NCBI GenBank assembly: GCA_965242725.1
Contig: CBDESZ010000016.1
Span: 1-64,000, forward strand
DNA: 64,000 bases
From: Alkalispirochaeta sp.
GTDB lineage: Bacteria; Spirochaetota; Spirochaetia; DSM-27196; Alkalispirochaetaceae
Direction: 5' to 3'
Shown: positions 1 to 64,000 of the stretch, piece after piece
Numbering within the stretch: position 1 is the stretch's first letter
Layout: each line of letters begins with the position of its first letter
Position numbers and translations under genes: made by a program
The notes under the pieces: model-generated
The model's input: only the letters and a program-made list of their open reading frames with translations
Database searches by the model: none
Told to the model about the DNA's origin: nothing

Positions 1-1580
1 CATAGGAATCATCAGATACCAGCAGGGTTTCTACGAGTTCGCACTGGAAAGGGCGCAACGGGCACGCTCGATAGAACCGTATTTCGATCGCGCTGGCAAC
101 TGGAAGGAGGAAGCGCATCTCGCTCTCGGGTCATACAGAAGCGCTGAACTCGCCTTTACCTCCGTGGTCGCGCTCGATGGGGCAAGCGCTACGGGCTACA
201 TCTATCGCGGGTACACACGTCTCAAAATTGGCGCCTTTCATGAAGCAAAGGCTGATTTCAACCAGGCGATCACGATAGATGACACCAATCCGTGGACCTA
301 CCTCTACCTTGGTGAAGCGGAATCGGAGCTTGAGGATTTGATGCCGCACTTGAGAGTTTCTCGACAGCACGACAAAGAAACGCTCCTGAACCGGCGGTTC
401 TCTCCCGGGAGGGTCAAACCTATTTGACCGCCGGTGAACACGATCGCGCCCTTGCCGCTATCAGACGGGCGTCGGAACTGAGCCCCGGAGATATGGGCCT
501 TCTCTACCAGCTGGGTCAGGCCCACGAGACGATCGGGAATGATGACGAGGCAATCGCGGTCTTTCGGCGCGTCACGGAAGGGGGCGCCGGACGATCCGGC
601 GGCGTACAACCGGATCGGTTTCCTCCTGAACGGACAGAATCGTCACGCCGAGGGCCATAATGCCGCTTCAACGGGCGATAGAGCTCGCTCCCGACTGGTC
701 GTGGCCGATCAACAACCTTGCAAATGCCTATGTCGAGACCGGACCGGATCGAAGAGGGAATGAACTGTATAACCGCGCATTGGAAGTGGAACCCGACTAC
801 TACGTCGCCGCACAGAATCTTGCACGGGCGTATTACTACGATCTCGACGACGTCGATTCCGCGATCGTCGCGATCAATCACGCCGTCGAGCTCTATCCGC
901 AAAGTATCGGTTCATTGACGCTCCGCGCCGAAATTCTTGCAGATACGGGAAGAAACCCCAAACAGGCGCGGGCGGATCTCATCCGCGCCAATTGAGCTTC
1001 ATCCCACAATCGGATCGCGCGGCACGACAGCTCGGCTGAACTCGACTATCGGTGAGGGCAGGTATCGGGACGCGGTCTCCCGCCTGCGGCGGGCCCGCGA
1101 ACTTGACCCTGACCGATCGCTCGACAATAGAGAGTCTCGCCAAAGCGCTGCGAAATCTTGGATTGGTTACCGAATTGGAGGTGCTGCTCGATGAGGCACG
1201 CTCAATGGGGTTGTGGAGCGATACCCTCGGGAGAATTGCAGAGGTCACCGCGGCGATCGAACCGTGCTTCTCCGGGCACATCCGGAGCGGCGGCGGCTCC
1301 ATCGCCGCTCCGGGCGACCGCCGCCGCGCTGACTGTCGAGCTTTACCGCCGCTACGGACGCCTCGTCGGATCGGCAGCAGTACGGCAGGAATGGACGCTT
1401 CGCGATTCCCCTCGGCAGCCTCCCCCGGCGACGTTCACTTCGAAACCTGGTTTTCCGACGCCCTGGAACGGGGAGTTCGAGATCCACGTCCGGTCGTCAC
1501 TCGGCGACGGTGATCTTCTCTATCAGCGGGTCATAGGCGGCGCGGAACTGACGCGATTCCACATTATCGAACTTCGGTGA
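1..1580 (+). pseudogene. TPR-repeat protein, 5' end outside the window, broken by several frameshifts (possibly assembly indels)
   Basis: Consecutive overlapping ORF fragments (164-427, 424-660, 660-995, 937-1194, 1052-1513, 1158-1580) carry TPR-like helices, e.g. ADFNQAITIDDTNPWTYLYLG, RAIELAPDWSWPINNLANAY, YNRALEVEPDYYVAAQNLA. Confidence 0.75.
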
Positions 1581-2900
1581 TGGGGACGTTCGCGGAGTAA
1601 CTCCACATCGCCACTTCCGCCCCGCGTTCTCGTGACGAGACGGACTCGTCGATTCCGCAATTCAACATACCCTTCCGTTGCCTCGTCGAAGTGTGCGGTT
1701 TACGGGCAAGATGCCAGTCATCCTCCTGGAGAACGAGCGTCACCGACGCACCTTCTTCGGAAAGGGAGACCGCGTCGGTAAATCCCCGGACCTTCCGCGT
1801 TCGATCCTCAGTATGTAATTCGTTTCCGCAAACCGTTTCCCCCTCATCGTCGACGAGAACGATCTCTCCGTCTTCGACGCGCGGGTCGGATACGCTGAAC
1901 CGCACTGTGAATTCCTGATTTCCCTGGAGTGACGTCCGTTCTATCGCAACGCCCGTCGCGGCGGTCGAGGGCAGGTATGTATCGAAATGGTCCCGGTAAC
2001 AGTGACACCGTCGGCGCGGTCCAGGAATACCGACGATGGGTAAGGGTGTTGTGATATGCCGCCTTTTCCTCGGAGGTGATATATCCTGACCGGACGGTCA
2101 TCCTGTCAAGAAACAACGCCAACTCGGTCCGTAGCGATTATTTCTCCCTCTTCGCCGAAAAAGGCGACATCGTACCATCCGAGAACAACCGCAGATGCGC
2201 TCCGGTGCACGTGTCGGCGAATCCACCACGGCCACCCGTCAAGTTCATTACCGTCGCGGAAAGCGCTCGGTTGAAAGCTCGTAGCGTATGCCATACGGAT
2301 CGGTCACGACCGTTTCACACCACCTGGTCCAGGTCGACAACGTCCGGATTTGTTTTTATTCGAAACGCGGACGTGAAGAGGTACATAATGCGGCTCTTCC
2401 ACTGCGGCCTGCGCCCGGTACTGCAAGCGAAGCGTCATCTCCTCTACGGGCGTTTTGGGCGGAAAGAACCGCTCACCGACCACATGGCGACAACAATCGC
2501 ACACCACGCACATCGGCGGGTCATTGTCGACCTCCGCCGTCAATCGGAACGGTTTCCGAAAAAGGAGCGGTATCGATATATCGCCGGTCCGTCGTAGAGG
2601 ACGATATAGGCGGAATCGGCCTTTGCCCGTTGTGCTTCGGTGAGGCCTGAGACGATATACCTGTTCACGTCTCCGTCGGTATGGAAGTCGTCGCCGCCGT
2701 TCAACTCAATCGGTGATGTACCTCCGCCCCAGGGACGAAATAACTCACTCTTTAGAATCTGCTCGTTTTCGGTGTCGATTACATAGATCCGGCCGGTAAT
2801 AAACGCGGCTGTCAGTCGACGGTGAAGGCGATTTCCAGCGTCGAATCCCCTATTCCGTCGGTGCCTATGGACGCCGAACGAATTTCCGCGTAGGCGAGCG
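1564..2900 (-). pseudogene. Probable fragmented hypothetical protein
   Basis: Short minus-strand ORFs (1564-1905, 1844-2122, 2106-2294, 2304-2543) tile the interval. No family recognised; boundaries are approximate. Confidence 0.3.
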
Positions 2901-3606
2901 CCTGCACGTGGGCGGCGCCGATATCGCCTTCATAACCGGACGTGTAACAGGATCAACGCCGACGCCGTATCTGCACCCGGGAGGGTGCACTATGACCGGC
3001 GTCTCAATGGTACGCCCCGTCAACCAGGTCAATCCGGGAAAACAAGCGGCCCGATGGGAAACGCACGGAGGGAGGAGCGGGAGGGAGAAGCGAAGTATCG
3101 ATTAAACTGAAGTTTTCAAACTGCTGACGATCTGCATTCCCAGGAGTCGTCGACCGTAAATCGCCACCGCTCACCGCTCCAGTTGACCAGGAACGCCCCT
3201 TTCACCTGGTCGATAGATGCGTCCGGAGAGAAATCGTATAGGCGCGAGGAAAACGCAGGTAGAGCACGTTGTCAGATCGCAGGCGTCTATAGCCCGGGGT
3301 GATAGGCGGTGATGTCCCACCGAACAGGGGAAACCTCCACCGGTCCGGGAGGATAAAATCCGCCGGAATCGTCGGTCGACTGAGCCACCGCCGGGACTGC
3401 GAGCGCGGGCAGCGGTCACAACGATAAGGAATACCGTCGCGTACTCCCGCAATAGACTTATTCGCAACATTCCTTGAACGGTAAATTGAAGTTCCAAAAG
3501 ACGCCACCCCCTTACAGTCATATATGCTGCGATGCATCGCACAGTCACCTTCACAGAATCTTCACGGGTACGGGGGTACCATCGCTGCAGACTCGGGAGG
3601 TACACG

Positions 3607-4318
3607 ATGAATAAAAACACGACATTGCGGCGATTTCTGGATTCAGTGAGCCGACTATCTCCGCCGGTGATCATGGTTACGGCCATTTTCCTTATCGCCC
3701 TGATCGGCGTGCGTGACTATCTGACCGGATACGAGACCTCGTTCGCCATCTTCTACGTTGTGCCGGTGGGTATCGTGGCGTGGCGGCTCGGCCCGGGAAG
3801 AGTATCGGCGTTGGCGATCCTCAGCGGTATCGTCTGGCTCCTTGCGGAACTTGCCGCGGCGCCGGTCTATTCTTCACCACTGATTCCGTTGTGGAACTCT
3901 CTCATGCGTATGGGGATTCTTCTACCTGATCGGCCGGCTTCTCCACTCCCTCAGGACACAGGAAATGGCGGCGGTGCGCGAGCGGGAAGGAGCCGAGGTT
4001 GCCCAGCACATCACGCTCCTCCTGGTCGAACATATCGGACAGGAGAACCGCCGCATCAATGCATGGTTGTCCCGTCGGCGTTCAGGCGACCATCAGACGC
4101 CGCCCGATATTGAATCGGCGTCCCTGCGGATCGGTACGTACCTCTCGGTCCTGTCGGAAGCATCCTTTGCCTACCCCTATTACTCCCTGACCGGCGGGAA
4201 TACCCGGGACCTCCTTGCCCGGATAGAGCGGCGGCTCAAGGCGGCACAGACGACGGCGGAATCGTCAGATCCGGAGCGGGAGCCCGTCATTCCCTGCCGC
4301 GCGAGCGGACTGCCCTGA
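3607..4318 (+). CDS. Membrane protein with DUF4118-like sensor-type TM region, frameshift near 3920
   Basis: GGGAGG SD before ATG 3607. TM segment DYLTGYETSFAIFYVVPVGIVAW. A coherent soluble C-terminal part continues in ORF 3965-4318. Confidence 0.6.
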
Positions 4319-7300
4319 CGACAGGGAACTCCCCCGCGCCTCTTCCCGTGCCTCCGCCCGCATCCCCTCACGGCGGACAGTCCGCGCCTCCGTCCGCCCC
4401 TCCGTCCAGCGGCGGATGTCGGTGAGAATGGAGAGGATCGTCGGCAATACCACAAGGGTCAGAAAGGTGCCGAAGAGCAGGCCGAATGCAATTGAGACGG
4501 CGATGGGAACGAGCAACTGACCGCCCTCCCCCTTCTGGAGGATCAGCGGCGCCATGCCGCCGGCGGTGGTGATCGTCGTCATGACGATCGCCCGGAAGCG
4601 CTGCGTCGCCGCGTCGACCACCGCCTCCCGGGGCCGGTCCGGCGTGGCCTGGAGCTTGCGGTTTATACGTATCGATGAGAACCACCGAGTCGTTGACGAT
4701 AATTCCCGCCAGGGCGATGCATCCGAGGAATGAGATAAATGACATGGGAATGCCGACAACGGCGTGGCCGATCGTTGCGCCGATCACCCCGAGAGGGATG
4801 AGGCCGAGAACGGTCAGCGCCTGGCCGTAGGACTTCATCTGAAAGACGAGGATCGTGAACATGAAGAGGAGCGCCGTCACCAGGCTGAAGATCATGGACC
4901 GAACCATCCGGTCCACCTCCTGTGCCTGCCCGCTCTGGGAGAGCGAGACGCCGTCCACACGGGCGAGTACGTCTGGCAGGATCTCGTCGTTGATCTCCCT
5001 GTTGACGACGTTCACCTCGTTGCGGGAGGTATCAAGGGAGGCGCTCACCCGAATGGAGCGGTAGCCGTCCTGTCGTGAGATGCGCCGGAGGCTCCGCTGC
5101 AGAGAAAAGTCCGCCACCTCCCGCAGGGGAACAAAGCTCCCCGCCGGCGTCATGATCGGCGCCTCTTCGAGGCGCCGCAGGGAATCCCGCTCCTCCCGGG
5201 GGTATCTGACCATGAGGGGAATCGAACGGGATCCGTCCTGGAGATCCATCACCTCAAGGCCGCCGAAGGCGTTGGAAACCTGCCGGGAGATGCTCCCCTC
5301 GGTGAGACCCAGGGCGCGCCCGCGGTCGGTGACGGAGAAGATATACTCCCGTGCGCCGAGGGGCAGATCGTCACGAATGTCGGTGACACCGTCGATATGC
5401 CCGATCCGTTCCTTGAAGAGGTCCGCCGCCAGCCGCAGCTGCTCGGGATCCTTGCCGAGAAAGCGGATTGAAATCGGATCGCCGCCGAATACGCCGTCCT
5501 CACCGATCACGAGGGACTCAAGCTCGGGGAAGCCCGTAATGGAACGGTTGAGTTCCCGTCCGAAGTCCTTGACGGAGAAGTCCCGCTCCTCATTGGGAAT
5601 GAGGAGGAGGTAGACGATGAGACTGTCGCCGTTCTGCCAGGAGAGGTGGTTCACGATGCCGTTGGTATAGCCCCGCTCGGGCCAGGCGTAGTCCTCGCCA
5701 AAGGCGAGAACCCGTTCCTCCAGGCGGCCTCTGACGCGCTCCATCTCCGCCGCCGGCGTTCCCGAGGGAAAAGTTGCCTCAACGTAGACGTACTGGGACT
5801 CCACCTCGGGAAAAAATTCGGCGCGGATGTGGTTTCCCGCAAAGGCCCCGGCCAGAACGATGACGCTCGCCACGAGGGCGGCGATCACCACCGGCCGGTT
5901 GCGGAGGCTTCTTTCAAGAAAGGGCCGGTACCAGCCGTTGATGACGCGCTCCTGAACGGCCTCGATGCGCGCACGCAGGGGGTGCACCCGCGTGTCCGAG
6001 AGGGCGCTGGAGTGGGCAAGATGTGCGGGGAGGAGGATCAGCGCCTCCACGAGGGAAAAGGCGAGGCTGATAATGACGACAAGACCGATCTGGGAGGTGT
6101 ACTTGCCCATATCGCCGTGAATGAAGAAGTAGGGCGCAAAGGCGATAATCGTCGTGGCGATGGAGACGCACACCGGGACGAGAACCTCCATGGTCCCGTC
6201 CACCGCCGCCTGGAGGCGCTCCTTTCCAAGCTCCTTCCAGTGGCGGTAGATATTCTCGCCGATGACGATCCCGTCGTCCACGAGAATCCCGATGACGATG
6301 ATCATTCCAAAGAGGGTCATTTCATTGATCGTGATACCGAGAATCCACTCGAGAAAGAGGAGACCGAAAAAGGAGATAGGGATGCCCATGGCAACCCAGA
6401 AGGAGAGGCGCAGATTGAGGAGCAGACCGAGAATGAGCAGCACCAGGGCGAGACCCATGGCACCGCTGGCGGTCAGCGTGCCCAGGCGCTCGTCAAGCTC
6501 ATCAACATCGCGGATCGCCGGCATGAAGGTGATGAGCCCCCCGTAGCGGGCGTTGTATTCGGCGACCTTCTCGTCCGCAAGGCGGCCGAGGGCGATAACA
6601 TCCTCAGACTCGTTGTACATGATCTGCAGACCGATCGCATTGCGCCCGTTCACCCGGGTGTAGAGGGCGTTTTCCGCCCGCTGTCGCGTCACCGTGGCGA
6701 CGTCGCCAACCTTCACAATCCGCCCCGTTGAGGTGGTGGTGAGGGGGATCTCGGCGATGCGTTCCGGGGCGAGCTCCTTGTCGTAGTTCCTGATCTGCAC
6801 GCGCTCCCGGGAGGTGAGCACCGATCCCGCCGAGGTATCCAGGTTGCTCGCCCTGACCACATCCGCCAGGGTGTCGAGACCGATGCCGAGGCGCCGCTGC
6901 ACCGCCGGATCGAGCTCGATCACAATCTCTTCATGGGGAAAGCCCCACTCCCTGATCTCCGAAGCCTGCCCCGACTTGAGCAGGTCCTCCCGGAACTCAT
7001 CCGCCACATCCTCCAGAATGGATGGATTGAGATTCTCCTCGCCGTAGATAAAAAGCAGCATCACCCGCGCCCACTCGGTCTCCCGCTCTATCCGGGGCGG
7101 ACGGGCGTCCTCGGGATAGTCGCCGATTGCGTCAAAGACGCGCTGAATCTCATCCACTAGCTCCCGTTTGTCCACCGTCGGGGTCGTCTCGAGACCAAAG
7201 TAGGCAGCGCCGTCATAGGAGTTGGCCATGACGGAGACGACACCTTCCAGTCCCGCAAGGCGATCCTCAACGCCGATCACCAGACCGTCCTCAACCTCCC

Positions 7301-7472
7301 GCGCAGACGCGCCGGGCCACGCCACGTTTATTGAAATCCAGTCGAACTCGATAGCCGGCCAGATGCGCTTTCTGATATTCATGAGGCCGAAGGTTCCGGC
7401 CAGAAGGATGAGCAGCATCAGCCAGTTGGTGAGAATGCGATGGTTGGTAAAGAGGGTAATGAGCTTTTTCAC
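4265..7472 (-). CDS. RND efflux permease (AcrB/AcrD/AcrF family), frameshift near 4665 in the C-terminus
   Basis: ~1050 aa with GILVDDGIVIGENI and GIIVNDSVVLID motifs. The RFRAIVMTTITT tail lies in the alternative frame (4265-4759). Confidence 0.92.
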
Positions 7473-8677
7473 CCGTCCACCGCTTCCGTGCTCAGACGCA
7501 TGCCCTCAATGGGGATTTGTATCGCCGTAGTGACAAGTTCCATCCCGTCCCTGAGGCCCGCGCCGGTGACGACAATCTCATCACCCCGGTAGCCCCGGAT
7601 GGCCACGGGATACTTCACCAGCGCCCCCTCCTCCATCACATTGATCGTGCCGTCCTCATTGAGGAGGCCCCGCGCCAGCAGGAGCGCCCCTTCAACGCTG
7701 TCTCCGGACAGTTCCACGCGCACAAAACTCCCGGGAAGGAAGCTCAGCAACCGGTCGGGATTTTCAAATCGAACGTAGACCGTCACCATCTGCGACTCCC
7801 GTTCGGCCTGACCACCGATACGATCAATGACGCCGGAGAGGCCCGACACTTCTCCGAGGCCGCGCCCGCCCGCCATCTCCGCTTCCCCGCTGCCGCGCCC
7901 GCCCGCGCCCGCCACGCCGCCGGGCTTCACCGTGACGGCGACGCGTTCAGACCGATTGAGGTAAAGGAGCTCCTCCCGCGTCAGGGAGAGGGCAATCTCA
8001 AGGTTGACCGGATCGATGAGCGTCACAAGGTGCTGACCCGGTGACACCGCAAGCCCCTCGGGCAATGAACCGGAGAGGACGGTACCGGCAAAGGGGGCCG
8101 TTACATTGTGATGTGTAAGTGTTCGTCCGGATCGGACGAGGGCGTGGTAGCTCTCAATGACGCCATGGGTGCTCAGGACGAGGCGCTCCCGCTGGGACTC
8201 AATGGAAGGCAGATCGGGCACCACGCCGGAGACGATTGCCGTGTGGAAGGCGGCCCACTTGGGCCGGACACCCATCGGATCCTGCGCATCAAGTGCCGCC
8301 ATAAGTGCCGCAAGTCCCTTGAGCAGGGATGTTTCCGCAAGCTGTAGCTCGCTTTTAACATTTGTAGAATCAATAGAGACGAGCAGCTCGCCCCGGGAGA
8401 CCTGTGATCCCGGTCGAACATTGTCACGGGAATAGACGATCTCGCCGCCCACCTGGGCAATAACCGGCAGGGTCTGCCGCGACTCCACGTACCCTTCCAC
8501 GACGATTGAGCGCGAAATGGGAGCCAGCTCAATGACCTGCGTCGTCACCTGCCGCACCGACTCCTCGGGCACGGCCTCCTCGCTCTGACGGCTCCACAGC
8601 GCCAGGAGCGTACCCACACCACCCGCAACAAGAAGGATGGCAACGACGACGATACTCTTTCGTACGGCTGAATTCAT
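7469..8677 (-). CDS. RND efflux periplasmic adaptor (membrane fusion protein)
   Basis: N-terminal TM anchor, lipoyl-like VIAQVGGEI and VTAPFAGTV motifs, 4-bp overlap with the permease gene. Confidence 0.88.
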   Translation of the reverse strand: MNSAVRKSIVVVAILLVAGGVGTLLALWSRQSEEAVPEESVRQVTTQVIELAPISRSIVVEGYVESRQTLPVIAQVGGEIVYSRDNVRPGSQVSRGELLVSIDSTNVKSELQLAETSLLKGLAALMAALDAQDPMGVRPKWAAFHTAIVSGVVPDLPSIESQRERLVLSTHGVIESYHALVRSGRTLTHHNVTAPFAGTVLSGSLPEGLAVSPGQHLVTLIDPVNLEIALSLTREELLYLNRSERVAVTVKPGGVAGAGGRGSGEAEMAGGRGLGEVSGLSGVIDRIGGQAERESQMVTVYVRFENPDRLLSFLPGSFVRVELSGDSVEGALLLARGLLNEDGTINVMEEGALVKYPVAIRGYRGDEIVVTGAGLRDGMELVTTAIQIPIEGMRLSTEAVDG

Positions 8678-8779
8678 GTTCTATCCTACTACATAGAACA
8701 CCGGCGGAGCGAAATGTGTCACCCCCGGTTGAAAAAAGCCCGGCTGCCGCGGCCCGCACTCCCCTCAATCACCGCCCGA

Positions 8780-10585
8780 TCACGCCTCCAACCTGAACAT
8801 ACGGGTCCGCTCGGTAAGCATATCGCCGAGCTCCTTGTTGGTATCCGCGATCTCCGCAACGGCGGTGACGGAGCCGTTAATCTCCTGGGCGCCCCGGGAA
8901 ATCTCTTCCATGCTCTGTCGGATATGTTCGGTAATCTGCCGCAGCTTCCCCGTCTCCTCAAGAATGGACTGATTGCCCGATCGCATTTCCCGCGACCCCG
9001 CAACGACCTGGCTTGTGATATCGCCGATTTTCTGCAGCGCCCCCAGCACTTCCCTGCTTCCCGTGGACTGCTCCTGCATACTCGCCTTGACTTCACTCTG
9101 AAGGGCGGCGGCCTGTTCAATCAGATCCTCGAGGGAGGTAAATTCCCGGGAACTCGCTTCAGAGGTTTCAACCGCCGACGTGATCGCCTCACGTATGGAT
9201 TTGAGCTCATGCTGAATGCGTTTGGACTCCTTCTGGGCGTGCTCGGCGAGCTTCCGCACCTCGTCGGCGACAACGGCAAAGCCCCGCCCGCTCTCGCCGG
9301 CGTGGGCGGCCTCGATCGCGGCGTTCATGGCAAGCAAATTGGTCTGCGCCGCAATGCCGGATATCGCCTTATTGGCTTCCACAAGGGTGGTGGAAAGATC
9401 ATTGACCTGCTGGACTCTCCTGTTGACGTCCAGGAGTTTCTCCCGACCGTTCTGCGACGCCGTCACAACCTGCTCAAACATTTCCCCCGTTCGTTCCACG
9501 TTATGTGTGACCGCCCGGATGTTCGCCACCATTTCCTCAACCGATGCGGAAGACTCGTTCACGTTGGCGGCCTGATCCTGAATCACCAGGTCCAGGTTTT
9601 CAATGTTCCGTGTAATCTGCTCAAGCGACGCCGCCGAACCGTTCATGCTCTCGGTCTGTCGAATCGTCTGTTCACGGACACTGTCGATATTGGCGGATAT
9701 CTCGTTTGTGGCAGCGGCGGTCTGCTCCATGTTCGCCGAGAGCGAAACACCCTGCTCCTGCATCCTTTCACTGGTCTCAACGATCGTTCGTACCGTCACC
9801 CGGAGCGTCTCGGTCGTCTCATTGAAACGATGGGCGATCTCGCCGAACTCATCCTTGGTCGTGATCGTGATCTGCTCGGTCAGATCACCCCTGGACAACC
9901 GCTCACCGAACGCGCCGATCATGCGCAACCTCGCCACGATGCGGCCGGAAAAGACGACGGCCACAATCAGCGCAAGGAGCACGCTCACCATCGCCGCCCC
10001 GGCAATGACGGAAAGCCCGATCCGGATCCGGCGGTACACCTCGTTTTCCTGCGCTTCGACGAGCTCTCCCACAAGATCCCGCAACAGGTTTGACTGTGTG
10101 ACAAACCGGTCGTACATCGAATCAAACTGCAGCCCCAGAGAGGCAAGCGGTTCACCGGTTGATGTGTAGAAGTCCAGGCGCTGCCGACTCAATTCCTGGA
10201 GTTTCTCGAGGGTGTTTTTTACCGGCGGGAGCGTACCGAGGGCCCTCTGATACTGCTGATCCGACATGTTGCCCGCGTCGTTCAACGCTTCTACATGACC
10301 AATAATGCGGTCGATTTCCGTGGACGCATTGGTAAGACTCTCCTCCACAGCCTGAAACCGGTCCACAGACTCAACTCCCTGAAGAATTCTCTCCAGCCGG
10401 AGATTGGCCCTCGTTACCTCAATCTGGGTTGTCAGCACGGCCGTATTCGACGGAAACAACTCTTCAACCAACGTCTCCGTACCGCGTGTAACCGTGAGAA
10501 AAGCGACAACGGCGACGGAACCACTCGCAAGAAGAACAAAAATGAGAACTCCAAAGGAGGAGAGCATTTTTGCACGTAATTTCAT
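8780..10585 (-). CDS. Methyl-accepting chemotaxis protein with HAMP domain
   Basis: Two TM helices, HAMP ([12 protein letters not shown]), signalling hairpin [38 protein letters not shown]. Confidence 0.96.
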
Positions 10586-10753
10586 ATAGACTCCTGAAAA
10601 CATGCCGACCGAACCGGCATGTGTCGTGAGAAATGTAAGTTGTTTAACGGGTTTGAAATAATTGGAAGCGGGACGCTTCGATACGTATCAACCCAATAAT
10701 AGGAGATGGTGTCGACTTCTGCAAGGGAGGGTGAAGATCCGGAACATTTAATT

Positions 10754-10810
10754 GAACCATCCGGTTCCGCTGAGCGGACAGCACGGAGAGCTCGGCATAC
10801 ACCCGGATCG
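10754..10810 (+). repeat. Dispersed structured repeat, copy 1 of 4
   Basis: GAACCATCCGGTTCCGCTGAGCGG (10754-10777), a 22-nt spacer, then CACCCGGATCG. Confidence 0.85.
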
Positions 10811-10830
10811 GAGGGCGGGCATGCCGCCGC

Positions 10831-11868
10831 TCACTCCCACCGGAACAGAAAGGCCGAAATCGTCAACAGAAGGGCGGTAAGCCCCGTCAGGAAGAGGAGA
10901 TGCGGCGCGATATCAATGAGGCCGGCCCCTTCCAGCATGATCGCCCGGGCGCCGGATATGAAGTGGGTCAAGGGCAACGCCTTCGAGATTGACTGCAATA
11001 CCGGAGGTGACCCTTCCAGGGAGAAGAAGACCCCGGAAAGAATGATCATGGGAAAGGTGACGAGGTTCATCAGTCCGCTTGCCAGCTCCTCGCTCTTAAG
11101 GCGCGAGGCAAAAACCAGTCCCACCGAGATCATACACACGATTGCGAGGGCGGTTATGAGAAGCAGGTTCAGATAGGATCCCTTCATCATGAAGTGGAGA
11201 AAGAAATTCGTCCCGATGAAGACCACCGCGGAGGTGACGATGACGATGGTGAGGCGGCTCGCCGCCTGGGCGGTCACAAAGGTCATCGCCGATACGGGCG
11301 TCGCCTTGAGACGCTTGAGAACGCCGTTCTTGCGGTATCGCACGATCACAAAGCCCACGCCAAAGAGGCAGCTGAACATCATATTCATGCCGATCACACC
11401 GGGTACGAGCCAGTCCACATAGCGTATCGGCTCGCCCGTCACCTGGCGTTCCACAAAGCGTGACGCGCCGACCTCCACCGGCAGCTCCGGTCCGGAGTTC
11501 GCCTGGAAAAGCATGCGCAGCAGCGGCCCGTTGGCGGACTGGCTGTTTATGTAGTACCGGTCATCGGTAAAATCGACAACCATATCCAGTTGATGCTGGC
11601 GCAGCCGTTCAATGACGACATCGGTGGTCGTCTCACCGCCGGCGATGTCGTACTCCACAAACTCGATTTGATCGATATTCATGAACTCCATCGACGTATC
11701 GGGAGTACCGATCACCCCCACCTTGAATAACTCATTGTCGTCCCCGGAAAAGGCAAAGGCAAAACCGAAGACGAGAACGACCGGGAAGAGGAGATTCCAG
11801 TAGAACGTTCCCCGGTCTCGTACAAACTCCATGGTCCGGGCTTTATACAGGGCGTTGAATTTTCGCAT
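10831..11868 (-). CDS. ABC-2 type transporter permease
   Basis: YVDWLVPGVIGMNMM and GVLKRLKATP motifs; multiple TM helices. Confidence 0.92.
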   Translation of the reverse strand: MRKFNALYKARTMEFVRDRGTFYWNLLFPVVLVFGFAFAFSGDDNELFKVGVIGTPDTSMEFMNIDQIEFVEYDIAGGETTTDVVIERLRQHQLDMVVDFTDDRYYINSQSANGPLLRMLFQANSGPELPVEVGASRFVERQVTGEPIRYVDWLVPGVIGMNMMFSCLFGVGFVIVRYRKNGVLKRLKATPVSAMTFVTAQAASRLTIVIVTSAVVFIGTNFFLHFMMKGSYLNLLLITALAIVCMISVGLVFASRLKSEELASGLMNLVTFPMIILSGVFFSLEGSPPVLQSISKALPLTHFISGARAIMLEGAGLIDIAPHLLFLTGLTALLLTISAFLFRWE

Positions 11869-11893
11869 AGTCTTGTCCTCGTCAGATTCCTTG

Positions 11894-12763
11894 TCAGGTG
11901 CGCAGAGAGCTGCCGGTAAGTTTTATAAAGAGGTCCTCAAGGTTCGGCTTGTGAATGCTGAGGCCGTCGAGGTTGGTATTCACCGCCAGCAGCTCCTTGA
12001 GCGCCCGGTCCACATTGGTGGTAACCAGTTCCACGTGGTCGTCGGTGACCTCGGCGTCCGGCGGAACAGACTCGCCGTACCCGCTTTTCGGCACCCGCAG
12101 GAGAACGCCGTCAAAGTGCTTGTCCAGAAGTGTCGCCGGCGTATCCAGCTCAAGCACGTGGCCGTGATCCATAATGGCGATCCGGTCGCAGAGGATCTGC
12201 GCCTCTTCCATATAGTGGGTGGTAAGCAGAACCGTCGTATTGTCCGCGCGAATCGTCTCGATAAGGCGCCAGAAGTTCCGACGGGCCTGGGGGTCCAGCC
12301 CCGTCGTCGGCTCGTCCAGGAAGACGATCTCCGGGTTGGGAATGATCGCCAGCGCGAGAAGGAGCCGCTGCCGCTGACCCCCGGAGAGCTTTCGGTTGTC
12401 CCGGTCGATAATGTCCTCGAGAGAACAGATATCGATAACCTCATCCATGGGACGCGGATGGGGATAGAGCGCCTGAAAGAGCTCCAGCGTCTCCTTCACC
12501 GTTATAAACTCCGGCAGCGCCGTCGACTGAAACTGAATACCCACCTTCTCCCTGAAGCGGCGATCGATGGGCTTGCCCCTGAAGAGAATCTCCCCGCCCG
12601 ACGGCTGAAGGATTCCCTCCATCATTTCAATGGTCGTCGTTTTCCCGGCACCGTTGGGCCCAAGAAGGCCAAAACAGATACCTTCGGGAATATCAAAGCT
12701 GATATCGTCAACGGCCTGAACGGAACCGTAATTCTTGCTCAGACCCTGTACTTGCATGATCAT
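11894..12763 (-). CDS. ABC transporter ATP-binding protein
   Basis: Walker A GPNGAGKTT, LSGGQ signature, Walker B VFLDEPTTGLD. Confidence 0.96.
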   Translation of the reverse strand: MIMQVQGLSKNYGSVQAVDDISFDIPEGICFGLLGPNGAGKTTTIEMMEGILQPSGGEILFRGKPIDRRFREKVGIQFQSTALPEFITVKETLELFQALYPHPRPMDEVIDICSLEDIIDRDNRKLSGGQRQRLLLALAIIPNPEIVFLDEPTTGLDPQARRNFWRLIETIRADNTTVLLTTHYMEEAQILCDRIAIMDHGHVLELDTPATLLDKHFDGVLLRVPKSGYGESVPPDAEVTDDHVELVTTNVDRALKELLAVNTNLDGLSIHKPNLEDLFIKLTGSSLRT

Positions 12764-12837
12764 GGTCCCGAAAGTACTACTTATTGGAACCAAACAGCCA
12801 CTTGCGCCGGGAAGATGATGGGACTATACCTGAATAC

Positions 12838-14751
12838 ATGAGAAAAACAGGAATCGACGCGCGTCCCCCGTTCCCGAGACGGCCGGCACCGTACGTTCTT
12901 CTCACCGTCCTCATCCCGGCCGTCCTCCTTCTTGCGGGCTGCTCTCCCCAGGCACGGATGCAGAGTGCCGTGAAGACGGGAAACTGGGACAACGTGGAGT
13001 CGTTCCTCGCGGAGTCGCTCGATGACGCCAAACCCCACGAGCTGCGGGAAGTGCATGAAGAACTGTTTCTCTCCATCAACCACGGATCGATCATCCAGAT
13101 GGATACAGAAGAAGCGGAACGGATATGGAACCTCCTCCCCCGGAAGACGCTCATGACCGACGGCGGGACCCTCGGAGAGATACAGGATCCGCCGCCGGAA
13201 GGACGGGACGGCGCGGAGAAGCTGGTCGACGCCTTCGGCGCCGCGGGCATTGCCGAAATCCAGCTCCATACCGCCCTAAGTCTCCGGGCGGGGCTCGACC
13301 GCGTTCCCGGCTATCCCGAACTGGCGCACCGTCTCGCGGAGCGGTGGCTCAGGATCTACCAAAAAGAAGGGTCCGATACGGAAGAGGCCGCCAAAATAGC
13401 CGCATATCTTGAGGAGAGCGCCCGCACGCTGTACCGCCGGGCACTGGGAGACGTCAAATCCTACTATGTCGCCGCGGAAACGTACCGGGCCGGTCTCGAC
13501 GGTGACTCCCGTTTCGCCTACGGGAACCGGGACACGATTTCACGGCTCGCGGGAGTCTGGTACCGAAGCGCCGTGTCATTAGACGAGTACGGGCAGAAGG
13601 TCCTGACGGAAGAAGAGCGCGCCCGGGGCCAGGACTTTTTTGACCGGTACATACCCAACGGAATTATCACGCAGCTGAGCCTTGAAGACATCCAATCCGA
13701 CACCGGCCTCTCTCTCTATCCCATCGGGCCGACGGGAGAAATAATTGTCGGTCATGACAACGTCCTTGAATGCTTTACCCTTGCAGGCGATCCCCTGGCA
13801 CGATGGACACTTCCCGAGGGGGAAAGCGCCCGGAACCTTCGCATTGCATACACCGACGACTACACCTTCGCGGGCCGGGGCACCCTGTACCGCTTCGTTC
13901 GGGGCGAGGAGTCCTATGCGACGATGGATACGGACGGCGCGATCGATTCCATCAGGACGCTTCCCGGGAAGCCGGAGGTCCTCCTCATCAGTCTCGAGGG
14001 GGATGAAAGAACACGGGATCTGCTGGCCGTCGACGCCGATGGGATGGAACCGATCGGCTACGCACCTGATGTCTGGAGAACGGCAACGCGACGGGAAATG
14101 GAGCACTACATATCGCCCAATGAACCCGTGCCGGTTACCTACCGGTTTGACGACAACGGTCAGCTCCGGTTCACGCAGACCGGCAGGAGCGGCTCGGAGG
14201 TATCCGTCGGGGTGCCGAACCGGGGCACCCTGACCGGCCATATACGCTTCTCGTCGGGCCCGCTCCTGCCCCACGGGTTCACCACGGCGATCTCCCCCTC
14301 GGGTGAACGGATTGCAACACTGGGTGAAGACAACCGGGTACGCATCTGGACATACCCGGAGCTCTCACCGGTAGCCACCATACAGGGCAGCGCGGACGGA
14401 TACGTGGAAATGGTGTCGGTGATGGTCCTCGGCAGCCGCATGGGAAACATTCAGTACTATACGGAGGACCATTACCAGAACCTCACCGTCTTTTACGAGT
14501 TTGACAGTCATGACCCCTTCGGCTTTCCCTCGGAAGACGCGGTGCTCCTGGTAAGTTCCCGGGCGGTCCAAAACGGGAACGGTGAGTGGGAAAAGGTGAG
14601 CCCGGCGGTCCTCCTGGACTACCGGACGGGAGAAAGAACCCCCGCGGCGGAGGCGGGCGGACTGGACGTAAGCGGGAAGGAGCGCCGGAGCCCCCTGCAG
14701 GCCACCCTGAGCCGCAGACAGGTGACGGTGGAATTGCGTCCGCCCTATTGA
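12838..14751 (+). CDS. Hypothetical lipoprotein with a C-terminal WD40/beta-propeller-like segment
   Basis: Lipobox [27 protein letters not shown] resembles a WD40 repeat. Confidence 0.65.
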
Positions 14752-14772
14752 TGAAGCGGACGTCGGGGGAGA

Positions 14773-14980
14773 CGCGTTCATCGCCGGCGCCTTCGCAAAA
14801 AAGGTCTCGAAATCGTTTTGCTCCTCAATCTGCCGACGCAATCCCGACTCGTCATAACCCGTCAACCAGGAAATGATCTCGTCGACCTCTTCCTTCGTGC
14901 GGTTCTTGCGCTCCGCTTTCCGGACGTACATCGGATAGACCTTCGCAAAGGGCATCGTAAAAATATCGTGTTTCGGCACC
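14773..14980 (-). pseudogene. 3'-truncated duplicate of the DUF2200 gene
   Basis: Encodes [17 protein letters not shown]...APAMNA, matching the first ~68 codons of 26331-26681 with 4 amino-acid differences, then stops matching. Confidence 0.85.
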
Positions 14981-15065
14981 GTCTTATCTCCACTCAACAT
15001 TGCAATGTATCGACAACTATGTACGGCGGGATATCGGCTCTTCCGGCATTTCGGAAAATATAAAC

Positions 15066-15121
15066 GAACCATCCGGTTCCGCTGAGCGGGTATCACTCAT
15101 GGCGTGAAATCACCCGGATCG
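15066..15121 (+). repeat. Dispersed structured repeat, copy 2 of 4
   Basis: Identical 24-nt core (15066-15089), 21-nt spacer, CACCCGGATCG. Confidence 0.85.
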
Positions 15122-15270
15122 ACGGGGAGATATGCGTTAAGAACTCCTTACGGGAATATGTGGTCACAGCCATATATTGGTAGTACTATTATTTTGGAAA
15201 TTTTCATGAGTGATTTAATCAGATACGTTAGAAAAATGAAGTCTATTCGGGGAGTTGACCAACAAAAGAC

Positions 15271-18200
15271 GTGGCGAATCGAAATCGTCTGAACATTATC
15301 GTTAGAATCCTCGTGCCGATCGGCCTGGTGATAATCCTATCCGGCGGATGTATTCAGCCCTTTGGATATTCACCCGAGGCGCTCAATAACGTCGAAGAAT
15401 CTGCACCGGTAAATCTGCCGACGGCGACAACGGTCGCGACACCGGTCTTTGATCATGCCCCGGGGACGTACAACAGCGATCTCTCCGTATCAATCACGTC
15501 CAGCACATCGGGGGCTGCCGTCCACTACACGATCGATGGTTCCGTCCCGACGTCCTCCTCCCCCGTTGTGGACGGACCGATCGACATTTCCGGTCACCTA
15601 ACGACGATCACCATCACCGCATTTGCCGCGAGGGAGGGTATGACACCCAGCGCTATCGTAACCGGTACCTTTGCGATAAATTACGACGCCACAAATCCGC
15701 CGACCTTCAGCCCCGACGCCGGTACCTATACGTCCGACCAGACAGTAACGATTTCAGCTCCCGACCAGGGCGCGACCATCTACTATACAACCGACGGCAG
15801 CACCCCGGACTCGGGCAATCCTGCCCACCTTTACACGGAACCCATCCCCGTTTCCGGTCACGGCACATCGGTTGAGATACGGGCGATCGCCGTGGCACCG
15901 GGGAAGACGACCAGTTCCGTTGCATCCGGCACGTGGACGATCGCCTATCCCCAGGCGGCGGCACCGGTTTTTGATCATGCCCCGGGGACGTACAACAGCG
16001 ATCTCTCCGTATCAATCACGTCCAGTACGGAGGGGGCTGCCGTCCACTACACGATCGATGGTTCCGTCCCGACATCCTCCTCCCCCGTTGTGGAAGGACC
16101 GATCGACATTTCCGGTCACCTGACGACGATCACCATCACCGCATTTGCCGCGAAGGAGGGTATGACACCCAGCGCTATCGTAACCGGTACCTTTGCGATA
16201 AATTACGACGCCACAAATCCGCCGACCTTCAGTCCCGCCGCCGGTACCTATACGTCCGACCAGACGGTGACGATTTCAGCTCCCGACCCTGACGCGACCA
16301 TCTACTATACGACCGACGGCAGCGCCCCGGACGCAGACACACCTGCGCACCTCTACACGGAACCCATACCCGTTTCCGGTCACGGCACATCGGTTGAGAT
16401 ACGGGCGATCGCCGTGGCACCGGGAAAGACGACCAGCTCCGTTGCATCCGGCACATGGACAATTGCCTATCCCCAGGCGGCGGCACCGACCTTCAGCCCC
16501 GGCGCCGATACCTATACATCCGATCAGACGGTGACGATTTCAGCTCCCGACCCTGACGCGACCATATACTATACAACCGACGGCAGCACCCCGGACTCGG
16601 GCAACCCTGCTCACCTTTACACGGAACCCATACCCGTTTCCGGTCATGGCACATCGGTTGAGATACGGGCGATCGCCGTGGCGCCGGGGAAGACGACCAG
16701 TTCCGTTGCCTCCGGCACGTGGACAATTGCCTATCCGCAAGCGGCGGCACCAACCTTCAGCCCCGCCGCCGATACCTATACATCCGATCAGACGGTGACG
16801 ATTTCAGCTCCCGACCAGGGCGCGACCATCTACTATACAACCGACGGCAGCGCCCCGGACTCGGGCAATCCTGCGCACCTCTACACGGAACCCGTACCCG
16901 TTTCCGGTCATGGCACATCGGTTGAGATACGGGCGATCGCCGTGGCACCGGGGAAGACGACCAGCTCCGTTGCATCCGGCACGTGGACGATCGCCTATCC
17001 TCAGGCGGCGGCGCCGGTTTTTGATCATGCCCCGGGGACGTACAACAGCAATCTCTCCGTATCAATCACGTCCAGCACGGCGGGGGCTGCCGTCCACTAC
17101 ACGATCGATGGTTCCGTCCCGACGTCCTCCTCCCCCGTTGTGGAAGGACCGATCGAAATTTCCGGTCACCTGACGACGATCACAATCACCGCATTTGCCG
17201 CGAAGGAGGGTATGACACCCAGCGCTATCGTGGCCCGTACCTTTACGATAAATTACGACGCCACAGATTCGCCGACCTTCAGTCCCGCCGCCGGGACGTA
17301 CCCGACCGACCAGACGGTGACGATTTCAGCTCCCGACCAGGGCGCGACCATCTACTATACAACCGACGGCAGCGCCCCGGACTCGGGCAATCCTGCTCAC
17401 CTTTACACGGAACCCATCCCCGTTTCCGGTCATGGCACATCGGTTCAGATACGGGCGATCGCCGTGGCACCGGGAAGGACGACCAGCTCCGTTGCATCCG
17501 GCACGTGGACGATCGCCTATCCCCAGGCGGCGGCGCCGACCTTCAGTCCCGCCGCCGGGACGTACCCGACCGACCAGACGGTGACGATTTCAGCTCCCGA
17601 CCAGGGCGCAACCATCTACTATACGACCGACGGCAGCGCCCCGGACTCGGGCAATCCTGCTCACCTCTACACGGAACCCATCCCCGTTTCCGGTCATGGC
17701 ACATCGGTTCAGATACGGGCGATCGCCGTGGCACCGGGAAGGACGACCAGCTCCGTTGCATCCGGCACGTGGACGATCGCCTATCCCCAGGCGGCGGCGC
17801 CGACCTTCAGTCCCGCCGCCGGGACGTACCCGACCGACCAGACGGTGACGATTTCAGCTCCCGACCAGGGCGCAACCATCTACTATACGACCGACGGCAG
17901 CGCCCCGGACTCGGGCAATCCTGCTCACCTATACACGGAACCCATCCCCGTTTCCGGTCACGGCACATCGGTTGAGATCCAAGCGATCGCCGTGGCGCCG
18001 GGGAAGACGACCAGCGTCATTGCATCCGGCACATGGACGATCGCCTATCCTCAGGCGGCGGCACCGACCTTTACGCCGCCGGGCGGTACCTTTGACAACG
18101 ATCAACAGCTTACGCTGACCACGGTCTCCCCGGGAACGGAGATTCGCTACACCACCGACGGCTCCGTACCCACCGCCGCCTCCGCATCGTATGACGGACC

Positions 18201-19203
18201 GATCACGATTAGCTCGAGCGGAACGGTCAGGGCGATCGCCGTCGGCGGCGCTTTCAGTGCGTCCCCACCGACGCAAGCGACGTTCAACCTTGTCGCGGCG
18301 CCCGTCGTCATGGACCCCGTGGGCGGTGATTATGGCTCCACCGTTTCCGTCACCTTGTCCACCGCCACGGCGGGAGCGGCAGTTCACTATACTCTCGACG
18401 GATCAGCGCCTGACGGGACGTCTCCTCAGTACGCCGGCGTCCTCAACCTTACGACGCCACTGACGCTCAAGGGGATTGCGATCAAGACCGGCTACCAGGA
18501 CTCAGCGGTGACGACGGAGTACTACGTTCCGCCGGCAGCAGAACCGGTCACCTTCAGCGTTCCCGCCGGGAGCTACGACCGCTCGCGTTCGGTCCAGCTA
18601 TCAACGGAAACGCCCGACGCGACGATCCACTACACCATCGACGGATCTCAGCCTACGACCGAATCCCCGGAGTACTCCGGCGCGGTGCAGGTACACGAGA
18701 CGCTGACGATCCGGGCAATCGCCGTGAAGCCGGGCGAGTTTGGGCCGTCTCCCGAGACGAGCGCAACCTACACAATGACCGGCGACTTCAATACAACGAC
18801 GGTTGACGACATTCAGACGGCAGTCAATGACGGGCAGTTGACGGTGACGCCGGCGGAAAACAGCGCCGCCGATCCGCTTCCGGTGGGGACGATAATTTAC
18901 CTCCAGACCGATCTCGGACGGCTGGTGAAAATCGCCCTTCGCGTCAACAACGGAACGAGCACCTTCTACGACTACATCACGTACAACACGGACGGCTCAA
19001 TCCATAGTCAGGGCATAAACAAGAACGTCAACAACAACCAGTCGATCAACGCCGACGAGGGCACACTCCACTGGATAGACCAGTTTACGGATATCACCGA
19101 CTTCGGAAGGACCGGGCCCGAGCCCCCGGCGGAGTACCCGCCTGAGTCGTTTGTGGTCCTCCAGTCCGCGACCATGCTTATCATTCCCCCGGAACTGCCA
19201 TGA
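15271..19203 (+). CDS. Large surface lipoprotein with 13 chitobiase/beta-hexosaminidase C-terminal (Fn3-associated) domains
   Basis: Signal peptide ending LSGGC; repeated PxFsP..GTY and IYYTTDGS.P motifs. Confidence 0.88.
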   Translation: MANRNRLNIIVRILVPIGLVIILSGGCIQPFGYSPEALNNVEESAPVNLPTATTVATPVFDHAPGTYNSDLSVSITSSTSGAAVHYTIDGSVPTSSSPVVDGPIDISGHLTTITITAFAAREGMTPSAIVTGTFAINYDATNPPTFSPDAGTYTSDQTVTISAPDQGATIYYTTDGSTPDSGNPAHLYTEPIPVSGHGTSVEIRAIAVAPGKTTSSVASGTWTIAYPQAAAPVFDHAPGTYNSDLSVSITSSTEGAAVHYTIDGSVPTSSSPVVEGPIDISGHLTTITITAFAAKEGMTPSAIVTGTFAINYDATNPPTFSPAAGTYTSDQTVTISAPDPDATIYYTTDGSAPDADTPAHLYTEPIPVSGHGTSVEIRAIAVAPGKTTSSVASGTWTIAYPQAAAPTFSPGADTYTSDQTVTISAPDPDATIYYTTDGSTPDSGNPAHLYTEPIPVSGHGTSVEIRAIAVAPGKTTSSVASGTWTIAYPQAAAPTFSPAADTYTSDQTVTISAPDQGATIYYTTDGSAPDSGNPAHLYTEPVPVSGHGTSVEIRAIAVAPGKTTSSVASGTWTIAYPQAAAPVFDHAPGTYNSNLSVSITSSTAGAAVHYTIDGSVPTSSSPVVEGPIEISGHLTTITITAFAAKEGMTPSAIVARTFTINYDATDSPTFSPAAGTYPTDQTVTISAPDQGATIYYTTDGSAPDSGNPAHLYTEPIPVSGHGTSVQIRAIAVAPGRTTSSVASGTWTIAYPQAAAPTFSPAAGTYPTDQTVTISAPDQGATIYYTTDGSAPDSGNPAHLYTEPIPVSGHGTSVQIRAIAVAPGRTTSSVASGTWTIAYPQAAAPTFSPAAGTYPTDQTVTISAPDQGATIYYTTDGSAPDSGNPAHLYTEPIPVSGHGTSVEIQAIAVAPGKTTSVIASGTWTIAYPQAAAPTFTPPGGTFDNDQQLTLTTVSPGTEIRYTTDGSVPTAASASYDGPITISSSGTVRAIAVGGAFSASPPTQATFNLVAAPVVMDPVGGDYGSTVSVTLSTATAGAAVHYTLDGSAPDGTSPQYAGVLNLTTPLTLKGIAIKTGYQDSAVTTEYYVPPAAEPVTFSVPAGSYDRSRSVQLSTETPDATIHYTIDGSQPTTESPEYSGAVQVHETLTIRAIAVKPGEFGPSPETSATYTMTGDFNTTTVDDIQTAVNDGQLTVTPAENSAADPLPVGTIIYLQTDLGRLVKIALRVNNGTSTFYDYITYNTDGSIHSQGINKNVNNNQSINADEGTLHWIDQFTDITDFGRTGPEPPAEYPPESFVVLQSATMLIIPPELP
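15436..18060 (+). repeat. Intragenic tandem repeats of ~258-264 bp, two unit types in the order A-B-A-B-B-B-A-B-B-B
   Basis: A units start PVFDHAPGTYNS and B units start PTFSPxAxTY; DNA is near-identical between copies of each type. Confidence 0.9.
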
Positions 19204-20870
19204 AAGTCTGGCTCAAGGTTGCCTTTGTGGTCCTCCCGGTACTTCTCGCAACGCTCATAATCGGCGGCGTATCCTCCTATCTGGTAGCGGTCAACGCGGT
19301 GAATCGCGTTACAACCGAATTTCTGGATTTTAAAGTTGCAGAGCTGGAGAAATACATGGCCGGGCAGTGGGACCTCCTGGCACAAAACGGTCTGACCGGC
19401 AATCCGGTCATGCGTCAGGCGACGCAGGCCGGTATCGAGGTGTACGCGACCAGCCTCGTGAGGAGCGAGACGGAATTGATCTTTGCCCTTACCCCTGCGC
19501 GTGAGGTGGCGATGGCGACCGGAGAGATCACGCTTACCGACGCCGAGCGCGATATGCTGGGGGCGTATCTGTCGCGGGAGGCTGGGCCGGATATTCGGGC
19601 GCTCCAGACGATCTCCGTCGACGGTGTGGAACGCATCGCAATGGGTTTCATCTTTGAGCCCTTTGAGTGGCTCGTCCTGGTCACCGAAGACCGCACCGCC
19701 TTTTACACCTACCTCAACCGGATCACGATCCAGACGATCGTCCTGATCATCGGCGGAACGGTATTCTCCCTCCTCCTGATCCTCTTCTTCGTCCGGTACA
19801 CGATGCAGCCGCTGACACGAATGGCGGGTACGATGAAGGAGATCATCTCTTCCAACGATCTGAGCGCCCGTGTGCCGGTAGAACACAACGATGAGATCGG
19901 GCAGGTTTCCCACACGTTCAACATTATGGTCGGCGAACTGGACAAGGCGTACAGTGCGATCAAGCAGTACGCCTTTGACGCGGTGGTGGCTCAAAAAAAA
20001 GAGATCAAGATCCGCAACATCTTTCAGAAGTACGTGCCACAGGAACTGATAGACCGTTTCTTTGAAAACCCGGAGGCGATGCTGGTGGGTGAAAATCGCA
20101 ACCTCTCCATCCTCTTTTCCGATATTCGCAGTTTTACTTCCATTTCCGAGCGTATGGCGCCGGAAGACCTGGTGGGATCGCTCAACCGGTACTTTTCGAT
20201 GATGGTGGATATTATCATGAACCGGAATGGGGTGGTGGATAAGTACATCGGTGACGCCATAATGGCGCTCTTTGGCGCTCCGGTGCAGCATGACGACGAT
20301 CCGGTCCAGTCGGTCCGTGCGGGAATCGAAATGGTCTCGTCGGTCCGCCAATTCAACACTGAGCAATTGCGCCAGGGGAAGCCGGAGTTCCTCATCGGCG
20401 TCGGGATCGCCTACGGTATCGTGACGGTGGGAAATATCGGCACGGAACGGAAGATGGACTATACCGTTATCGGCGACATGGTGAATCTGGCGTCCAGACT
20501 GGAGGGGCTCACCAAGCTGTACAAACAGGAAATCATCATCTCCGAGAGCCTCTACGACCAGGTCCACACCGTGCTTCCCTGCCGGCTTATCGATGCGGTC
20601 GCCGTGAAAGGAAAGAGTCAGGGAGTCAAAATATATACGACCGCCGGAGAGCTGACCCCGGCGGAACAAGCGGTATGGGATCTCCACAACCGGGGCATGG
20701 ACGAGTACTTCAATCGCGATTTCGAGGGGAGCCGTGCAACCTTTCTTGAAGTCGCTTTCAAGGCCGGTCCGGAGCGCATCACCGATATGATGATCCAGCG
20801 GTGTACAGAGTTTCTATCAACTCCTCCTCCGGAGGACTGGAACGGGGTTGAAGTCATAAAGACCAAGTAG
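19200..20870 (+). CDS. Class III adenylate/guanylate cyclase with HAMP domain, membrane-anchored
   Basis: LFSDIRSFT, VDKYIGDAIMA and DYTVIGDMVNLASRLE motifs; ATGA overlap with the upstream lipoprotein gene. Confidence 0.95.
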   Translation: MKVWLKVAFVVLPVLLATLIIGGVSSYLVAVNAVNRVTTEFLDFKVAELEKYMAGQWDLLAQNGLTGNPVMRQATQAGIEVYATSLVRSETELIFALTPAREVAMATGEITLTDAERDMLGAYLSREAGPDIRALQTISVDGVERIAMGFIFEPFEWLVLVTEDRTAFYTYLNRITIQTIVLIIGGTVFSLLLILFFVRYTMQPLTRMAGTMKEIISSNDLSARVPVEHNDEIGQVSHTFNIMVGELDKAYSAIKQYAFDAVVAQKKEIKIRNIFQKYVPQELIDRFFENPEAMLVGENRNLSILFSDIRSFTSISERMAPEDLVGSLNRYFSMMVDIIMNRNGVVDKYIGDAIMALFGAPVQHDDDPVQSVRAGIEMVSSVRQFNTEQLRQGKPEFLIGVGIAYGIVTVGNIGTERKMDYTVIGDMVNLASRLEGLTKLYKQEIIISESLYDQVHTVLPCRLIDAVAVKGKSQGVKIYTTAGELTPAEQAVWDLHNRGMDEYFNRDFEGSRATFLEVAFKAGPERITDMMIQRCTEFLSTPPPEDWNGVEVIKTK

Positions 20871-20872
20871 AA

Positions 20873-22153
20873 ATGATGACCCACTCACGGAAGAACGACA
20901 CATCAGTGGCAACGAGAAACACGGCGGCAACAACTGCTCTTGGTATCCTGATGATCTCGCTCATTACAGGAAATCTGGTCGCCCGTGAGCCCCCTCGCCA
21001 GGTGGCCGTCGTTTCCATACAGAACCTGTCCGGTACGGAGATCCCCGATCCCCTTGAACAGATCTTCCGCACGGCGCTGATGGAGCTCTTTCAACCCTTG
21101 GGATTTCTCATACGAGTCGCGGATGAGGAAGGAGAAACGGGCGGGGGCTTCGCCGGCGCGGAGGCGGACACCGATTCCGCCCTCACAGGTCATCCCATCG
21201 CAGGTCATCCCGGCGCATTCCTTCTCGCTGCGGAAGAAATGGACGCCGCCGTCGCGCTATCGGGATTTGTACGCGTCACCGATGAGACCGTCCTTTTCCA
21301 GTTGAAGCTCTACGACGTGGAACAACGCACCGTCCTTGCCACTATCGCTGAGGAGCGCCGTCCGGGCCTCTCCCTGTACAACGCCGTCCGCTCAACGATC
21401 GCCGGGCTGGCACCCGTTCTCGAGACGTTCCTGAACGACCGTTCCGTCTATTTCGCGCCGACAAACCGCGTGGAAACGATCGTCATACGCTCACCCGACG
21501 AAGGCGCAACGGTATCGATTGCCGGCAGCGCCGTCGGGACGATCACCGAAGGAACGCTCAGCGTTCCCTTTACCCCCTTCCCGCTCGGGACCGCCATAGA
21601 TATCCGGACGGAGAAACCCGGATACCACACCCGATCCACGACACATACGCTCGACCGGCGGGACAACGAGATTATCCTCGACCCCCTCATACCGTTCACC
21701 GAAAACGCGCTCTCCCCATTGATGGAGGTCGCCCCGTTTATCGGGATCGGCGTGGGTTATAAGAAATATCTCGTGCCGGACACCACCTTCGGGTACGCCC
21801 GGGCAGCTCTTCTCACGGACCTGACGCGAAGACGTACGGTCCGCGGTGATATCTCACTTGTCGTCGGCCGCTACCTGCTTCTTCCGGTTCACTCTCCCCT
21901 GCGCCTTCACCTCACGGTCGGTGGCGGGTACATGCGTACGGCGCAAATAGACGGGACCACCAGCTGGTTTGGTGATTGGTATATCTCATTGGGAAACCCC
22001 ACCGTAGAGGCGAACATCGGTGCGCTCCGTTTGTTTGCGACCACAGAGATCCGTTACGCCCTTGGAACCGCCGGGGGCGACCAGGCACGGGGGTGGCAGC
22101 TCGCACCGGGTTTCATGCCGCCCCTTTCCGTCGGGGTAGTGATTCCGTGGTAA
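20873..22153 (+). CDS. Hypothetical exported/outer-membrane protein
   Basis: 426-aa ORF with signal peptide, beta-rich C-terminus ending in W, 2 bp after the cyclase stop. Confidence 0.65.
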   Translation: MMTHSRKNDTSVATRNTAATTALGILMISLITGNLVAREPPRQVAVVSIQNLSGTEIPDPLEQIFRTALMELFQPLGFLIRVADEEGETGGGFAGAEADTDSALTGHPIAGHPGAFLLAAEEMDAAVALSGFVRVTDETVLFQLKLYDVEQRTVLATIAEERRPGLSLYNAVRSTIAGLAPVLETFLNDRSVYFAPTNRVETIVIRSPDEGATVSIAGSAVGTITEGTLSVPFTPFPLGTAIDIRTEKPGYHTRSTTHTLDRRDNEIILDPLIPFTENALSPLMEVAPFIGIGVGYKKYLVPDTTFGYARAALLTDLTRRRTVRGDISLVVGRYLLLPVHSPLRLHLTVGGGYMRTAQIDGTTSWFGDWYISLGNPTVEANIGALRLFATTEIRYALGTAGGDQARGWQLAPGFMPPLSVGVVIPW

Positions 22154-23475
22154 CACGTACCTTCGTCATTGCGATTGTCGTCCTCGGTCTTTCGGCAGGC
22201 GGCATGTCCGGCATATGCGGTATAGAAGCCCAGGAAAGCAGTTCCCCGGCGAGTCCCGGCACACTACGTGAAGACACACCCCCTGCAGTCGCCATATCCG
22301 ACGCACAACCGCAACGACGACGGCTCCTTGTTTTCTTTGGCGCCGCGCCGACACTCAGCCCCGTCGATACCCGTCTCGTCTACGAGTCGTTCATAGACGC
22401 CCTCCGCAGGTCCGACGGGAATCTCACCCTGCTGGAGCATACGACCCTCTCCATACCGCAGCTGTGGGAGGAGAGGTACGCAGAAGCGCGTCGCAGGGGC
22501 GCCCACGGATGGCTGACGGTGACGGTTGACGGGAATATGGATGACCTCCGGATCTCCGCGGACTCCTTCGATATTCTCAGGAATAGCGGCGTTGAAAACA
22601 TCATTGCGCCGCCGGACCGCCCCGTTCCATTCCGATTTATCCGCCAGGCATACTGGATCCCCCTGACGGAACCCCGGACTACCCGACAGCGGTGGAACAC
22701 GCCGCTCTTTACCACCGTAGCCCTCATCGTCCACGCGCCGGAGGGAACCGTCCTCTCGGGCATCACCCCCGAGCCGGTAACGGTCGGTCCCGAAGGGTGG
22801 ATCGAGATACCCGTACCGCCGCCCGCCACCGTGACACTTCGCGGCGAGCTGCCGGGCCATACGGCGGCAGTACAAACGGTGTACATACGGTATGATCCGG
22901 TGACGATCGTCCTTGAACCGACATCGTATGCACACTGGGCTGCGGAGTTTCGAGCTAACGGACTCCAGTTTCCGGCTGTGCGGGCAACGTGGTATCCCCT
23001 TCCCGGTGTCGTGTATCTCAAAGCGGGAGGCATGACCTATCTCATGGGACTGTATTTACTGGATGAGGACACCTCCGATTCCGCCCCCGATTTGATAGCG
23101 TCCAATCCCTTATCGCTGCTCACAATCCATGGCGGGGGCTACTTCACCGCGCCGGAACGGCCTGTACGCCTGTATGGTGACGTCGGTGCGTTTCTCAGGC
23201 TCAACCACTCGGGCGGCGCCATGTCCGTTGATTCGGTTGCTCCCTGGGGGCTATCCGCCGCATTGGGGGTGGAATACGCGCCGCTCGGAAAGATCCGTTT
23301 CTTCCTGGAGTACGAGCCGCTTATATATCTTCCCCCATCGGTGGATGATTTCTTGAAGGTCTCCTTCCCCCCGGACTACTACTCGGGCCGGTCCGTTCCG
23401 GGACATATCGTCACCGATGACGCGGTTATCGATATGCGCAACATCGTCCTGGGAATACGGTATTCCTTTCGGTAA
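22147..23475 (+). CDS. Hypothetical exported/outer-membrane protein
   Basis: GTG start overlapping the upstream stop; signal peptide; beta-barrel-like C-terminus (LGIRYSFR). Confidence 0.65.
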   Translation: MVTRTFVIAIVVLGLSAGGMSGICGIEAQESSSPASPGTLREDTPPAVAISDAQPQRRRLLVFFGAAPTLSPVDTRLVYESFIDALRRSDGNLTLLEHTTLSIPQLWEERYAEARRRGAHGWLTVTVDGNMDDLRISADSFDILRNSGVENIIAPPDRPVPFRFIRQAYWIPLTEPRTTRQRWNTPLFTTVALIVHAPEGTVLSGITPEPVTVGPEGWIEIPVPPPATVTLRGELPGHTAAVQTVYIRYDPVTIVLEPTSYAHWAAEFRANGLQFPAVRATWYPLPGVVYLKAGGMTYLMGLYLLDEDTSDSAPDLIASNPLSLLTIHGGGYFTAPERPVRLYGDVGAFLRLNHSGGAMSVDSVAPWGLSAALGVEYAPLGKIRFFLEYEPLIYLPPSVDDFLKVSFPPDYYSGRSVPGHIVTDDAVIDMRNIVLGIRYSFR

Positions 23476-23500
23476 CGGCGGGGCTACTGGTCGGTACCCA

Positions 23501-23524
23501 CGCGGTACCCCCGGGGTACCCGCG
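23501..23524. terminator. GC-rich hairpin between convergent genes
   Basis: CGCGGTACCCC-C-GGGGTACCCGCG imperfect palindrome; no clear U tract. Confidence 0.35.
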
Positions 23525-23552
23525 GCGCGGGCCGTCCGTATGTGAAAAGCAC

Positions 23553-25730
23553 CTATCGCGCGGTGGCGATCGTATCGGTTACAAACGACCGCAGCGATTC
23601 AAGTAACCGGCGATACTCGGGCGAGTTTTCCTCGTCGGCGAGTCCCCGCTGGAGATACGCATTCCGCTCTCGCGGATCGGGAAAGAACGCAACCTCTTCC
23701 ATGAGATCGTTGATATCGAGGAGGGCGTGCTGATATCCCGCCTCCTCAAACGCACGATCATAGGTATGTACGCGATCGAGGATGTCCGGGAAAAAGCGCT
23801 GCATCTCCGGAGAACCGAGGAACGTATCCAAATGAACCTTGGCTGCAAGGTAATCGGCGCCGCCGGTCTCGCCGCGCGCTAAGGCTCCCCCGCTCTCGCC
23901 GCGCTCCCCGGCCTCCCGGCCCGTCAGAACAGCGGCCTCCTGCATCAGGAAATTGCGGTAGCCCTCCTGTAACGCCTCCAGAAACACCACGTCATCGCGG
24001 AGGCTGCGATTTTCCGTCCTGGCAACCTCAATGGCGGCGACAATCTCGGCCCGCTCGTTCCGTAACGTATGGGCCTCTCTCCGAAGTACTTCAGCTTCAC
24101 TTTGGAGCGTCGCCGCTTCCCTGCTGAGTTGATCAACCTCATCATTGAGAGCCTCCGCATCGTCCCGCGACGTCGCGAGCCGGCGTTCAATTGTGTCGAT
24201 GTGTGTCCGGAGATCGGCGATCTCGCCCCGGGTCGATTCCAGCGCGCCGTCAAGACGGTCTCTCTCCCCCGTAATCGCGGCAATACGCTCCGTAGCCGCA
24301 GCGAGCTGGAGCGTGTATTCATCTATACGGCGGTTATTTTCGGAGACGGCGGCGTTGCGTGCCGCCAGCTCGGCTTGGACCGCCAACTCGCGGGCCTGCA
24401 GTTCCAGGATCGTCTGCTCATACTCAACGATCCGGTTGCGCAGCGGAAGGATGACGTCTTGTGCCTCGCCTTCCAGAGTTCCCCGCAGGCGACTCGTCGA
24501 TTGATCGACCAAAAAGACGTGGGCGTCGATAAGACCGTCAATCGCGGAAAAGGCGTCCCGATAGGTACGTTCGGCTGCGGCCGCGTCCCCGTCGTTTAAC
24601 AGACGATCGCCGGCGTCGAGGGTGGATCTGATCGTCCGTAACTGAGTGAGCCCCGCGGTCAACGATTCGGTCTGGGCGGCTTGATCGAGCGTCTCACCGA
24701 CAAGGCGTTCAAGGGTGTCAATGAAGAACAGATCCATATCCCGCCGGGAGTAGAGTACGGGCGTGCCGGTGGATGGGTTGAGAAATGATCGAAACGACGC
24801 GATCGTCTCGCCCACTTCAGCATAGGCGTTCCGGGCAATCGCATCACGTATTCGATTTAAATACCCCGACACCTGCGTCTGCAACGCCAACTCCGCCTCC
24901 CGGTTTTGCGTCAGGAGACTCAGACGCGCCTGCGCCGCGGCAAGATCGGATTGCGCCGTCGCCCGGTCCGATTCCAACGCTCTCGTCCGGGACTCAAGTT
25001 GTCGTCGCAGGTCTTCTTCCCGGGCGCGGAATCCCGCCACCAGCTGATCCCGCTCTGATGATAATTCCGCCAACTGACGATCGTACTCGCCCTGTACCCG
25101 GAGGAGATCCTCTTCCAGGAGCCGACGCTCCTGGTCAATTTCGGCACGGAACGCGGCAAGTTCCTCGTCAACCGTCGCCGCGCGATCCCGCTGAAAGTCA
25201 TTGAGGCGGTCTTCAAGCTGTGAACCCTCCACCCCCTGGTCATTCAGACGCGCCCGCTCGGCGGCCAGTTCTCCTTCCAACTGCTCCCGCAACGCCGCCT
25301 CCCGCTCCCGTACCCGTTCGTCAATCGATGCGAGAATACGGTTGCGTTCGTCCGCAATGGACCGCAATCGGTTTTCGATATCCGAAATCTCCGCCTCCTT
25401 GCGCTGCAATTGGTCCCGCGATTCCTCCCGCAACCGTCTGATCAGTTGATTCTCGACGGACGTAAAGATTTGCCGGTTCTGCTGAAACACCTCGGCATCC
25501 CGGTCAAAAACGCGCCACAGCCCAAATACGGAAACGGCAATCAACACAAGCGCGCCGACATTCACGAGCAACGGAAACAGCGCGCCATTCCGCGTCGCAT
25601 GAACGACAAACAGCTCATCGGTAACCGCGAGCTTGTGGGACGCAGTCTTGCTGTCGATTTGCTCGAGAATCTCAGATTGTTCTTCCGCGCGGATCGCCGA
25701 AACTTCGTTGACCGCCGCGCCACCTGCCAT
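23553..25730 (-). CDS. Single-TM long coiled-coil protein
   Basis: One N-terminal TM helix (LFPLLVNVGALVLIAVSVFGLW) followed by E/R/L-rich heptads. Confidence 0.75.
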   Translation of the reverse strand: MAGGAAVNEVSAIRAEEQSEILEQIDSKTASHKLAVTDELFVVHATRNGALFPLLVNVGALVLIAVSVFGLWRVFDRDAEVFQQNRQIFTSVENQLIRRLREESRDQLQRKEAEISDIENRLRSIADERNRILASIDERVREREAALREQLEGELAAERARLNDQGVEGSQLEDRLNDFQRDRAATVDEELAAFRAEIDQERRLLEEDLLRVQGEYDRQLAELSSERDQLVAGFRAREEDLRRQLESRTRALESDRATAQSDLAAAQARLSLLTQNREAELALQTQVSGYLNRIRDAIARNAYAEVGETIASFRSFLNPSTGTPVLYSRRDMDLFFIDTLERLVGETLDQAAQTESLTAGLTQLRTIRSTLDAGDRLLNDGDAAAAERTYRDAFSAIDGLIDAHVFLVDQSTSRLRGTLEGEAQDVILPLRNRIVEYEQTILELQARELAVQAELAARNAAVSENNRRIDEYTLQLAAATERIAAITGERDRLDGALESTRGEIADLRTHIDTIERRLATSRDDAEALNDEVDQLSREAATLQSEAEVLRREAHTLRNERAEIVAAIEVARTENRSLRDDVVFLEALQEGYRNFLMQEAAVLTGREAGERGESGGALARGETGGADYLAAKVHLDTFLGSPEMQRFFPDILDRVHTYDRAFEEAGYQHALLDINDLMEEVAFFPDPRERNAYLQRGLADEENSPEYRRLLESLRSFVTDTIATAR

Positions 25731-25761
25731 AACGGTTAATATATCATAAAAAAAGTCATAA

Positions 25762-25941
25762 AAGATTGCGGCAACGGGAAAAAAGCAATCCGAATTGATT
25801 CGGGAAGCGGTGGACAGCTTTCTGGAAAGCGCATCGGAACGTCAACGAGACGCGATGCTGCAGGAGGTCGCAGGCCTGTGGCGGGATCGCGATGACCTTC
25901 CGGATTTCGGTGCCATCAGGCGCTCGTGGGATAGAAGGTGA
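25762..25941 (+). pseudogene. 5'-truncated CopG/RHH-type antitoxin remnant
   Basis: Reads ATGKKQSELIREAVDSFL...AGLWRDRDDLPDFGAIRRSWDRR*. In-frame TAA just upstream, no start codon, no toxin follows. Confidence 0.65.
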
Positions 25942-25967
25942 GGCAGGCGTAAAAATCTGTCCTTAAC

Positions 25968-26000
25968 TTGACAATATGTACGAAATAAGGTGCGTATAAT
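25968..26000 (+). promoter_or_regulatory. Putative sigma70 promoter/operator of the yefM-like gene
   Basis: TTGACA (25968-25973) and TATAAT (25995-26000) with TGTAC between them; the 21-nt spacing is atypical. Confidence 0.4.
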
Positions 26001-26018
26001 GATCGAGGTTTACAAGAA

Positions 26019-26261
26019 ATGACCATTTTGAATGCCAGTGATGCCCGGGCGAATCTGTCTCGATTGATTGATCAAACAAATGAATCCCACGAGCCGATAG
26101 TCATATCGGGCAAAAGAAAAAATTCGGCCCTCCTTTCAGAGGACGACTGGAACTCCATACATGAAACTCTCTATTTGACATCAATACCGGGGATGCGGGA
26201 ATCGATCGTAGAAGGTATGAAATAACCCTTATCAGAAAGCTCTACGGAGCTTGACTGGTAA
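26019..26261 (+). pseudogene. Phd/YefM antitoxin with a premature stop; cognate toxin missing
   Basis: NASDARANLSRLIDQTNESHEPI...SIPGMRESIVEGMK*PLSESSTELDW*. Only a few toxin-like codons (MWQTV) follow. Confidence 0.8.
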
Positions 26262-26330
26262 TGTGGCAGACTGTGGACACACTATGAATGACGATCGAGC
26301 GCACCCCGGAGGGACGCGCTTTCGGCCAAA

Positions 26331-26681
26331 TCACTGCCTCAGAATCTTCTCCATCTTCTTCCCCTTCGCCAGCTCATCAATCAGCTTGTCAAGGTAGCGA
26401 ATCTTCTGCATCAACGGATCTTCAACCTCTTCCACGCGAACACCGCAGACCACGCCCGTAATGAGCGAACAATTCGCGTTCATCGCCGGCGCCTGTGCAA
26501 AGAACGTCTCAAAATCGTTCTGCTCCTCAATCTGCCGACGTAATCCTGACTCGTCATAGCCCGTCAACCAGAAGATAATCTCATCAACCTCTTCCTTCGA
26601 GCGGTTCTTTCGCTCCGCTTTCTGGACGTACATCGGATAGACCTTCGCAAAGGGCATCGTAAAAATATCGTGTTTCGGCAC
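26331..26681 (-). CDS. DUF2200 family protein
   Basis: [47 protein letters not shown]. Confidence 0.9.
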
Positions 26682-26714
26682 CGTTCACCTCCAGTCGACT
26701 CGGAAAATATGATC

Positions 26715-26770
26715 GAACCATCCGGTTCCGCTGAGCGGGTATCCCTTTAAGCGGGCAGTCACCCGGATCG
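26715..26770 (+). repeat. Dispersed structured repeat, copy 3 of 4
   Basis: Identical 24-nt core (26715-26738), 21-nt spacer, CACCCGGATCG. Confidence 0.85.
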
Positions 26771-26841
26771 GGAAGATATGCGGCGGGACACCAATGTGCA
26801 ATACCGCGTTCAATCGACTCCCCGTTCGAACTCATCCGTTG

Positions 26842-27069
26842 TTATTTCATTTCTTCGTCACGAATCCTCTGTACCGATTCTTCAATGACCAGGTGGCCGG
26901 TAGGCGGGAGAACCGGCACGCCGTGTTTTTTTGTATAGGCCGCCGGCTGTCCGTAGAATCCGTTGCGCGCCAATTCAGAGATCACTTTCCCTGCGGTCTT
27001 CTTTTCCTTCCGGGCAATTTCCTTTGCCGTCTCCAGGACATCGGGATAAATATCAAGGGTAGTTCTCAT
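26842..27069 (-). CDS. Orphan VapB/CopG-like antitoxin
   Basis: MRTTLDIxxDVLETAKEIARKEKKTAGKVISELAR pattern; no PIN gene downstream. Confidence 0.75.
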   Translation of the reverse strand: MRTTLDIYPDVLETAKEIARKEKKTAGKVISELARNGFYGQPAAYTKKHGVPVLPPTGHLVIEESVQRIRDEEMK

Positions 27070-27159
27070 TCATTTGATGATATCGCATCACAATCTTATT
27101 GGACACGTACTTATTCCGCACGTGCGAACCGAATGTGCAGTACGGGGTTGCGGTATATC

Positions 27160-27253
27160 TATCTTCTCCTTTTCTGTCTTTTCCCGGGATGAGAAATCTA
27201 CAGGCATGGATCCTGGTACGCTGGCAGAAGCACTCAGAAACATATCAACCTAT
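27160..27253 (+). pseudogene. Diverged 5' fragment of arfB with its upstream region
   Basis: MDPGTLAEALRNISTY (ATG 27206) versus MDPDALAQALKNVSTY at 36129; upstream DNA is also similar. Confidence 0.7.
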
Positions 27254-27283
27254 GTTCCTATTCGCTTCCATACGCTCAAACCG

Positions 27284-27526
27284 TCAATCCAGATATGATT
27301 GAGCGGAATCGCGTATCACGTCGTCGAATCGGGCTTTCTCCTCTTCAGACCACGTACCGAATAGATCTGAGAATTCGCGTTCCCGATCAGATTGTGACGG
27401 ATCCGACAACACTCTCTGAAGGAGTGATTTAATCGTTTTATTTCTGCTCAATCCGTGTTCTTTTGATTTCTCGGCGATTTTCTGTGCTAGGTTATCATCG
27501 ACGCCGTGAATAGTGATGGTTTTCAT
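27284..27526 (-). CDS. Orphan RHH-type antitoxin
   Basis: MKTITIHGVDDNL...LSRNKTIKSLL...SDLFGTWSEEE; GGGAGG SD; no toxin downstream. Confidence 0.7.
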   Translation of the reverse strand: MKTITIHGVDDNLAQKIAEKSKEHGLSRNKTIKSLLQRVLSDPSQSDREREFSDLFGTWSEEEKARFDDVIRDSAQSYLD

Positions 27527-27684
27527 ATGCGCCTCCCGAACCGGGATATGGCCTATTATCATTCATAAAAAAACTTGATCCAACTGCAAAACGCCTACGA
27601 CATAAATAGAGGTGATTCCGGCGCAATCCGAAGGCGGAGAATGTGCCTGGTCAGATCTGTCCGCCTCCACTATCATATCAATCC

Positions 27685-29766
27685 ATGGGCAGTCCCTGGT
27701 ATGCCGACACCATTCCTGCGTTTCTTGACGAATCTGCTGACGCCATCATCGGGCAGTTGAGTTCTGCCGGTGAAGGGAGCATTGAAAAGGCGCAAATTGA
27801 AGCGTGGCGGCGCCAGATAGGGATACTCAAGGACACACTGCTCCACATCACTGGTGAAAAACACAGCCTCACAGACGGGACCATTCTGTTTGAGTATCCC
27901 GTACCCCGAATGGGAGGACGGATCGATACGGTCTTTCTTTTCCGCGAAGTAGTGTTCGTATTGGAGTTCAAAGTCGGCGGGACTCACTATACGAGACACG
28001 CCCGGGATCAGGTGTGTGATTACGCATTGGATCTCAAGAACTTCCATGAACCCAGCCACGCTATCCCGATTGTCCCGATCCTTGTCGCTACGGAGGCGCC
28101 ACCGCCTGTGACGATAACCGTCCAGCCGACGACACATAATGATGGATTGTTTGTTCCGCTGGACAGCTCGGCCGCCTCCCTTCCTCGTGTGCTTCTGACG
28201 GCCCTATCATTTCTGCACAAGAGGATGTTCGGGGGATATACCGATCCGGTCGTCGCGGAAACGGCGCCGGTTTCAATCGACCCATTCTCATGGCAGCACG
28301 GTCGATACCTTCCCACGCCGACAATCATTGAGGCGGCCATAGCCCTGTATCACGGACATTCCGTTGCGGAGATATCCCGCAGTGACGCGGGAGCCAAGAA
28401 CCTCCACGAAACCACCGACGCCATTTCACAGATCATCGCTGACGCCCAGAAGAACGGGATAAAGGCGATCTGTATGGTAACCGGCGTCCCCGGCGCCGGA
28501 AAGACGCTGATCGGTCTGAATATCGCAACAAAACATCTCAACGCGGAAAGTGATCTCTTCAGTGTCTTTTTGTCCGGCAACGGCCCACTGGTCAAAATCC
28601 TCCAGGAGGCGCTGGCGCGGGACAGGGTCCGCCGGGCAAAGGAGCGGGGAGAAGTCCTCCGCAAAGGCGTTGCCCGGAGTGAAGTGAAAGCCTTTGTCCA
28701 GAACGTCCACCACTACCGGGATGCATATCTGGATGACGACCGCCCGCCGGCGGACCATGTAGCGCTATTTGATGAGGCTCAACGTGCGTGGAACTTAAAG
28801 CAAACCGCGAGCTTCATGAAACAGAAGAAAAACCGTCCCGACTTTGATATGTCGGAACCTGAGTTTCTCATTTCCTGTATAAATCGACATACTGACTGGG
28901 GCGTCGTCGTCTGTCTTGTCGGGGGCGGACAGGAAATAAACACCGGCGAAGCGGGTATCGGCGAATGGCTCCGGGCCATTGAACGCCGCTTTCCAGACTG
29001 GCACATACACGTCTCGGACCGCCTTACCGAGAGTGAATATAACGCGTCCCGGATTCTTACCCGCCTGGAGAAAACGGGAGCCGTGACGTTCAACAGAAAC
29101 CTCCACCTCGGAGTTTCCATGCGATCCTTTCGGGCGGAACATGTATCCAGGCTGGTGCGGGAAGTACTCGATATGGAACTCGCCGCCGCACAGAAAACTC
29201 TTGAGCAAATATCATCGGACTACCCGATTTTTATAACCCGCAATCTCGATCGCGCGCGAAAATGGCTCCGCATACAGGCTCGTGGAACAGAACGTTACGG
29301 AATCGTCGCCTCGTCTCACGCCGAGCGCCTCAAACCTCATGCAATAGATGTCCGGACTCCCGTTGATCCGGTACACTGGTTTCTCTCCGACAAAGATGAC
29401 GTTCGTTCGTCCTATTATTGTGAAGATGTGGTGACGGAGTTCCAGATACAGGGACTGGAACTGGACTGGGCGTGTGTCACCTGGGACGCCGATTTCATCC
29501 CCGACGGTGACCATTGGATATGTCGGGAGTTCCGTGGTAACCGCTGGATCAACGTCCGCAAGGATGACCGCCAGCGGTATTTAAAGAACGCCTACCGTGT
29601 ATTGCTGACCCGCGCCCGCCAGGGTATGGTTATCTTTATCCCGCCCGGCGAGAAAGACGATCCAACTCGCAACCCCGAGTGGTATAACGCGATCTGGACA
29701 TATCTCAGGACGACGGGTCTTCCGGAACTTCCCATATCTGTTCGAGAGCGAAGGGAATCCAACTGA
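27685..29766 (+). CDS. DUF2075 family nuclease-helicase (Schlafen group 3-like helicase)
   Basis: N-terminal RIDTV...VLEFK PD-(D/E)xK-like motif, Walker A GVPGAGKT, FDEAQR, QGLELDW, YRVLLTRARQG. Confidence 0.88.
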   Translation: MGSPWYADTIPAFLDESADAIIGQLSSAGEGSIEKAQIEAWRRQIGILKDTLLHITGEKHSLTDGTILFEYPVPRMGGRIDTVFLFREVVFVLEFKVGGTHYTRHARDQVCDYALDLKNFHEPSHAIPIVPILVATEAPPPVTITVQPTTHNDGLFVPLDSSAASLPRVLLTALSFLHKRMFGGYTDPVVAETAPVSIDPFSWQHGRYLPTPTIIEAAIALYHGHSVAEISRSDAGAKNLHETTDAISQIIADAQKNGIKAICMVTGVPGAGKTLIGLNIATKHLNAESDLFSVFLSGNGPLVKILQEALARDRVRRAKERGEVLRKGVARSEVKAFVQNVHHYRDAYLDDDRPPADHVALFDEAQRAWNLKQTASFMKQKKNRPDFDMSEPEFLISCINRHTDWGVVVCLVGGGQEINTGEAGIGEWLRAIERRFPDWHIHVSDRLTESEYNASRILTRLEKTGAVTFNRNLHLGVSMRSFRAEHVSRLVREVLDMELAAAQKTLEQISSDYPIFITRNLDRARKWLRIQARGTERYGIVASSHAERLKPHAIDVRTPVDPVHWFLSDKDDVRSSYYCEDVVTEFQIQGLELDWACVTWDADFIPDGDHWICREFRGNRWINVRKDDRQRYLKNAYRVLLTRARQGMVIFIPPGEKDDPTRNPEWYNAIWTYLRTTGLPELPISVRERRESN

Positions 29767-30094
29767 GCGTCCCACCACCCTCAATCTGGTTACGATACGC
29801 TATGCCGGCTTCGTCAAAATGGACGTCCCGCAACATCACCGGGCGTTCGATACGTAAATAGGCGGCAAACAACCAGATATCGTCTGATCCTATTTCCCTA
29901 TGTTCCTGTCGCGTCTGGGCAGTATCAATACTTCCATAGTGAGGTCCCATACCGTGTCGGAGTGTCGGTACATACCATGGATCGTCCGTTCCGTGATAAA
30001 GCAGGAGGGGCACCCCGGCTTCATCCACGACGGAGCTGTCGCGGAACCAGGAGGTAAAGTCCGGATTGCTCTTCGTATCTATCTTTTGGTTCAC
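29705..30094 (-). CDS. Small stand-alone ADP-ribosyltransferase-like domain (ART-PolyVal-like)
   Basis: FTSWFRDSSVVDEAGVPLLLYHGT N-terminal signature and WIPFALEQI C-terminal motif; start uncertain (GTG 30094). Confidence 0.6.
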   Translation of the reverse strand: MNQKIDTKSNPDFTSWFRDSSVVDEAGVPLLLYHGTDDPWYVPTLRHGMGPHYGSIDTAQTRQEHREIGSDDIWLFAAYLRIERPVMLRDVHFDEAGIAYRNQIEGGGTLSWIPFALEQIWEVPEDPSS

Positions 30095-30119
30095 ATCGCG
30101 GCCGCTTATTCGAAACGCC

Positions 30120-30416
30120 TTAGATTCGTTCCTGCCAACTCTTCGGATTCCGTTTGGCATGGAACACGGCGAGAACAACAACACGCTCATCATCCTATAC
30201 AAATATAATTTCGTAGGGGAAACGGCGTGACAGGGCGCGTCGAGCACTTTTGCGTACGCGGGGGTATTGTTGCGGAGTGCGCTGAATGGCATTGAAAACG
30301 GCATCGATGCACAGAAGAAACTCCGAGCCAAGACCCGGAACGCGATCCTCGTACCAATCGAATGCGTCGGTCATCTCCGCTTCAGCTTCCGGGCGGACGA
30401 TAAGCCGACGATTCAT
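30120..30416 (-). pseudogene. RelE/ParE family toxin with an internal nonsense codon
   Basis: ...RRFPYEIIFV*DDERVVVLAVFHAKRNPKSWQERI*: TAG at 30195-30197 interrupts an otherwise complete 98-codon frame. Confidence 0.85.
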
Positions 30417-30634
30417 CGTCTATTCCGGATCCGTTCCCGCACCACCGCCCACGCGTCCCCCTCTTCCGGATTCCGATGATACGCATCCAATCGACGGTCT
30501 ATCTCTGCCTTTTGCTCATCGGTCAGCACGACTTCTTCCGGTACTTCCGCTATCGAATCCCATATATCTTCGACAAGCTGAATACGTTCCGGAACGCTTA
30601 ACCGCAGAACATCTGCTTTTGTAAACGCGCTCAT
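30413..30634 (-). CDS. Addiction-module antitoxin (TIGR02574-like)
   Basis: LSVPERIQLVEDIWDSI...AEIDRRL; ATGA overlap with the toxin gene. Confidence 0.88.
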   Translation of the reverse strand: MSAFTKADVLRLSVPERIQLVEDIWDSIAEVPEEVVLTDEQKAEIDRRLDAYHRNPEEGDAWAVVRERIRNRR

Positions 30635-30744
30635 GAGACATCCATCCTACCGTCGTAGTCGGTTATGTTTCAATCTATTAATTCCCACATGCGCCCGGTA
30701 CGTTCACTCGCGGCACACCGGACCGGCAGTTCCATCGATAGAAC

Positions 30745-30900
30745 GCCGGACGCGTCCTCCGGCCGAAAAGACTACTCAAAGGGGGTAGGTGGATCTGCCG
30801 GATTCCGCGGTAGGCCGGCAAGACGGGCGCGAAAGTCATCCCGCGTCTCAATAATCAGTTGGCGGGTAATCTGAAGTAACGACCACCGATCCTCCGGTGA
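30745..30900 (-). pseudogene. Diverged internal fragment of the DinB-family gene at 35423-36007
   Basis: PEDRWSLLQITRQLIIETRDDFRARLAGLPRNPADPPTPFE*SFRPEDASG versus AEERWSLLQIVRHLVVEECDDFRARLSSVLRNPDDPFPSFEWPFGPEDAPG. Confidence 0.8.
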
Positions 30901-30935
30901 ATCACCGGAAAGACCAGCGCCGAAAGGGTCGCGGC

Positions 30936-33344
30936 TCATCGTCCCGCTACTGTATACCCCATTTGCTCGTAGCTCTTCCTGCGCCGCCTAAAAGAAGCCG
31001 CGAGGACGGGCACCTGCACGTCGGCGTAATCATAGACACGAACCTCGTCTTTGTCGGAATGACGGCGATGCAATCGTCCAACGTATTGTTGTACGATACC
31101 TTTCCAGCTCACGGGAAACGTCAGGAAAAGGGTATCGAGTCTCGGATGATCAAAACCTTCGCCGATGAGTTTACCCGTGGCGAGGAGGACCGAACGGTGC
31201 GATCCTTCAAAGGACTCCAACGCCAGAATCGTGCGCTTCTTCCCCATTCCGCCAACCAAAATCGAACAGTTGTCAACATGCCCTTCCAGCCGATCCTTCA
31301 ATAATTCAAGATGGCGTTTCCGCTCGGAAAGGACCAGCGGTATTCGCCCTTCCTGGACCGCATTCAAGACATCGCGTGCGATAAAGTCGTTCCGCTCGTC
31401 GTCATCTGCCAGTTCGGCGTATATTTCGTGAATCGGCTTGTTTTGAGCGTTTTCGATTACAAGGGATGTTTCGCGGACGATGAGAGTGTGTTCAAATCCG
31501 TGGCGGCGCGACTCCGCCCGTTCGTCCACTTTGTGTCTGATAGGACCACATTGCATATGAATAATTGGATGTCGTCCGTCCTGGCGAATCGGTGTTGCGG
31601 TCAAACCGAGGACATAGGTGGCCCGGACCTGTTTCAGCACTTGTTCAAAACTGAACGCTGAAACGTGATGACATTCGTCGACGATCACCTGTCCATACTC
31701 TGCGACGAGATCATGTACGACGCCATTACGAAAGAGACTTTGAAAGAGAGCGATATCGATAACACCGGATGCTTTCGTCTTGTCTGCTCCGATCACCTTG
31801 ACACTATCATCAGACAAATCAAGGAACTCTCGTAGCCGGTCTCTCCACTGATCCGCAAGCCGGGTACGGTGCACTAGAATCAGGGCATTTCGCTTACGGG
31901 CGGCAATGACGGCCGCGGCGGCAACCGTTTTTCCAAATCCCGTGGGCGCACTTAATACACCACAATCGTATACAAGCAATGAGGCAACGGCTTCGGATTG
32001 GCCCTGCGAGAGTTCACCGATAAACGACGCGGGAATCTCACTTCCCGGATTCCGACGGTCTTCGAGTTCCACATCGGCACCGACATCGCGAAGTAGCTCT
32101 GTTGCGTCTTCTTCGCATCCGCGAGGCAACCCGACATGCTCCGGGAAATCCTCACTACACGAGATTATTCGAGGTATGTTCCAGACGGGTCGCCTCTGTT
32201 TCTGTGCCTTGTAAAACTCGGGGTTACCGAATGCCGCGATCGCGGATAGACGACTCAGCAGCGGAGTCGGCAATCCCTTCTTTTCGATGTAAAAAAGATT
32301 TGCCCGGACCGTCTTCACCGGTTTGTTTCCTGTGAGAGTCGATTCGGCTTCTCCGGCGACACTGCCTGATGGCCTTCGTTCCCACGGAAGGATTTGCGGT
32401 CCGTTGTATTCGGGCAGGCTTGGATTTACATCCGAATAGTGTGGATTTTTTTGTTCATGATCGATAGTGAGAGCCGATGAGACGAGCGCGCGACCGAGTA
32501 GCCGAGGCATATTTGCAAGGGTCTGCGCGAGCATTTGTGGATCGACTTTTCTCAGGGAAGTAATAAGTGCCCATTGATCCGGGTACGGTCGCCCGGAATC
32601 GTCTATGAAAACAGAGTTCCCTTTATCCCGTGCCGTTCGCTGGAGCGGAAGAGCTATCAGATTACCGAAACCGCCCTTGGGAAGGGTGTCCTGGTTTGGA
32701 AAGAAGCGATCAAAGGAATCGAAAGCGATTGGATACTCCTCCATCGCGGAGTGGGACAAAACCAATGTCCCTAGTGCACGCGCGTCCCGGGCAGGGACGG
32801 GTTCAGTGAAAAAGATCCAAACATGAGCACCGTTACCGGAGCGCGAACGCTCGACGTAACACGGGATATTCTCCGCCTCACATCTCGTACGAAAACGGTT
32901 CGCGTCCCGGAACCAGGTCGACTTGTCGAAATCCACCGCAAGAAACCAACACGAGTCGTCCGGTAACAACGGATATATTCCGACCACGATTTGTCCGGTA
33001 AGATGTTGGTAGACGACCTCGGGGTCCAACGGTATAAATTGCTTTTGCCCGAGATCGCGACACACGTTCTTGGGCCGACGGCAGATAGATCGGTCGTCTT
33101 TATGGCAGTGTACCGGGCTGTACCCAGCTTTACCCATACGACTCTCCCACCGAAACGCAAAGACGTCTTGACGTCCACGAAAGACCTTCAAAAAGAGATC
33201 GATTTTCTCAGGGGGAGTTAATGATGTGGTCAACCGATCGGTCTTGGTTTGATCACCCCGAAGAAGGGCATTCTCACGGCGCAGTCTCTCTACTTCCATC
33301 TTGAGGCGATTATTTTCATCTTGAAGTCGCCGAAAATCGGTCAT
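30936..33344 (-). CDS. AEP primase-like domain (TOTE-type) fused to a ResIII/DEAH-box SF2 helicase
   Basis: FLAVDFD, ERSRSGNGAHVWIFF and GNLIALPLQ (primase-like); APTGFGKT, VDECHH, GLTATP, QYVGRLHR (SF2). Confidence 0.85.
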   Translation of the reverse strand: MTDFRRLQDENNRLKMEVERLRRENALLRGDQTKTDRLTTSLTPPEKIDLFLKVFRGRQDVFAFRWESRMGKAGYSPVHCHKDDRSICRRPKNVCRDLGQKQFIPLDPEVVYQHLTGQIVVGIYPLLPDDSCWFLAVDFDKSTWFRDANRFRTRCEAENIPCYVERSRSGNGAHVWIFFTEPVPARDARALGTLVLSHSAMEEYPIAFDSFDRFFPNQDTLPKGGFGNLIALPLQRTARDKGNSVFIDDSGRPYPDQWALITSLRKVDPQMLAQTLANMPRLLGRALVSSALTIDHEQKNPHYSDVNPSLPEYNGPQILPWERRPSGSVAGEAESTLTGNKPVKTVRANLFYIEKKGLPTPLLSRLSAIAAFGNPEFYKAQKQRRPVWNIPRIISCSEDFPEHVGLPRGCEEDATELLRDVGADVELEDRRNPGSEIPASFIGELSQGQSEAVASLLVYDCGVLSAPTGFGKTVAAAAVIAARKRNALILVHRTRLADQWRDRLREFLDLSDDSVKVIGADKTKASGVIDIALFQSLFRNGVVHDLVAEYGQVIVDECHHVSAFSFEQVLKQVRATYVLGLTATPIRQDGRHPIIHMQCGPIRHKVDERAESRRHGFEHTLIVRETSLVIENAQNKPIHEIYAELADDDERNDFIARDVLNAVQEGRIPLVLSERKRHLELLKDRLEGHVDNCSILVGGMGKKRTILALESFEGSHRSVLLATGKLIGEGFDHPRLDTLFLTFPVSWKGIVQQYVGRLHRRHSDKDEVRVYDYADVQVPVLAASFRRRRKSYEQMGYTVAGR

Positions 33345-33362
33345 AGTGAAAATCGATTAAGG

Positions 33363-34208
33363 CTACACGTTTTTCTCGCTACGGAGAGCCAACAGATCTT
33401 CCCGGAAATCCTCGATCATCGATTTTGTATAGATCCGATAGATAAAGCCCCGGTTTTGAAATTCTACGAGCTTGCGAAAATCGCTCTGTCGGGCGCGCCA
33501 CGAAATTCCGTCAGTGAAAAGCAGAAATGTTGTGTCATGGCGTTTTTCATTGACGATTCGATTTATGTCTCCAATGACATCGGTCTGCTTGCTGCCGGTA
33601 GCCCCATATCCCTTTACTTCAATGATTATTTCGGGATTGTCGTTTGACGGAATGGCAAAATCGGCTTTTTCCGTCGAGAGGCCGTTCAGTCCGGAGAACC
33701 GTCCCCGGATCGAATAGACGGGGAATATACGTGTCACAACCTCTTCCACAAAGTCTTCGAGATCACGCCCGCGTTTCTGACCTTTAATGGCGCTTCCCCG
33801 TCCGCCCTTGAGACGTTCGGCGATAATGTCCTTCCATGTATAGGTTCCGGATACCGTCTCGGAAATACGTTGCCGTATCAAGAGATGGTCCAGCGTCTTT
33901 ACATAACCTTCCGGATCTTTGAGAAACCGTTTGTTTCCACTCCCCCCGTCCCCGAGTTCCTCAAACAGGCCGCGAATGACACCGTTGTATTCGTCCTTGG
34001 ACATCTCCAGAAAGAGCCGGATTATAGTCGATGCGGCTTCAAAGTCCAGGCGCAAAAGCTCGATCAACTGCTGATCGTCAATGTCCGGAGAGTCTCCGAT
34101 ATTCTCCAGAACCGCCAGGACCCGTCGGGAAAAATCGTCTTTCCAGTCCGTTTCAAGAATAGACAATGAAGATAGAAGCTCATCGGTATTCTGGGTAACT
34201 TTTTTCAA
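33363..34208 (-). CDS. DpnII-like type II restriction endonuclease
   Basis: KADF...IIIEVKGYGATGSKQ and FTDGISW motifs; lies directly downstream of an MTase. Confidence 0.75.
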   Translation of the reverse strand: MKKVTQNTDELLSSLSILETDWKDDFSRRVLAVLENIGDSPDIDDQQLIELLRLDFEAASTIIRLFLEMSKDEYNGVIRGLFEELGDGGSGNKRFLKDPEGYVKTLDHLLIRQRISETVSGTYTWKDIIAERLKGGRGSAIKGQKRGRDLEDFVEEVVTRIFPVYSIRGRFSGLNGLSTEKADFAIPSNDNPEIIIEVKGYGATGSKQTDVIGDINRIVNEKRHDTTFLLFTDGISWRARQSDFRKLVEFQNRGFIYRIYTKSMIEDFREDLLALRSEKNV

Positions 34209-34210
34209 CG

Positions 34211-35299
34211 TTACGTCCCCACAATAAGGTATTCGTCTACCACGGCACGTTTTACGGCGTTGTGTGTACCGAAATGATACCGATGCGGACGCCGATAGAC
34301 TTCGACTCGTCTCTTGTACTGCCCCAGCATCGATTCCAGTACATCCAATGAAGGATACCCGTTTGACGAATAGGATAGAACAATCTTGCTGTCGGTAAAT
34401 TTCCCAAACAGTCGTTGAAAGGCTTCTTCGGCAGTCCTGCGGTAGGAGAAGGGAGTATATTTCTTTTTTATCTTATGCACCTTCGTGTGATAGAGAATTT
34501 CCTCACCTGCCCAGTATTTGGAAAGTCCTTCCAGAAAGTGGTAGCGTTTCACGTAACAGTTATCGTCCGATCTGGGGACGTACGGCGGATCGAGGTATAC
34601 CAGGTCGGGGCGATAAAAGTGTTCATCAAAATCGAAGATATCCATGTTGAACGACAGATGTTCGGCACCGTTTGCAAAGACCGCAGAATTGTAGTGATTA
34701 ATCTGCTCAAGAAAGTGCTCCCTGAGGGAAAGTCTCATATCCCTGCGACCATCGTCGTAACGACTCGTATCACCGGATATGGTAAACACTCCCCGGGGCT
34801 GTTTCTTGACGCTGCTCCGTATCAGCGCCGCCATTGCCAGGGCCCGAAGATACTCATTATCCAGCTTCCTTATATTATGGGATACGAGATCGAGGAACTG
34901 CAGATCCTCCGGAGAGAAGAAAATCCCTTCAAAGGTAGACCGGATAAAATCGGGCGCCGACGGATCGTTTTCAACAAGGATTTCCAGGTCTTCCGGCGCT
35001 ATCCGATTTGTATCATTTTCGATGATTGCCTTGGTAAGAATGTGTGAAAAATGCAGAAAGTCATTGGTCAGGACGCGTTTTCCCATTGCCTTGCAGAGAT
35101 ACGCGACCGCACCGGACCCGCTAAAGGCATCAAGAATGGTGTGGAATTCCAGGTCCTGCAGAACTTCGGATATCCATGGCAACAATCGGTTCTTGCTTCC
35201 CATATATCGAATCAAAGGAAAAGCATCGATGCGTTGTTGAATGGTTTGCTGCGTTTCAGGATCGGCCGGATTGGCGAGCAATTCCACTGGGATATCCAT
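34211..35299 (-). CDS. D12-class N6-adenine DNA methyltransferase
   Basis: RYMGSK, DAFSGSG (motif I), VYLDPPY (motif IV). Confidence 0.92.
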   Translation of the reverse strand: MDIPVELLANPADPETQQTIQQRIDAFPLIRYMGSKNRLLPWISEVLQDLEFHTILDAFSGSGAVAYLCKAMGKRVLTNDFLHFSHILTKAIIENDTNRIAPEDLEILVENDPSAPDFIRSTFEGIFFSPEDLQFLDLVSHNIRKLDNEYLRALAMAALIRSSVKKQPRGVFTISGDTSRYDDGRRDMRLSLREHFLEQINHYNSAVFANGAEHLSFNMDIFDFDEHFYRPDLVYLDPPYVPRSDDNCYVKRYHFLEGLSKYWAGEEILYHTKVHKIKKKYTPFSYRRTAEEAFQRLFGKFTDSKIVLSYSSNGYPSLDVLESMLGQYKRRVEVYRRPHRYHFGTHNAVKRAVVDEYLIVGT

Positions 35300-35422
35300 C
35301 ACACAAGTATATGCCACCACCTGGTCCGGGTAAACCGTGGGAAGTTTAGCTCAAAGAATGATTTGGGAAACACGATAGCCAGAGGGTCGATTCCAGTGAA
35401 ACCCGGCCGCGTCCCCTCCCCA

Positions 35423-36007
35423 TCACCCCACCGTCTCCAAAAACTCCCCCGCATACCTGGACGAATACGGCGCCGAAGAATGCTCAAGATACATCCACCG
35501 GAGATTCACAATCTGGCGGATATGGAAGAAGTCATGGGCAACCCACGCCGCAACGATATCACCCGCCCGGAGCGCCTGCGTCCCCGGGGCGGGATTCCGG
35601 TGCAGCACATCGGGATCGAAGTTGTCCACCCTTCCCAGCCATTCCAGAGAGGCGGCGCGCTCACGATTGAAGACCTGCACCACGCCGCTCAAATCGAGCT
35701 CCCTCCCCGGCGCATCCTCCGGCCCAAAGGGCCACTCAAACGACGGAAACGGATCGTCCGGATTCCGCAGCACCGAGGAAAGGCGGGCGCGGAAATCATC
35801 GCATTCCTCAACAACCAGGTGGCGGACGATCTGAAGCAGCGACCACCGCTCCTCCGCCGACCATCGACGGACCACATCCGACGCACCGCCCGCCGCATCG
35901 GAAGCAACGCCGCTCCACGCAGCCTCCTCCGGTTGCACCCCCTCAAGGAGCCCGACAATGGCCGCGCCGTTCGCCTCCAGTCGCAATCGCAACTCATCAA
36001 TATTCAT
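35423..36007 (-). CDS. DinB/DUF664-like four-helix protein
   Basis: WSLLQIVRHL and WVAHDFFHIRQI histidine motifs. Confidence 0.85.
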   Translation of the reverse strand: MNIDELRLRLEANGAAIVGLLEGVQPEEAAWSGVASDAAGGASDVVRRWSAEERWSLLQIVRHLVVEECDDFRARLSSVLRNPDDPFPSFEWPFGPEDAPGRELDLSGVVQVFNRERAASLEWLGRVDNFDPDVLHRNPAPGTQALRAGDIVAAWVAHDFFHIRQIVNLRWMYLEHSSAPYSSRYAGEFLETVG

Positions 36008-36052
36008 GCATCACAGCATATCAGCCGTTCCGGCATTCCGGAAAATATAATT

Positions 36053-36076
36053 GAACCATCCGGTTCCGCTGAGCGG
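36053..36076 (+). repeat. Dispersed structured repeat, copy 4 of 4 (core only)
   Basis: Identical 24-nt core preceded by CGGAAAATATAATT; the CACCCGGATCG arm is absent. Confidence 0.85.
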
Positions 36077-36128
36077 ACACCCCTCATCACCCCTTTCTAT
36101 CGCCTCCCGGGGCGAGTATTCTACGGGC

Positions 36129-36539
36129 ATGGACCCCGACGCGCTGGCCCAGGCACTGAAGAATGTCTCAACCTATGACGTCGCCCGCTCCGGCGGACCG
36201 GGCGGGCAAAATGTGAACAAGCTCAACACAAAGGTGGTTCTTCGTGTGCCGGTGGGCCAGCTCCCCCTCTCGGAAGCAGAAGCGGCAAGAATCCGCCGCG
36301 TCCTGGAAAACCGGATCAACCGTGAGGACGAGCTGGTCATTCACTCCTCGGAAACTCGCAGTCAGACGGAGAACAGAACGCGGGCGGAAGAGCGCGCCTT
36401 GGGGCTGCTCCTTGAAGCGGCCACACCGCCCAAACGGCGCAAGCGCACACGCCCGTCCAAAGCGGCCCGGGAACGGCGCATCATCGCCAAGAAACAACGA
36501 GGCGAAACAAAGCGATTCCGGCGGGATCCGGAGGGGTAG
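36129..36539 (+). CDS. arfB: Alternative ribosome rescue peptidyl-tRNA hydrolase
   Basis: RSGGPGGQNVNK (GGQ motif), RSQxENR, basic C-terminal tail. Confidence 0.93.
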   Translation: MDPDALAQALKNVSTYDVARSGGPGGQNVNKLNTKVVLRVPVGQLPLSEAEAARIRRVLENRINREDELVIHSSETRSQTENRTRAEERALGLLLEAATPPKRRKRTRPSKAARERRIIAKKQRGETKRFRRDPEG

Positions 36540-36734
36540 GAGGAGTGGGTGGATTGATGGTGTTTCGTTGTAGTAGAATCCGTGTCGTGGGATGTTCTTT
36601 CGACGGAAACGTGACTCTCATGTTGGTCGCGGCGCGGTTTCCGGACATCGCCGTTACTTCCTGGGCGACTCGTCGGTGCCTCAATACCGATCTCCTCAAA
36701 GACTAAAAGTAACCGTCTCTATGAGTGCAGGATG

Positions 36735-37823
36735 TCAAGCAGCGAAGTCGAAGTTCTTGAATCGTTCGAAGTCGCGCTTCTTTCGCCGAAACGAGCTCTC
36801 TCTTGGAAACCGACTGGCCTCACCATTCTTCAACATATAGAAGATCGTTCCGATCGTTCTTCCTACAACTGCGACACGGATCTTCTTGCGGGACTTCCCC
36901 AAGGATCGAGCGACAAATCGATCGAGTAGCGGATTGCCGTCCACTAAGTGATGAGAGGCTTCCAACAACAGGGTAAATGTGAGTCGTCGTCCTCGCTTGT
37001 TGATACCGCCAATATGGGTGCGTTCATTTGACGAATCGACTCGAGGTGCGGCCCGGAGATAACTTACGAGATGTCTCCTTGTACGAAAACGTCGGATATC
37101 GACGATGTCCGACATGATGCAGACGCTGCCGAACACGCTTATCCCATGGATCGTCATTAGTACTTGGACTTCCTGAGAATATCGGATGACGCCAAGAGCT
37201 GTGATTCGGTCTCGAGTTGCCTCAAAGTCCGCGTCGATCAATTCGTACTCCCTCAGAAGTTGACGGATCATAAACCGGTCGGAGTCGCGGAAGCTGGGGT
37301 TCGCAAAAACCTCATCGGGGCTTGTCATCAGATCTTGACGACTGATTTGAATCATTCGCTGGCGACATACTGCGAATATTCGATTGCGAATCCGGTTCCG
37401 GGAGGTCGTCAGATACTGGTAGTGCGTGACAAGTACTCGGAGTTCCTGTGTCTTTTCGTCCGGAACAAAGACTTCAGGAAAATGGTCGTCCTTATCGTCG
37501 TTTTCAAGATGGCGTTTGAGTGCGTTAGCAAGTTTCCTGGCATCAACACGATCGGTCTTTTTCACGCCGCCCCATATCAGGCGCATATCCATCGGATTCA
37601 CGACAAAGACCCGCGCTCCCGTTGCCCGAACCAATCCAGCGAAAAAGAACGCCCCGCTGCCCGCCTCAACGCAAACGGCAGCATCTGCATTCAAGTCGTC
37701 GAGGAAACGATCGATACTATCCAGCGGGTATCGTCGATTCTGCCGCTCGATGCCGTTCATCCCTTCTCGAATCAGGTGGACCGTGATTTGCGTCGAATGC
37801 TGATCAACACCAACATAGACCAT
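36735..37823 (-). CDS. IS110-family DEDD recombinase/transposase
   Basis: YVGVDQH, VCVEAG and KTDRVDA (DEDD); C-terminal PRVDSS serine motif; AGGAGG SD. Confidence 0.95.
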   Translation of the reverse strand: MVYVGVDQHSTQITVHLIREGMNGIERQNRRYPLDSIDRFLDDLNADAAVCVEAGSGAFFFAGLVRATGARVFVVNPMDMRLIWGGVKKTDRVDARKLANALKRHLENDDKDDHFPEVFVPDEKTQELRVLVTHYQYLTTSRNRIRNRIFAVCRQRMIQISRQDLMTSPDEVFANPSFRDSDRFMIRQLLREYELIDADFEATRDRITALGVIRYSQEVQVLMTIHGISVFGSVCIMSDIVDIRRFRTRRHLVSYLRAAPRVDSSNERTHIGGINKRGRRLTFTLLLEASHHLVDGNPLLDRFVARSLGKSRKKIRVAVVGRTIGTIFYMLKNGEASRFPRESSFRRKKRDFERFKNFDFAA

Positions 37824-37839
37824 ACTGCAACCTCCTCAG

Positions 37840-38075
37840 AAAAATTTGAGAGAAGGACGGTCCTGATCGAGTGCGTCTCATGCCTCTATGCGAGCTACCG
37901 CCATCCGCTTACACGGCGGGCCCAGGAGATCGTACGAAGAAGGCTGACTAGTCCAATTAACGGGCTTGTGATTTTCCGATGAGAATCACCCCCAACGGTT
38001 ACTTCAGCCTTCGTCAATCCGTCACCTCTCAGGACCGACGGTACCTTCTCTCGTACGACCTCTCAAGGCCGCCGG
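37840..38075 (-). ncRNA. Predicted bridge/seek RNA of the IS110 element
   Basis: Non-coding, with nested stems; an internal loop carries GUAACCGU and AAUUGGAC, which match the two halves of the insertion target. RNA ends are inferred. Confidence 0.85.
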
Positions 38076-38159
38076 CACTCATGATGTCCAATTTTCCCGC
38101 ACCTTACGATCAGCACCGGAGTGAATCATACTGCTGACTTTCAAAAGGAGGGCATCGGT

Positions 38160-38471
38160 ATGACAGCGAATAATCAGTCTGAAGAGCGCCGGGAAATGGT
38201 GCGCCAGTTTCATGAAAGCGGGATGACTCAAAAGGACTTTGCCGCGTTTTATGGAGTCACGCGGAGCACCTTGGGATATTGGGTGCGACGGCTTCGGGAG
38301 AACGAGCAATCGACGGAAACGACCTCGTTCGTCCCCGTCGGAGCGATTATGTCTCCCACACGTTCAACGGCACTTCGCGTCATCATCCGTTCCGGTGTAA
38401 CGGTAGAATTGGATCTTCCCGCGTCTGAAGAAACGATACGAATGGTGTTGAAGGCGGCCCAGTCGATATGA
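38160..38471 (+). CDS. tnpA: IS66 accessory HTH protein
   Basis: SGMTQKDFAAFYGVTRSTLGYWVRRL, then SFVPV. Confidence 0.9.
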   Translation: MTANNQSEERREMVRQFHESGMTQKDFAAFYGVTRSTLGYWVRRLRENEQSTETTSFVPVGAIMSPTRSTALRVIIRSGVTVELDLPASEETIRMVLKAAQSI

Positions 38472-38818
38472 TCGGTCCGGATTTCTCGCAGATAGCGATT
38501 TATGTCCGACCCGGCATCACGGACATGCGGAAAGCTATAAATGGTCTTGCGATCATCGCGACCGAGCAGATGAACAAAGACCCATTGTCCGGAGCACTGT
38601 TCCTGTTCTGCAACCGCTACCGAAGAATTATGAAGGCCCTTTATTGGGACAAGAACGGGTTCTGTCTTTGGCAGAAGAAACTCGAAAAGCACCGCTTCCC
38701 GTGGCCGCAAACTGAAGAGGCTGCTCGGAGCATCACCGCCGGAGAACTCCGGATGCTTCTCGAGGGTATCGACTTCTGGCATGTCCACGAGTCGTTACCG
38801 TATCGTTCGGTCTCCTAA
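38468..38818 (+). CDS. tnpB: IS66 accessory protein
   Basis: TDMRKAINGL, LFLFCNR, LYWDKNGFCLWQKKLE. Confidence 0.95.
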   Translation: MIGPDFSQIAIYVRPGITDMRKAINGLAIIATEQMNKDPLSGALFLFCNRYRRIMKALYWDKNGFCLWQKKLEKHRFPWPQTEEAARSITAGELRMLLEGIDFWHVHESLPYRSVS

Positions 38819-39206
38819 GGCTATACACACAAATTCCAGCATGCTAGAATTCTGGCCATGGCGTTGGCCGATACGGTGCTGGAACAGCTTGATCCTCAAG
38901 TCCGATCCTACATCGAAGATCTCGAGAAACAGTCCGCATCACTGGCACGTGAAAATGAACACTTATCCCAGGAGAAAGAAGCCCTTTCCAACGAGGTGCA
39001 GTCTCTTGTGTACACCGGCCCAAAACGGACACGTATTCCGGTGGAAAGCGGACAGTGATTCCGGCGTAATCCGGACACCGATTCCGGCGGAAAACGGACA
39101 GTTTTTCCGGAGCGCCGGAATCGATTCAGCCTGACAGAAGAGATCCTCGATCAATACGGGCACTCCCGGCAAACTGGTGGGTAACATCATTGTGAGGGAG
39201 TACGGA

Positions 39207-40754
39207 ATGCCGAGAGAGAGGATACCTGTGAAACACATGCGCAAATTGCTTGCGCTCACCTACGAGAGCAAACTGGGGCTTCGGGACGTATCGCGACTCA
39301 CCGGAGTATCGAAGACGACGATCAGTGAATACCTGGTGCGATTCAGACGCACCGGAATCAGCTTTGAGAAGAGCCTTGAGCTCACCGATGACGAACTGCT
39401 TGGCCTGTTCGAAGAGAAAAAGCAGGAAGAAAGCGAGCAGTACACGCAGGTGATGGCGCTCTTCCCGGAATACGCAAAACGGTTAAAGCGCCGGGGAATG
39501 ACCAAGCAGCTGTTGTGGGAGGAGTACCGGACGCAGCACCCCGACGGGTATCGCTACAGCCAGTTCTGTCACCACTTTGGCATGTTCCTGGAATCCGGCG
39601 AGGTCACCATGCGGCAACCTCACGAACCGGGAGACATGGCCTACATCGATTACGCCGGTGAGACCTTCCCGTACTATCGAGACGGCGAAGAACAGCAGGC
39701 AGAGGTATTCGTTGCGGTACTCGGAGCAAGCCAACTCGCGTATGTCGAAGCTGACGAGAGCCAGAAACAGGAAGCGTTTCTCCGTTCAACCGAGCGGGCG
39801 TTGCGCTATTTCGACGGAGTTCCCCGCGCTCTGGTACCGGATAATCTGAAGGCGGCCGTGCTCAAGGCAAGCAAATACGAACCGGAAATCAATCCGCTGT
39901 TCGACGATTTTGCCGAGTATTACCGAACGACGGTTATTCCCGCCAGGGCATACAAACCAAAAGACAAGGCCCTGGCGGAGAACACCGTCAAATTAACCTA
40001 CCAGCGGATTTTCGCCCCGCTGTACGGCAGGACGTTCCATTCGTTGGCTGAGCTCAACCAGGCCATCGCCGAACGCCTTGAGACCCACAATACTCGAGAA
40101 TTGACCAAGCTGCAAATCTCTCGACGGCAGTTGTTTGAGGAGATCGAACGATCGGCGCTGAAGACGCTGCCCAGCGCGCCGTATCCGATGAAATCCTTCG
40201 AGAACCACAAGGTTGCACCGGACTATCACTTTATCCTGTCGGAAGATAAGCACTACTACTCCGTTCCCTGGCAGTTGAAGGGTGTGCAGGTAAAGGTGAT
40301 CTTCGATGAGCGTATCGTCGCGGTATATCACGACAACGTACGCGTTGCCCAGCACCGGCGCAGCCGGAAAAAAGGGCAGTACACGACAAAAGCCGAGCAC
40401 ATGCCCAAGCACCACCGGTTTTTTCAATCCTGGTCTGCCGAAAAGTTCACCTCCTGGGCCAATTCCATCGGAGAAGAGACGTTCCTGGTGATTTCTCGGC
40501 TCCTGAGCGATAAACCCCATGAGCAACAGGCATACAAGTCCTGTCTTGGGGTGCTGAATATGGCACAGGAAGTCGGTTCAGATCGACTGAACTTGGCCTG
40601 TCGACGAGCCCTTAACTACTCCAGAATCAGCTATCGGGATGTCCGTGGGTATCTGGACGAGATTTTGCGCCAGGAGAAGGATGATCACGAGGATGATCGG
40701 GTACTTCTTTTCACCGACCACAAGAATCTGCGTGATTCGGCAATCTACAAGTAA
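39207..40754 (+). CDS. istA: IS21 transposase
   Basis: AYIDYAG, VPDNLKAAV, PKDKALAE DDE motifs. Confidence 0.95.
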   Translation: MPRERIPVKHMRKLLALTYESKLGLRDVSRLTGVSKTTISEYLVRFRRTGISFEKSLELTDDELLGLFEEKKQEESEQYTQVMALFPEYAKRLKRRGMTKQLLWEEYRTQHPDGYRYSQFCHHFGMFLESGEVTMRQPHEPGDMAYIDYAGETFPYYRDGEEQQAEVFVAVLGASQLAYVEADESQKQEAFLRSTERALRYFDGVPRALVPDNLKAAVLKASKYEPEINPLFDDFAEYYRTTVIPARAYKPKDKALAENTVKLTYQRIFAPLYGRTFHSLAELNQAIAERLETHNTRELTKLQISRRQLFEEIERSALKTLPSAPYPMKSFENHKVAPDYHFILSEDKHYYSVPWQLKGVQVKVIFDERIVAVYHDNVRVAQHRRSRKKGQYTTKAEHMPKHHRFFQSWSAEKFTSWANSIGEETFLVISRLLSDKPHEQQAYKSCLGVLNMAQEVGSDRLNLACRRALNYSRISYRDVRGYLDEILRQEKDDHEDDRVLLFTDHKNLRDSAIYK

Positions 40755-40756
40755 GG

Positions 40757-41506
40757 ATGAGCACCATGAACAATAATCAGGCAACGATCAACAGAATGAC
40801 CGAGATGCGCCTGCATGGAATGGCCCAGGCGTTTCGCACGCTTCAGGAAACCGGAAAAACCATGGATCTCACCATCGACGAGACGATCACGTACCTGATC
40901 GACGCCGAATGGGATGAGAAGCACAACCGACGGCTCGATCGGCTTACCCGGGCTGCCCGGTTCCGCTACCAGGCTGCATTGGAAGATATCGACTACACCC
41001 TGGATCGGAATCTGGACAAGAACCAGATTCTTCGGCTCGCCGACTGCTCGTGGATATCCCGGGGGCAGGATCTTCTCATCACCGGTCCAACCGGTTGTGG
41101 AAAAAGCTTTCTCGGATCAGCCTTCGGGCATCAGGCGTGCCAGCACGGCCATTCCGTGGCGTACTTTTCCGCATCTCGCCTGTTCAACGAAATCGAAGCG
41201 GCCAAGGCGGATGGAACATACCTGAAACATCTGACACGAATCATGAAGAGCGCATTACTGCTCATCGACGACTTCGGCCTGGAGCCGCTCAACCATACCT
41301 CTCGAATGGCTCTCCTTGAAATCCTTGAGGACCGGCACCGACGGAAATCAACAATGATCATCTCTCAGCAACCGGTAGAGAACTGGCATGCCCTCATAGG
41401 CGACCCGACGATCGCCGACGCAATCATGGATCGGCTTGCATTTCATTCTCACCGAATTGAGATCACCGGCGACACGGTGAGGAGGAAACTCTATGCGGTA
41501 GATTGA
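40757..41506 (+). CDS. istB: IS21 helper ATPase
   Basis: GPTGCGKS, LLIDDFG, ADAIMDRL. Confidence 0.95.
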   Translation: MSTMNNNQATINRMTEMRLHGMAQAFRTLQETGKTMDLTIDETITYLIDAEWDEKHNRRLDRLTRAARFRYQAALEDIDYTLDRNLDKNQILRLADCSWISRGQDLLITGPTGCGKSFLGSAFGHQACQHGHSVAYFSASRLFNEIEAAKADGTYLKHLTRIMKSALLLIDDFGLEPLNHTSRMALLEILEDRHRRKSTMIISQQPVENWHALIGDPTIADAIMDRLAFHSHRIEITGDTVRRKLYAVD

Positions 41507-43260
41507 CCTGAAAACGGACAGCTGTTATGAGTGATGGCGAGGATTTTGTTCCTTCAGGCAGCTGTCCGTTTTCGCCCGGAATCCCTGTCCGAAATCACCG
41601 GAGTACACACTCTCGAAGAGAAGCTCCAGCTGGCTGTTTTTCTCCGTTTCGGTCGTTCCAGTGAGCAATCCACCGTCGCTCCCGGCCAGGGCGATCTGTT
41701 TACCGAGGCCGATGACACAACCACGGCGGAGTCAGAAGAATCCGAGGACAAAGACACCGTAACGGTCGCCGCCCATACGAAGAAAAAGCCCGGCCGCAAG
41801 CCGATTGATCCGGCGCTTCCCCGCTTTGAACGGGTCATCGATATTTCCGATGGCGACAAACAGTGTGCCTGTGGTCACCAGATGGTACGGATCGGTGAAG
41901 AAGTTACCGAGCGCATTCAGGTCATTCCGGAGAAGATCTGGGTCGATCGTATCGTTCGCCCCAAATACGCATGCCACCAATGCGAAGGGTCCGGTGATGA
42001 ATCCAAACCCGCAGTGCGAATAGCGCCGGTGGAACCGACAGTGGTTCCCGGAGGTATCGCCACCGCGAGCCTGATCGCCTTTATCCTGGTTAACAAGTTT
42101 GTGGATCACTTGCCGTTCTACCGGCAGGAAAAACGATTTGAGCGGATCGGGATCACCATATCCCGAGAGAACATGAGTAACTGGACGATCCGCTCTGCCC
42201 AGGTACTCCAGCCATTGATCGATCGGTTTCGGACGCTGATTCGCGGAGGGCCGGTGGTGAATGTCGATGATACCCGGGTACAGGTCATGAAAGAACCGGG
42301 GCGGGCAGATACAACGAACAGCTTTATGTGGCTTGCCCGCGGCGGGCCGCCGGATTCACCGGTAACACTGTATCACTACAGCCCGACCCGGAGCGCCGAC
42401 TATCTCAGACGACTCCTCTCAGGGACTGCGCTCTACATGCAGGGTGACGCGTATCAGGCGCATGAGCAACTGGCAAAGGAAGAACCCGGCATTATGCGGG
42501 TTGGGTGCTTCGCCCATGCCCGGCGAAAGTTTCACGAGGCGGCGAAGGGGAGCAAGAAAGCCGGCGCTGCCCACGAGGGGATGAAATACATCGGCCAGCT
42601 CTACCGGATCGAGACGGAGTTGCGTGCATTGGGTCTCTCCGACGATGAGTTCTCTAGGAAACGACGTGAGAGGACAGAACCGATCATGGCGAAGTATCAT
42701 CAATGGTTGACCAAGAAGCAGCAGGCCGTTGTTCCTTCAACTCTTCTGGGAAAGGCAGTGACCTATACGCTCGACGAATGGCCGGCGCTTGTTCGCTACC
42801 TCGATCACCCGGCACTCACCCCGGACAATAATGCCGCCGAAAACGCAATCCGCCCCTTTGTTCTGGGCCGGAAGAACTGGCTGTTCTCCGGAAGCCCGAA
42901 CGGCGCTGCCGCCTCATGCGCGATCTATTCATTGATCGAGACTGCGAAGCAGAACAGCCTGAACCCGTTCGCGTATCTGTACTATGTCCTTGATCGGGCT
43001 CCACGGATCATCGCCGATTCCGAATGGGATGAGCTGCTTCCCGGTAAGCTCACTGAGGAAACGATATCAGCATCCTACCCCGCACCGGGGCGTTTAATTT
43101 GACGGTTACGACTAAAAACGAGACATGCCAGTCGAGAGTCACCAAGAAAAGTGCAAAAGAATCTGGACACTACCCGAACGCTTCGAAGGTATTCTGTATA
43201 GATTTTGCGACAGCCTCTATATGCTTCGTAAATGTGATGACCGTTCACGAAGAGGATAGT

Positions 43261-44196
43261 TTAAGGAGTCCCACTATAGGAAACCCTGGTACCAATAATC
43301 GCGCCCGCCGCCTTACGTTCATCAATGCCGTGTTCGTCTCCGTGTATCCGCAGTACCGTACAATCACGGAATCTTTGAGCGGCCAGGAGCATCCCGAGAC
43401 GATGTGGTTTTGGCCCTAATGGAACGATCGAAACGTCCGACTCGTGGATAAACTCTGAAATGAGTTCAGCTATCGCTTGAAACACGATGCGAACACTCCG
43501 AATGGGCAGAGGAAACACCTGATCGGCGTCTTCTAATATTGCTTTGTTCGCGTCACGCGCCCTTTGTGAGTATTCGTCATGTGCACCGGGATCGGCATAG
43601 ATAGCGATTAGTACTTCTGGTTCCAATTCTTCGACCACTGCTGTAGCAGACCATCCATCGAATCCTAAACCAACTATTGCGGTCGACATAGCAAGTGTAT
43701 ATGGCATACCCTCAAAACCAGGTATAGCGGCAACACTCTGTAGTTCCAGCCGCGGGTGCTCAGGCATATATTCTGCCAAAGAATAGAAGAAATCAATCGT
43801 AACATCGCGATCAAAGGATGTATTGGAGCACCAACTTAGTAATGCAGCGTACCACGATGTACTCATCGAGCTGTAGTCGACAAGCAGATGAAGATTGCTG
43901 GTACTGGAGTTTCGGACTCTGTCTAGGATTGAGTATATCGTTTGTTGTGATTTTCGTTGCTCGGAATGAAACTCAGAGGAAAAATGTGTTGAAAAAAAGG
44001 TATCACTCATTTTGCGCTGATGATTATCCGAATAATCCGTGTATCCGAGTACATGAGTATTACAATCAAGCTTCCCCTTTAGTGCAGTGGCTAAGTGTGT
44101 TGCTCTCGATTCATAACCTGACGCAAATATAGCCGCATCATACGATGTCGTTTGTGAAGTCTCCAAATCAATGTCTTCAACTCTATATAACTTCAT
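43261..44196 (-). CDS. Hypothetical alpha/beta protein (possibly tandem Rossmann-like/CARF-like), last gene of the four-gene operon
   Basis: 311 aa; ASGYESR, LVDYSSM, VGLGFD and VPLGPKP motifs; ATGA overlap with the ATPase. Fold is inference only. Confidence 0.7.
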   Translation of the reverse strand: MKLYRVEDIDLETSQTTSYDAAIFASGYESRATHLATALKGKLDCNTHVLGYTDYSDNHQRKMSDTFFSTHFSSEFHSEQRKSQQTIYSILDRVRNSSTSNLHLLVDYSSMSTSWYAALLSWCSNTSFDRDVTIDFFYSLAEYMPEHPRLELQSVAAIPGFEGMPYTLAMSTAIVGLGFDGWSATAVVEELEPEVLIAIYADPGAHDEYSQRARDANKAILEDADQVFPLPIRSVRIVFQAIAELISEFIHESDVSIVPLGPKPHRLGMLLAAQRFRDCTVLRIHGDEHGIDERKAAGAIIGTRVSYSGTP

Positions 44197-46016
44197 TGTT
44201 CCTCATTTATTGGTAGAGATAATTGAGTAGATTCGACGCCATCGCCGTTCTCAATCTGCTCCTGACCCTGGCTCAAGATCTTTGATAGTTTGACTGGCCT
44301 TCCATTTCTCGGTAGTAGACGGAAGTGCGGGCATAATGCAAACGCGAGTTGAAATGTGCCAGTTTTTTCGGGTAGTTGGTCTGGCGAAGACCGCCTTCTT
44401 CGTGGATAGAGTAAGCCGAGTGAGACGGCCCGACTGATAACGGGCCAGTATTCTTCCGGCACGTCTTCGTCGAATTGGATCGCTGAATACACATCGGTAG
44501 TCAAAGGCGAAGTATGAAACCTATTCCGAAAATACATGCCAATTCGGTCGATAAGTTCGAAAAGTGCGGTCCCAACAGCCTCGTCGCTCCTCTTTCTTTC
44601 TAGTTCATCTGCTGAAAAAGAGATTAGTTTCTCGGATTGGCGCGTCTTGGAAACTACGGGTTCTTCTTTATTCACCGAAGACCTGGCCGCTGACTTAAAC
44701 TCGAGCAGGTACTTGTTATATATTCGTATCAGCTTTCTTGTGTTAAAATCCGCACATCTGACGATCAACTCAGCACCGGAAAATACGTCAATTTGTGCGT
44801 TACCGCGCTCGTTAGCTACCGCTTCGCGCAATAGCAGTGCACCGCGAATCTTTCGATCGATTGAATCTCCAAACTTTGCGGGCGAACTTGTGACAAGCTC
44901 ACGAGCTCGGTCTCTAGTTTCGGTGCTACAATACTTTTCAATGAGTTTATCGATTCTATCGTCCAGTCCTTTCGAGTACTTGTGGGGCTGAAGAAGAACT
45001 GAGTGTCCAAAGAGTTTGTGTAGAGTGATCTCTGACGTGAATGCATGAGATCTTGCCACCCGCTTATTGAGGATCGTAGCAGCAAATTGGTACCCCGGCG
45101 CGTCGGTTCGGCCACTTCTTAATACGGGGTCTTGGTCAATATACACGTATTCGAAATCGTGTCCTATATCTAGCGGGGCAGCTATATTCGTAGCAAGTGT
45201 GCTATGGTAATAAGGCATCGTAACAATCTTGAGAAACAGATTTGCAGACTCTGCCCGCATCAGAGTATTTAGGACACGAAGGTGTGATTCTTCTAGATAC
45301 TCTGCTTCGTCGATACAAAGTGCCCAAGCTGCACTTTGCGACAATTCTAGGATCTCCGTCGCGATCGGAATGCCCGTCCTAATCATGCTTAACAGCGGCA
45401 CATCGAGTTCGTAACCTACTGACATGTCGGACCGGTCATTCTCATTCGATCTTTTCGCCTGTAATAGGTTCTTGTGGTGTGCGATCTCCAGGAAATGCTT
45501 CTGTATACTTCCGAGCTGAGCGATCGAAATCTTTCCACCAGTCCACAAACTCGATAGCTCTTGAGACAGTAATCTCTCCCTACGAGCCCGACGACCGGGA
45601 TCTTCGAAATACCGATTAAGGCAACTTCGAAGTGATTCAAGGAAACTAATTACGGTGAGTAGGTTAAAACGCCACTGAAACTGACTTTCAGCTTCCTCTT
45701 TTGAACTCCAAGGCTTGCTACGAAGTGCTCCTACCCACTCCAAACTCGTCGGTGTGTACATGCCTATGAATGCACGATCTTCTATCGCACGCTTGGCAGG
45801 CCTTTCATCTAAGAGCGATAAATGGGAATGTGATAACATCCGTGCCAGAGAAGTCTTTCCGGCTCCGCGTGAGCCGAGGATCACATGATGCTTCGGTGTC
45901 ATCAGACGCCAAAACGCTTTAAGGGGAACGAAAGTCGCGGCGATGTCTTCAGCGTTGAGATGCTTGGCATTTTCAACTTCAAAAAGGTTTCTCGACACCT
46001 GAAATTGCTTACTCAA
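44193..46016 (-). CDS. ORC/CDC6-like (STAND-related) AAA+ ATPase
   Basis: Walker A GSRGAGKT, Walker B LCIDEAE, probable winged-helix C-terminus. Confidence 0.75.
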   Translation of the reverse strand: MSKQFQVSRNLFEVENAKHLNAEDIAATFVPLKAFWRLMTPKHHVILGSRGAGKTSLARMLSHSHLSLLDERPAKRAIEDRAFIGMYTPTSLEWVGALRSKPWSSKEEAESQFQWRFNLLTVISFLESLRSCLNRYFEDPGRRARRERLLSQELSSLWTGGKISIAQLGSIQKHFLEIAHHKNLLQAKRSNENDRSDMSVGYELDVPLLSMIRTGIPIATEILELSQSAAWALCIDEAEYLEESHLRVLNTLMRAESANLFLKIVTMPYYHSTLATNIAAPLDIGHDFEYVYIDQDPVLRSGRTDAPGYQFAATILNKRVARSHAFTSEITLHKLFGHSVLLQPHKYSKGLDDRIDKLIEKYCSTETRDRARELVTSSPAKFGDSIDRKIRGALLLREAVANERGNAQIDVFSGAELIVRCADFNTRKLIRIYNKYLLEFKSAARSSVNKEEPVVSKTRQSEKLISFSADELERKRSDEAVGTALFELIDRIGMYFRNRFHTSPLTTDVYSAIQFDEDVPEEYWPVISRAVSLGLLYPRRRRSSPDQLPEKTGTFQLAFALCPHFRLLPRNGRPVKLSKILSQGQEQIENGDGVESTQLSLPINEEQ

Positions 46017-46017
46017 A

Positions 46018-47238
46018 TTACGACTCCTTCAAGAGGATCAGGTTGTCCAGATTTTCACCATGCGGGGTTAGCGATAGGTCCGGGGGCAGGATCTCCAATG
46101 CCGATCTGACGCGTTCGAAGGGTACGTATTCCAATGATAACATTGCTGCGAGATCTCGCCACTTGATGTGATCTTTAGTCGAGAACACTTCCCTTATCTT
46201 TGGTTCCACTCTAGATAACAATTCTCCTTCACGCAAGTATGAGCCAAAGGGATATCGATGGGCCACTCCATTGTGGGCGTCGCTAGGTTTCCATCCCTTG
46301 GCAGCTGTATGGGTCCAACTTTTGACTTCACCGTACGCCGAAAGATCTTTGGGATCTCTACCGTTCACTTCAATTATATGGAACTGATTATTGACCACTC
46401 CGCTCCACCTCGAGTCTAAGATTGCAGAAAAGCTCCCTGCTCCTATCACTACAAGTGGAAACGCACCATTTATACTGACGGAATGTACATTCGGTGCGTG
46501 CTTGTGTCCATGTATCAACAGATCAAAATGATTTCTCGAAAGAGATTGAATTAAGTTCATACTATTGGTCATAACGCTAAAATCAGGTTCATCAGGTAAC
46601 GGGTCACTATAAGCCAACACATGATGATGAACGACAAAAATCCTTAGTTGGTCGTGGTTTGGACTTTTCTGAGTTATTAATTTATCAATTGTTTCCACAG
46701 TTCGCTGTGGGATCAGGCCGTGGTGATTCGATTTCTCGGGTCGATCATGCCAGGATGAATTGAATGTCATAACGTATGCTTCCGGGAAGCGCCATTCGCA
46801 GACAAATGGAGCAATGTCGAAGGAGCCTCGGGCACTTTCATGTCTTTCGGTGAGGTACGACGCAGTGCGTAAAAGGGGATCGTAGCGTTGCTTGTGTCGC
46901 AATCCTGTTGGATCATCGCTGTCGATCCGTAGAACACTCCAATCCACGTCATGATTACCTGGAACGAAAACTACCTTATCATTAGATATGTTAAGTACGT
47001 TGCATATCCGCTTTATCGCTGTGACGGCCAATTCCATTTCCCTCGGATCTGCTCTGTGAGATAGGTCTCCGGGTACTATGAGAATATCTGCGGAAAGACT
47101 TTCAGTTCTAACAAAGTTTTCGAAACTATCGAGATAGTTGTCAACGAAATGTTTTTCGTCTCTTGAATCAGGACATAAATCATTTGCCTTGGACCCGTCC
47201 CCAGAATGAAGATCACTTACTACTGCAATGCGTGTCAT
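46018..47238 (-). CDS. Calcineurin-like metallophosphoesterase with C-terminal extension
   Basis: SDLH, GDLS, PGNHD, HHH and HGHKH metal-binding motifs are all intact. Confidence 0.92.
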   Translation of the reverse strand: MTRIAVVSDLHSGDGSKANDLCPDSRDEKHFVDNYLDSFENFVRTESLSADILIVPGDLSHRADPREMELAVTAIKRICNVLNISNDKVVFVPGNHDVDWSVLRIDSDDPTGLRHKQRYDPLLRTASYLTERHESARGSFDIAPFVCEWRFPEAYVMTFNSSWHDRPEKSNHHGLIPQRTVETIDKLITQKSPNHDQLRIFVVHHHVLAYSDPLPDEPDFSVMTNSMNLIQSLSRNHFDLLIHGHKHAPNVHSVSINGAFPLVVIGAGSFSAILDSRWSGVVNNQFHIIEVNGRDPKDLSAYGEVKSWTHTAAKGWKPSDAHNGVAHRYPFGSYLREGELLSRVEPKIREVFSTKDHIKWRDLAAMLSLEYVPFERVRSALEILPPDLSLTPHGENLDNLILLKES

Positions 47239-48044
47239 GATGACAATCCTAGATTTAAGTTTGAGGCGACGATTTCTGAGGCCGGGTTCCGACGTTCTGC
47301 CTTGCTGGCCATCCGACGTGGAACAGAAATAGTGCTAAAGTTCCACTTGTTTTTTAAGTTTTGTATTTGTTCACAATCCGCATAACTGAGTACAAAAGCC
47401 GCTCCACGTTTGTCAATAACCTCAAGAACACGCATGAGTCTCTCTAAGTCGTCAAAATCGAACAGTTTTGGCCCATATTGGGTGAAGGATTTTACCCCAC
47501 GGCGAAAATACGGTGGATCTAGATATACAAAGTCCCGTTCTCGAACATTGCTAAGAAGAAAATCCTCAAAGTCTATGCAGGAAAACGTTACTCTATTCAT
47601 TGTTGCACTTATTTCTCTCAGTCGGTCTTTTGATGGTAGTTGACCGGTTTTCCTTGGCGCATAGGGCACATTAAACTCTCCCTTGTGATTGGTTCGATAC
47701 AGACCATTGAAACAATACCGATTCAAAAAGATGAATCTCGCTGCCCTTGCTACATTATCGTCGAGATTTGTCTGGCTTCTGACGTGATAGTAGAATGCTT
47801 TCGTGTTGGGCATTTTTTGCAAATTGTCGGCCACCTCGTCTGGTCGATCAACAATCGTTTGGTATGTTTTAACTAGTTCGCCATTTAAATCGTTGAGTTG
47901 CGCCGTATGTGGAAGAAGGCGAAAGTAAAGAGCAGCAGATCCCGCAAAAGCTTCGAGGTATCTTACAAAGTGTGGAGTCCAGAATTCCTGAAGCAATGGT
48001 AGTAGAGCTTTCTTACTACCAGCCCACCGAAAAATAGGTTCCAT
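47235..48044 (-). CDS. Dam-like (D12 class) N6-adenine DNA methyltransferase
   Basis: RWAGSK, EAFAGSA, FNGLYRTN and VYLDPPY motifs. Confidence 0.93.
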   Translation of the reverse strand: MEPIFRWAGSKKALLPLLQEFWTPHFVRYLEAFAGSAALYFRLLPHTAQLNDLNGELVKTYQTIVDRPDEVADNLQKMPNTKAFYYHVRSQTNLDDNVARAARFIFLNRYCFNGLYRTNHKGEFNVPYAPRKTGQLPSKDRLREISATMNRVTFSCIDFEDFLLSNVRERDFVYLDPPYFRRGVKSFTQYGPKLFDFDDLERLMRVLEVIDKRGAAFVLSYADCEQIQNLKNKWNFSTISVPRRMASKAERRNPASEIVASNLNLGLSS

Positions 48045-48455
48045 TTTATAACTATAAACTAGAATTTATGTGTCGCACAGCGCTTCATTTCGAAGACCCA
48101 CCAACCATTTCTCTAAAGTCTCGCGGTCCGCCTCATCGTGGTATGAGAAACTCTAGAAAATCGGCAATCCTTCCATACATAAAGATAAAGTACGATATTT
48201 TGCGCACTTTCATGGGAGTTGAAAGAAACGGCCCTCGACTGGATAGTGTGAGTTACCCCTAACCAACTATCACAGGAGGACTGTCGCGGGCCAGGCATAA
48301 TCCCCATAAATTTGGCGTTGGGGCCATGGATATTCCCCACCCGCCGAGCCCCACGGGGCCATTTATATTCCCCAGTTTTTCCGCAATAGGGCCATCCATA
48401 TTCCCCACCTGATGGGGTGATACCGGTACCCTGATGCGCAGGAGGACTGTGGGTC

Positions 48456-50069
48456 ATGGGATACCGTATGCTGAAGATTGATCACCTCTATGAGGTATAC
48501 CGTCGCGCCATCGCCGGAGAAAGCAAAAGCGCGATCGCCATACACACTGGATGGGATCGCAAGACGATCGGGAAATACATCAGGATTCTCTCGGAGCGGT
48601 CACTACTGCCGGCAGAATTGGCAGTCAGCCGGGATGCGTTTCAGAGACGGGCAGGAGATCTTGCCGATCAGCCGCGTGAGAAGTCTACACCGGCGAGGGA
48701 TCAGCTTATTGATCATCTTGATGAACTGCGCGAACTGATCGCTCCGTCCAAAGATGAGAACGGGAAAATCGAAAAACCGATGCGCCCGAAATCGGCATAT
48801 CGGGTGATCCTCCGGCGCCATAACCTCTCCATCGGATACTCGTCGTTCAAACGGTTCGCCCGGGAACACGGTTTAATGGAGGTTGCAAAGAAGACGTATA
48901 TCCGTATTGAGTTACCGCCGGGTCGGGAGGTCCAACTTGATTACGGCACCATGGGGCTTCTGGCCGTGGATGGGCGGAATCGCACGATCTACGCCTTCTG
49001 TGCAATTCTTGCTCACTCTCGCAAGCCCTTTGTCCAATTGGTCACCAGCCAGAGCGAACAGAGCTTTGCGGAGAGCGTGGTTGAGATATTCCATTTCTAC
49101 GGCGGTGTCACCGAGTTTCTCACGGTGGATAACCTGAAGGCTGCGGTGATTAAACCGGACCTCTGGGACCCGCAGCTGAACCGGTCTCTGGCAGAAGTGG
49201 CTGAGTATTACGGAACCTTTGTGAATACCGCTCGGGTAGTGACGGCAACAGATAAAGGGAAGGTCGAGCGGATTATTCCGGTTGTCAGGGAAGCGTATCG
49301 TGTCATCAGAGCAGTCCATCCCACCGCGACCCTCACGGAAATGAACCGCTACATGCTTCAATGGTGTGTCGACGAATACGGTACGGAACCGCATGGAACG
49401 ACTCGTATTCCACCTGAGGAAGCGTTTGTGGCCGAGCAAAATGCACTCAAACCGCTCCCGGAATCGCGATTCGAGCCGGCTTCCTGGGCCTATCCGAAAG
49501 TTCACAAGGGTGATGGCTTTCTGAGCTACCACAAGATGCGCTTTGCCGTTCCGGCGAAATACCGGGGAAAACAGGTGGCGGTACGCGCTACCAGGCGCCT
49601 GATCGAGATTTTTCATGGCCCGGAGCGTATCCGCATCTATCCATATGAGCCGGGAACGCGGGTGTATTACTTCACCAGCGACTTTCCGGCGGAAAAACAG
49701 GCGATGATGGACGGGTCCTATCCACAACACCTTCTCCAGCGCGCGAATTCGTACGGGAGTGCAGCCCGGGATCTGATTTCCGCAATCCTGGCGCCTCACG
49801 CGTATCTCAACGCCCGTCAGGCTCAGGGACTACTCCGTGTTATGGATGAATTCCGCGAACATCCGGACTTTGATACTCACTGCCTCACCGCACTGCGCCG
49901 CCGGATCGTCGTTCCCAAAACGTTCAAAGCATTGTTTGAACTAGACAGGACCGCCGGCAGGCGAGGAACACTCTCTACCACGCCCGCTGTCGATATGACG
50001 ATGGCACGGGATATCACCTATTTCTTTGACCTTCAGGAGGAACTCGATGCAGCAGGCTCACGAAATTGA
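48456..50069 (+). CDS. istA: IS21 transposase
   Basis: VQLDYG, VDNLKAAV, DKGKVER. Confidence 0.93.
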   Translation: MGYRMLKIDHLYEVYRRAIAGESKSAIAIHTGWDRKTIGKYIRILSERSLLPAELAVSRDAFQRRAGDLADQPREKSTPARDQLIDHLDELRELIAPSKDENGKIEKPMRPKSAYRVILRRHNLSIGYSSFKRFAREHGLMEVAKKTYIRIELPPGREVQLDYGTMGLLAVDGRNRTIYAFCAILAHSRKPFVQLVTSQSEQSFAESVVEIFHFYGGVTEFLTVDNLKAAVIKPDLWDPQLNRSLAEVAEYYGTFVNTARVVTATDKGKVERIIPVVREAYRVIRAVHPTATLTEMNRYMLQWCVDEYGTEPHGTTRIPPEEAFVAEQNALKPLPESRFEPASWAYPKVHKGDGFLSYHKMRFAVPAKYRGKQVAVRATRRLIEIFHGPERIRIYPYEPGTRVYYFTSDFPAEKQAMMDGSYPQHLLQRANSYGSAARDLISAILAPHAYLNARQAQGLLRVMDEFREHPDFDTHCLTALRRRIVVPKTFKALFELDRTAGRRGTLSTTPAVDMTMARDITYFFDLQEELDAAGSRN

Positions 50070-50817
50070 ACACGAACTTAAACGACTACGCATGCCCGGA
50101 GCGTACCAGCAGCTTGATCACCGGTTGATTGAGGCTCAAGAGCAGAGCCTCGGTTATCTCGAGTTCCTCGCTCTGGTTCTCCACGACGAACTGGCAAACC
50201 GGGAGGCGAACAACTTCACCAAACGGTTGAGTCAGGCATCCCTGGGAACCCGGGAAACCTTCGATCGCTTCGATTTCCGTTTCAATGATGAAGTCTTTCC
50301 GGCGGCAACGATCCGCGACCTGGCATCATGCCGGTTTATCCAGCAGCACACCAACCTCGTTATTGCCGGTCCTCCCGGAATCGGGAAGACGTTCATTGTG
50401 AAAGCGATCGGCCACGAGGCATGCCGCCAGGGATTCACCGTGCTGTTCCGCAGCACTCAGCGGCTGCTTTCCAGCCTCCTTACCGCTTCACCTGATCGGC
50501 AACGACGGATGCTCAAGAAAGCGTGTTCCGTGGATGTCCTCATCCTCGATGATTTCGCCTTCCGCTCTCTTGATCAGCATGAGGCGGAGATGCTGTACAT
50601 CATCGCCGAAGAACGGAACGGTATCTCCTCGACCATTCTCACTTCCAACAGACCGCCGCAGGACTGGTACAGCATCTTTCCCGATCCCATCGTTGGTGGT
50701 GCTATTCTCGACCGCATGGTCTCGGGAGCGATTAAACTCATTACTTCGAAAGGGCGCTCGTACCGGAAGGAAGTACACGGCTCCCACACCTCAAAATCAG
50801 CTCCGCCAAAATCGTGA
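50047..50817 (+). CDS. istB: IS21 helper ATPase
   Basis: GPPGIGKT, LILDDFA, AILDRM. Confidence 0.95.
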   Translation: MQQAHEIEHELKRLRMPGAYQQLDHRLIEAQEQSLGYLEFLALVLHDELANREANNFTKRLSQASLGTRETFDRFDFRFNDEVFPAATIRDLASCRFIQQHTNLVIAGPPGIGKTFIVKAIGHEACRQGFTVLFRSTQRLLSSLLTASPDRQRRMLKKACSVDVLILDDFAFRSLDQHEAEMLYIIAEERNGISSTILTSNRPPQDWYSIFPDPIVGGAILDRMVSGAIKLITSKGRSYRKEVHGSHTSKSAPPKS

Positions 50818-50914
50818 CACCCCCCCGGATACCCTTATTTTCACTGGGGAATATGGATGGCCCTGGGGTGGGGAATTACGCGGCCCTTGACAAGGACCGC
50901 CATGAATGGAAATT

Positions 50915-51400
50915 ACGCCCCAAACCTGCCGGCTGTTACGATTTAAACCTGCCACCCATTCCGGCTAAACCTGCCGGGTATTCCGACGTAAACCTGCCAA
51001 ATTTCGGCGGTCATCGTAACGGGTGGCAGGTTTGTATCGGAATGGAGATTTGCATCCTCGCAAGAAACGTTGGAACTCGTCATCGTAGCCGATGAGGAGG
51101 AACCGAATGCCGAAAGCGAGGATCAGCATGAGTAAAATACGAGAAATCATTCGGTTAAACGAATCTTCCGGATTATCCATCCGGAAGATCAGCCGCGCAC
51201 TGGCCGTATCCCGGCCGGTGATGTCGGAGTATCTCAAACAGGCAGAAAATGCCGGACTGAAATGGGCGGATGTGGAGACGATGAGCGACGATGAGTTGCT
51301 CGAGCGTTTGCGGGATAGCGAAACACGGCGATATGATCCACGATACGAAGTTCTGATGAATCTGATGCCGGGAATGGTCAACGAGCTGGGGCGACGCCGC
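50915..51400 (+). mobile_element. IS21-family remnant no. 3: left end plus truncated istA (ATG 51107)
   Basis: AAACCTGCC four times at 22-23 bp spacing (50922, 50945, 50967, 50990); MSKIREIIRL...LSIRKISRAL HTH; lost after ~98 codons. Confidence 0.85.
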
Positions 51401-51461
51401 GGCCGTATGGGTGAGATACCGGTCGTGTGGAAACCACACGACCGGAGCTTTGCTCCTGAGC

Positions 51462-52157
51462 TTACGGGACGGTGATCGTATTGGCGTACGTGCCGTTCCG
51501 GAGCTCACATCCTTCCGTGCGACGGGCCCTCAGTTGGACCGTGTAGGGGCCCGCGGGCAGGTCCGGGACTTTTCCGTCTACGATTTTTGTACCGTGGCGG
51601 CTGTAGACCGTTGCGCGATACCCGGTGCCGGCGGCATCCACAAAGAAGACGCCTTCGTCCTCCGCTTCCGTATGGAAGGCAAGGCGGGCGCCGACGATGT
51701 GAAAGAGTTGCCCCGGAGAGAGCTCATCCGCCGCCGCAGGTTGATCCACGTTTGTAAGGGTTGAAATGACCGGCAGTTTTGGATTGAGCTGCTCCTCCAC
51801 GGAGATCGCCAGACGGTTCTGGATCTCCTGGTAGAAGCCGCGGTTTGGACGATACCGGAGCTTCATGCCCTGCGGGCCGATGTCAGGCGTGACGGGGCTC
51901 CCGTTTCGCTCGCCCCGTACGTGGGCGGCAAAGATGCCGAGGGGCGTCTGCACGGCGTTGCCCTTGGCGGTGTAGAAGACGAGTGCCTTCTTGAGTCGAT
52001 CTACGGCGAGACGCATGTCGTCCTCTTCCAACGCCGTATCCATCGCCATAAACCGCAGAATTTCTTCAAACTCCACGGTTACCCGATTGACCACACGCGG
52101 CCGTAGCGGCAGTCCGTTATGCAGCGTGTTTTCCACCAACGTGACTTGCAAAGGCAT
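51462..52157 (-). CDS. HU-like DNA-binding domain + Ig-like (DUF4469-like) protein
   Basis: KGNAVQTPLGIF HU-like strand, DEGVFFV and KVPDLPAGPYTV; AGGAGG SD. Confidence 0.75.
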   Translation of the reverse strand: MPLQVTLVENTLHNGLPLRPRVVNRVTVEFEEILRFMAMDTALEEDDMRLAVDRLKKALVFYTAKGNAVQTPLGIFAAHVRGERNGSPVTPDIGPQGMKLRYRPNRGFYQEIQNRLAISVEEQLNPKLPVISTLTNVDQPAAADELSPGQLFHIVGARLAFHTEAEDEGVFFVDAAGTGYRATVYSRHGTKIVDGKVPDLPAGPYTVQLRARRTEGCELRNGTYANTITVP

Positions 52158-52518
52158 AGCCACCTCCTGGGAACGTATTTACTCCGCCCGAGGCGGGAGT
52201 AGTCTCACGTATCCGGATCGAGTAACACAGGCGAGTGCAATGATCTTTCCTAGTATCGGTTCAGGAGGTTATAAATAAGAGTTATTTTTCCGTATTCTGT
52301 TGAAAATATTTCTAACTCGAATTCTGTATTTCGAACGTTCCAGACACACGATATGTTCGTTATATACACGCGATTCGTACATTCCATACGGCGCGTTTGT
52401 ACGTCACGTCCAAACAAAGAGTTCGTGACATTCAAACTGTGTGTTCGGGAGTTCCGGATATCGGGGAAGAAACCTTCTTTCATTGAAGGTCGTATCCTGC
52501 GTCGCTATATTCCATGTA

Positions 52519-54399
52519 ATGGCACGCTTCGGTCGTCACCGTATTACGATACTCGTCCTTGTCGCGCTCCTGTCCGGGATTGCCGGGTTCCGGTACTTCG
52601 GTACCCGGGAGGACGTTGCATTTCCCGATCTCCAGGGTCCCGACGGGGCAGCGGAGGTAGCGGTTTCACCTCCCCCGACGGATCCGGCTGCCTATCGGCT
52701 GCACGGCAGCGCTTCTCATGCCGCGGCGATACTGTTAACCGATACATCGTCGTCGTGGCTGGGCCTCGCACACGGTCTGAAGACGATGGGGGTACCTTTT
52801 ACGATTGTCACCGATATCGACGAGGCGCTGGAACACGACGTCGTGATCGTCTATCCCGCGCTGACCGGAAGCAGCCTGCCGCCGCACGCCCTGCAGGCGC
52901 TGGCCGCACACGTCAGATCCGGTGGAACCCTCGTTGGTTTTTCCGTGATCGGAGGGGGGATGCCGCCGGTCTTCGGATTCGACAGAGCAAACGAGGATGC
53001 GCGGCGCCGTGAAATGGTATTCACCGACTCGCCCTGGGTGCGGCGTTTTGCCGCCGACGCATTGGAGCGGCGCGTTCCCCTCGCGCCGCCCTCCGGTGAC
53101 GGGAGTCCGGTGCTGATCTTTGCCGGAGAGAAGCTGGAACCTGTCGCGCGGTACCGCGACGGCGGGGCGGCGATCGTTATGAATCGTTTTGACGCCGACG
53201 GCCGGACCGGTCGGGCCTACGCGGTCGGATTCGACATCGGTCACTACGTCCTGCGCGCCACAAACGGTCGCTTCGCGGAGATGGTTTCGAGTTACACAAA
53301 TACATACCAGCCCCAGGTCGACACGCTCCTCAGATTTCTTAAAACCGTCTATCGTGAGGGAGAACCGGACGCGGTGACGCTGGGTTTCACGCCCCATGGC
53401 AGGGATGTGACGATCGTGATGACCCACGATATCGACTTTACCCGTTCAATGGACAACGTGCGCACCTACGCCGATTATGAGTCGGGTGCAGACATTCCCG
53501 CGACCTATTTTATTCAGACGAAATACATGACCGACTACAACGATCGGGCGTTTTTCGGTCCGTCCCGGCAGGAGGATCTCCGCTATCTGGAGGCGCGCGG
53601 TATGGAGATCGCCAGTCACGGCGTCTCTCATTCAAACGAATTTCGTTCGATGCCCCTCGGTACCGGCCTTGAGCGGTACCCGGACTACGAGCCCTTCGTA
53701 GAATCCTTTACCGAGGTACGGGACGGCTCCGTACTGGGAGAGCTTCGGGTCAGCAAATTTCTCCTTGAGTCATTGTCTGCGTCGAACGTGTCGTCGTTCC
53801 GGCCGGGGCACCTGTCGCACCCCGACTTCCTCCCCGAGGCGCTCGATGCGGTCGGGTATCGTAACAGCTCCAGCATGACCGCCAATGAAGCGATGACGCA
53901 CTTCCCCTATCAGTTGACCCACAGTCGCGGGTACGCCACGGAAGTCGACGTCTTCGAGTTCCCCATAACGATAGAAGACGAGTACGGAAGCCTGACCGAC
54001 AGAATTGACGCGTCGATCGCCCTGGCCGATCGGATCGCTTCCCGCGGCGGCCTCGTCAACGTGCTGATCCACACCGACGTGGCGGGTGAGAAGCTTGCAT
54101 TTGAAAAGCGCTTCGTGGAGGCCTTTCGCGATCGGGCGTGGTTCTCGACCCTCGGAGACTTCGGCGAGTGGTGGCGCGCCCGGGATGAAGTGACCCTGGA
54201 GGTCGTTCGTGAGTCCGACGATCGCCGTCTCCTGATCCTCGAGGCTCCCTTTGAACTGGAAGGGCTGACCCTTCAGGTGCCGGAGCGCTGGCAGCTCGTC
54301 CATTCACCCGTTGCGGCGCGACAGGAAGGAACCGCCGTCGTCGTGGAGGCACTTTCCGGCGTCACACGCCTCCCGTTTCACGTGCGATCTGTCCCCTGA
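52519..54399 (+). CDS. Polysaccharide deacetylase family protein
   Basis: MTHDID, ATYFI, EIASHGVSH and FRPGHL NodB-like motifs; N-terminal TM/signal segment. Confidence 0.82.
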   Translation: MARFGRHRITILVLVALLSGIAGFRYFGTREDVAFPDLQGPDGAAEVAVSPPPTDPAAYRLHGSASHAAAILLTDTSSSWLGLAHGLKTMGVPFTIVTDIDEALEHDVVIVYPALTGSSLPPHALQALAAHVRSGGTLVGFSVIGGGMPPVFGFDRANEDARRREMVFTDSPWVRRFAADALERRVPLAPPSGDGSPVLIFAGEKLEPVARYRDGGAAIVMNRFDADGRTGRAYAVGFDIGHYVLRATNGRFAEMVSSYTNTYQPQVDTLLRFLKTVYREGEPDAVTLGFTPHGRDVTIVMTHDIDFTRSMDNVRTYADYESGADIPATYFIQTKYMTDYNDRAFFGPSRQEDLRYLEARGMEIASHGVSHSNEFRSMPLGTGLERYPDYEPFVESFTEVRDGSVLGELRVSKFLLESLSASNVSSFRPGHLSHPDFLPEALDAVGYRNSSSMTANEAMTHFPYQLTHSRGYATEVDVFEFPITIEDEYGSLTDRIDASIALADRIASRGGLVNVLIHTDVAGEKLAFEKRFVEAFRDRAWFSTLGDFGEWWRARDEVTLEVVRESDDRRLLILEAPFELEGLTLQVPERWQLVHSPVAARQEGTAVVVEALSGVTRLPFHVRSVP

Positions 54400-54471
54400 A
54401 CGGCGTGCCGGGCGGTGCGACCGTTTCGCGGGTCGTTTTACTCAACCGATACCGATGCGTATCTTGACCAC

Positions 54472-54915
54472 ATGAAACACGTACCAATCTGTGTTGTTTC
54501 ACTCTTTTTCATGGTCGCCTCGGTCGCCGTCGGGCAGGACAATACGGCTTCCCCCGGGAGCGACGCCGCCGATCCCCGCGCCGCGTTACCGGCTACATGT
54601 ACCTCGGATCTCGATTTTGCCCAGGTTCGGGACGTCCGTGCGTCGCGGGAAGGCGACACGTGGAGCTTTTCCGTTACGGTAGAACACAATGATGAGGGAT
54701 GGGACCATTACGCCGACGCGTGGGTCGTCGTGAACCCGGAGACGGGTGAGGTGTACGGGGAAAGGGTCCTTCTGCACCCCCATGATACCGAACAGCCCTT
54801 TACCCGACATCTCAGTGGTGTGGAGATTCCTGACGATGTCGAAACAGTGCTTGTGGCCGCGCGGTGTTCGGTTCACGGATATGGAGGATGCGGCGTTCTC
54901 GTTTCTGTGGATTAA
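54472..54915 (+). CDS. Conserved exported hypothetical protein
   Basis: Signal peptide; FSVTVEHNDEGWDHYADAW, RVLLHPH, ARCSVHGYGG. Confidence 0.75.
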   Translation: MKHVPICVVSLFFMVASVAVGQDNTASPGSDAADPRAALPATCTSDLDFAQVRDVRASREGDTWSFSVTVEHNDEGWDHYADAWVVVNPETGEVYGERVLLHPHDTEQPFTRHLSGVEIPDDVETVLVAARCSVHGYGGCGVLVSVD

Positions 54916-54988
54916 CCCGTTAGACGGAGACGCAGCCGTACCGGCAGTCCGTTTTGCAACGTATGTGGAAGATCCGGGGTTTGCGTCA

Positions 54989-55600
54989 TCACAACGCCAG
55001 GATTCCATCCTGCAAGGCAATCACCACCGCCTCGGTGCGCCCCTCGGCGCCAAGCTTGCGGAAAATCGCCGAGAGGTGATATTTGACGGTGTTTTCCGAA
55101 ATCCCCAGGGACAAGGCGATTCCGCGATTGCTCCATCCCTCGGAGAGCTTCTGCAGGACGTCCCGTTCCCGGGGCGTGAGGGTTACGCCGACGCCGTCGA
55201 TTTCATCTTCAGCGGTGGCGTCGCGGTAGCGGCTGTCCCGGTAACGGCCGCCCCGGACGGCGAGGATAATCGCCGCCTCCACCTCGCGCCACGTCCACGG
55301 CTCCGACAGAATCGCCGTCCCCTCCCGCCGGGCGAGCTCTCCGGCGCTCTCCTCCCCGGCTTCTTCTTCCCCGGCCCCACGCGCAAGGAGGGCGACAACC
55401 GGAAGTTCCGGCGGAACACGCTTCAGGATCCACCCCACCTCGTCGGCGTCGCTGTGGTGGAGGAGGAGCGCATCGATCGGGGTGGCGTCCAGCTCCAGTG
55501 AGCCCGGGTGGGCAAACTGAAAGGCAAACTCCATCTCCGGGAGGGCTGATCGTGCGTCCTCAAGAAATGACTCCGTCCGGCTCACCACCCCGACAGTCAC
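54989..55600 (-). CDS. LuxR/NarL-type HTH regulator with a degenerate receiver domain
   Basis: LTPRERDVLQKLSEGWSNRGIALSLGISENTVKYHLSAIFRKLG; GTG start just after the upstream stop. Confidence 0.88.
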   Translation of the reverse strand: MTVGVVSRTESFLEDARSALPEMEFAFQFAHPGSLELDATPIDALLLHHSDADEVGWILKRVPPELPVVALLARGAGEEEAGEESAGELARREGTAILSEPWTWREVEAAIILAVRGGRYRDSRYRDATAEDEIDGVGVTLTPRERDVLQKLSEGWSNRGIALSLGISENTVKYHLSAIFRKLGAEGRTEAVVIALQDGILAL

Positions 55601-55601
55601 G

Positions 55602-56690
55602 TCAATCCGCCTCTCCGTGGTGGTGTCCGTGGAGCCCGCCATGCCCGTGCCCGTGGCCGTGATGCCCGTCCCGGCCACGGTGGTGACCGTGTCCCCGTCC
55701 TCTCCGGCCTCCACCGCAGCACCCCTCGCCGTGGCCGCCGCCGTGCCCGTGGTGCCCGCCGTGACCGTGATGGTGGTCATGCCGGCGCTCGGCAAGGGTG
55801 ACCTCCACATTCCGCGTCTCACCGCCCCGGAGGTAGTGCACATCAACCGTCCGTCCCGGGGGACCCATGAGGGCGGCAAAGAGTGACTCCGCACTCTCAA
55901 CATCGACATCACCCACACGCACAACGATATCGCCAACCCGCAAGCCCGCACGCTCCGCCGGAGAATCCGCCTCCACATCGACGAGGAGATAGCCCGACGT
56001 GCGCCCCGCCTTATCGCCGTCAAGGGACGCCGTCTTCCCGCGGGTGCCCAGGTAGGCGACGGTAATGCGGCCGTGGGTGCGCAGGGAATCGACTATTTCC
56101 GAGAGATCCTTCCAGACCATGAAGAGATTGTCGCCGCGATCGTGGCCCGGAAGAGCCAGGGCTACCGCATCGCCGGTGGGTGCAATCAGGGGCGCACCGG
56201 AAAAGCCGGGATAGGAAAGCGCGTCAGTCTGCAGATAGCTTGAAAGGAGACGGCCCGAGGGGAGACGGAATGGTTCGCCCACACACCGGACCATTTCAAG
56301 CCGGGACTCGACACTCTGGGACGACGGAAACGCTACCGATACCGCAAGGGAGCCCACCCTGGGGAGGGCATCGCCCTGCGCATCGCCTCCCCCGCCGCCG
56401 GAAGCCGTGACGGGTGTGAGGGGGAGCGACTTGTCGTGGCGAATGAGGGTCACGCCGCTCGTCTCGTCAAAACCGATCACCTCGCCTTCCGCCTCCGAGC
56501 CGTCCGGCCCGCGCAGCCGGACGGTCTCACCGATAGTTGCGTCCATCGCGACGGTGACGATCTCTTCGCCTGAAAATACGACGCCGGTACGTCCCTGCGC
56601 ACCCGGCGCCGAAACATGGACGATCGACCGCGACGCCGTCGCCACCAGCTCCGCAAGGTCCCGGGAAAGTGCCTGCAACATATCACTCAT
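55602..56690 (-). CDS. S1C (HtrA-like) protease-fold protein with PDZ domain and His/Gly-rich tail
   Basis: LQTDALSYPGFSGAPL, SPAERAGLRVGDIV, C-terminal HDHHHGHGGHHG. Confidence 0.85.
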   Translation of the reverse strand: MSDMLQALSRDLAELVATASRSIVHVSAPGAQGRTGVVFSGEEIVTVAMDATIGETVRLRGPDGSEAEGEVIGFDETSGVTLIRHDKSLPLTPVTASGGGGGDAQGDALPRVGSLAVSVAFPSSQSVESRLEMVRCVGEPFRLPSGRLLSSYLQTDALSYPGFSGAPLIAPTGDAVALALPGHDRGDNLFMVWKDLSEIVDSLRTHGRITVAYLGTRGKTASLDGDKAGRTSGYLLVDVEADSPAERAGLRVGDIVVRVGDVDVESAESLFAALMGPPGRTVDVHYLRGGETRNVEVTLAERRHDHHHGHGGHHGHGGGHGEGCCGGGRRGRGHGHHRGRDGHHGHGHGHGGLHGHHHGEAD

Positions 56691-56864
56691 AGTGCCTCCT
56701 TTATGCATCTCCCACAACGTACCGCGGGTATGCATCGCAGGGTACTACCGGAATGGGTGGGGCGTACAAACTGTCCTCAGAAGGCTTTGTTCTCAACTTG
56801 ACAAGTTGACAGATTCGTCCGCCGATGACTTCAGGATTACCGAAGACGAACTCCTTCGCCTGAA

Positions 56865-57266
56865 ATGAACTATCTCCTGGACACCCATACGTTCATCTGG
56901 TCTTTCAGCCGGTCCGATTTGATTCCGAAGCGGACACGCCGGAAAATGCAGAATCCGGCGAATACCGTATTCATAAGCGCGGTCAACCTGTGGGAGCTTT
57001 CGATCAAGAGCAGATTGAAAAAGATCGACCTCGGTGGCGTGACGATGGATGAGCTCATCGGATTGGCCAAAGAAATGGAATTTGAGCTGATCAGTCTGTC
57101 ACCCGAGGAAGCCGCCACCTATTGCCGGCTCGAAGAAGACAGTCATTTTGACCCCTTTGACAGAATGCTTATCCGGCAGGCGATACGGCGAAACCTCGTG
57201 TTGATCAGCAGAGATACCGAGTTTGAGAAGTTTGTTCCCCATGGATTGAGACTGTTGTGGGAGTAA
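56865..57266 (+). CDS. VapC/PIN toxin
   Basis: YLLDTHTFIW, ISAVNLWE and HFDPFDRMLI motifs. Confidence 0.9.
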   Translation: MNYLLDTHTFIWSFSRSDLIPKRTRRKMQNPANTVFISAVNLWELSIKSRLKKIDLGGVTMDELIGLAKEMEFELISLSPEEAATYCRLEEDSHFDPFDRMLIRQAIRRNLVLISRDTEFEKFVPHGLRLLWE

Positions 57267-57284
57267 CCACGCAACACACCTGAT

Positions 57285-57821
57285 TTATTCGATACGCAAT
57301 CCCGCCAGCTTGATTTCTTCTCTGCAATCCCGGGCAAGAATGCGGGCCAGCTCTCTGCGGCCCCGTCGGACCCGGGACTTTGCCCCGGAAACGGTGATAC
57401 GGAGGGTCCTGGCGATATCGACGAATCTGCGATTGTCCAGGTGGCATTGGACCAAGGCGTCACGGTATTCCGGTTTGAGTGCGGCGATGTATGTGGGAAG
57501 CCACCCGGCAAGGGAACGCCGTTCTTCCAGAACCTCGTCGGGTTCCTCAACAGGAACGTCGTATTCCAGGGGAATGTCCCGCCCCTGTCGTCCCTGTTTT
57601 CTTATATGGTCGGTAATCGCATTTCTGGCGACGGCGTAGAGCCAGGAATCGCGCCGCTCCGGAAGTTTTCGGCGTTGTGTGGCGGTACAGATCTTTGCAA
57701 ATATCTCCTGCACGCATTCTTCCGCGTCGTCGTGATTGCCGATTTGCCGCATCGCCATGCGACGGAAGACGACGGCACATTCATTCCAGATCGTTTCGAT
57801 ATCCCATTCCTGATATGCCAT
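57285..57821 (-). CDS. ECF sigma-70 factor (SigZ-like)
   Basis: DAEECVQEIF, SWLYAVARNAITD, SGAKSRVRRGR. Confidence 0.88.
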   Translation of the reverse strand: MAYQEWDIETIWNECAVVFRRMAMRQIGNHDDAEECVQEIFAKICTATQRRKLPERRDSWLYAVARNAITDHIRKQGRQGRDIPLEYDVPVEEPDEVLEERRSLAGWLPTYIAALKPEYRDALVQCHLDNRRFVDIARTLRITVSGAKSRVRRGRRELARILARDCREEIKLAGLRIE

Positions 57822-57930
57822 AGTCTTCGTTTAATATAGCCGTAGACCGCCCGTTCCGTAAAATCGAATAATGCCGCCTGTTTTGCGTCCTTTTGAGAGT
57901 CTTCTCGTCCTGTAGGGCAGGGAGGACAAC

Positions 57931-58572
57931 ATGTTACGACTTTTTACGGCGATTCTTCTTGGAATGAGCAGCAGCGTCACCTGTCCGAGCAACACATTGC
58001 TGATACATCACGGAGGCCGGTCTGCTCTTGTGGTTACCCTTGCGGTTGCCCTTTGCGCGGTCCTCGGAGATACGGCAGTGCTGCTGCTCCTGCTCCGGGT
58101 CGTTCCGGAATCGCTCCGTGCGACCGTTACGGGCCAGTACTGGTTCTGGATGGTCGGTGCGCTGATTATGGGGTATATCGCCGTCGGGCAGCTGCGCAGC
58201 GGGCGCTCGGATTCTCATGAGAGTGCGGTGGCCGGGACGACCGCCTCCAGGAAACGCGCGTCATCGGGGCGTCCCTTGCGGTCGGCGTTTTCCGGCTTTT
58301 CCGTCACCGCCTTCAATCCCTTCACCTGGGTATGGTGGATCGGGCTGTTTGGACCGGGGATCGCCACGGACGGCACGATCCGGTATGAATTCTTCGGCGG
58401 GATTCTTATCGGGGCGACCCTGTGGTTTACTTTGCTGGCGACTGTCGTTCACATGGTGCGCGGACACATGACCCAGCGGGCCGACACGGCGATACATATC
58501 GTAAGCTTCGGTATCCTCGGTACCTATGCGATATGGTTGGTGGTGGAGGGGCTAAGCCGACTGATAGTCTAA
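57931..58572 (+). CDS. LysE-family translocator-like membrane protein
   Basis: Multiple TM helices; GFSVTAFNPFTWVWW motif. Confidence 0.75.
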   Translation: MLRLFTAILLGMSSSVTCPSNTLLIHHGGRSALVVTLAVALCAVLGDTAVLLLLLRVVPESLRATVTGQYWFWMVGALIMGYIAVGQLRSGRSDSHESAVAGTTASRKRASSGRPLRSAFSGFSVTAFNPFTWVWWIGLFGPGIATDGTIRYEFFGGILIGATLWFTLLATVVHMVRGHMTQRADTAIHIVSFGILGTYAIWLVVEGLSRLIV

Positions 58573-58629
58573 GGGTTCGTAATTGACCAGGGATTGATCA
58601 CCTCGGACTCAGTCGATGTAATACTCACC

Positions 58630-59016
58630 ATGAATCGTTCGATCACGTATAAACAGATATTTGCTCCTGCAATCGGCATGGCCCTCGCCGGCATGGTTGC
58701 CCTCATCTGGCTCAGTCTCGGCGTCGGGATTATCGGTGCCGACGGAGACCCCGCCAACCGCATGTACCTTGGAGTTGTACTTGTCACTGCCGTTGGATCG
58801 GGGATCGCACGATTCCGGCCGGTGGGCATGGCGCGAACGATGATAGCCGCGGCAATTGTCCAGGCGGTTATCACTGCCGTCGCATTGTTCGGTCGCCTCG
58901 GTCTGCCATACAGCGGACCGGCGGAAATCCTCGGACTGAACGCTCTTTTCATAGCGTGGTTTGTCGCATCGGCCCGTATCTTCTACCGCGCGGCGAAGGG
59001 TAGAATGACACCATGA
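58630..59016 (+). CDS. Small four-TM membrane protein
   Basis: WLSLGVGIIG..GDPAN and RFRPVGMARTM. Confidence 0.7.
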   Translation: MNRSITYKQIFAPAIGMALAGMVALIWLSLGVGIIGADGDPANRMYLGVVLVTAVGSGIARFRPVGMARTMIAAAIVQAVITAVALFGRLGLPYSGPAEILGLNALFIAWFVASARIFYRAAKGRMTP

Positions 59017-59327
59017 CTTCACCACAGATGACAATTGATCTGCTTTACTTTAATGGATGCCCCTCATACCGACAGGCGTGGGATGACATACTCGACGTCC
59101 TCGTCGAGGAAAAGATCGATGCTACGGTGCGGCTCGTTGCCGTGGAAGATATGGACCGTGCCAGGGAACTTCAGTTCGCCGGTTCACCGACGATTAAAGT
59201 CAACGGTCGGGACCTGGAGGACTACCGGGGAGAGGGCGTCCTGGCGTGCCGGATCTACAATGAAAACGAAGGAAAGGGGTGGCCCAGCAAAGAGCTGCTG
59301 CGGGGGCGCGTGAAGAGCGCTTTGTAG
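59013..59327 (+). CDS. Thioredoxin-like protein (DUF2703-like)
   Basis: LLYFNGCPS, FAGSPTIKVNGRD, LACRIY. Confidence 0.78.
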   Translation: MTSPQMTIDLLYFNGCPSYRQAWDDILDVLVEEKIDATVRLVAVEDMDRARELQFAGSPTIKVNGRDLEDYRGEGVLACRIYNENEGKGWPSKELLRGRVKSAL

Positions 59328-59380
59328 GAGCCGCCGACTAATCGCCGGATCGCGGCGTTGTTCCGGCAAAACCGGGCGTA

Positions 59381-60640
59381 TTAAATCGTCCCGTAGGTAA
59401 GGCGTCGCCAGAGCCATTCCAGCGGTCCGTAATTGTGGCGGCGGAGCCACCACCGGCTCACCGGTATCTGCAACGCATACAACCCAATGGCAAGGAAGAA
59501 ACCGGTAACCAGGCTGGTTGTGCCGAACATGCCGAATCCATAGCCGTAGGCCAGGGTACTCATCACGATTGAATGGGTTATGTAATTGGTGAGAGCCATC
59601 CTGCCCACCGGCGCCAGGGGCATCAGAAGACGTGCGCCCCGTGCAGTCCTGCTTAAGAGCACGATGCCGGCAATGTAGGAGAGGGAGAGCAGCACGCTGC
59701 CGATTCCAAGGGCGATGACCTGGGCGAGCTGCAGGAGGGTGAACACCTCGATACCCAGCTTGTTCTGTTCAAATCCCGTGGCGCCGACAAAGAGATTGAG
59801 TAACAGCCCCACCGGAAGCGCCCACGAAAGGAGCCGCCGAAAGAGGGCGGTATTGGATTCGATATTTGAGAACCAGCCCTTCTTACCGGCGCGCAGTCCC
59901 AGCAGAAACATACCCAGCACGCTGGGCGCCATAAAGAGCGTCGTAGAGGTAGTCAGCCCGAAAAACTCAAAGAAGCGGAACCGCGTAACCTCCCACCACG
60001 AACCGCCGCCGTACACGGCGGCCGCCGCGGCACCTTCCGCCCGGACCTCTTCCTGTACCTCATGAAATGCCGCCTCCACCTGTGCGTAGGCACCCGTCTC
60101 GGGAGGAGCCGCACGGGCGAGTTCGATCATACCCGCCGATAGGGCGATAAAGAGCATGGGAAGGATGAGAAATATCAGCGCCCAGATGAGAAGCGTCTTC
60201 GGCGAGCGCTTCCGGAAGAGCATCACCGTGAGAAATCCGATCACGGCATAGAGGAACAGTATGTCCCCGGTCCAGAGCAGGGCCCCGTGGGCGACGCCGA
60301 AGAGGGCGAGCACCAGGAGGCGCCGCACATAGGTGGGGAGAAAGGGGACGCCCCTCGACTGTGCCCGGGAGAATTGTATCGCCATTCCCAAGCCGAAGAG
60401 AAATGAAAAGAGGGTGTAAAACTTGGAGACGAAGAAGGTATTGGTGATGAACATCACCACCCGCTCTCCCGTGGTGGATTCGGCGGTTATCAGCGGCGTG
60501 GTCCAGTGGTTGAAAAAGTACAACACATTTACGACCAGGATTCCCAGGATGGCGAATCCCCGGAGGACGTCGATTACCTGTATCCGTTCCTGAGACGCGA
60601 CGGGGCGGATCGCGACGGGGCCGATATCGTGGGAATCCAT
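59381..60640 (-). CDS. DUF418 (YeiB-like) membrane protein
   Basis: RIQVIDVLRGFAILGI, GDILFLYA, GRMALTNY, GPLEWLWRRLTY. Confidence 0.92.
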   Translation of the reverse strand: MDSHDIGPVAIRPVASQERIQVIDVLRGFAILGILVVNVLYFFNHWTTPLITAESTTGERVVMFITNTFFVSKFYTLFSFLFGLGMAIQFSRAQSRGVPFLPTYVRRLLVLALFGVAHGALLWTGDILFLYAVIGFLTVMLFRKRSPKTLLIWALIFLILPMLFIALSAGMIELARAAPPETGAYAQVEAAFHEVQEEVRAEGAAAAAVYGGGSWWEVTRFRFFEFFGLTTSTTLFMAPSVLGMFLLGLRAGKKGWFSNIESNTALFRRLLSWALPVGLLLNLFVGATGFEQNKLGIEVFTLLQLAQVIALGIGSVLLSLSYIAGIVLLSRTARGARLLMPLAPVGRMALTNYITHSIVMSTLAYGYGFGMFGTTSLVTGFFLAIGLYALQIPVSRWWLRRHNYGPLEWLWRRLTYGTI

Positions 60641-60667
60641 ACAAGCCTCCTTCCTGTTATCTCCCGA

Positions 60668-61837
<1,170 letters not shown>

Positions 61838-62032
61838 CTATTTCTTCTGTTGGAGTTTCATGATCGCATCGAAAATGGTATCGACGGTTTCGCCCTCAAA
61901 GAGCTTCTCTCGTTCCTTGGTGTAGTCCCCACTGCCGGGATTCTGGTCCTGAAGGAACGTAATGAATCCGTCAGGGCCAAGTTCGCGAAACAGAAGTTCG
62001 AGACCGGCTTTCCGTATCTGTGCGGGGCTCAA
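61838..62032 (-). CDS. Small putative antitoxin downstream of the PIN gene
   Basis: IRKAGLELLFRELGP...GSGDYTKER; start uncertain. Confidence 0.6.
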   Translation of the reverse strand: MSPAQIRKAGLELLFRELGPDGFITFLQDQNPGSGDYTKEREKLFEGETVDTIFDAIMKLQQKK

Positions 62033-62037
62033 GTTAT

Positions 62038-62489
62038 CTACATCGATAATTCGTCTCTCTCCTCAATCCAATTCATGGGGTTTCGGACTCTCACCCGAAC
62101 CAGGTCACTGTTGGCCGCGCCCTGCTTAATCAGCTTATCGTCCACGGTGAAAAGAACCTCCGCGCCCGCTCGTTCAGCCAAAACGACGTGAGCCGCACCA
62201 TCGGCCCGAACCCTCGTTCGGCAAGCTTCCGTGCCCGAATGCGGTCCTCTTCGGTCACCGTAAGCATCGTACTCATCATACCCATAAGGTACGCAATTTG
62301 TTGACGAGTATCGAAGTTTGGATTCCGTCCCACTTCGAAGGTGAGAACCGTGCTGCCGACCCATTCTAAGTCTCCATTCTTGACCCGTCGAAGGAGAAAG
62401 CGTACCGCCTCGGATTCCAGCCGAACCCGCTCCTGAGCCTGGTCGTCAAAGGGGTGAGATAGGCAGCAAACATCGAAGTAGACTTTCAC
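62038..62489 (-). pseudogene. PIN-domain protein with a frameshift near 62200
   Basis: MKVYFDVCCLSHPFDDQ in one frame; AAHVVLAE...FTVDDKL...VRNP in another. Confidence 0.75.
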
Positions 62490-62699
62490 GATTCTCGTCC
62501 CCGGTGCTTCATAGGTACAATCATTATATCGTGCATCGGCCTTTGGTTCGATTCCTCATGCCGTTCACGCGACATACAGCTCATTCTCCATCGGATGGTA
62601 CACCCGTTGAAGCTTCTTTCGTGAGTCAGTCATCCGTTTGGTGTAGCCGGCGGGATGATGCGATACCGCTTCCGGCTCTTGCCGCCGACAACTCCAACG

Positions 62700-63200
62700 A
62701 AACCACAAAGTTCACCGGGTCGTTCCCTACGTAGACATACCAGTTATCCCCGTCTCTAATGGGATCCACCGTCGTAAATCGCCCCACCGCGGGCGTCGTG
62801 ATCCGCCGTCGTGCCAGGGAAGCCACGGGTGATCGAGGCCGGGGTTGAACTCCGTGTCCCGGTACTCCGCCACGGGATTCATGGTGAGTCCGTCGTAGAG
62901 ATACTCCGTCACACTTTCGTTGTCCCAGCTCCGTTGCCATCGACTGCCGAAGCTCACCGTCTGGTACTCCGCCCGGCTCACCCGTCTGCCCAGAGCGTCG
63001 TACTCGTAGCGTATTCCCGACTCCAGTTCCCACTCGTGCCGTCCCCAGTGGTAACGGCCGACCAGACCTTCCACCTCGGTGTTTACATCCACCACGCGGT
63101 TCTCCGGGCTGTAGGCGTAGACCACTTGGAGGTTTCCCAGCGCTTCGCCGGTGAGGTTGCCGTTCTCATCGTAGGTTTCGAAGGAATCTGGACGCCCCCG
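62700..63200 (-). pseudogene. Rhs/YD-repeat remnant
   Basis: YDENGNL, YAYSPENR, YEYDALGRRVSR, and the core end GRFTTVDPIRDGDNWYVYVGNDPVNFV lacking the DPxG; frame changes and internal deletion. Confidence 0.8.
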
Positions 63201-63453
63201 CCGATTCCTGTATCCGATGCCGGGACGACGGACATAACTGAGCCGGTACCGCTCGTCATCCTATCACCCGGCATTGGTTTTGCGATTCAGTGTGGCGTCT
63301 CCCGATTCCCACCGTGGGCCGGCGGGCCGGGCTCTGCGGGGGTTCCGTCTGCCGACTTCATCGGCAGACCGGCTTCGCCGCCCCTCCGATCCCTGGCGCT
63401 GCTGACGCATCAAGATCGGTCCATTCTGTTTGATTATTCGAGTCTTCAATTTC

Positions 63454-63861
63454 TCAAGCCAGTATCCATCGCACGATCAACACTTGCATCACCATGACCC
63501 CAACCAGCAATGGGAAGATGATGACATCACCGACTCTCCTTTCGAAGTCGGTCATGCGCTCCTTGATCTTTCGCACCCGTTCTACAGCGGACCTCCGGCC
63601 CGCAGATCCGCGTGCAATTCGGTCAAACAACATTGCCAAGGCGAATAGTCCGATCCCAACAACCAAACCTGCTGATTGTTGGGCGGCGAACCCAGGGAAT
63701 ACGACAGCTATCAACAGAAAGAGCCACGGTGCCAACACCACCACAATGAAGGCTGTGGCCCCCACGTCTGGTAAGGCAAATCTCCCGAGAACCGGCAACG
63801 CCCAATTGGTATCCTTGATCGCTGCGCTTATCCACGCATGTATCAGCCAAATCGATCTCAC
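63454..63861 (-). CDS. Hypothetical membrane protein (possible Rhs immunity protein)
   Basis: 135 aa with three hydrophobic segments, upstream of the Rhs remnant. Confidence 0.45.
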   Translation of the reverse strand: MRSIWLIHAWISAAIKDTNWALPVLGRFALPDVGATAFIVVVLAPWLFLLIAVVFPGFAAQQSAGLVVGIGLFALAMLFDRIARGSAGRRSAVERVRKIKERMTDFERRVGDVIIFPLLVGVMVMQVLIVRWILA

Positions 63862-64000
63862 ATTAAACCTCGCAGTGTCTTTCTATTCGAGACTCGATCA
63901 TATTCGGCTTTTAGCGGCGGGTTGCACCGTTTTCAGTATGCCAATCATGATATGCACGACGAAAGGTCAGTACCTTAAAAGGAAGTTGATTGCCATATCG

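Follow-up and report, generated by a model that had tools for sequence, protein, structure and literature searches.

An IS110-family element with a predicted bridge RNA aimed at the inverted repeat of an IS66-family element in Alkalispirochaeta sp.

We describe an IS110-family element that interrupts an IS66-family element in its left inverted repeat, in a 64,000-nucleotide stretch of DNA from Alkalispirochaeta sp. (GCA_965242725.1 CBDESZ010000016.1:1-64000), hereafter the window. Very probably, this is an intact element encoding a recombinase and, on the same strand, a bridge (seek) RNA, which lies in its 262-nt left end and is programmed for the IS66 tip. We base this reading on the anatomy of the element, its family membership, the perfect match between its guides and its flanks, the covariation of guides and flanks among relatives and the identity of the insertion site. 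As far as mechanism is concerned, the comparison of sequences supports it well. Its ecological side, i.e. the exploitation of IS66 ends, is seen once.

Results

An IS110 element in the left end of an IS66 element

The IS110-family element lies on the minus strand at 36717-38085. It is intact and spans 1369 bp plus one copy of a 2-bp core, GT/AC, copies of which bound it at 36715-36716 and 38086-38087. Its junctions can be read directly. On the element strand the left end begins with ATCATGAG at 38085 and the right end closes with CTCATAGAG at 36717, motifs that are kept in relatives. The plus-strand flanks are GTAACCGT (36709-36716) and GTCCAATT (38086-38093); read on the recombinase strand, the element has AATTGGAC to its left and ACGGTTAC to its right. 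There is no target duplication beyond the short core at both junctions. Removal of the element and one core copy yields a 14-mer, 13 positions of which are found at the other end of the IS66 element. The first-pass annotation had claimed that excision restores the first 14 bp of the IS66 left end, and this is what we observe; all the strings that it named were found at their positions when the window was read.

The host element occupies 36709-43109 on the plus strand and was delimited by its ends, its target duplication and its genes. Members of the IS66 family have terminal inverted repeats starting with GTAA and generate an 8-bp target duplication. Here the ends are of the GTAA type (GTAACCGT(CC)AATT on the left, GTAACCGTCAAATT on the right), an 8-bp duplication, GACTAAAA, stands directly outside both of them (36701-36708 and 43110-43117), and the plus strand carries the set of tnpA (about 38161-38471), tnpB (38468-38818) and tnpC, the latter split into about 38858-39015 and 41609-43102. 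The gene products match PF05717 (6.3e-36), PF03050 (2.5e-91), PF13007, PF13005 and PF13817 in Pfam, and NF047593 (5.3e-16), NF033819 (4e-33) and NF033517 (2.3e-123) in NCBIfam. The tip of the right inverted repeat (43096-43109, minus strand) agrees with the left tip at 13 of 14 positions. Since GACTAAAA lies outside both ends and the right repeat matches this closely, the IS66 element starts at 36709 and the IS110 element lies 8 bp inside its left repeat. The insertion site is thus the first 14 bp of the IS66 left inverted repeat, and the insertion separates the IS66 tip from the remainder of its left end. The right tip is an unoccupied near-cognate site, whose single mismatch falls in the left-target half. 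With up to three mismatches the 14-mer is found three times in the window against 4.4 expected, i.e. it is not enriched, and only the one-mismatch site at the IS66 right end is notable, by virtue of its position.

The host element carries a further insertion. An IS21-family element occupies approximately 39016-41602 (plus strand) within tnpC, with istA at 39177-40754 and istB at 40757-41506 (Pfam IstB_IS21, 6.7e-66; NCBIfam NF033546), repeats at 39072-39101 and 41562-41591, and GTACAC flanks at 39010-39015 and 41603-41608. With the IS110 element at its left end and the IS21 element in tnpC, the host IS66 element is broken twice. Two other copies of the same type (G000:C16:68211-69530 and G000:C3:47385-48068, one of them about 4 kb past the end of the window) are decayed, with 78% and 83% protein identity and 3 and 4 stop codons, and the genome has a further IS66 copy at 46% identity. 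None of the other IS66 copies examined in this genome has this left end. The IS66 relatives found on plasmids are all below 47% identity and no named IS could be assigned.

A distant IS110-family recombinase

The recombinase gene (36735-37823, minus strand) is an intact open reading frame of 362 aa, with a left non-coding end, or leader, of 262 nt (37824-38085) and a right end of 18 nt (36717-36734). Its product matches PF01548 (1.1e-11, residues 4-152) and PF02371 (1.5e-12, residues 220-302), and scores 177.3 bits against NCBIfam NF033542 ('IS110 family RNA-guided transposase'), for which the cut-off is 140. When searched as a single sequence (phmmer), it retrieves no PDB chain at E 0.01 and a profile is needed, so that its relationship to the studied enzymes is distant. 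The profile of an alignment of 18 recombinases (this one and those of 17 relatives) matches the IS621 transposase (8wt6, E 4.9e-11) and ISCro4 (9t56, E 7e-8), and brings its motifs into line with GIDTA, IEAT, KTDTVDA and YESGSS of IS621. Residues D7, E53, D91, D94 and S265 are invariant across the 18 sequences and fall on the IS621 motifs with D11, E60, D102, D105 and S241 (by reading, the chain numbering is offset by 2), the catalytic roles of which are described in PMC11208158. The element belongs to the IS110 family and its recombinase is of the DEDD/Ser type.

The ends also carry subterminal inverted repeats of 8 bp, exact and 3-4 nt from each tip, at 36721-36728 (GCACTCAT on the element strand) and 38082-38075 (ATGAGTGC). 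In 10 relatives the exact repeat measures 2-11 bp, the value of 2 bp coming from a single locus (L179) whose right end is cut off. The sequences of these repeats vary from element to element.

A target-binding loop that matches the insertion site

The leader holds, at 37939-38012 on the minus strand, the target-binding loop of a predicted bridge (seek) RNA. The loop was delineated from folds and from alignment to relatives, and we assign it because guides and flanks covary in the relatives and because a covariance model of the family recovers it (see below). In the order of the predicted RNA, the loop has a stem, the 5' guide, UGGG, a hairpin, CCCG, UU, the 3' guide, UAG and the closing stem. 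The outer stem would pair 38012-38004 with 37947-37939 (GAAGGCUGA with UCAGCCUUC on the RNA strand; on the plus strand, GAAGGCTGA at 37939-37947 and TCAGCCTTC at 38004-38012). The inner stem, UGGG (37994-37991) with CCCG (37964-37961), is the inner closure conserved in the family, and on top of it stands a hairpin that is variable among relatives (37989-37968; plus-strand arms GTGATTTTC at 37968-37976 and GAGAATCAC at 37981-37989). The 5' or right-target guide, AGUAACCGU (37995-38003), reads as the reverse complement of the right flank together with the core; the 3' or left-target guide, AAUUGGAC (37951-37958), has the same sequence as the left flank, again with the core. On the plus strand the guides read GTCCAATT at 37951-37958 and ACGGTTAC at 37995-38002.

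The left-target guide matches exactly over 8 nt, up to the boundary of the left end. The right-target guide matches over 9 nt in the loop (38003-37995), or 10 nt counting the last stem base, and thereby reaches 1-2 nt past the IS66 tip, into DNA specific to the insertion locus. Both guides overlap at the AC/GT core. The first-pass annotation had placed them on opposite sides of an internal loop with this 2-nt GT overlap, an arrangement borne out by our analysis. When the leader is folded, the outer stem and the hairpin are present in the MFE structure as well as in the centroid structure. Of the loop geometry it proposed, the outer stem and the hairpin hold, whereas the role of inner closure passes from the hairpin to the conserved UGGG/CCCG, and the right guide extends to 9-10 nt. 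The two 8-mers at the observed spacing are found once in the window against 0.01 expected per shuffled window (1 of 100 shuffles had a match), and the guides of other elements match the flanks in the window over at most 6 nt on either side. The leader folds with a z score of -2.30, an equally good fold being obtained in 3 of 200 shuffles. No Rfam family matched 36000-39000 at E up to 1, in a library that may lack a model reaching this clade.

Guides and flanks covary among relatives

The best non-self match of the recombinase is at 48% in the protein database, which also holds one 206-aa fragment at 67%, and the best relative in a set of one representative genome per species of bacteria and archaea is at 48% identity. 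With the 18-sequence alignment, we found 43 loci in representative genomes and 79 in metagenome contigs. About 50 non-identical leaders from elements with 26-48% protein identity have one scaffold in common. Its outer stem has the consensus GAAGGCYGG / CCAGCCUUC, and encloses a variable strand of 8-10 nt, UGGG, a variable hairpin, CCCG and a variable strand of 9-11 nt before the closing stem. After a linker comes a second UGGG-hairpin-CCCG unit and then a nearly invariant AUAGA(G/C) followed by two bases.

We extracted the two variable strands by alignment anchoring and determined over what length each is matched exactly in its flank, i.e. in the 205 nt that precede the loop or the 110 nt past the stop codon, taking the longest such match, after removal of identical guide pairs (from 51 to 45); 4 loci on the left and 11 on the right were left out for having too little flank. 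The 3' strand matches its own left flank over 7.2 nt on average (n=40), against 5.0 nt under permutation, and the match reaches at least 7 nt in 26 of 40 loci where 3.5 are expected. By reading, 25 of these 26 matches end 0-3 nt before the conserved ...ATGA motif of the left end. On the right, the 5' strand, taken as its reverse complement, agrees with the flank of its own element over 6.5 nt on average (n=33), against 4.5 nt, with at least 7 nt in 17 of 33 loci (1.3 expected), and these matches start directly after CATAGA(N). None of 10,000 permutations reached the observed values on the left or on the right, although the elements permuted are related and not independent. The covariation of guide and target for which the first-pass annotation proposed to test homologues of 36735-37823 is there and, along with the domain matches and the covariance model, it supports the claim that this is an RNA-guided member of the IS110 family.

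The stems covary as well. RNAalifold on a MAFFT alignment returned only 8 pairs owing to register shifts, and the structure was therefore supplied by hand. From 50 relatives, with the window left out, we built a covariance model that gave 71 matches across 100 sources and, in the 64 kb of the window, a sole match (minus strand, 37876-37998; 44.5 bits, E 2.8e-9). The model aligns the 3' half of the target loop and the donor loop of the window element. The 5' half is in the wrong register, starting at 37998 instead of 38012, because the hairpin of this element is long; this half rests on manual alignment to the relatives. Among 68 distinct sequences, in an alignment fitted to the model, both partners vary in 12 of the 16 modelled pairs, and compensatory change affects all 8 pairs of the outer stem in relatives. 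Five measures of covariation were not reached in any of 500 shuffles, and slid controls were far lower. G-U pairs are frequent (26 G-U at pair 6-95, 62 U-G at pair 26-69); as they would be A-C mismatches on the other strand, the RNA is predicted to be made from the recombinase strand.

In many of the relatives (L009, L020, L165, L175, L197 and others) the dinucleotides at the two junctions are not the same. In those elements the right guide and the donor guide match the right-junction pair, and the match of the left guide is confined to the left flank. The picture of one core shared by both junctions, which fits the window and IS621, does not describe the whole clade.

Some loci showed other peculiarities. 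L004 (3987-4100) has a tandem duplication, ahead of the right flank, of about the last 45 bases of the element, which comprise the end of the gene and the right end. L002 has a second match to the covariance model on the opposite strand (2010-2145, minus), another IS110 recombinase gene adjoins the relative in L138 (19-1110), and an IS91-like (Y2_Tnp) gene lies just beyond the right end of the relative in L013 (3270-4601). These three cases may be further nested or clustered elements.

A donor loop and a putative junction promoter

The second loop of the predicted RNA, the donor-binding loop (37882-37933, minus strand), reads ACGAUCUCC, UGGG, a hairpin, CUCG and CAUAGAGGC. Its 3' strand, CAUAGAGGC (37890-37882), repeats the right end of the element, CATAGAG, followed by the core. 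The copy of the core in the loop is GC where the DNA core is AC, i.e. G replaces A at the first core base. By reading, the 5' strand, ACGAUCUCC, shows a partial and discontinuous complementarity to the left end. Donor pairing at this place is likewise discontinuous in IS621 (PMC11208160). The ATAGA motif of the donor loop is invariant in an alignment of 51 sequences, and in relatives the two bases after AUAGA(N) are usually the same as the two that follow the right end. The donor loop of the clade is built in the same order as its target loop.

A putative -35 box, TTGACA (36733-36738, minus strand), overlaps the stop codon of the recombinase. Once the ends of the element are joined, it would stand 17 nt from a candidate -10 box, CATCAT (38086-38081, minus strand), and we infer that the two may form a promoter present only in the excised circle. 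In the integrated form, no sigma-70-like site was found in 36600-38300. A promoter split between the ends and missing from the integrated form would fit the junction promoters described for IS621 and ISEc21 in PMC11208160 and PMC11187229. As in the window, TGA, the stop codon of the recombinase, forms part of TTGAC(A/G) in 10 of the 12 relatives inspected. With the ends joined, the distance from TTGAC(A/G) to a TATAAT-like hexamer would be 16-17 nt in the window, in L002 and in the L005 type; in L009 the spacing does not fit.

Does the element habitually target IS66 ends?

Two accounts of target preference have the RNA-guided mechanism in common. According to the first, the lineage is a dedicated specialist of IS66 ends, whose guides are maintained to fit the conserved GTAA... 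tip of a single IS66 subgroup; it would repeatedly land in such elements and disable them, and may travel with them. The position of the site, at the extreme tip of the repeat, speaks for this account, as does the other end with its 13 matching positions, since each such IS66 element would offer two landing sites. Moreover, end-targeting is a known habit of the IS110 family. Yet the genome has no other copy of the IS110 element, so that one insertion is known, and 60 other genomes of the order contain no relative above 28% identity. The pattern of the left guide within the scaffold was found in none of the metagenome contigs and in none of the viral contigs. In 99 genomes of the order, the 14-mer with at most one mismatch occurs at 30 places in 24 genomes, about the level of a reversed-pattern control, and neither the two exact places nor the four inspected of the 27 other one-mismatch places are followed by the left-end sequence of this IS66. 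Also against the specialist are the other IS66 copies of the genome, which are decayed and without this left end, and the match of the right guide to 1-2 nt of locus-specific DNA beyond the tip. Finally, none of 50 open reading frames of at least 120 aa beside the relatives, selected from 171 of at least 90 aa, belongs to IS66; three come from other mobile elements (IS91-like, IS110 and DDE_Tnp_1_6). The first-pass annotation had described an element that parasitises IS66 ends and had suggested testing the flanks of homologues for IS66 repeats. As a statement of habit this goes beyond the single insertion seen. We regard the specialist as a plausible account that falls just short of being probable.

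Environmental sequences have no bearing on target choice or expression. Short contigs 94-98% alike to the element, from one run each of sediment, seawater and marine RNA, cover 36804-37890 in pieces, among which there is no junction, joint or loose end; apart from the probable source run, no contig covers 37891-38085. The one contig from an RNA library that falls on the element (X8, 37450-37687) is within the gene and does not show transcription.

According to the second account, the IS66 context is incidental: a word of 14-16 bp for which the guides are programmed chanced to be in an IS66 end, and the usual targets of the lineage differ. The case is single, and no IS66 element with this tip was found in the 99 related genomes. 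The closest relatives (Spirochaetota L002-L004, L006, L008 and L012) occupy ordinary intergenic sites, where the flanks form inverted repeats and some sites are palindromic; from their location, the IS66 target would be a retargeting in this lineage. Against the second account, a perfect match of 8 + 10 nt coincides with the opening bases of a terminal repeat, a very particular place among all those in a genome of 4.3 Mb that could hold such a word, and the window offers a single near-cognate site, at the opposite end of that IS66 element. We consider it a serious possibility, if on balance a somewhat improbable one. The inverted repeats across the insertion point in L003 and L004 (CCCTGGGG...CCCCAGG and CTTTAGGG...CCCTAAGG) suggest REP-like or hairpin targets for these two relatives.

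It is very improbable that the complementarity is fortuitous or a by-product, e.g. a copied piece of target, and that the recombinase relies on protein-DNA contacts with no guide RNA: the lack of an Rfam match and an RNA known here from sequence alone are compatible with this, but it is at odds with the covariation of guides and flanks on both sides (0 of 10,000 permutations), the compensatory changes in the stems, the chance expectation of 0.01 and the published experiments on members of the family (PMC11208160, PMC11187229 and PMC11208158).

Discussion

The RNA-guided reading suggests the following course of events, in which transcription, the circle promoter and the chemistry are drawn by analogy with IS621 and ISEc21. 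The IS110 element would leave as a circle, whose joined right and left ends would make a promoter (TTGACA, 17 nt, CATCAT). The leader would then be transcribed and fold into two internal loops. The right and left guides of the target loop, both covering the AC core, would select a site of 14-16 bp that is the outermost part of the IS66 left inverted repeat. The donor loop would hold the element's own joined ends, CAUAGAGGC corresponding to the right end and the core, and the recombinase would exchange strands at the core. The mechanism of bridge RNAs is described in PMC11208160 and PMC11208158 and that of seekRNA in PMC11187229.

The best studied point of comparison is IS621 of E. coli, which belongs to the IS110 group (structures 8wt6-8wt9). 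Both elements have a DEDD/Ser recombinase with aligned catalytic motifs, a long left end encoding an RNA with two internal loops, a 2-nt core, a donor loop that repeats the right end and a promoter split between the ends, the RNA and the promoter being predictions in the window. The relationship is nevertheless very distant, given that the single sequence retrieved no PDB chain. The core is CT in IS621 and AC in the window element, and the target is a REP element in the former and the end of an insertion sequence in the latter. The order of the guides also differs: the left guide of IS621 (A50-U58) comes before its right guide (G77-G80; PMC11208158), whereas in the window and across the clade the 5' position is taken by the right guide and the 3' position by the left. 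As the order of the two target matches varies between IS types and both orders are known (PMC11187229), the reversed order is in itself no novelty. For the subterminal inverted repeat, PMC11208160 gives 2-3 bp in the IS110 group and 7-17 bp in the IS1111 group. Hence, the window element resembles the IS110 group in its long RNA-bearing left end (262 nt) and short right end (18 nt), but departs from it in its 8-bp subterminal repeat and in a guide order opposite to that of IS621. What the clade does is to pair the reversed guide order with an upstream RNA.

Other members of the family also aim at mobile elements. ISEc21 has an upstream guide RNA and a target inside another insertion sequence, as it inserts into the transposase genes of the IS3 family (PMC11187229). 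IS1383, from Pseudomonas putida H, likewise belongs to the IS110 family and is reported to insert specifically into the inverted repeats of another IS, in its case a different host, IS1384 (Muller, Lauf, Hermann 2001, cited in PMC11208160). IS4321 and IS5075 insert into the repeats of the Tn21 family (Partridge & Hall 2003, cited in PMC11208160). They share with the element described here the use of one fixed position in the terminal repeat of another transposable element, as well as subterminal inverted repeats, but their guide RNA is usually downstream of the gene (PMC11187229, PMC11208160) instead of upstream, and their host is a transposon of the Tn3 family and not an IS66 element. Targeting another mobile element is thus already known for the IS110 family, of which this element is a clear new example.

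The first-pass annotation knew of no described case aimed at IS66 ends. This much stands, in that the literature searched (IS110/bridge RNA/IS66, and IS66 with IS1111), which took in neither subscription journals nor ISfinder, has no description of IS66 ends as an IS110 target, although one may be listed in the target tables that supplement PMC11187229 and PMC11208160. Novelty in the broader sense does not, since the targeting of other mobile elements is in print. One might go further and speculate that the lineage is an RNA-guided hyperparasite tuned to the GTAA... tips of IS66 and, at the same time, represents a third arrangement of bridge RNAs, with an upstream RNA as in the IS110 group together with subterminal repeats of 5-11 bp and a reversed guide order as reported for IS1111-type elements. 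We think this combined proposal unlikely.

The known mechanism is left unchanged by this case. What it adds is IS66 ends, to the mobile-element sequences that IS110-family elements aim at. It also provides a natural example in which the predicted guide RNA can be read from the sequence, with the half-sites, the core, an empty sister site and the donor match all in one window. Beyond this single element, the relatives supply about 50 natural pairs of guide and target on a scaffold distant from that of IS621, which may help to compare the architectures of bridge RNAs.

Follow-up and report, generated by a model that had tools for sequence, protein, structure and literature searches.

A candidate defence cassette of Dam-family methyltransferase, calcineurin-like phosphoesterase, ORC/Cdc6-like ATPase and tandem CARF protein in Alkalispirochaeta sp.

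Metis type I, also known as DS-9 or PUA-Cal-HAD (MisA/MisB), senses m6dAMP and acts through a calcineurin-like effector that degrades NAD+ and dNTPs; versions with their own methylase (type III Metis) were predicted by its authors (10.1101/2025.11.05.686725; 10.64898/2026.01.15.699771). BREX type 1 (PglX, BrxC, PglZ) combines an N6-adenine methyltransferase (MTase) with an ORC/Cdc6-clade ATPase and a phosphoesterase, and has no classical restriction nuclease. Conflict-effector systems with an ORC-CDC6-like ATPase (Calcineurin-CE, HD-CE and PRTase-CE) were reportedly described by Nicastro et al. in 2023, and the CARF6 clade is said to belong to the classification of Makarova et al. from 2020. 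The characterised ligands of CARF and SAVED domains are cyclic or linear ribo-oligoadenylates, not methylated deoxynucleotides. The cassette described here is, by definition, not Metis, BREX or a restriction-modification (R-M) system.

The window (the whole stretch of 64,000 nucleotides that was analysed, from contig CBDESZ010000016.1) carries on its minus strand, at 43261-48044, four intact open reading frames (ORFs) in the order MTase, phosphoesterase, ATPase, CARF protein, together 4.8 kb (Table 1). The first and the last two genes overlap in ATGA (47235-47238 and 44193-44196, respectively), and a 1-bp gap (46017) separates the middle pair. The four co-directional, coupled genes of the sequence-only reading were thus confirmed, as were their AT-richness (46.0 % GC in the cassette, 56.5 % in the window and 57.7 % in the genome), the intact catalytic motifs (DPPY in the MTase; DLH, GD, GNHD, HHH and HGHKH in the phosphoesterase; Walker A GSRGAGKT and Walker B LCIDEAE in the ATPase) and the absence of a restriction nuclease: no nuclease family among the Pfam, PADLOC and NCBIfam profiles matched any of the four proteins. 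The proposed IS66 and IS21 flanks were found as an IS66-type ORF and an IS21-type pair, family names that we presume from inspecting the translations by eye; the IS21-type element has inverted-repeat arms at 48351-48407 and 50843-50868. The suggested defence-rich island is real in modest measure, with PDC-S41, a PrimPol-helicase and a type II R-M pair within 8-16 kb of the cassette. A scan for promoters and terminators gave results at chance level.

Table 1. Features of the cassette and its flanks (window positions).
Feature	Position	Strand	Basis and proposed role
IS66-type transposase ORF	41531-43102	+	ORF translation; convergent with cassette 3' end; flank, outside the system
Stand-alone tandem CARF (CARF6 clade), 311 aa	43261-44196	-	PADLOC CARF6; proposed nucleotide sensor
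ORC/CDC6-like (STAND-related) AAA+ ATPase, 607 aa, TTG start	44193-46016	-	PF24389; proposed switch/scaffold
Calcineurin-like metallophosphoesterase, 406 aa	46018-47238	-	PF00149, E 1e-13; proposed effector
Dam-family (D12) N6-adenine DNA MTase, 269 aa	47235-48044	-	PF02086, E 9.7e-47; proposed signal writer
IS21-type element	48351-50868	-	istA/istB-like ORFs 48456-50817; ~300 bp upstream of MTase; flank

The MTase scored above the cutoff of TIGR00571 dam (E 4e-64; NCBIfam), and of 28 full-length homologues 25 have the motif DPPY and 3 have DPPF. Besides this gene, no further Dam-like match was found in the host genome by tblastn. For the phosphoesterase, the best NCBIfam match was DS9_1 (MisA-type; E 3e-27); it covers just positions 195-474 of the profile, and its 95 bits are far under the cutoff of 420. 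An N-terminal PUA domain is absent: nothing in the protein corresponds to DS9_1 positions 1-194, the catalytic domain begins as early as residue 3, and the homologues begin at the same position as the cassette protein. All metal motifs were kept in 36/36 aligned homologues. Distant homologues, aligned over residues 1-377 of the cassette protein, contain PF24408 (wHTH-Calcineurin_assc), and the small C-terminal domain is probably a wHTH. A PDB sequence search with the phosphoesterase alignment returned generic metallophosphoesterases only. Identity as an Mre11/SbcD-like nuclease is less likely (SbcD E 0.002 versus DS9_1 E 3e-27).

The ATPase matched PF24389 over the entire model (positions 1-571/571; residues 10-577 of 607) with E 1.8e-90 and 304.8 bits against a cutoff of 27. 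Its AlphaFold2 (AF2) model (pLDDT 86.9) has a predicted winged-helix-like C-terminal region; the archaeal ATPase 2qen was the first fold match (Z 13.6, rmsd 4.7, 322 aligned), followed by Cdc6/Orc1 2qby (Z 12.5) and then by TnsC and NLRs. Walker A and B were intact in 21/21 diverse members, four of which have DD for DE. Neither the C-terminal repeat sensor nor the fused effector of Avs/NLR-like STAND proteins was seen in the ATPase, which matched no repeat family.

The 311-aa protein, previously taken for an alpha/beta protein of unknown kind, was identified by PADLOC and by predicted fold as a tandem CARF: it is a full-length member of the CARF6 clade (PADLOC PDLC01910-01924), with E 5e-53 against PDLC01912. 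PADLOC labels CARF6 as CARF_CARF_CARF, whereas the AF2 model (pLDDT 92) shows two Rossmann-like, CARF-like halves. In VIA-align, residues 19-288 of this model matched Can1 best (6sce; Z 13.8, rmsd 3.2, 221 aligned), with both Can1 CARF domains included; single CARFs matched residues about 168-290 with Z 10-12.7, and SAVED domains spanned both halves with Z about 8. Foldseek used alone was ambiguous, and the CARF alignment had no significant match among PDB sequences. Among 148 sequences, R31, D107, Y138, G178 and K263 are invariant; the window protein has T113 where 92 % have arginine. The predicted complex of ATPase and CARF protein scored 0.26 against a mark of 0.32, a value that speaks neither for nor against their contact.

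With Metis, the cassette shares the calcineurin-like catalytic domain and the link to adenine methylation; an effector exchangeable for a membrane protein recalls type II Metis, and possession of a methylase the predicted type III. Unlike Metis, it includes both a tandem CARF protein and an ORC/Cdc6-like ATPase, lacks the PUA domain and contains no HAD/MisB gene; no HAD phosphatase match was found among the four proteins, and the flanks of 29 loci share no recurring gene. The likeness to BREX type 1 lies in the combination of N6-MTase, ORC/Cdc6-clade ATPase and phosphoesterase; the differences are a Dam D12 MTase, a calcineurin instead of an alkaline-phosphatase fold, an ATPase of 607 rather than about 1200 residues, the presence of a CARF protein and the absence of BrxA/B/L, and PADLOC, Pfam and NCBIfam gave no PglZ, BrxC, PglX or BrxA/B/L match among the four proteins. 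A type II R-M system would have a cognate restriction endonuclease beside the MTase; here there was no nuclease match and no conserved flanking gene (29 loci). The two predicted CARF-like domains per chain would form a composite pocket as in Can1 and SAVED sensors of type III CRISPR and CBASS, but no effector is fused to the chain, the operon encodes no cyclase, and searches of the 92 %-complete genome for SMODS and Cmr2-type Cas10 gave no match. The Calcineurin-CE, HD-CE and PRTase-CE families PF24389, PF24390, PF24391 and PF24408 fill exactly the ATPase and effector slots, and because these accessions are neighbours, the neighbourhood appears to have been catalogued together.

In metagenomes, the four genes occurred together in 29 of 32 informative loci with rigidly kept order; a rearranged contig (L033) was excluded before counting, and the sample is biased to ATPases near the query. 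Clustered by ATPase identity, the 29 loci fall into 25 groups at 90 % and 7 at 50 %; any one family of flanking ORFs turned up at two of these loci at most. The phosphoesterase lies upstream of the ATPase in 51/52 cases and the CARF gene downstream in 37/37. A lack of conserved MTase linkage had been named as a finding that would speak against the four-gene set; the MTase proved firmly linked (Dam-like in 39/41), so that objection does not arise. In one pair of loci (L047/L048), a single case, the MTases cannot be aligned (best E 0.15; both DPPY adenine types), whereas the ATPases are 81 %, the CARF proteins 84 %, the phosphoesterases 78 % and the ATPase C-terminal regions 87.5 % identical. 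This swap, seen in sequence comparison, favours readout of a modified base or nucleotide over that of a sequence site.

At 19 distant loci, the ATPase-CARF pair is constant and the effector is exchanged (calcineurin in 4, HD-CE in 4, PRTase-CE in 10 and an ATPase-fused SIR2 in 1); a putAbiC-TM membrane Abi protein occurs in addition at L066. A DNA-modifying gene of Dam, C5, beta-type MTase, gamma-type MTase or TGT-like kind is kept in 17/19, upstream, downstream (L090, L091) or convergent (L094). Three loci (L037, L075 and L086) have no modifier gene. Every intact distant CARF scanned matched CARF6 models. No DNA-cutting nuclease was seen among the cassette effectors at these 19 loci; since the effectors are nucleotide- or NAD-targeting or membrane types, the mark cannot serve simply to protect DNA from them. 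The ATPase tree is congruent with that of the CARF proteins (Mantel r 0.81, 0/5000 permutations); an apparent tracking of modification type by CARF subfamily could therefore be plain co-inheritance, which would not single out the CARF protein as reader.

The cassette is widespread across bacteria but sparse, and the window copy is not unique. Plasmid location is frequent (17 plasmid loci were examined). Within the phylum, the CARF or ATPase gene was found in 1/400 and 2/400 genomes, and 40 relatives had no full-length PF24389 match (0/40), only P-loop-level ones. No relative was found on viral contigs, no match in phage records, and none in E. coli genomes by distant blastn with the Pseudoalteromonas copy. 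A contig scan with a single ATPase query returned one weak locus only; a second homologue search, started from a diverse set of aligned ATPases, contributed a single further protein, which is kinase-fused and matched over 3 % only.

The best reading, to which we assign a probability of roughly 0.45, is that the cassette, much like Metis, senses modified nucleotides set free when a phage causes the genome to be degraded, with CARF replacing PUA and the ATPase relaying to an NAD+/dNTP-destroying effector; both the ligand and the phenotype are inferred. The cassette would be an abortive-type immunity that supplies a DNA mark itself and treats this mark as a danger signal. The Dam-family enzyme, presumably active given its intact conserved motifs, would methylate host adenines. 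When an invader degrades the chromosome, m6A mono- or short oligodeoxynucleotides would build up, as has been demonstrated with Metis in E. coli. The tandem CARF carries no effector; it would bind the ligand in the cleft between its halves and then switch the ORC/Cdc6-like ATPase, which would act as a STAND protein with its sensor in trans. The active ATPase oligomer would cause the calcineurin-like enzyme to destroy NAD+ and/or dNTPs like MisA/PUA-Cal, halting phage replication. In other lineages the marks may be m5C, m4C/m6A or 7-deazaguanine-like, and the effectors HD-CE, PRTase-CE, SIR2 or a membrane Abi protein. The sequence-only reading thus stands as regards a conserved conflict cassette with phosphoesterase effector, ATPase switch and ligand-binding regulator; it had cast the ATPase as sensor, a part for which the tandem CARF is likelier, the ATPase being without a TPR/LRR-type sensor region.

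This reading fits the rigid linkage, the retention of a modifier despite its five kinds and varied position, the effectors that do not cut DNA, a cassette and searched genome in which no SMODS or Cmr2-type Cas10 signal synthase was found, and an MTase swap compatible with base-level readout; it also has, by analogy, the precedent of Metis/PUA-Cal-HAD, whose catalytic domain is the effector's best NCBIfam match. Against it stand the ribo-oligoadenylate ligands of characterised CARF/SAVED domains, the congruent ATPase and CARF trees, the lack of a MisB-like cleaner gene in the Dam/calcineurin clade, the three loci without modifier, the single occurrence of the swap and the deviation of the window CARF at a 92 %-conserved arginine (T113). 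The winged-helix-like end of the ATPase and its DNA-binding ORC/TnsC-like relatives would better suit an unlikely alternative, in which, as in BREX or DISARM, the ATPase assembles on unmethylated invader sites via its winged helix and triggers the effector, the CARF protein sets a threshold or holds it off, and the MTase protects self. The resemblance of the ATPase fold to Orc1/Cdc6, TnsC, MuB and BrxC, the nearly constant modifier gene and the parallel with PglX/BrxC/PglZ, as far as part of one source describes it (PMC12839542), argue for such DNA reading. BREX and DISARM models, however, match ATPase and phosphoesterase only at P-loop level, a conserved two-CARF nucleotide pocket would be superfluous, and a sequence-specific reader should have changed with its MTase, yet the ATPase C-terminal region stayed 87.5 % identical across the unalignable replacement. 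The earlier proposal that unmethylated DNA is sensed is retained as this rival, the near-unchanged partners at L047/L048 favouring a modified base or nucleotide.

Distinctly improbable, in our view, is a guard or 'missing-self' arrangement, in which a methylation-derived ligand keeps the complex off until phage methylase inhibitors, DNA mimics or nucleotide sponges release it, the cassette doubling as an addiction module. The obligatory modifier at varied positions, the frequent plasmid location and the missing cleaner gene would suit it, as would the reported use of CARF effectors by Panoptes-type guard systems. Partner genes nevertheless appear whole beside an IS-split or frameshifted MTase (L021/L022), and L037 and L075 lack the MTase, though host methylases could cover these; moreover, no DNA methylase is known to make a diffusible repressing signal. 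Still less probable is a CARF protein that responds to an ordinary cyclic or linear oligonucleotide supplied from outside the cassette (by type III CRISPR, CBASS, RNA decay or phage enzymes), the MTase being a separate protection gene that travels along. The nearest modelled folds are indeed cA4-binding Can1/Can2/Cam1/Csm6 CARFs and SAVED domains, and the CARF6 models derive from the CRISPR-CARF classification; but the cassette contains no signal synthase, searches of the host genome (92 % complete) gave neither SMODS (PF18144) nor Cmr2-type Cas10 (TIGR02577), no flanking gene recurs at the 29 four-gene loci, and the retention of five unrelated modifier types is left unexplained. We give least credence to a module built from the same parts for plasmid/ICE exclusion or DNA-damage-triggered dormancy. 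The cassette is common on plasmids, and ThyX (6/19), dUTPase, dTMP kinase and UDG (1 each) adjoin distant loci, which points to nucleotide-pool or uracil-DNA stress; the SIR2, calcineurin-CE and putAbiC effectors, however, are typical of phage defence islands, as are R-M systems, HNH, DarTG and NACHT among the neighbours.

The cassette's parts are already catalogued as Pfam and PADLOC families, and the four-gene set has probably been described before, as the sequence-only reading had cautioned. The literature searched, with Makarova 2020, Burroughs 2015/2020 and Nicastro 2023 outside its scope, contained no paper on or testing the gene set and no relevant match for 'CARF6'; the cassette is not described in the portions consulted of PMC4012209, PMC10853773, PMC12839542, the ParA preprint and the Tiamat preprint.

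A wider and more tentative reading posits a whole family of immune systems whose tandem CARFs were repurposed to read modified deoxynucleotides from genome degradation and signal in trans to a sensor-less STAND-like ATPase with interchangeable effectors; the ligand would be m6dAMP here, and sister clades would use m5dCMP, m4dCMP or deazaguanine nucleotides. A compact, intact cassette with natural mark- and effector-swapped variants makes the question open to direct test. If the Metis-like reading is true, the logic of sensing one's own degraded, methylated genome would hold for CARF as well as PUA domains and for several DNA marks rather than m6A alone, and an orphan CARF clade without cyclase partner would gain a ligand hypothesis. 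Repurposed tandem CARFs would, if real, provide the first class of CARF ligands without cyclase origin, with a DNA methylase as the source of the signal.

The cassette is real, intact, widely conserved and of a putative immune type. The coordinates of its four open reading frames, both ATGA overlaps and the 1-bp gap, as proposed by the sequence-only reading, were borne out by ORF re-inspection; the ATPase gene starts with TTG. The claimed AT-richness was likewise found (46.0 % GC in the cassette, compared with 56.5 % across the window and 57.7 % genome-wide), as were the flanking insertion sequences, with an IS66-type transposase on one side and an IS21-type element on the other (family names assigned by eye). 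Full-length matches to the ATPase family were obtained in 0/40 related genomes, 16 of these from the same genus, and the cassette was therefore regarded as a horizontal acquisition. Further defence genes are found at a distance of 8-16 kb: PDC-S41, a PrimPol-helicase and a type II R-M pair. The D12 MTase of the R-M pair could be a further source of m6A. A 1310-aa repeat protein encoded elsewhere in the window is probably a surface lipoprotein.

Features of the window and of selected related loci
Feature	Location	Strand	Remarks
1310-aa protein	window:15271-19203	+	many tandem ~85-aa repeats (FN3/chitobiase-like by eye)
PDC-S41 candidate defence gene and PrimPol-SF2 helicase fusion	window:27643-33344		PDC-S41 E 3e-271; fusion 802 aa
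Type II R-M pair, separate from cassette	window:33363-35320	-	D12 adenine MTase (369 aa), restriction-enzyme-like gene (281 aa)
IS110-like ORF	window:36735-37823		name by eye
IS66-type element	window:38121-43102		apparently interrupted between tnpB and tnpC by IS21-type element (IR arms 39072-39101 / 41562-41591); names by eye
Clustered short direct and inverted repeats	window:50912-51043		precede truncated IS21-like istA fragment (51092-51475)
Dam, ATPase, CARF6, putAbiC/AbiP-like membrane protein	L066:5734-10355		phosphoesterase replaced
SIR2-ORC-CDC6-like ATPase fusion, CARF6, TGT/DpdA-like gene, DUF6884, dTMP kinase	L074 (G195:C232:1-5390)
614-aa protein in MTase slot (Pseudoalteromonas)	L075:3144-4988		PD-(D/E)xK-like motif near residue 500 (by eye)
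DarT/DarG pair	L091:1668-3385		immediately upstream of PRTase-CE/ATPase/CARF6 cassette with unannotated N6-MTase ORF

Gene 1 encodes a Dam-family N6-adenine MTase (PF02086 and TIGR00571 profile matches); two other D12-family loci are present in the host genome, in which a second Dam-like gene was not detected by tblastn. Gene 2 encodes a calcineurin-like phosphoesterase with the full metal-motif set in 36/36 aligned homologues. Among NCBIfam profiles, it scored best against the catalytic region of the DS-9/Metis effector (E 3e-27, well below cutoff), the PUA domain of which it lacks by profile comparison. The Pfam domain wHTH-Calcineurin_assc occurs in distant homologues. The ORC-CDC6-like profile PF24389 matches gene 3 along its entire length, the predicted model of which resembles archaeal AAA+/Orc1-Cdc6, TnsC and NLR ATPases; a repeat sensor was not found in it. 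Gene 4, previously called an unknown protein, turned out to match PADLOC CARF6 (E 5e-53). Its confidently predicted structure (pLDDT 92) consists of two Rossmann-like halves and aligns with Can1 across its two CARF domains (Z 13.8, rmsd 3.2, 221 residues); the second half matches single CARFs, and SAVED domains match at Z ~8. A profile search with gene 4 returned 2297 representatives at E <= 0.001, of which 432 reached E <= 1e-30.

A metagenome scan with the ATPase alignment yielded 54 loci, skewed to ATPases 31-57 % identical to the query; a rearranged contig (L033) was excluded, and counts were limited to loci with sufficient flank. The phosphoesterase lies upstream of the ATPase in 51/52 loci and the CARF gene downstream in 37/37. 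With a Dam-like MTase in 39/41 and the complete set in 29/32, the proposed linkage of the MTase with the other three genes held. Clustering the 29 complete loci by ATPase identity gave 25 groups at 90 %, 16 at 70 % and 7 at 50 %, and every family among their 133 flanking ORFs occurs in two loci at most; the unit is therefore exactly four genes. As exceptions, slot 1 of L047 holds another D12 adenine MTase, L066 has a putAbiC membrane protein 3′ of the CARF gene and no phosphoesterase, and L037 has no MTase-like ORF within the 752 bp of flank present. In L021 and L022, a transposase-like ORF is inserted into the MTase, splitting it; the three downstream genes look whole.

Nineteen distant loci were compared (17 plasmid regions picked from tblastn matches and two genome regions), excluding near-duplicates, one 69-residue partial match and ~140 short partial matches, mostly from enterobacterial plasmids. 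The ATPase is followed by CARF6 in 19/19; in L086 an insertion splits the CARF6 gene. The effector is PRTase-CE in 10 loci, calcineurin in 4, HD-CE in 4 and a SIR2-ATPase fusion in 1. A modifier gene adjoins 17/19, placed upstream, downstream or convergently: beta-type N4/N6 MTase (5, one frameshifted), C5 MTase (4), gamma-type N6 MTase (4, including an unannotated ORF assigned from its NPPF motif), Dam (3) and TGT/DpdA-like (1; weak match, E 6e-4). The last belongs to L074, a variant that may respond to a deazaguanine DNA mark. None adjoins the cassette in L075 or L086; the 614-aa protein of L075 has no Pfam match, and its host group typically carries its own Dam. ThyX adjoins six cassettes, all on plasmids (L079, L080, L082, L087, L088, L093) and of the C5-MTase/HD-CE and beta-MTase/PRTase-CE clades; single cassettes (L090, L074 and L086) have a dUTPase, a dTMP kinase or a UDG-family gene as neighbour. 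A function of these genes as antidotes or cleaners that act on the pyrimidine nucleotide pool is possible. The constant core is ATPase and tandem CARF, with effector and DNA mark exchangeable. The ATPase tree agrees with that of the CARF proteins (Mantel r 0.81, 0/5000 permutations, 21 pairs), and their clades track modifier and effector type; this shows co-inheritance and leaves either protein as candidate reader of the mark.

The putative effectors are of types that act on nucleotides, NAD+ or the membrane and not on DNA; the methylase is therefore no mere shield of DNA against its partner, and the mark needs reading. In two preprints (10.1101/2025.11.05.686725; 10.64898/2026.01.15.699771), m6dAMP released by phage-driven genome degradation acts through a PUA domain to activate a calcineurin-like NAD+/dNTP-degrading effector, and one of the two predicts versions carrying their own methylase. 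By analogy, the cassette may follow this Metis logic (probability about 0.45): an m6dAMP-type modified nucleotide, freed by phage-driven genome degradation, would be read by the CARF protein in place of PUA, and the ATPase would relay the signal to the effector. Against this stand the absence of a cleaner gene from the cassette, the modifier gene missing in three loci, and the ligands of known CARFs, which are ribo-oligoadenylates. The cassette contains no cyclase, and searches of the host genome (92 % complete) for SMODS and Cmr2-type Cas10 gave no match; the CARF ligand would therefore need another source. It is improbable that the CARF protein responds to a cyclic signal made in trans.

The similarity of the ATPase to DNA-binding proteins also speaks against the Metis-like model. 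A BREX-like reading of unmethylated DNA is a less likely alternative: the MTases of L047 and L048 are unalignable, both DPPY-type, and the ATPase C-terminal region is still 87.5 % identical (whole ATPase 81 %, CARF 84 %, phosphoesterase 78 %). Such a swap should be tolerable for a reader of a released base and is not expected for a DNA-site reader; this single case, with MTases compared by sequence and not by target site, is the best discriminating observation between the two. Guard or addiction logic is rather improbable, and a role outside phage defence the least probable.

Metis would be the closest system in its working, but the cassette lacks the PUA and HAD that define it, and it falls outside the definitions of BREX, type II R-M and Avs. 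Its parts are already in databases (CARF6 in PADLOC; PF24389, PF24390, PF24391 and PF24408 in Pfam), which suggests that the neighbourhood was noted by Makarova et al. 2020 and Nicastro et al. 2023, the supplements of which may bear on novelty; it has probably been catalogued computationally, and literature searches returned no experimental study of it. The proposed mechanism, if true, would represent a novel variation on the sensing of modified nucleotides.
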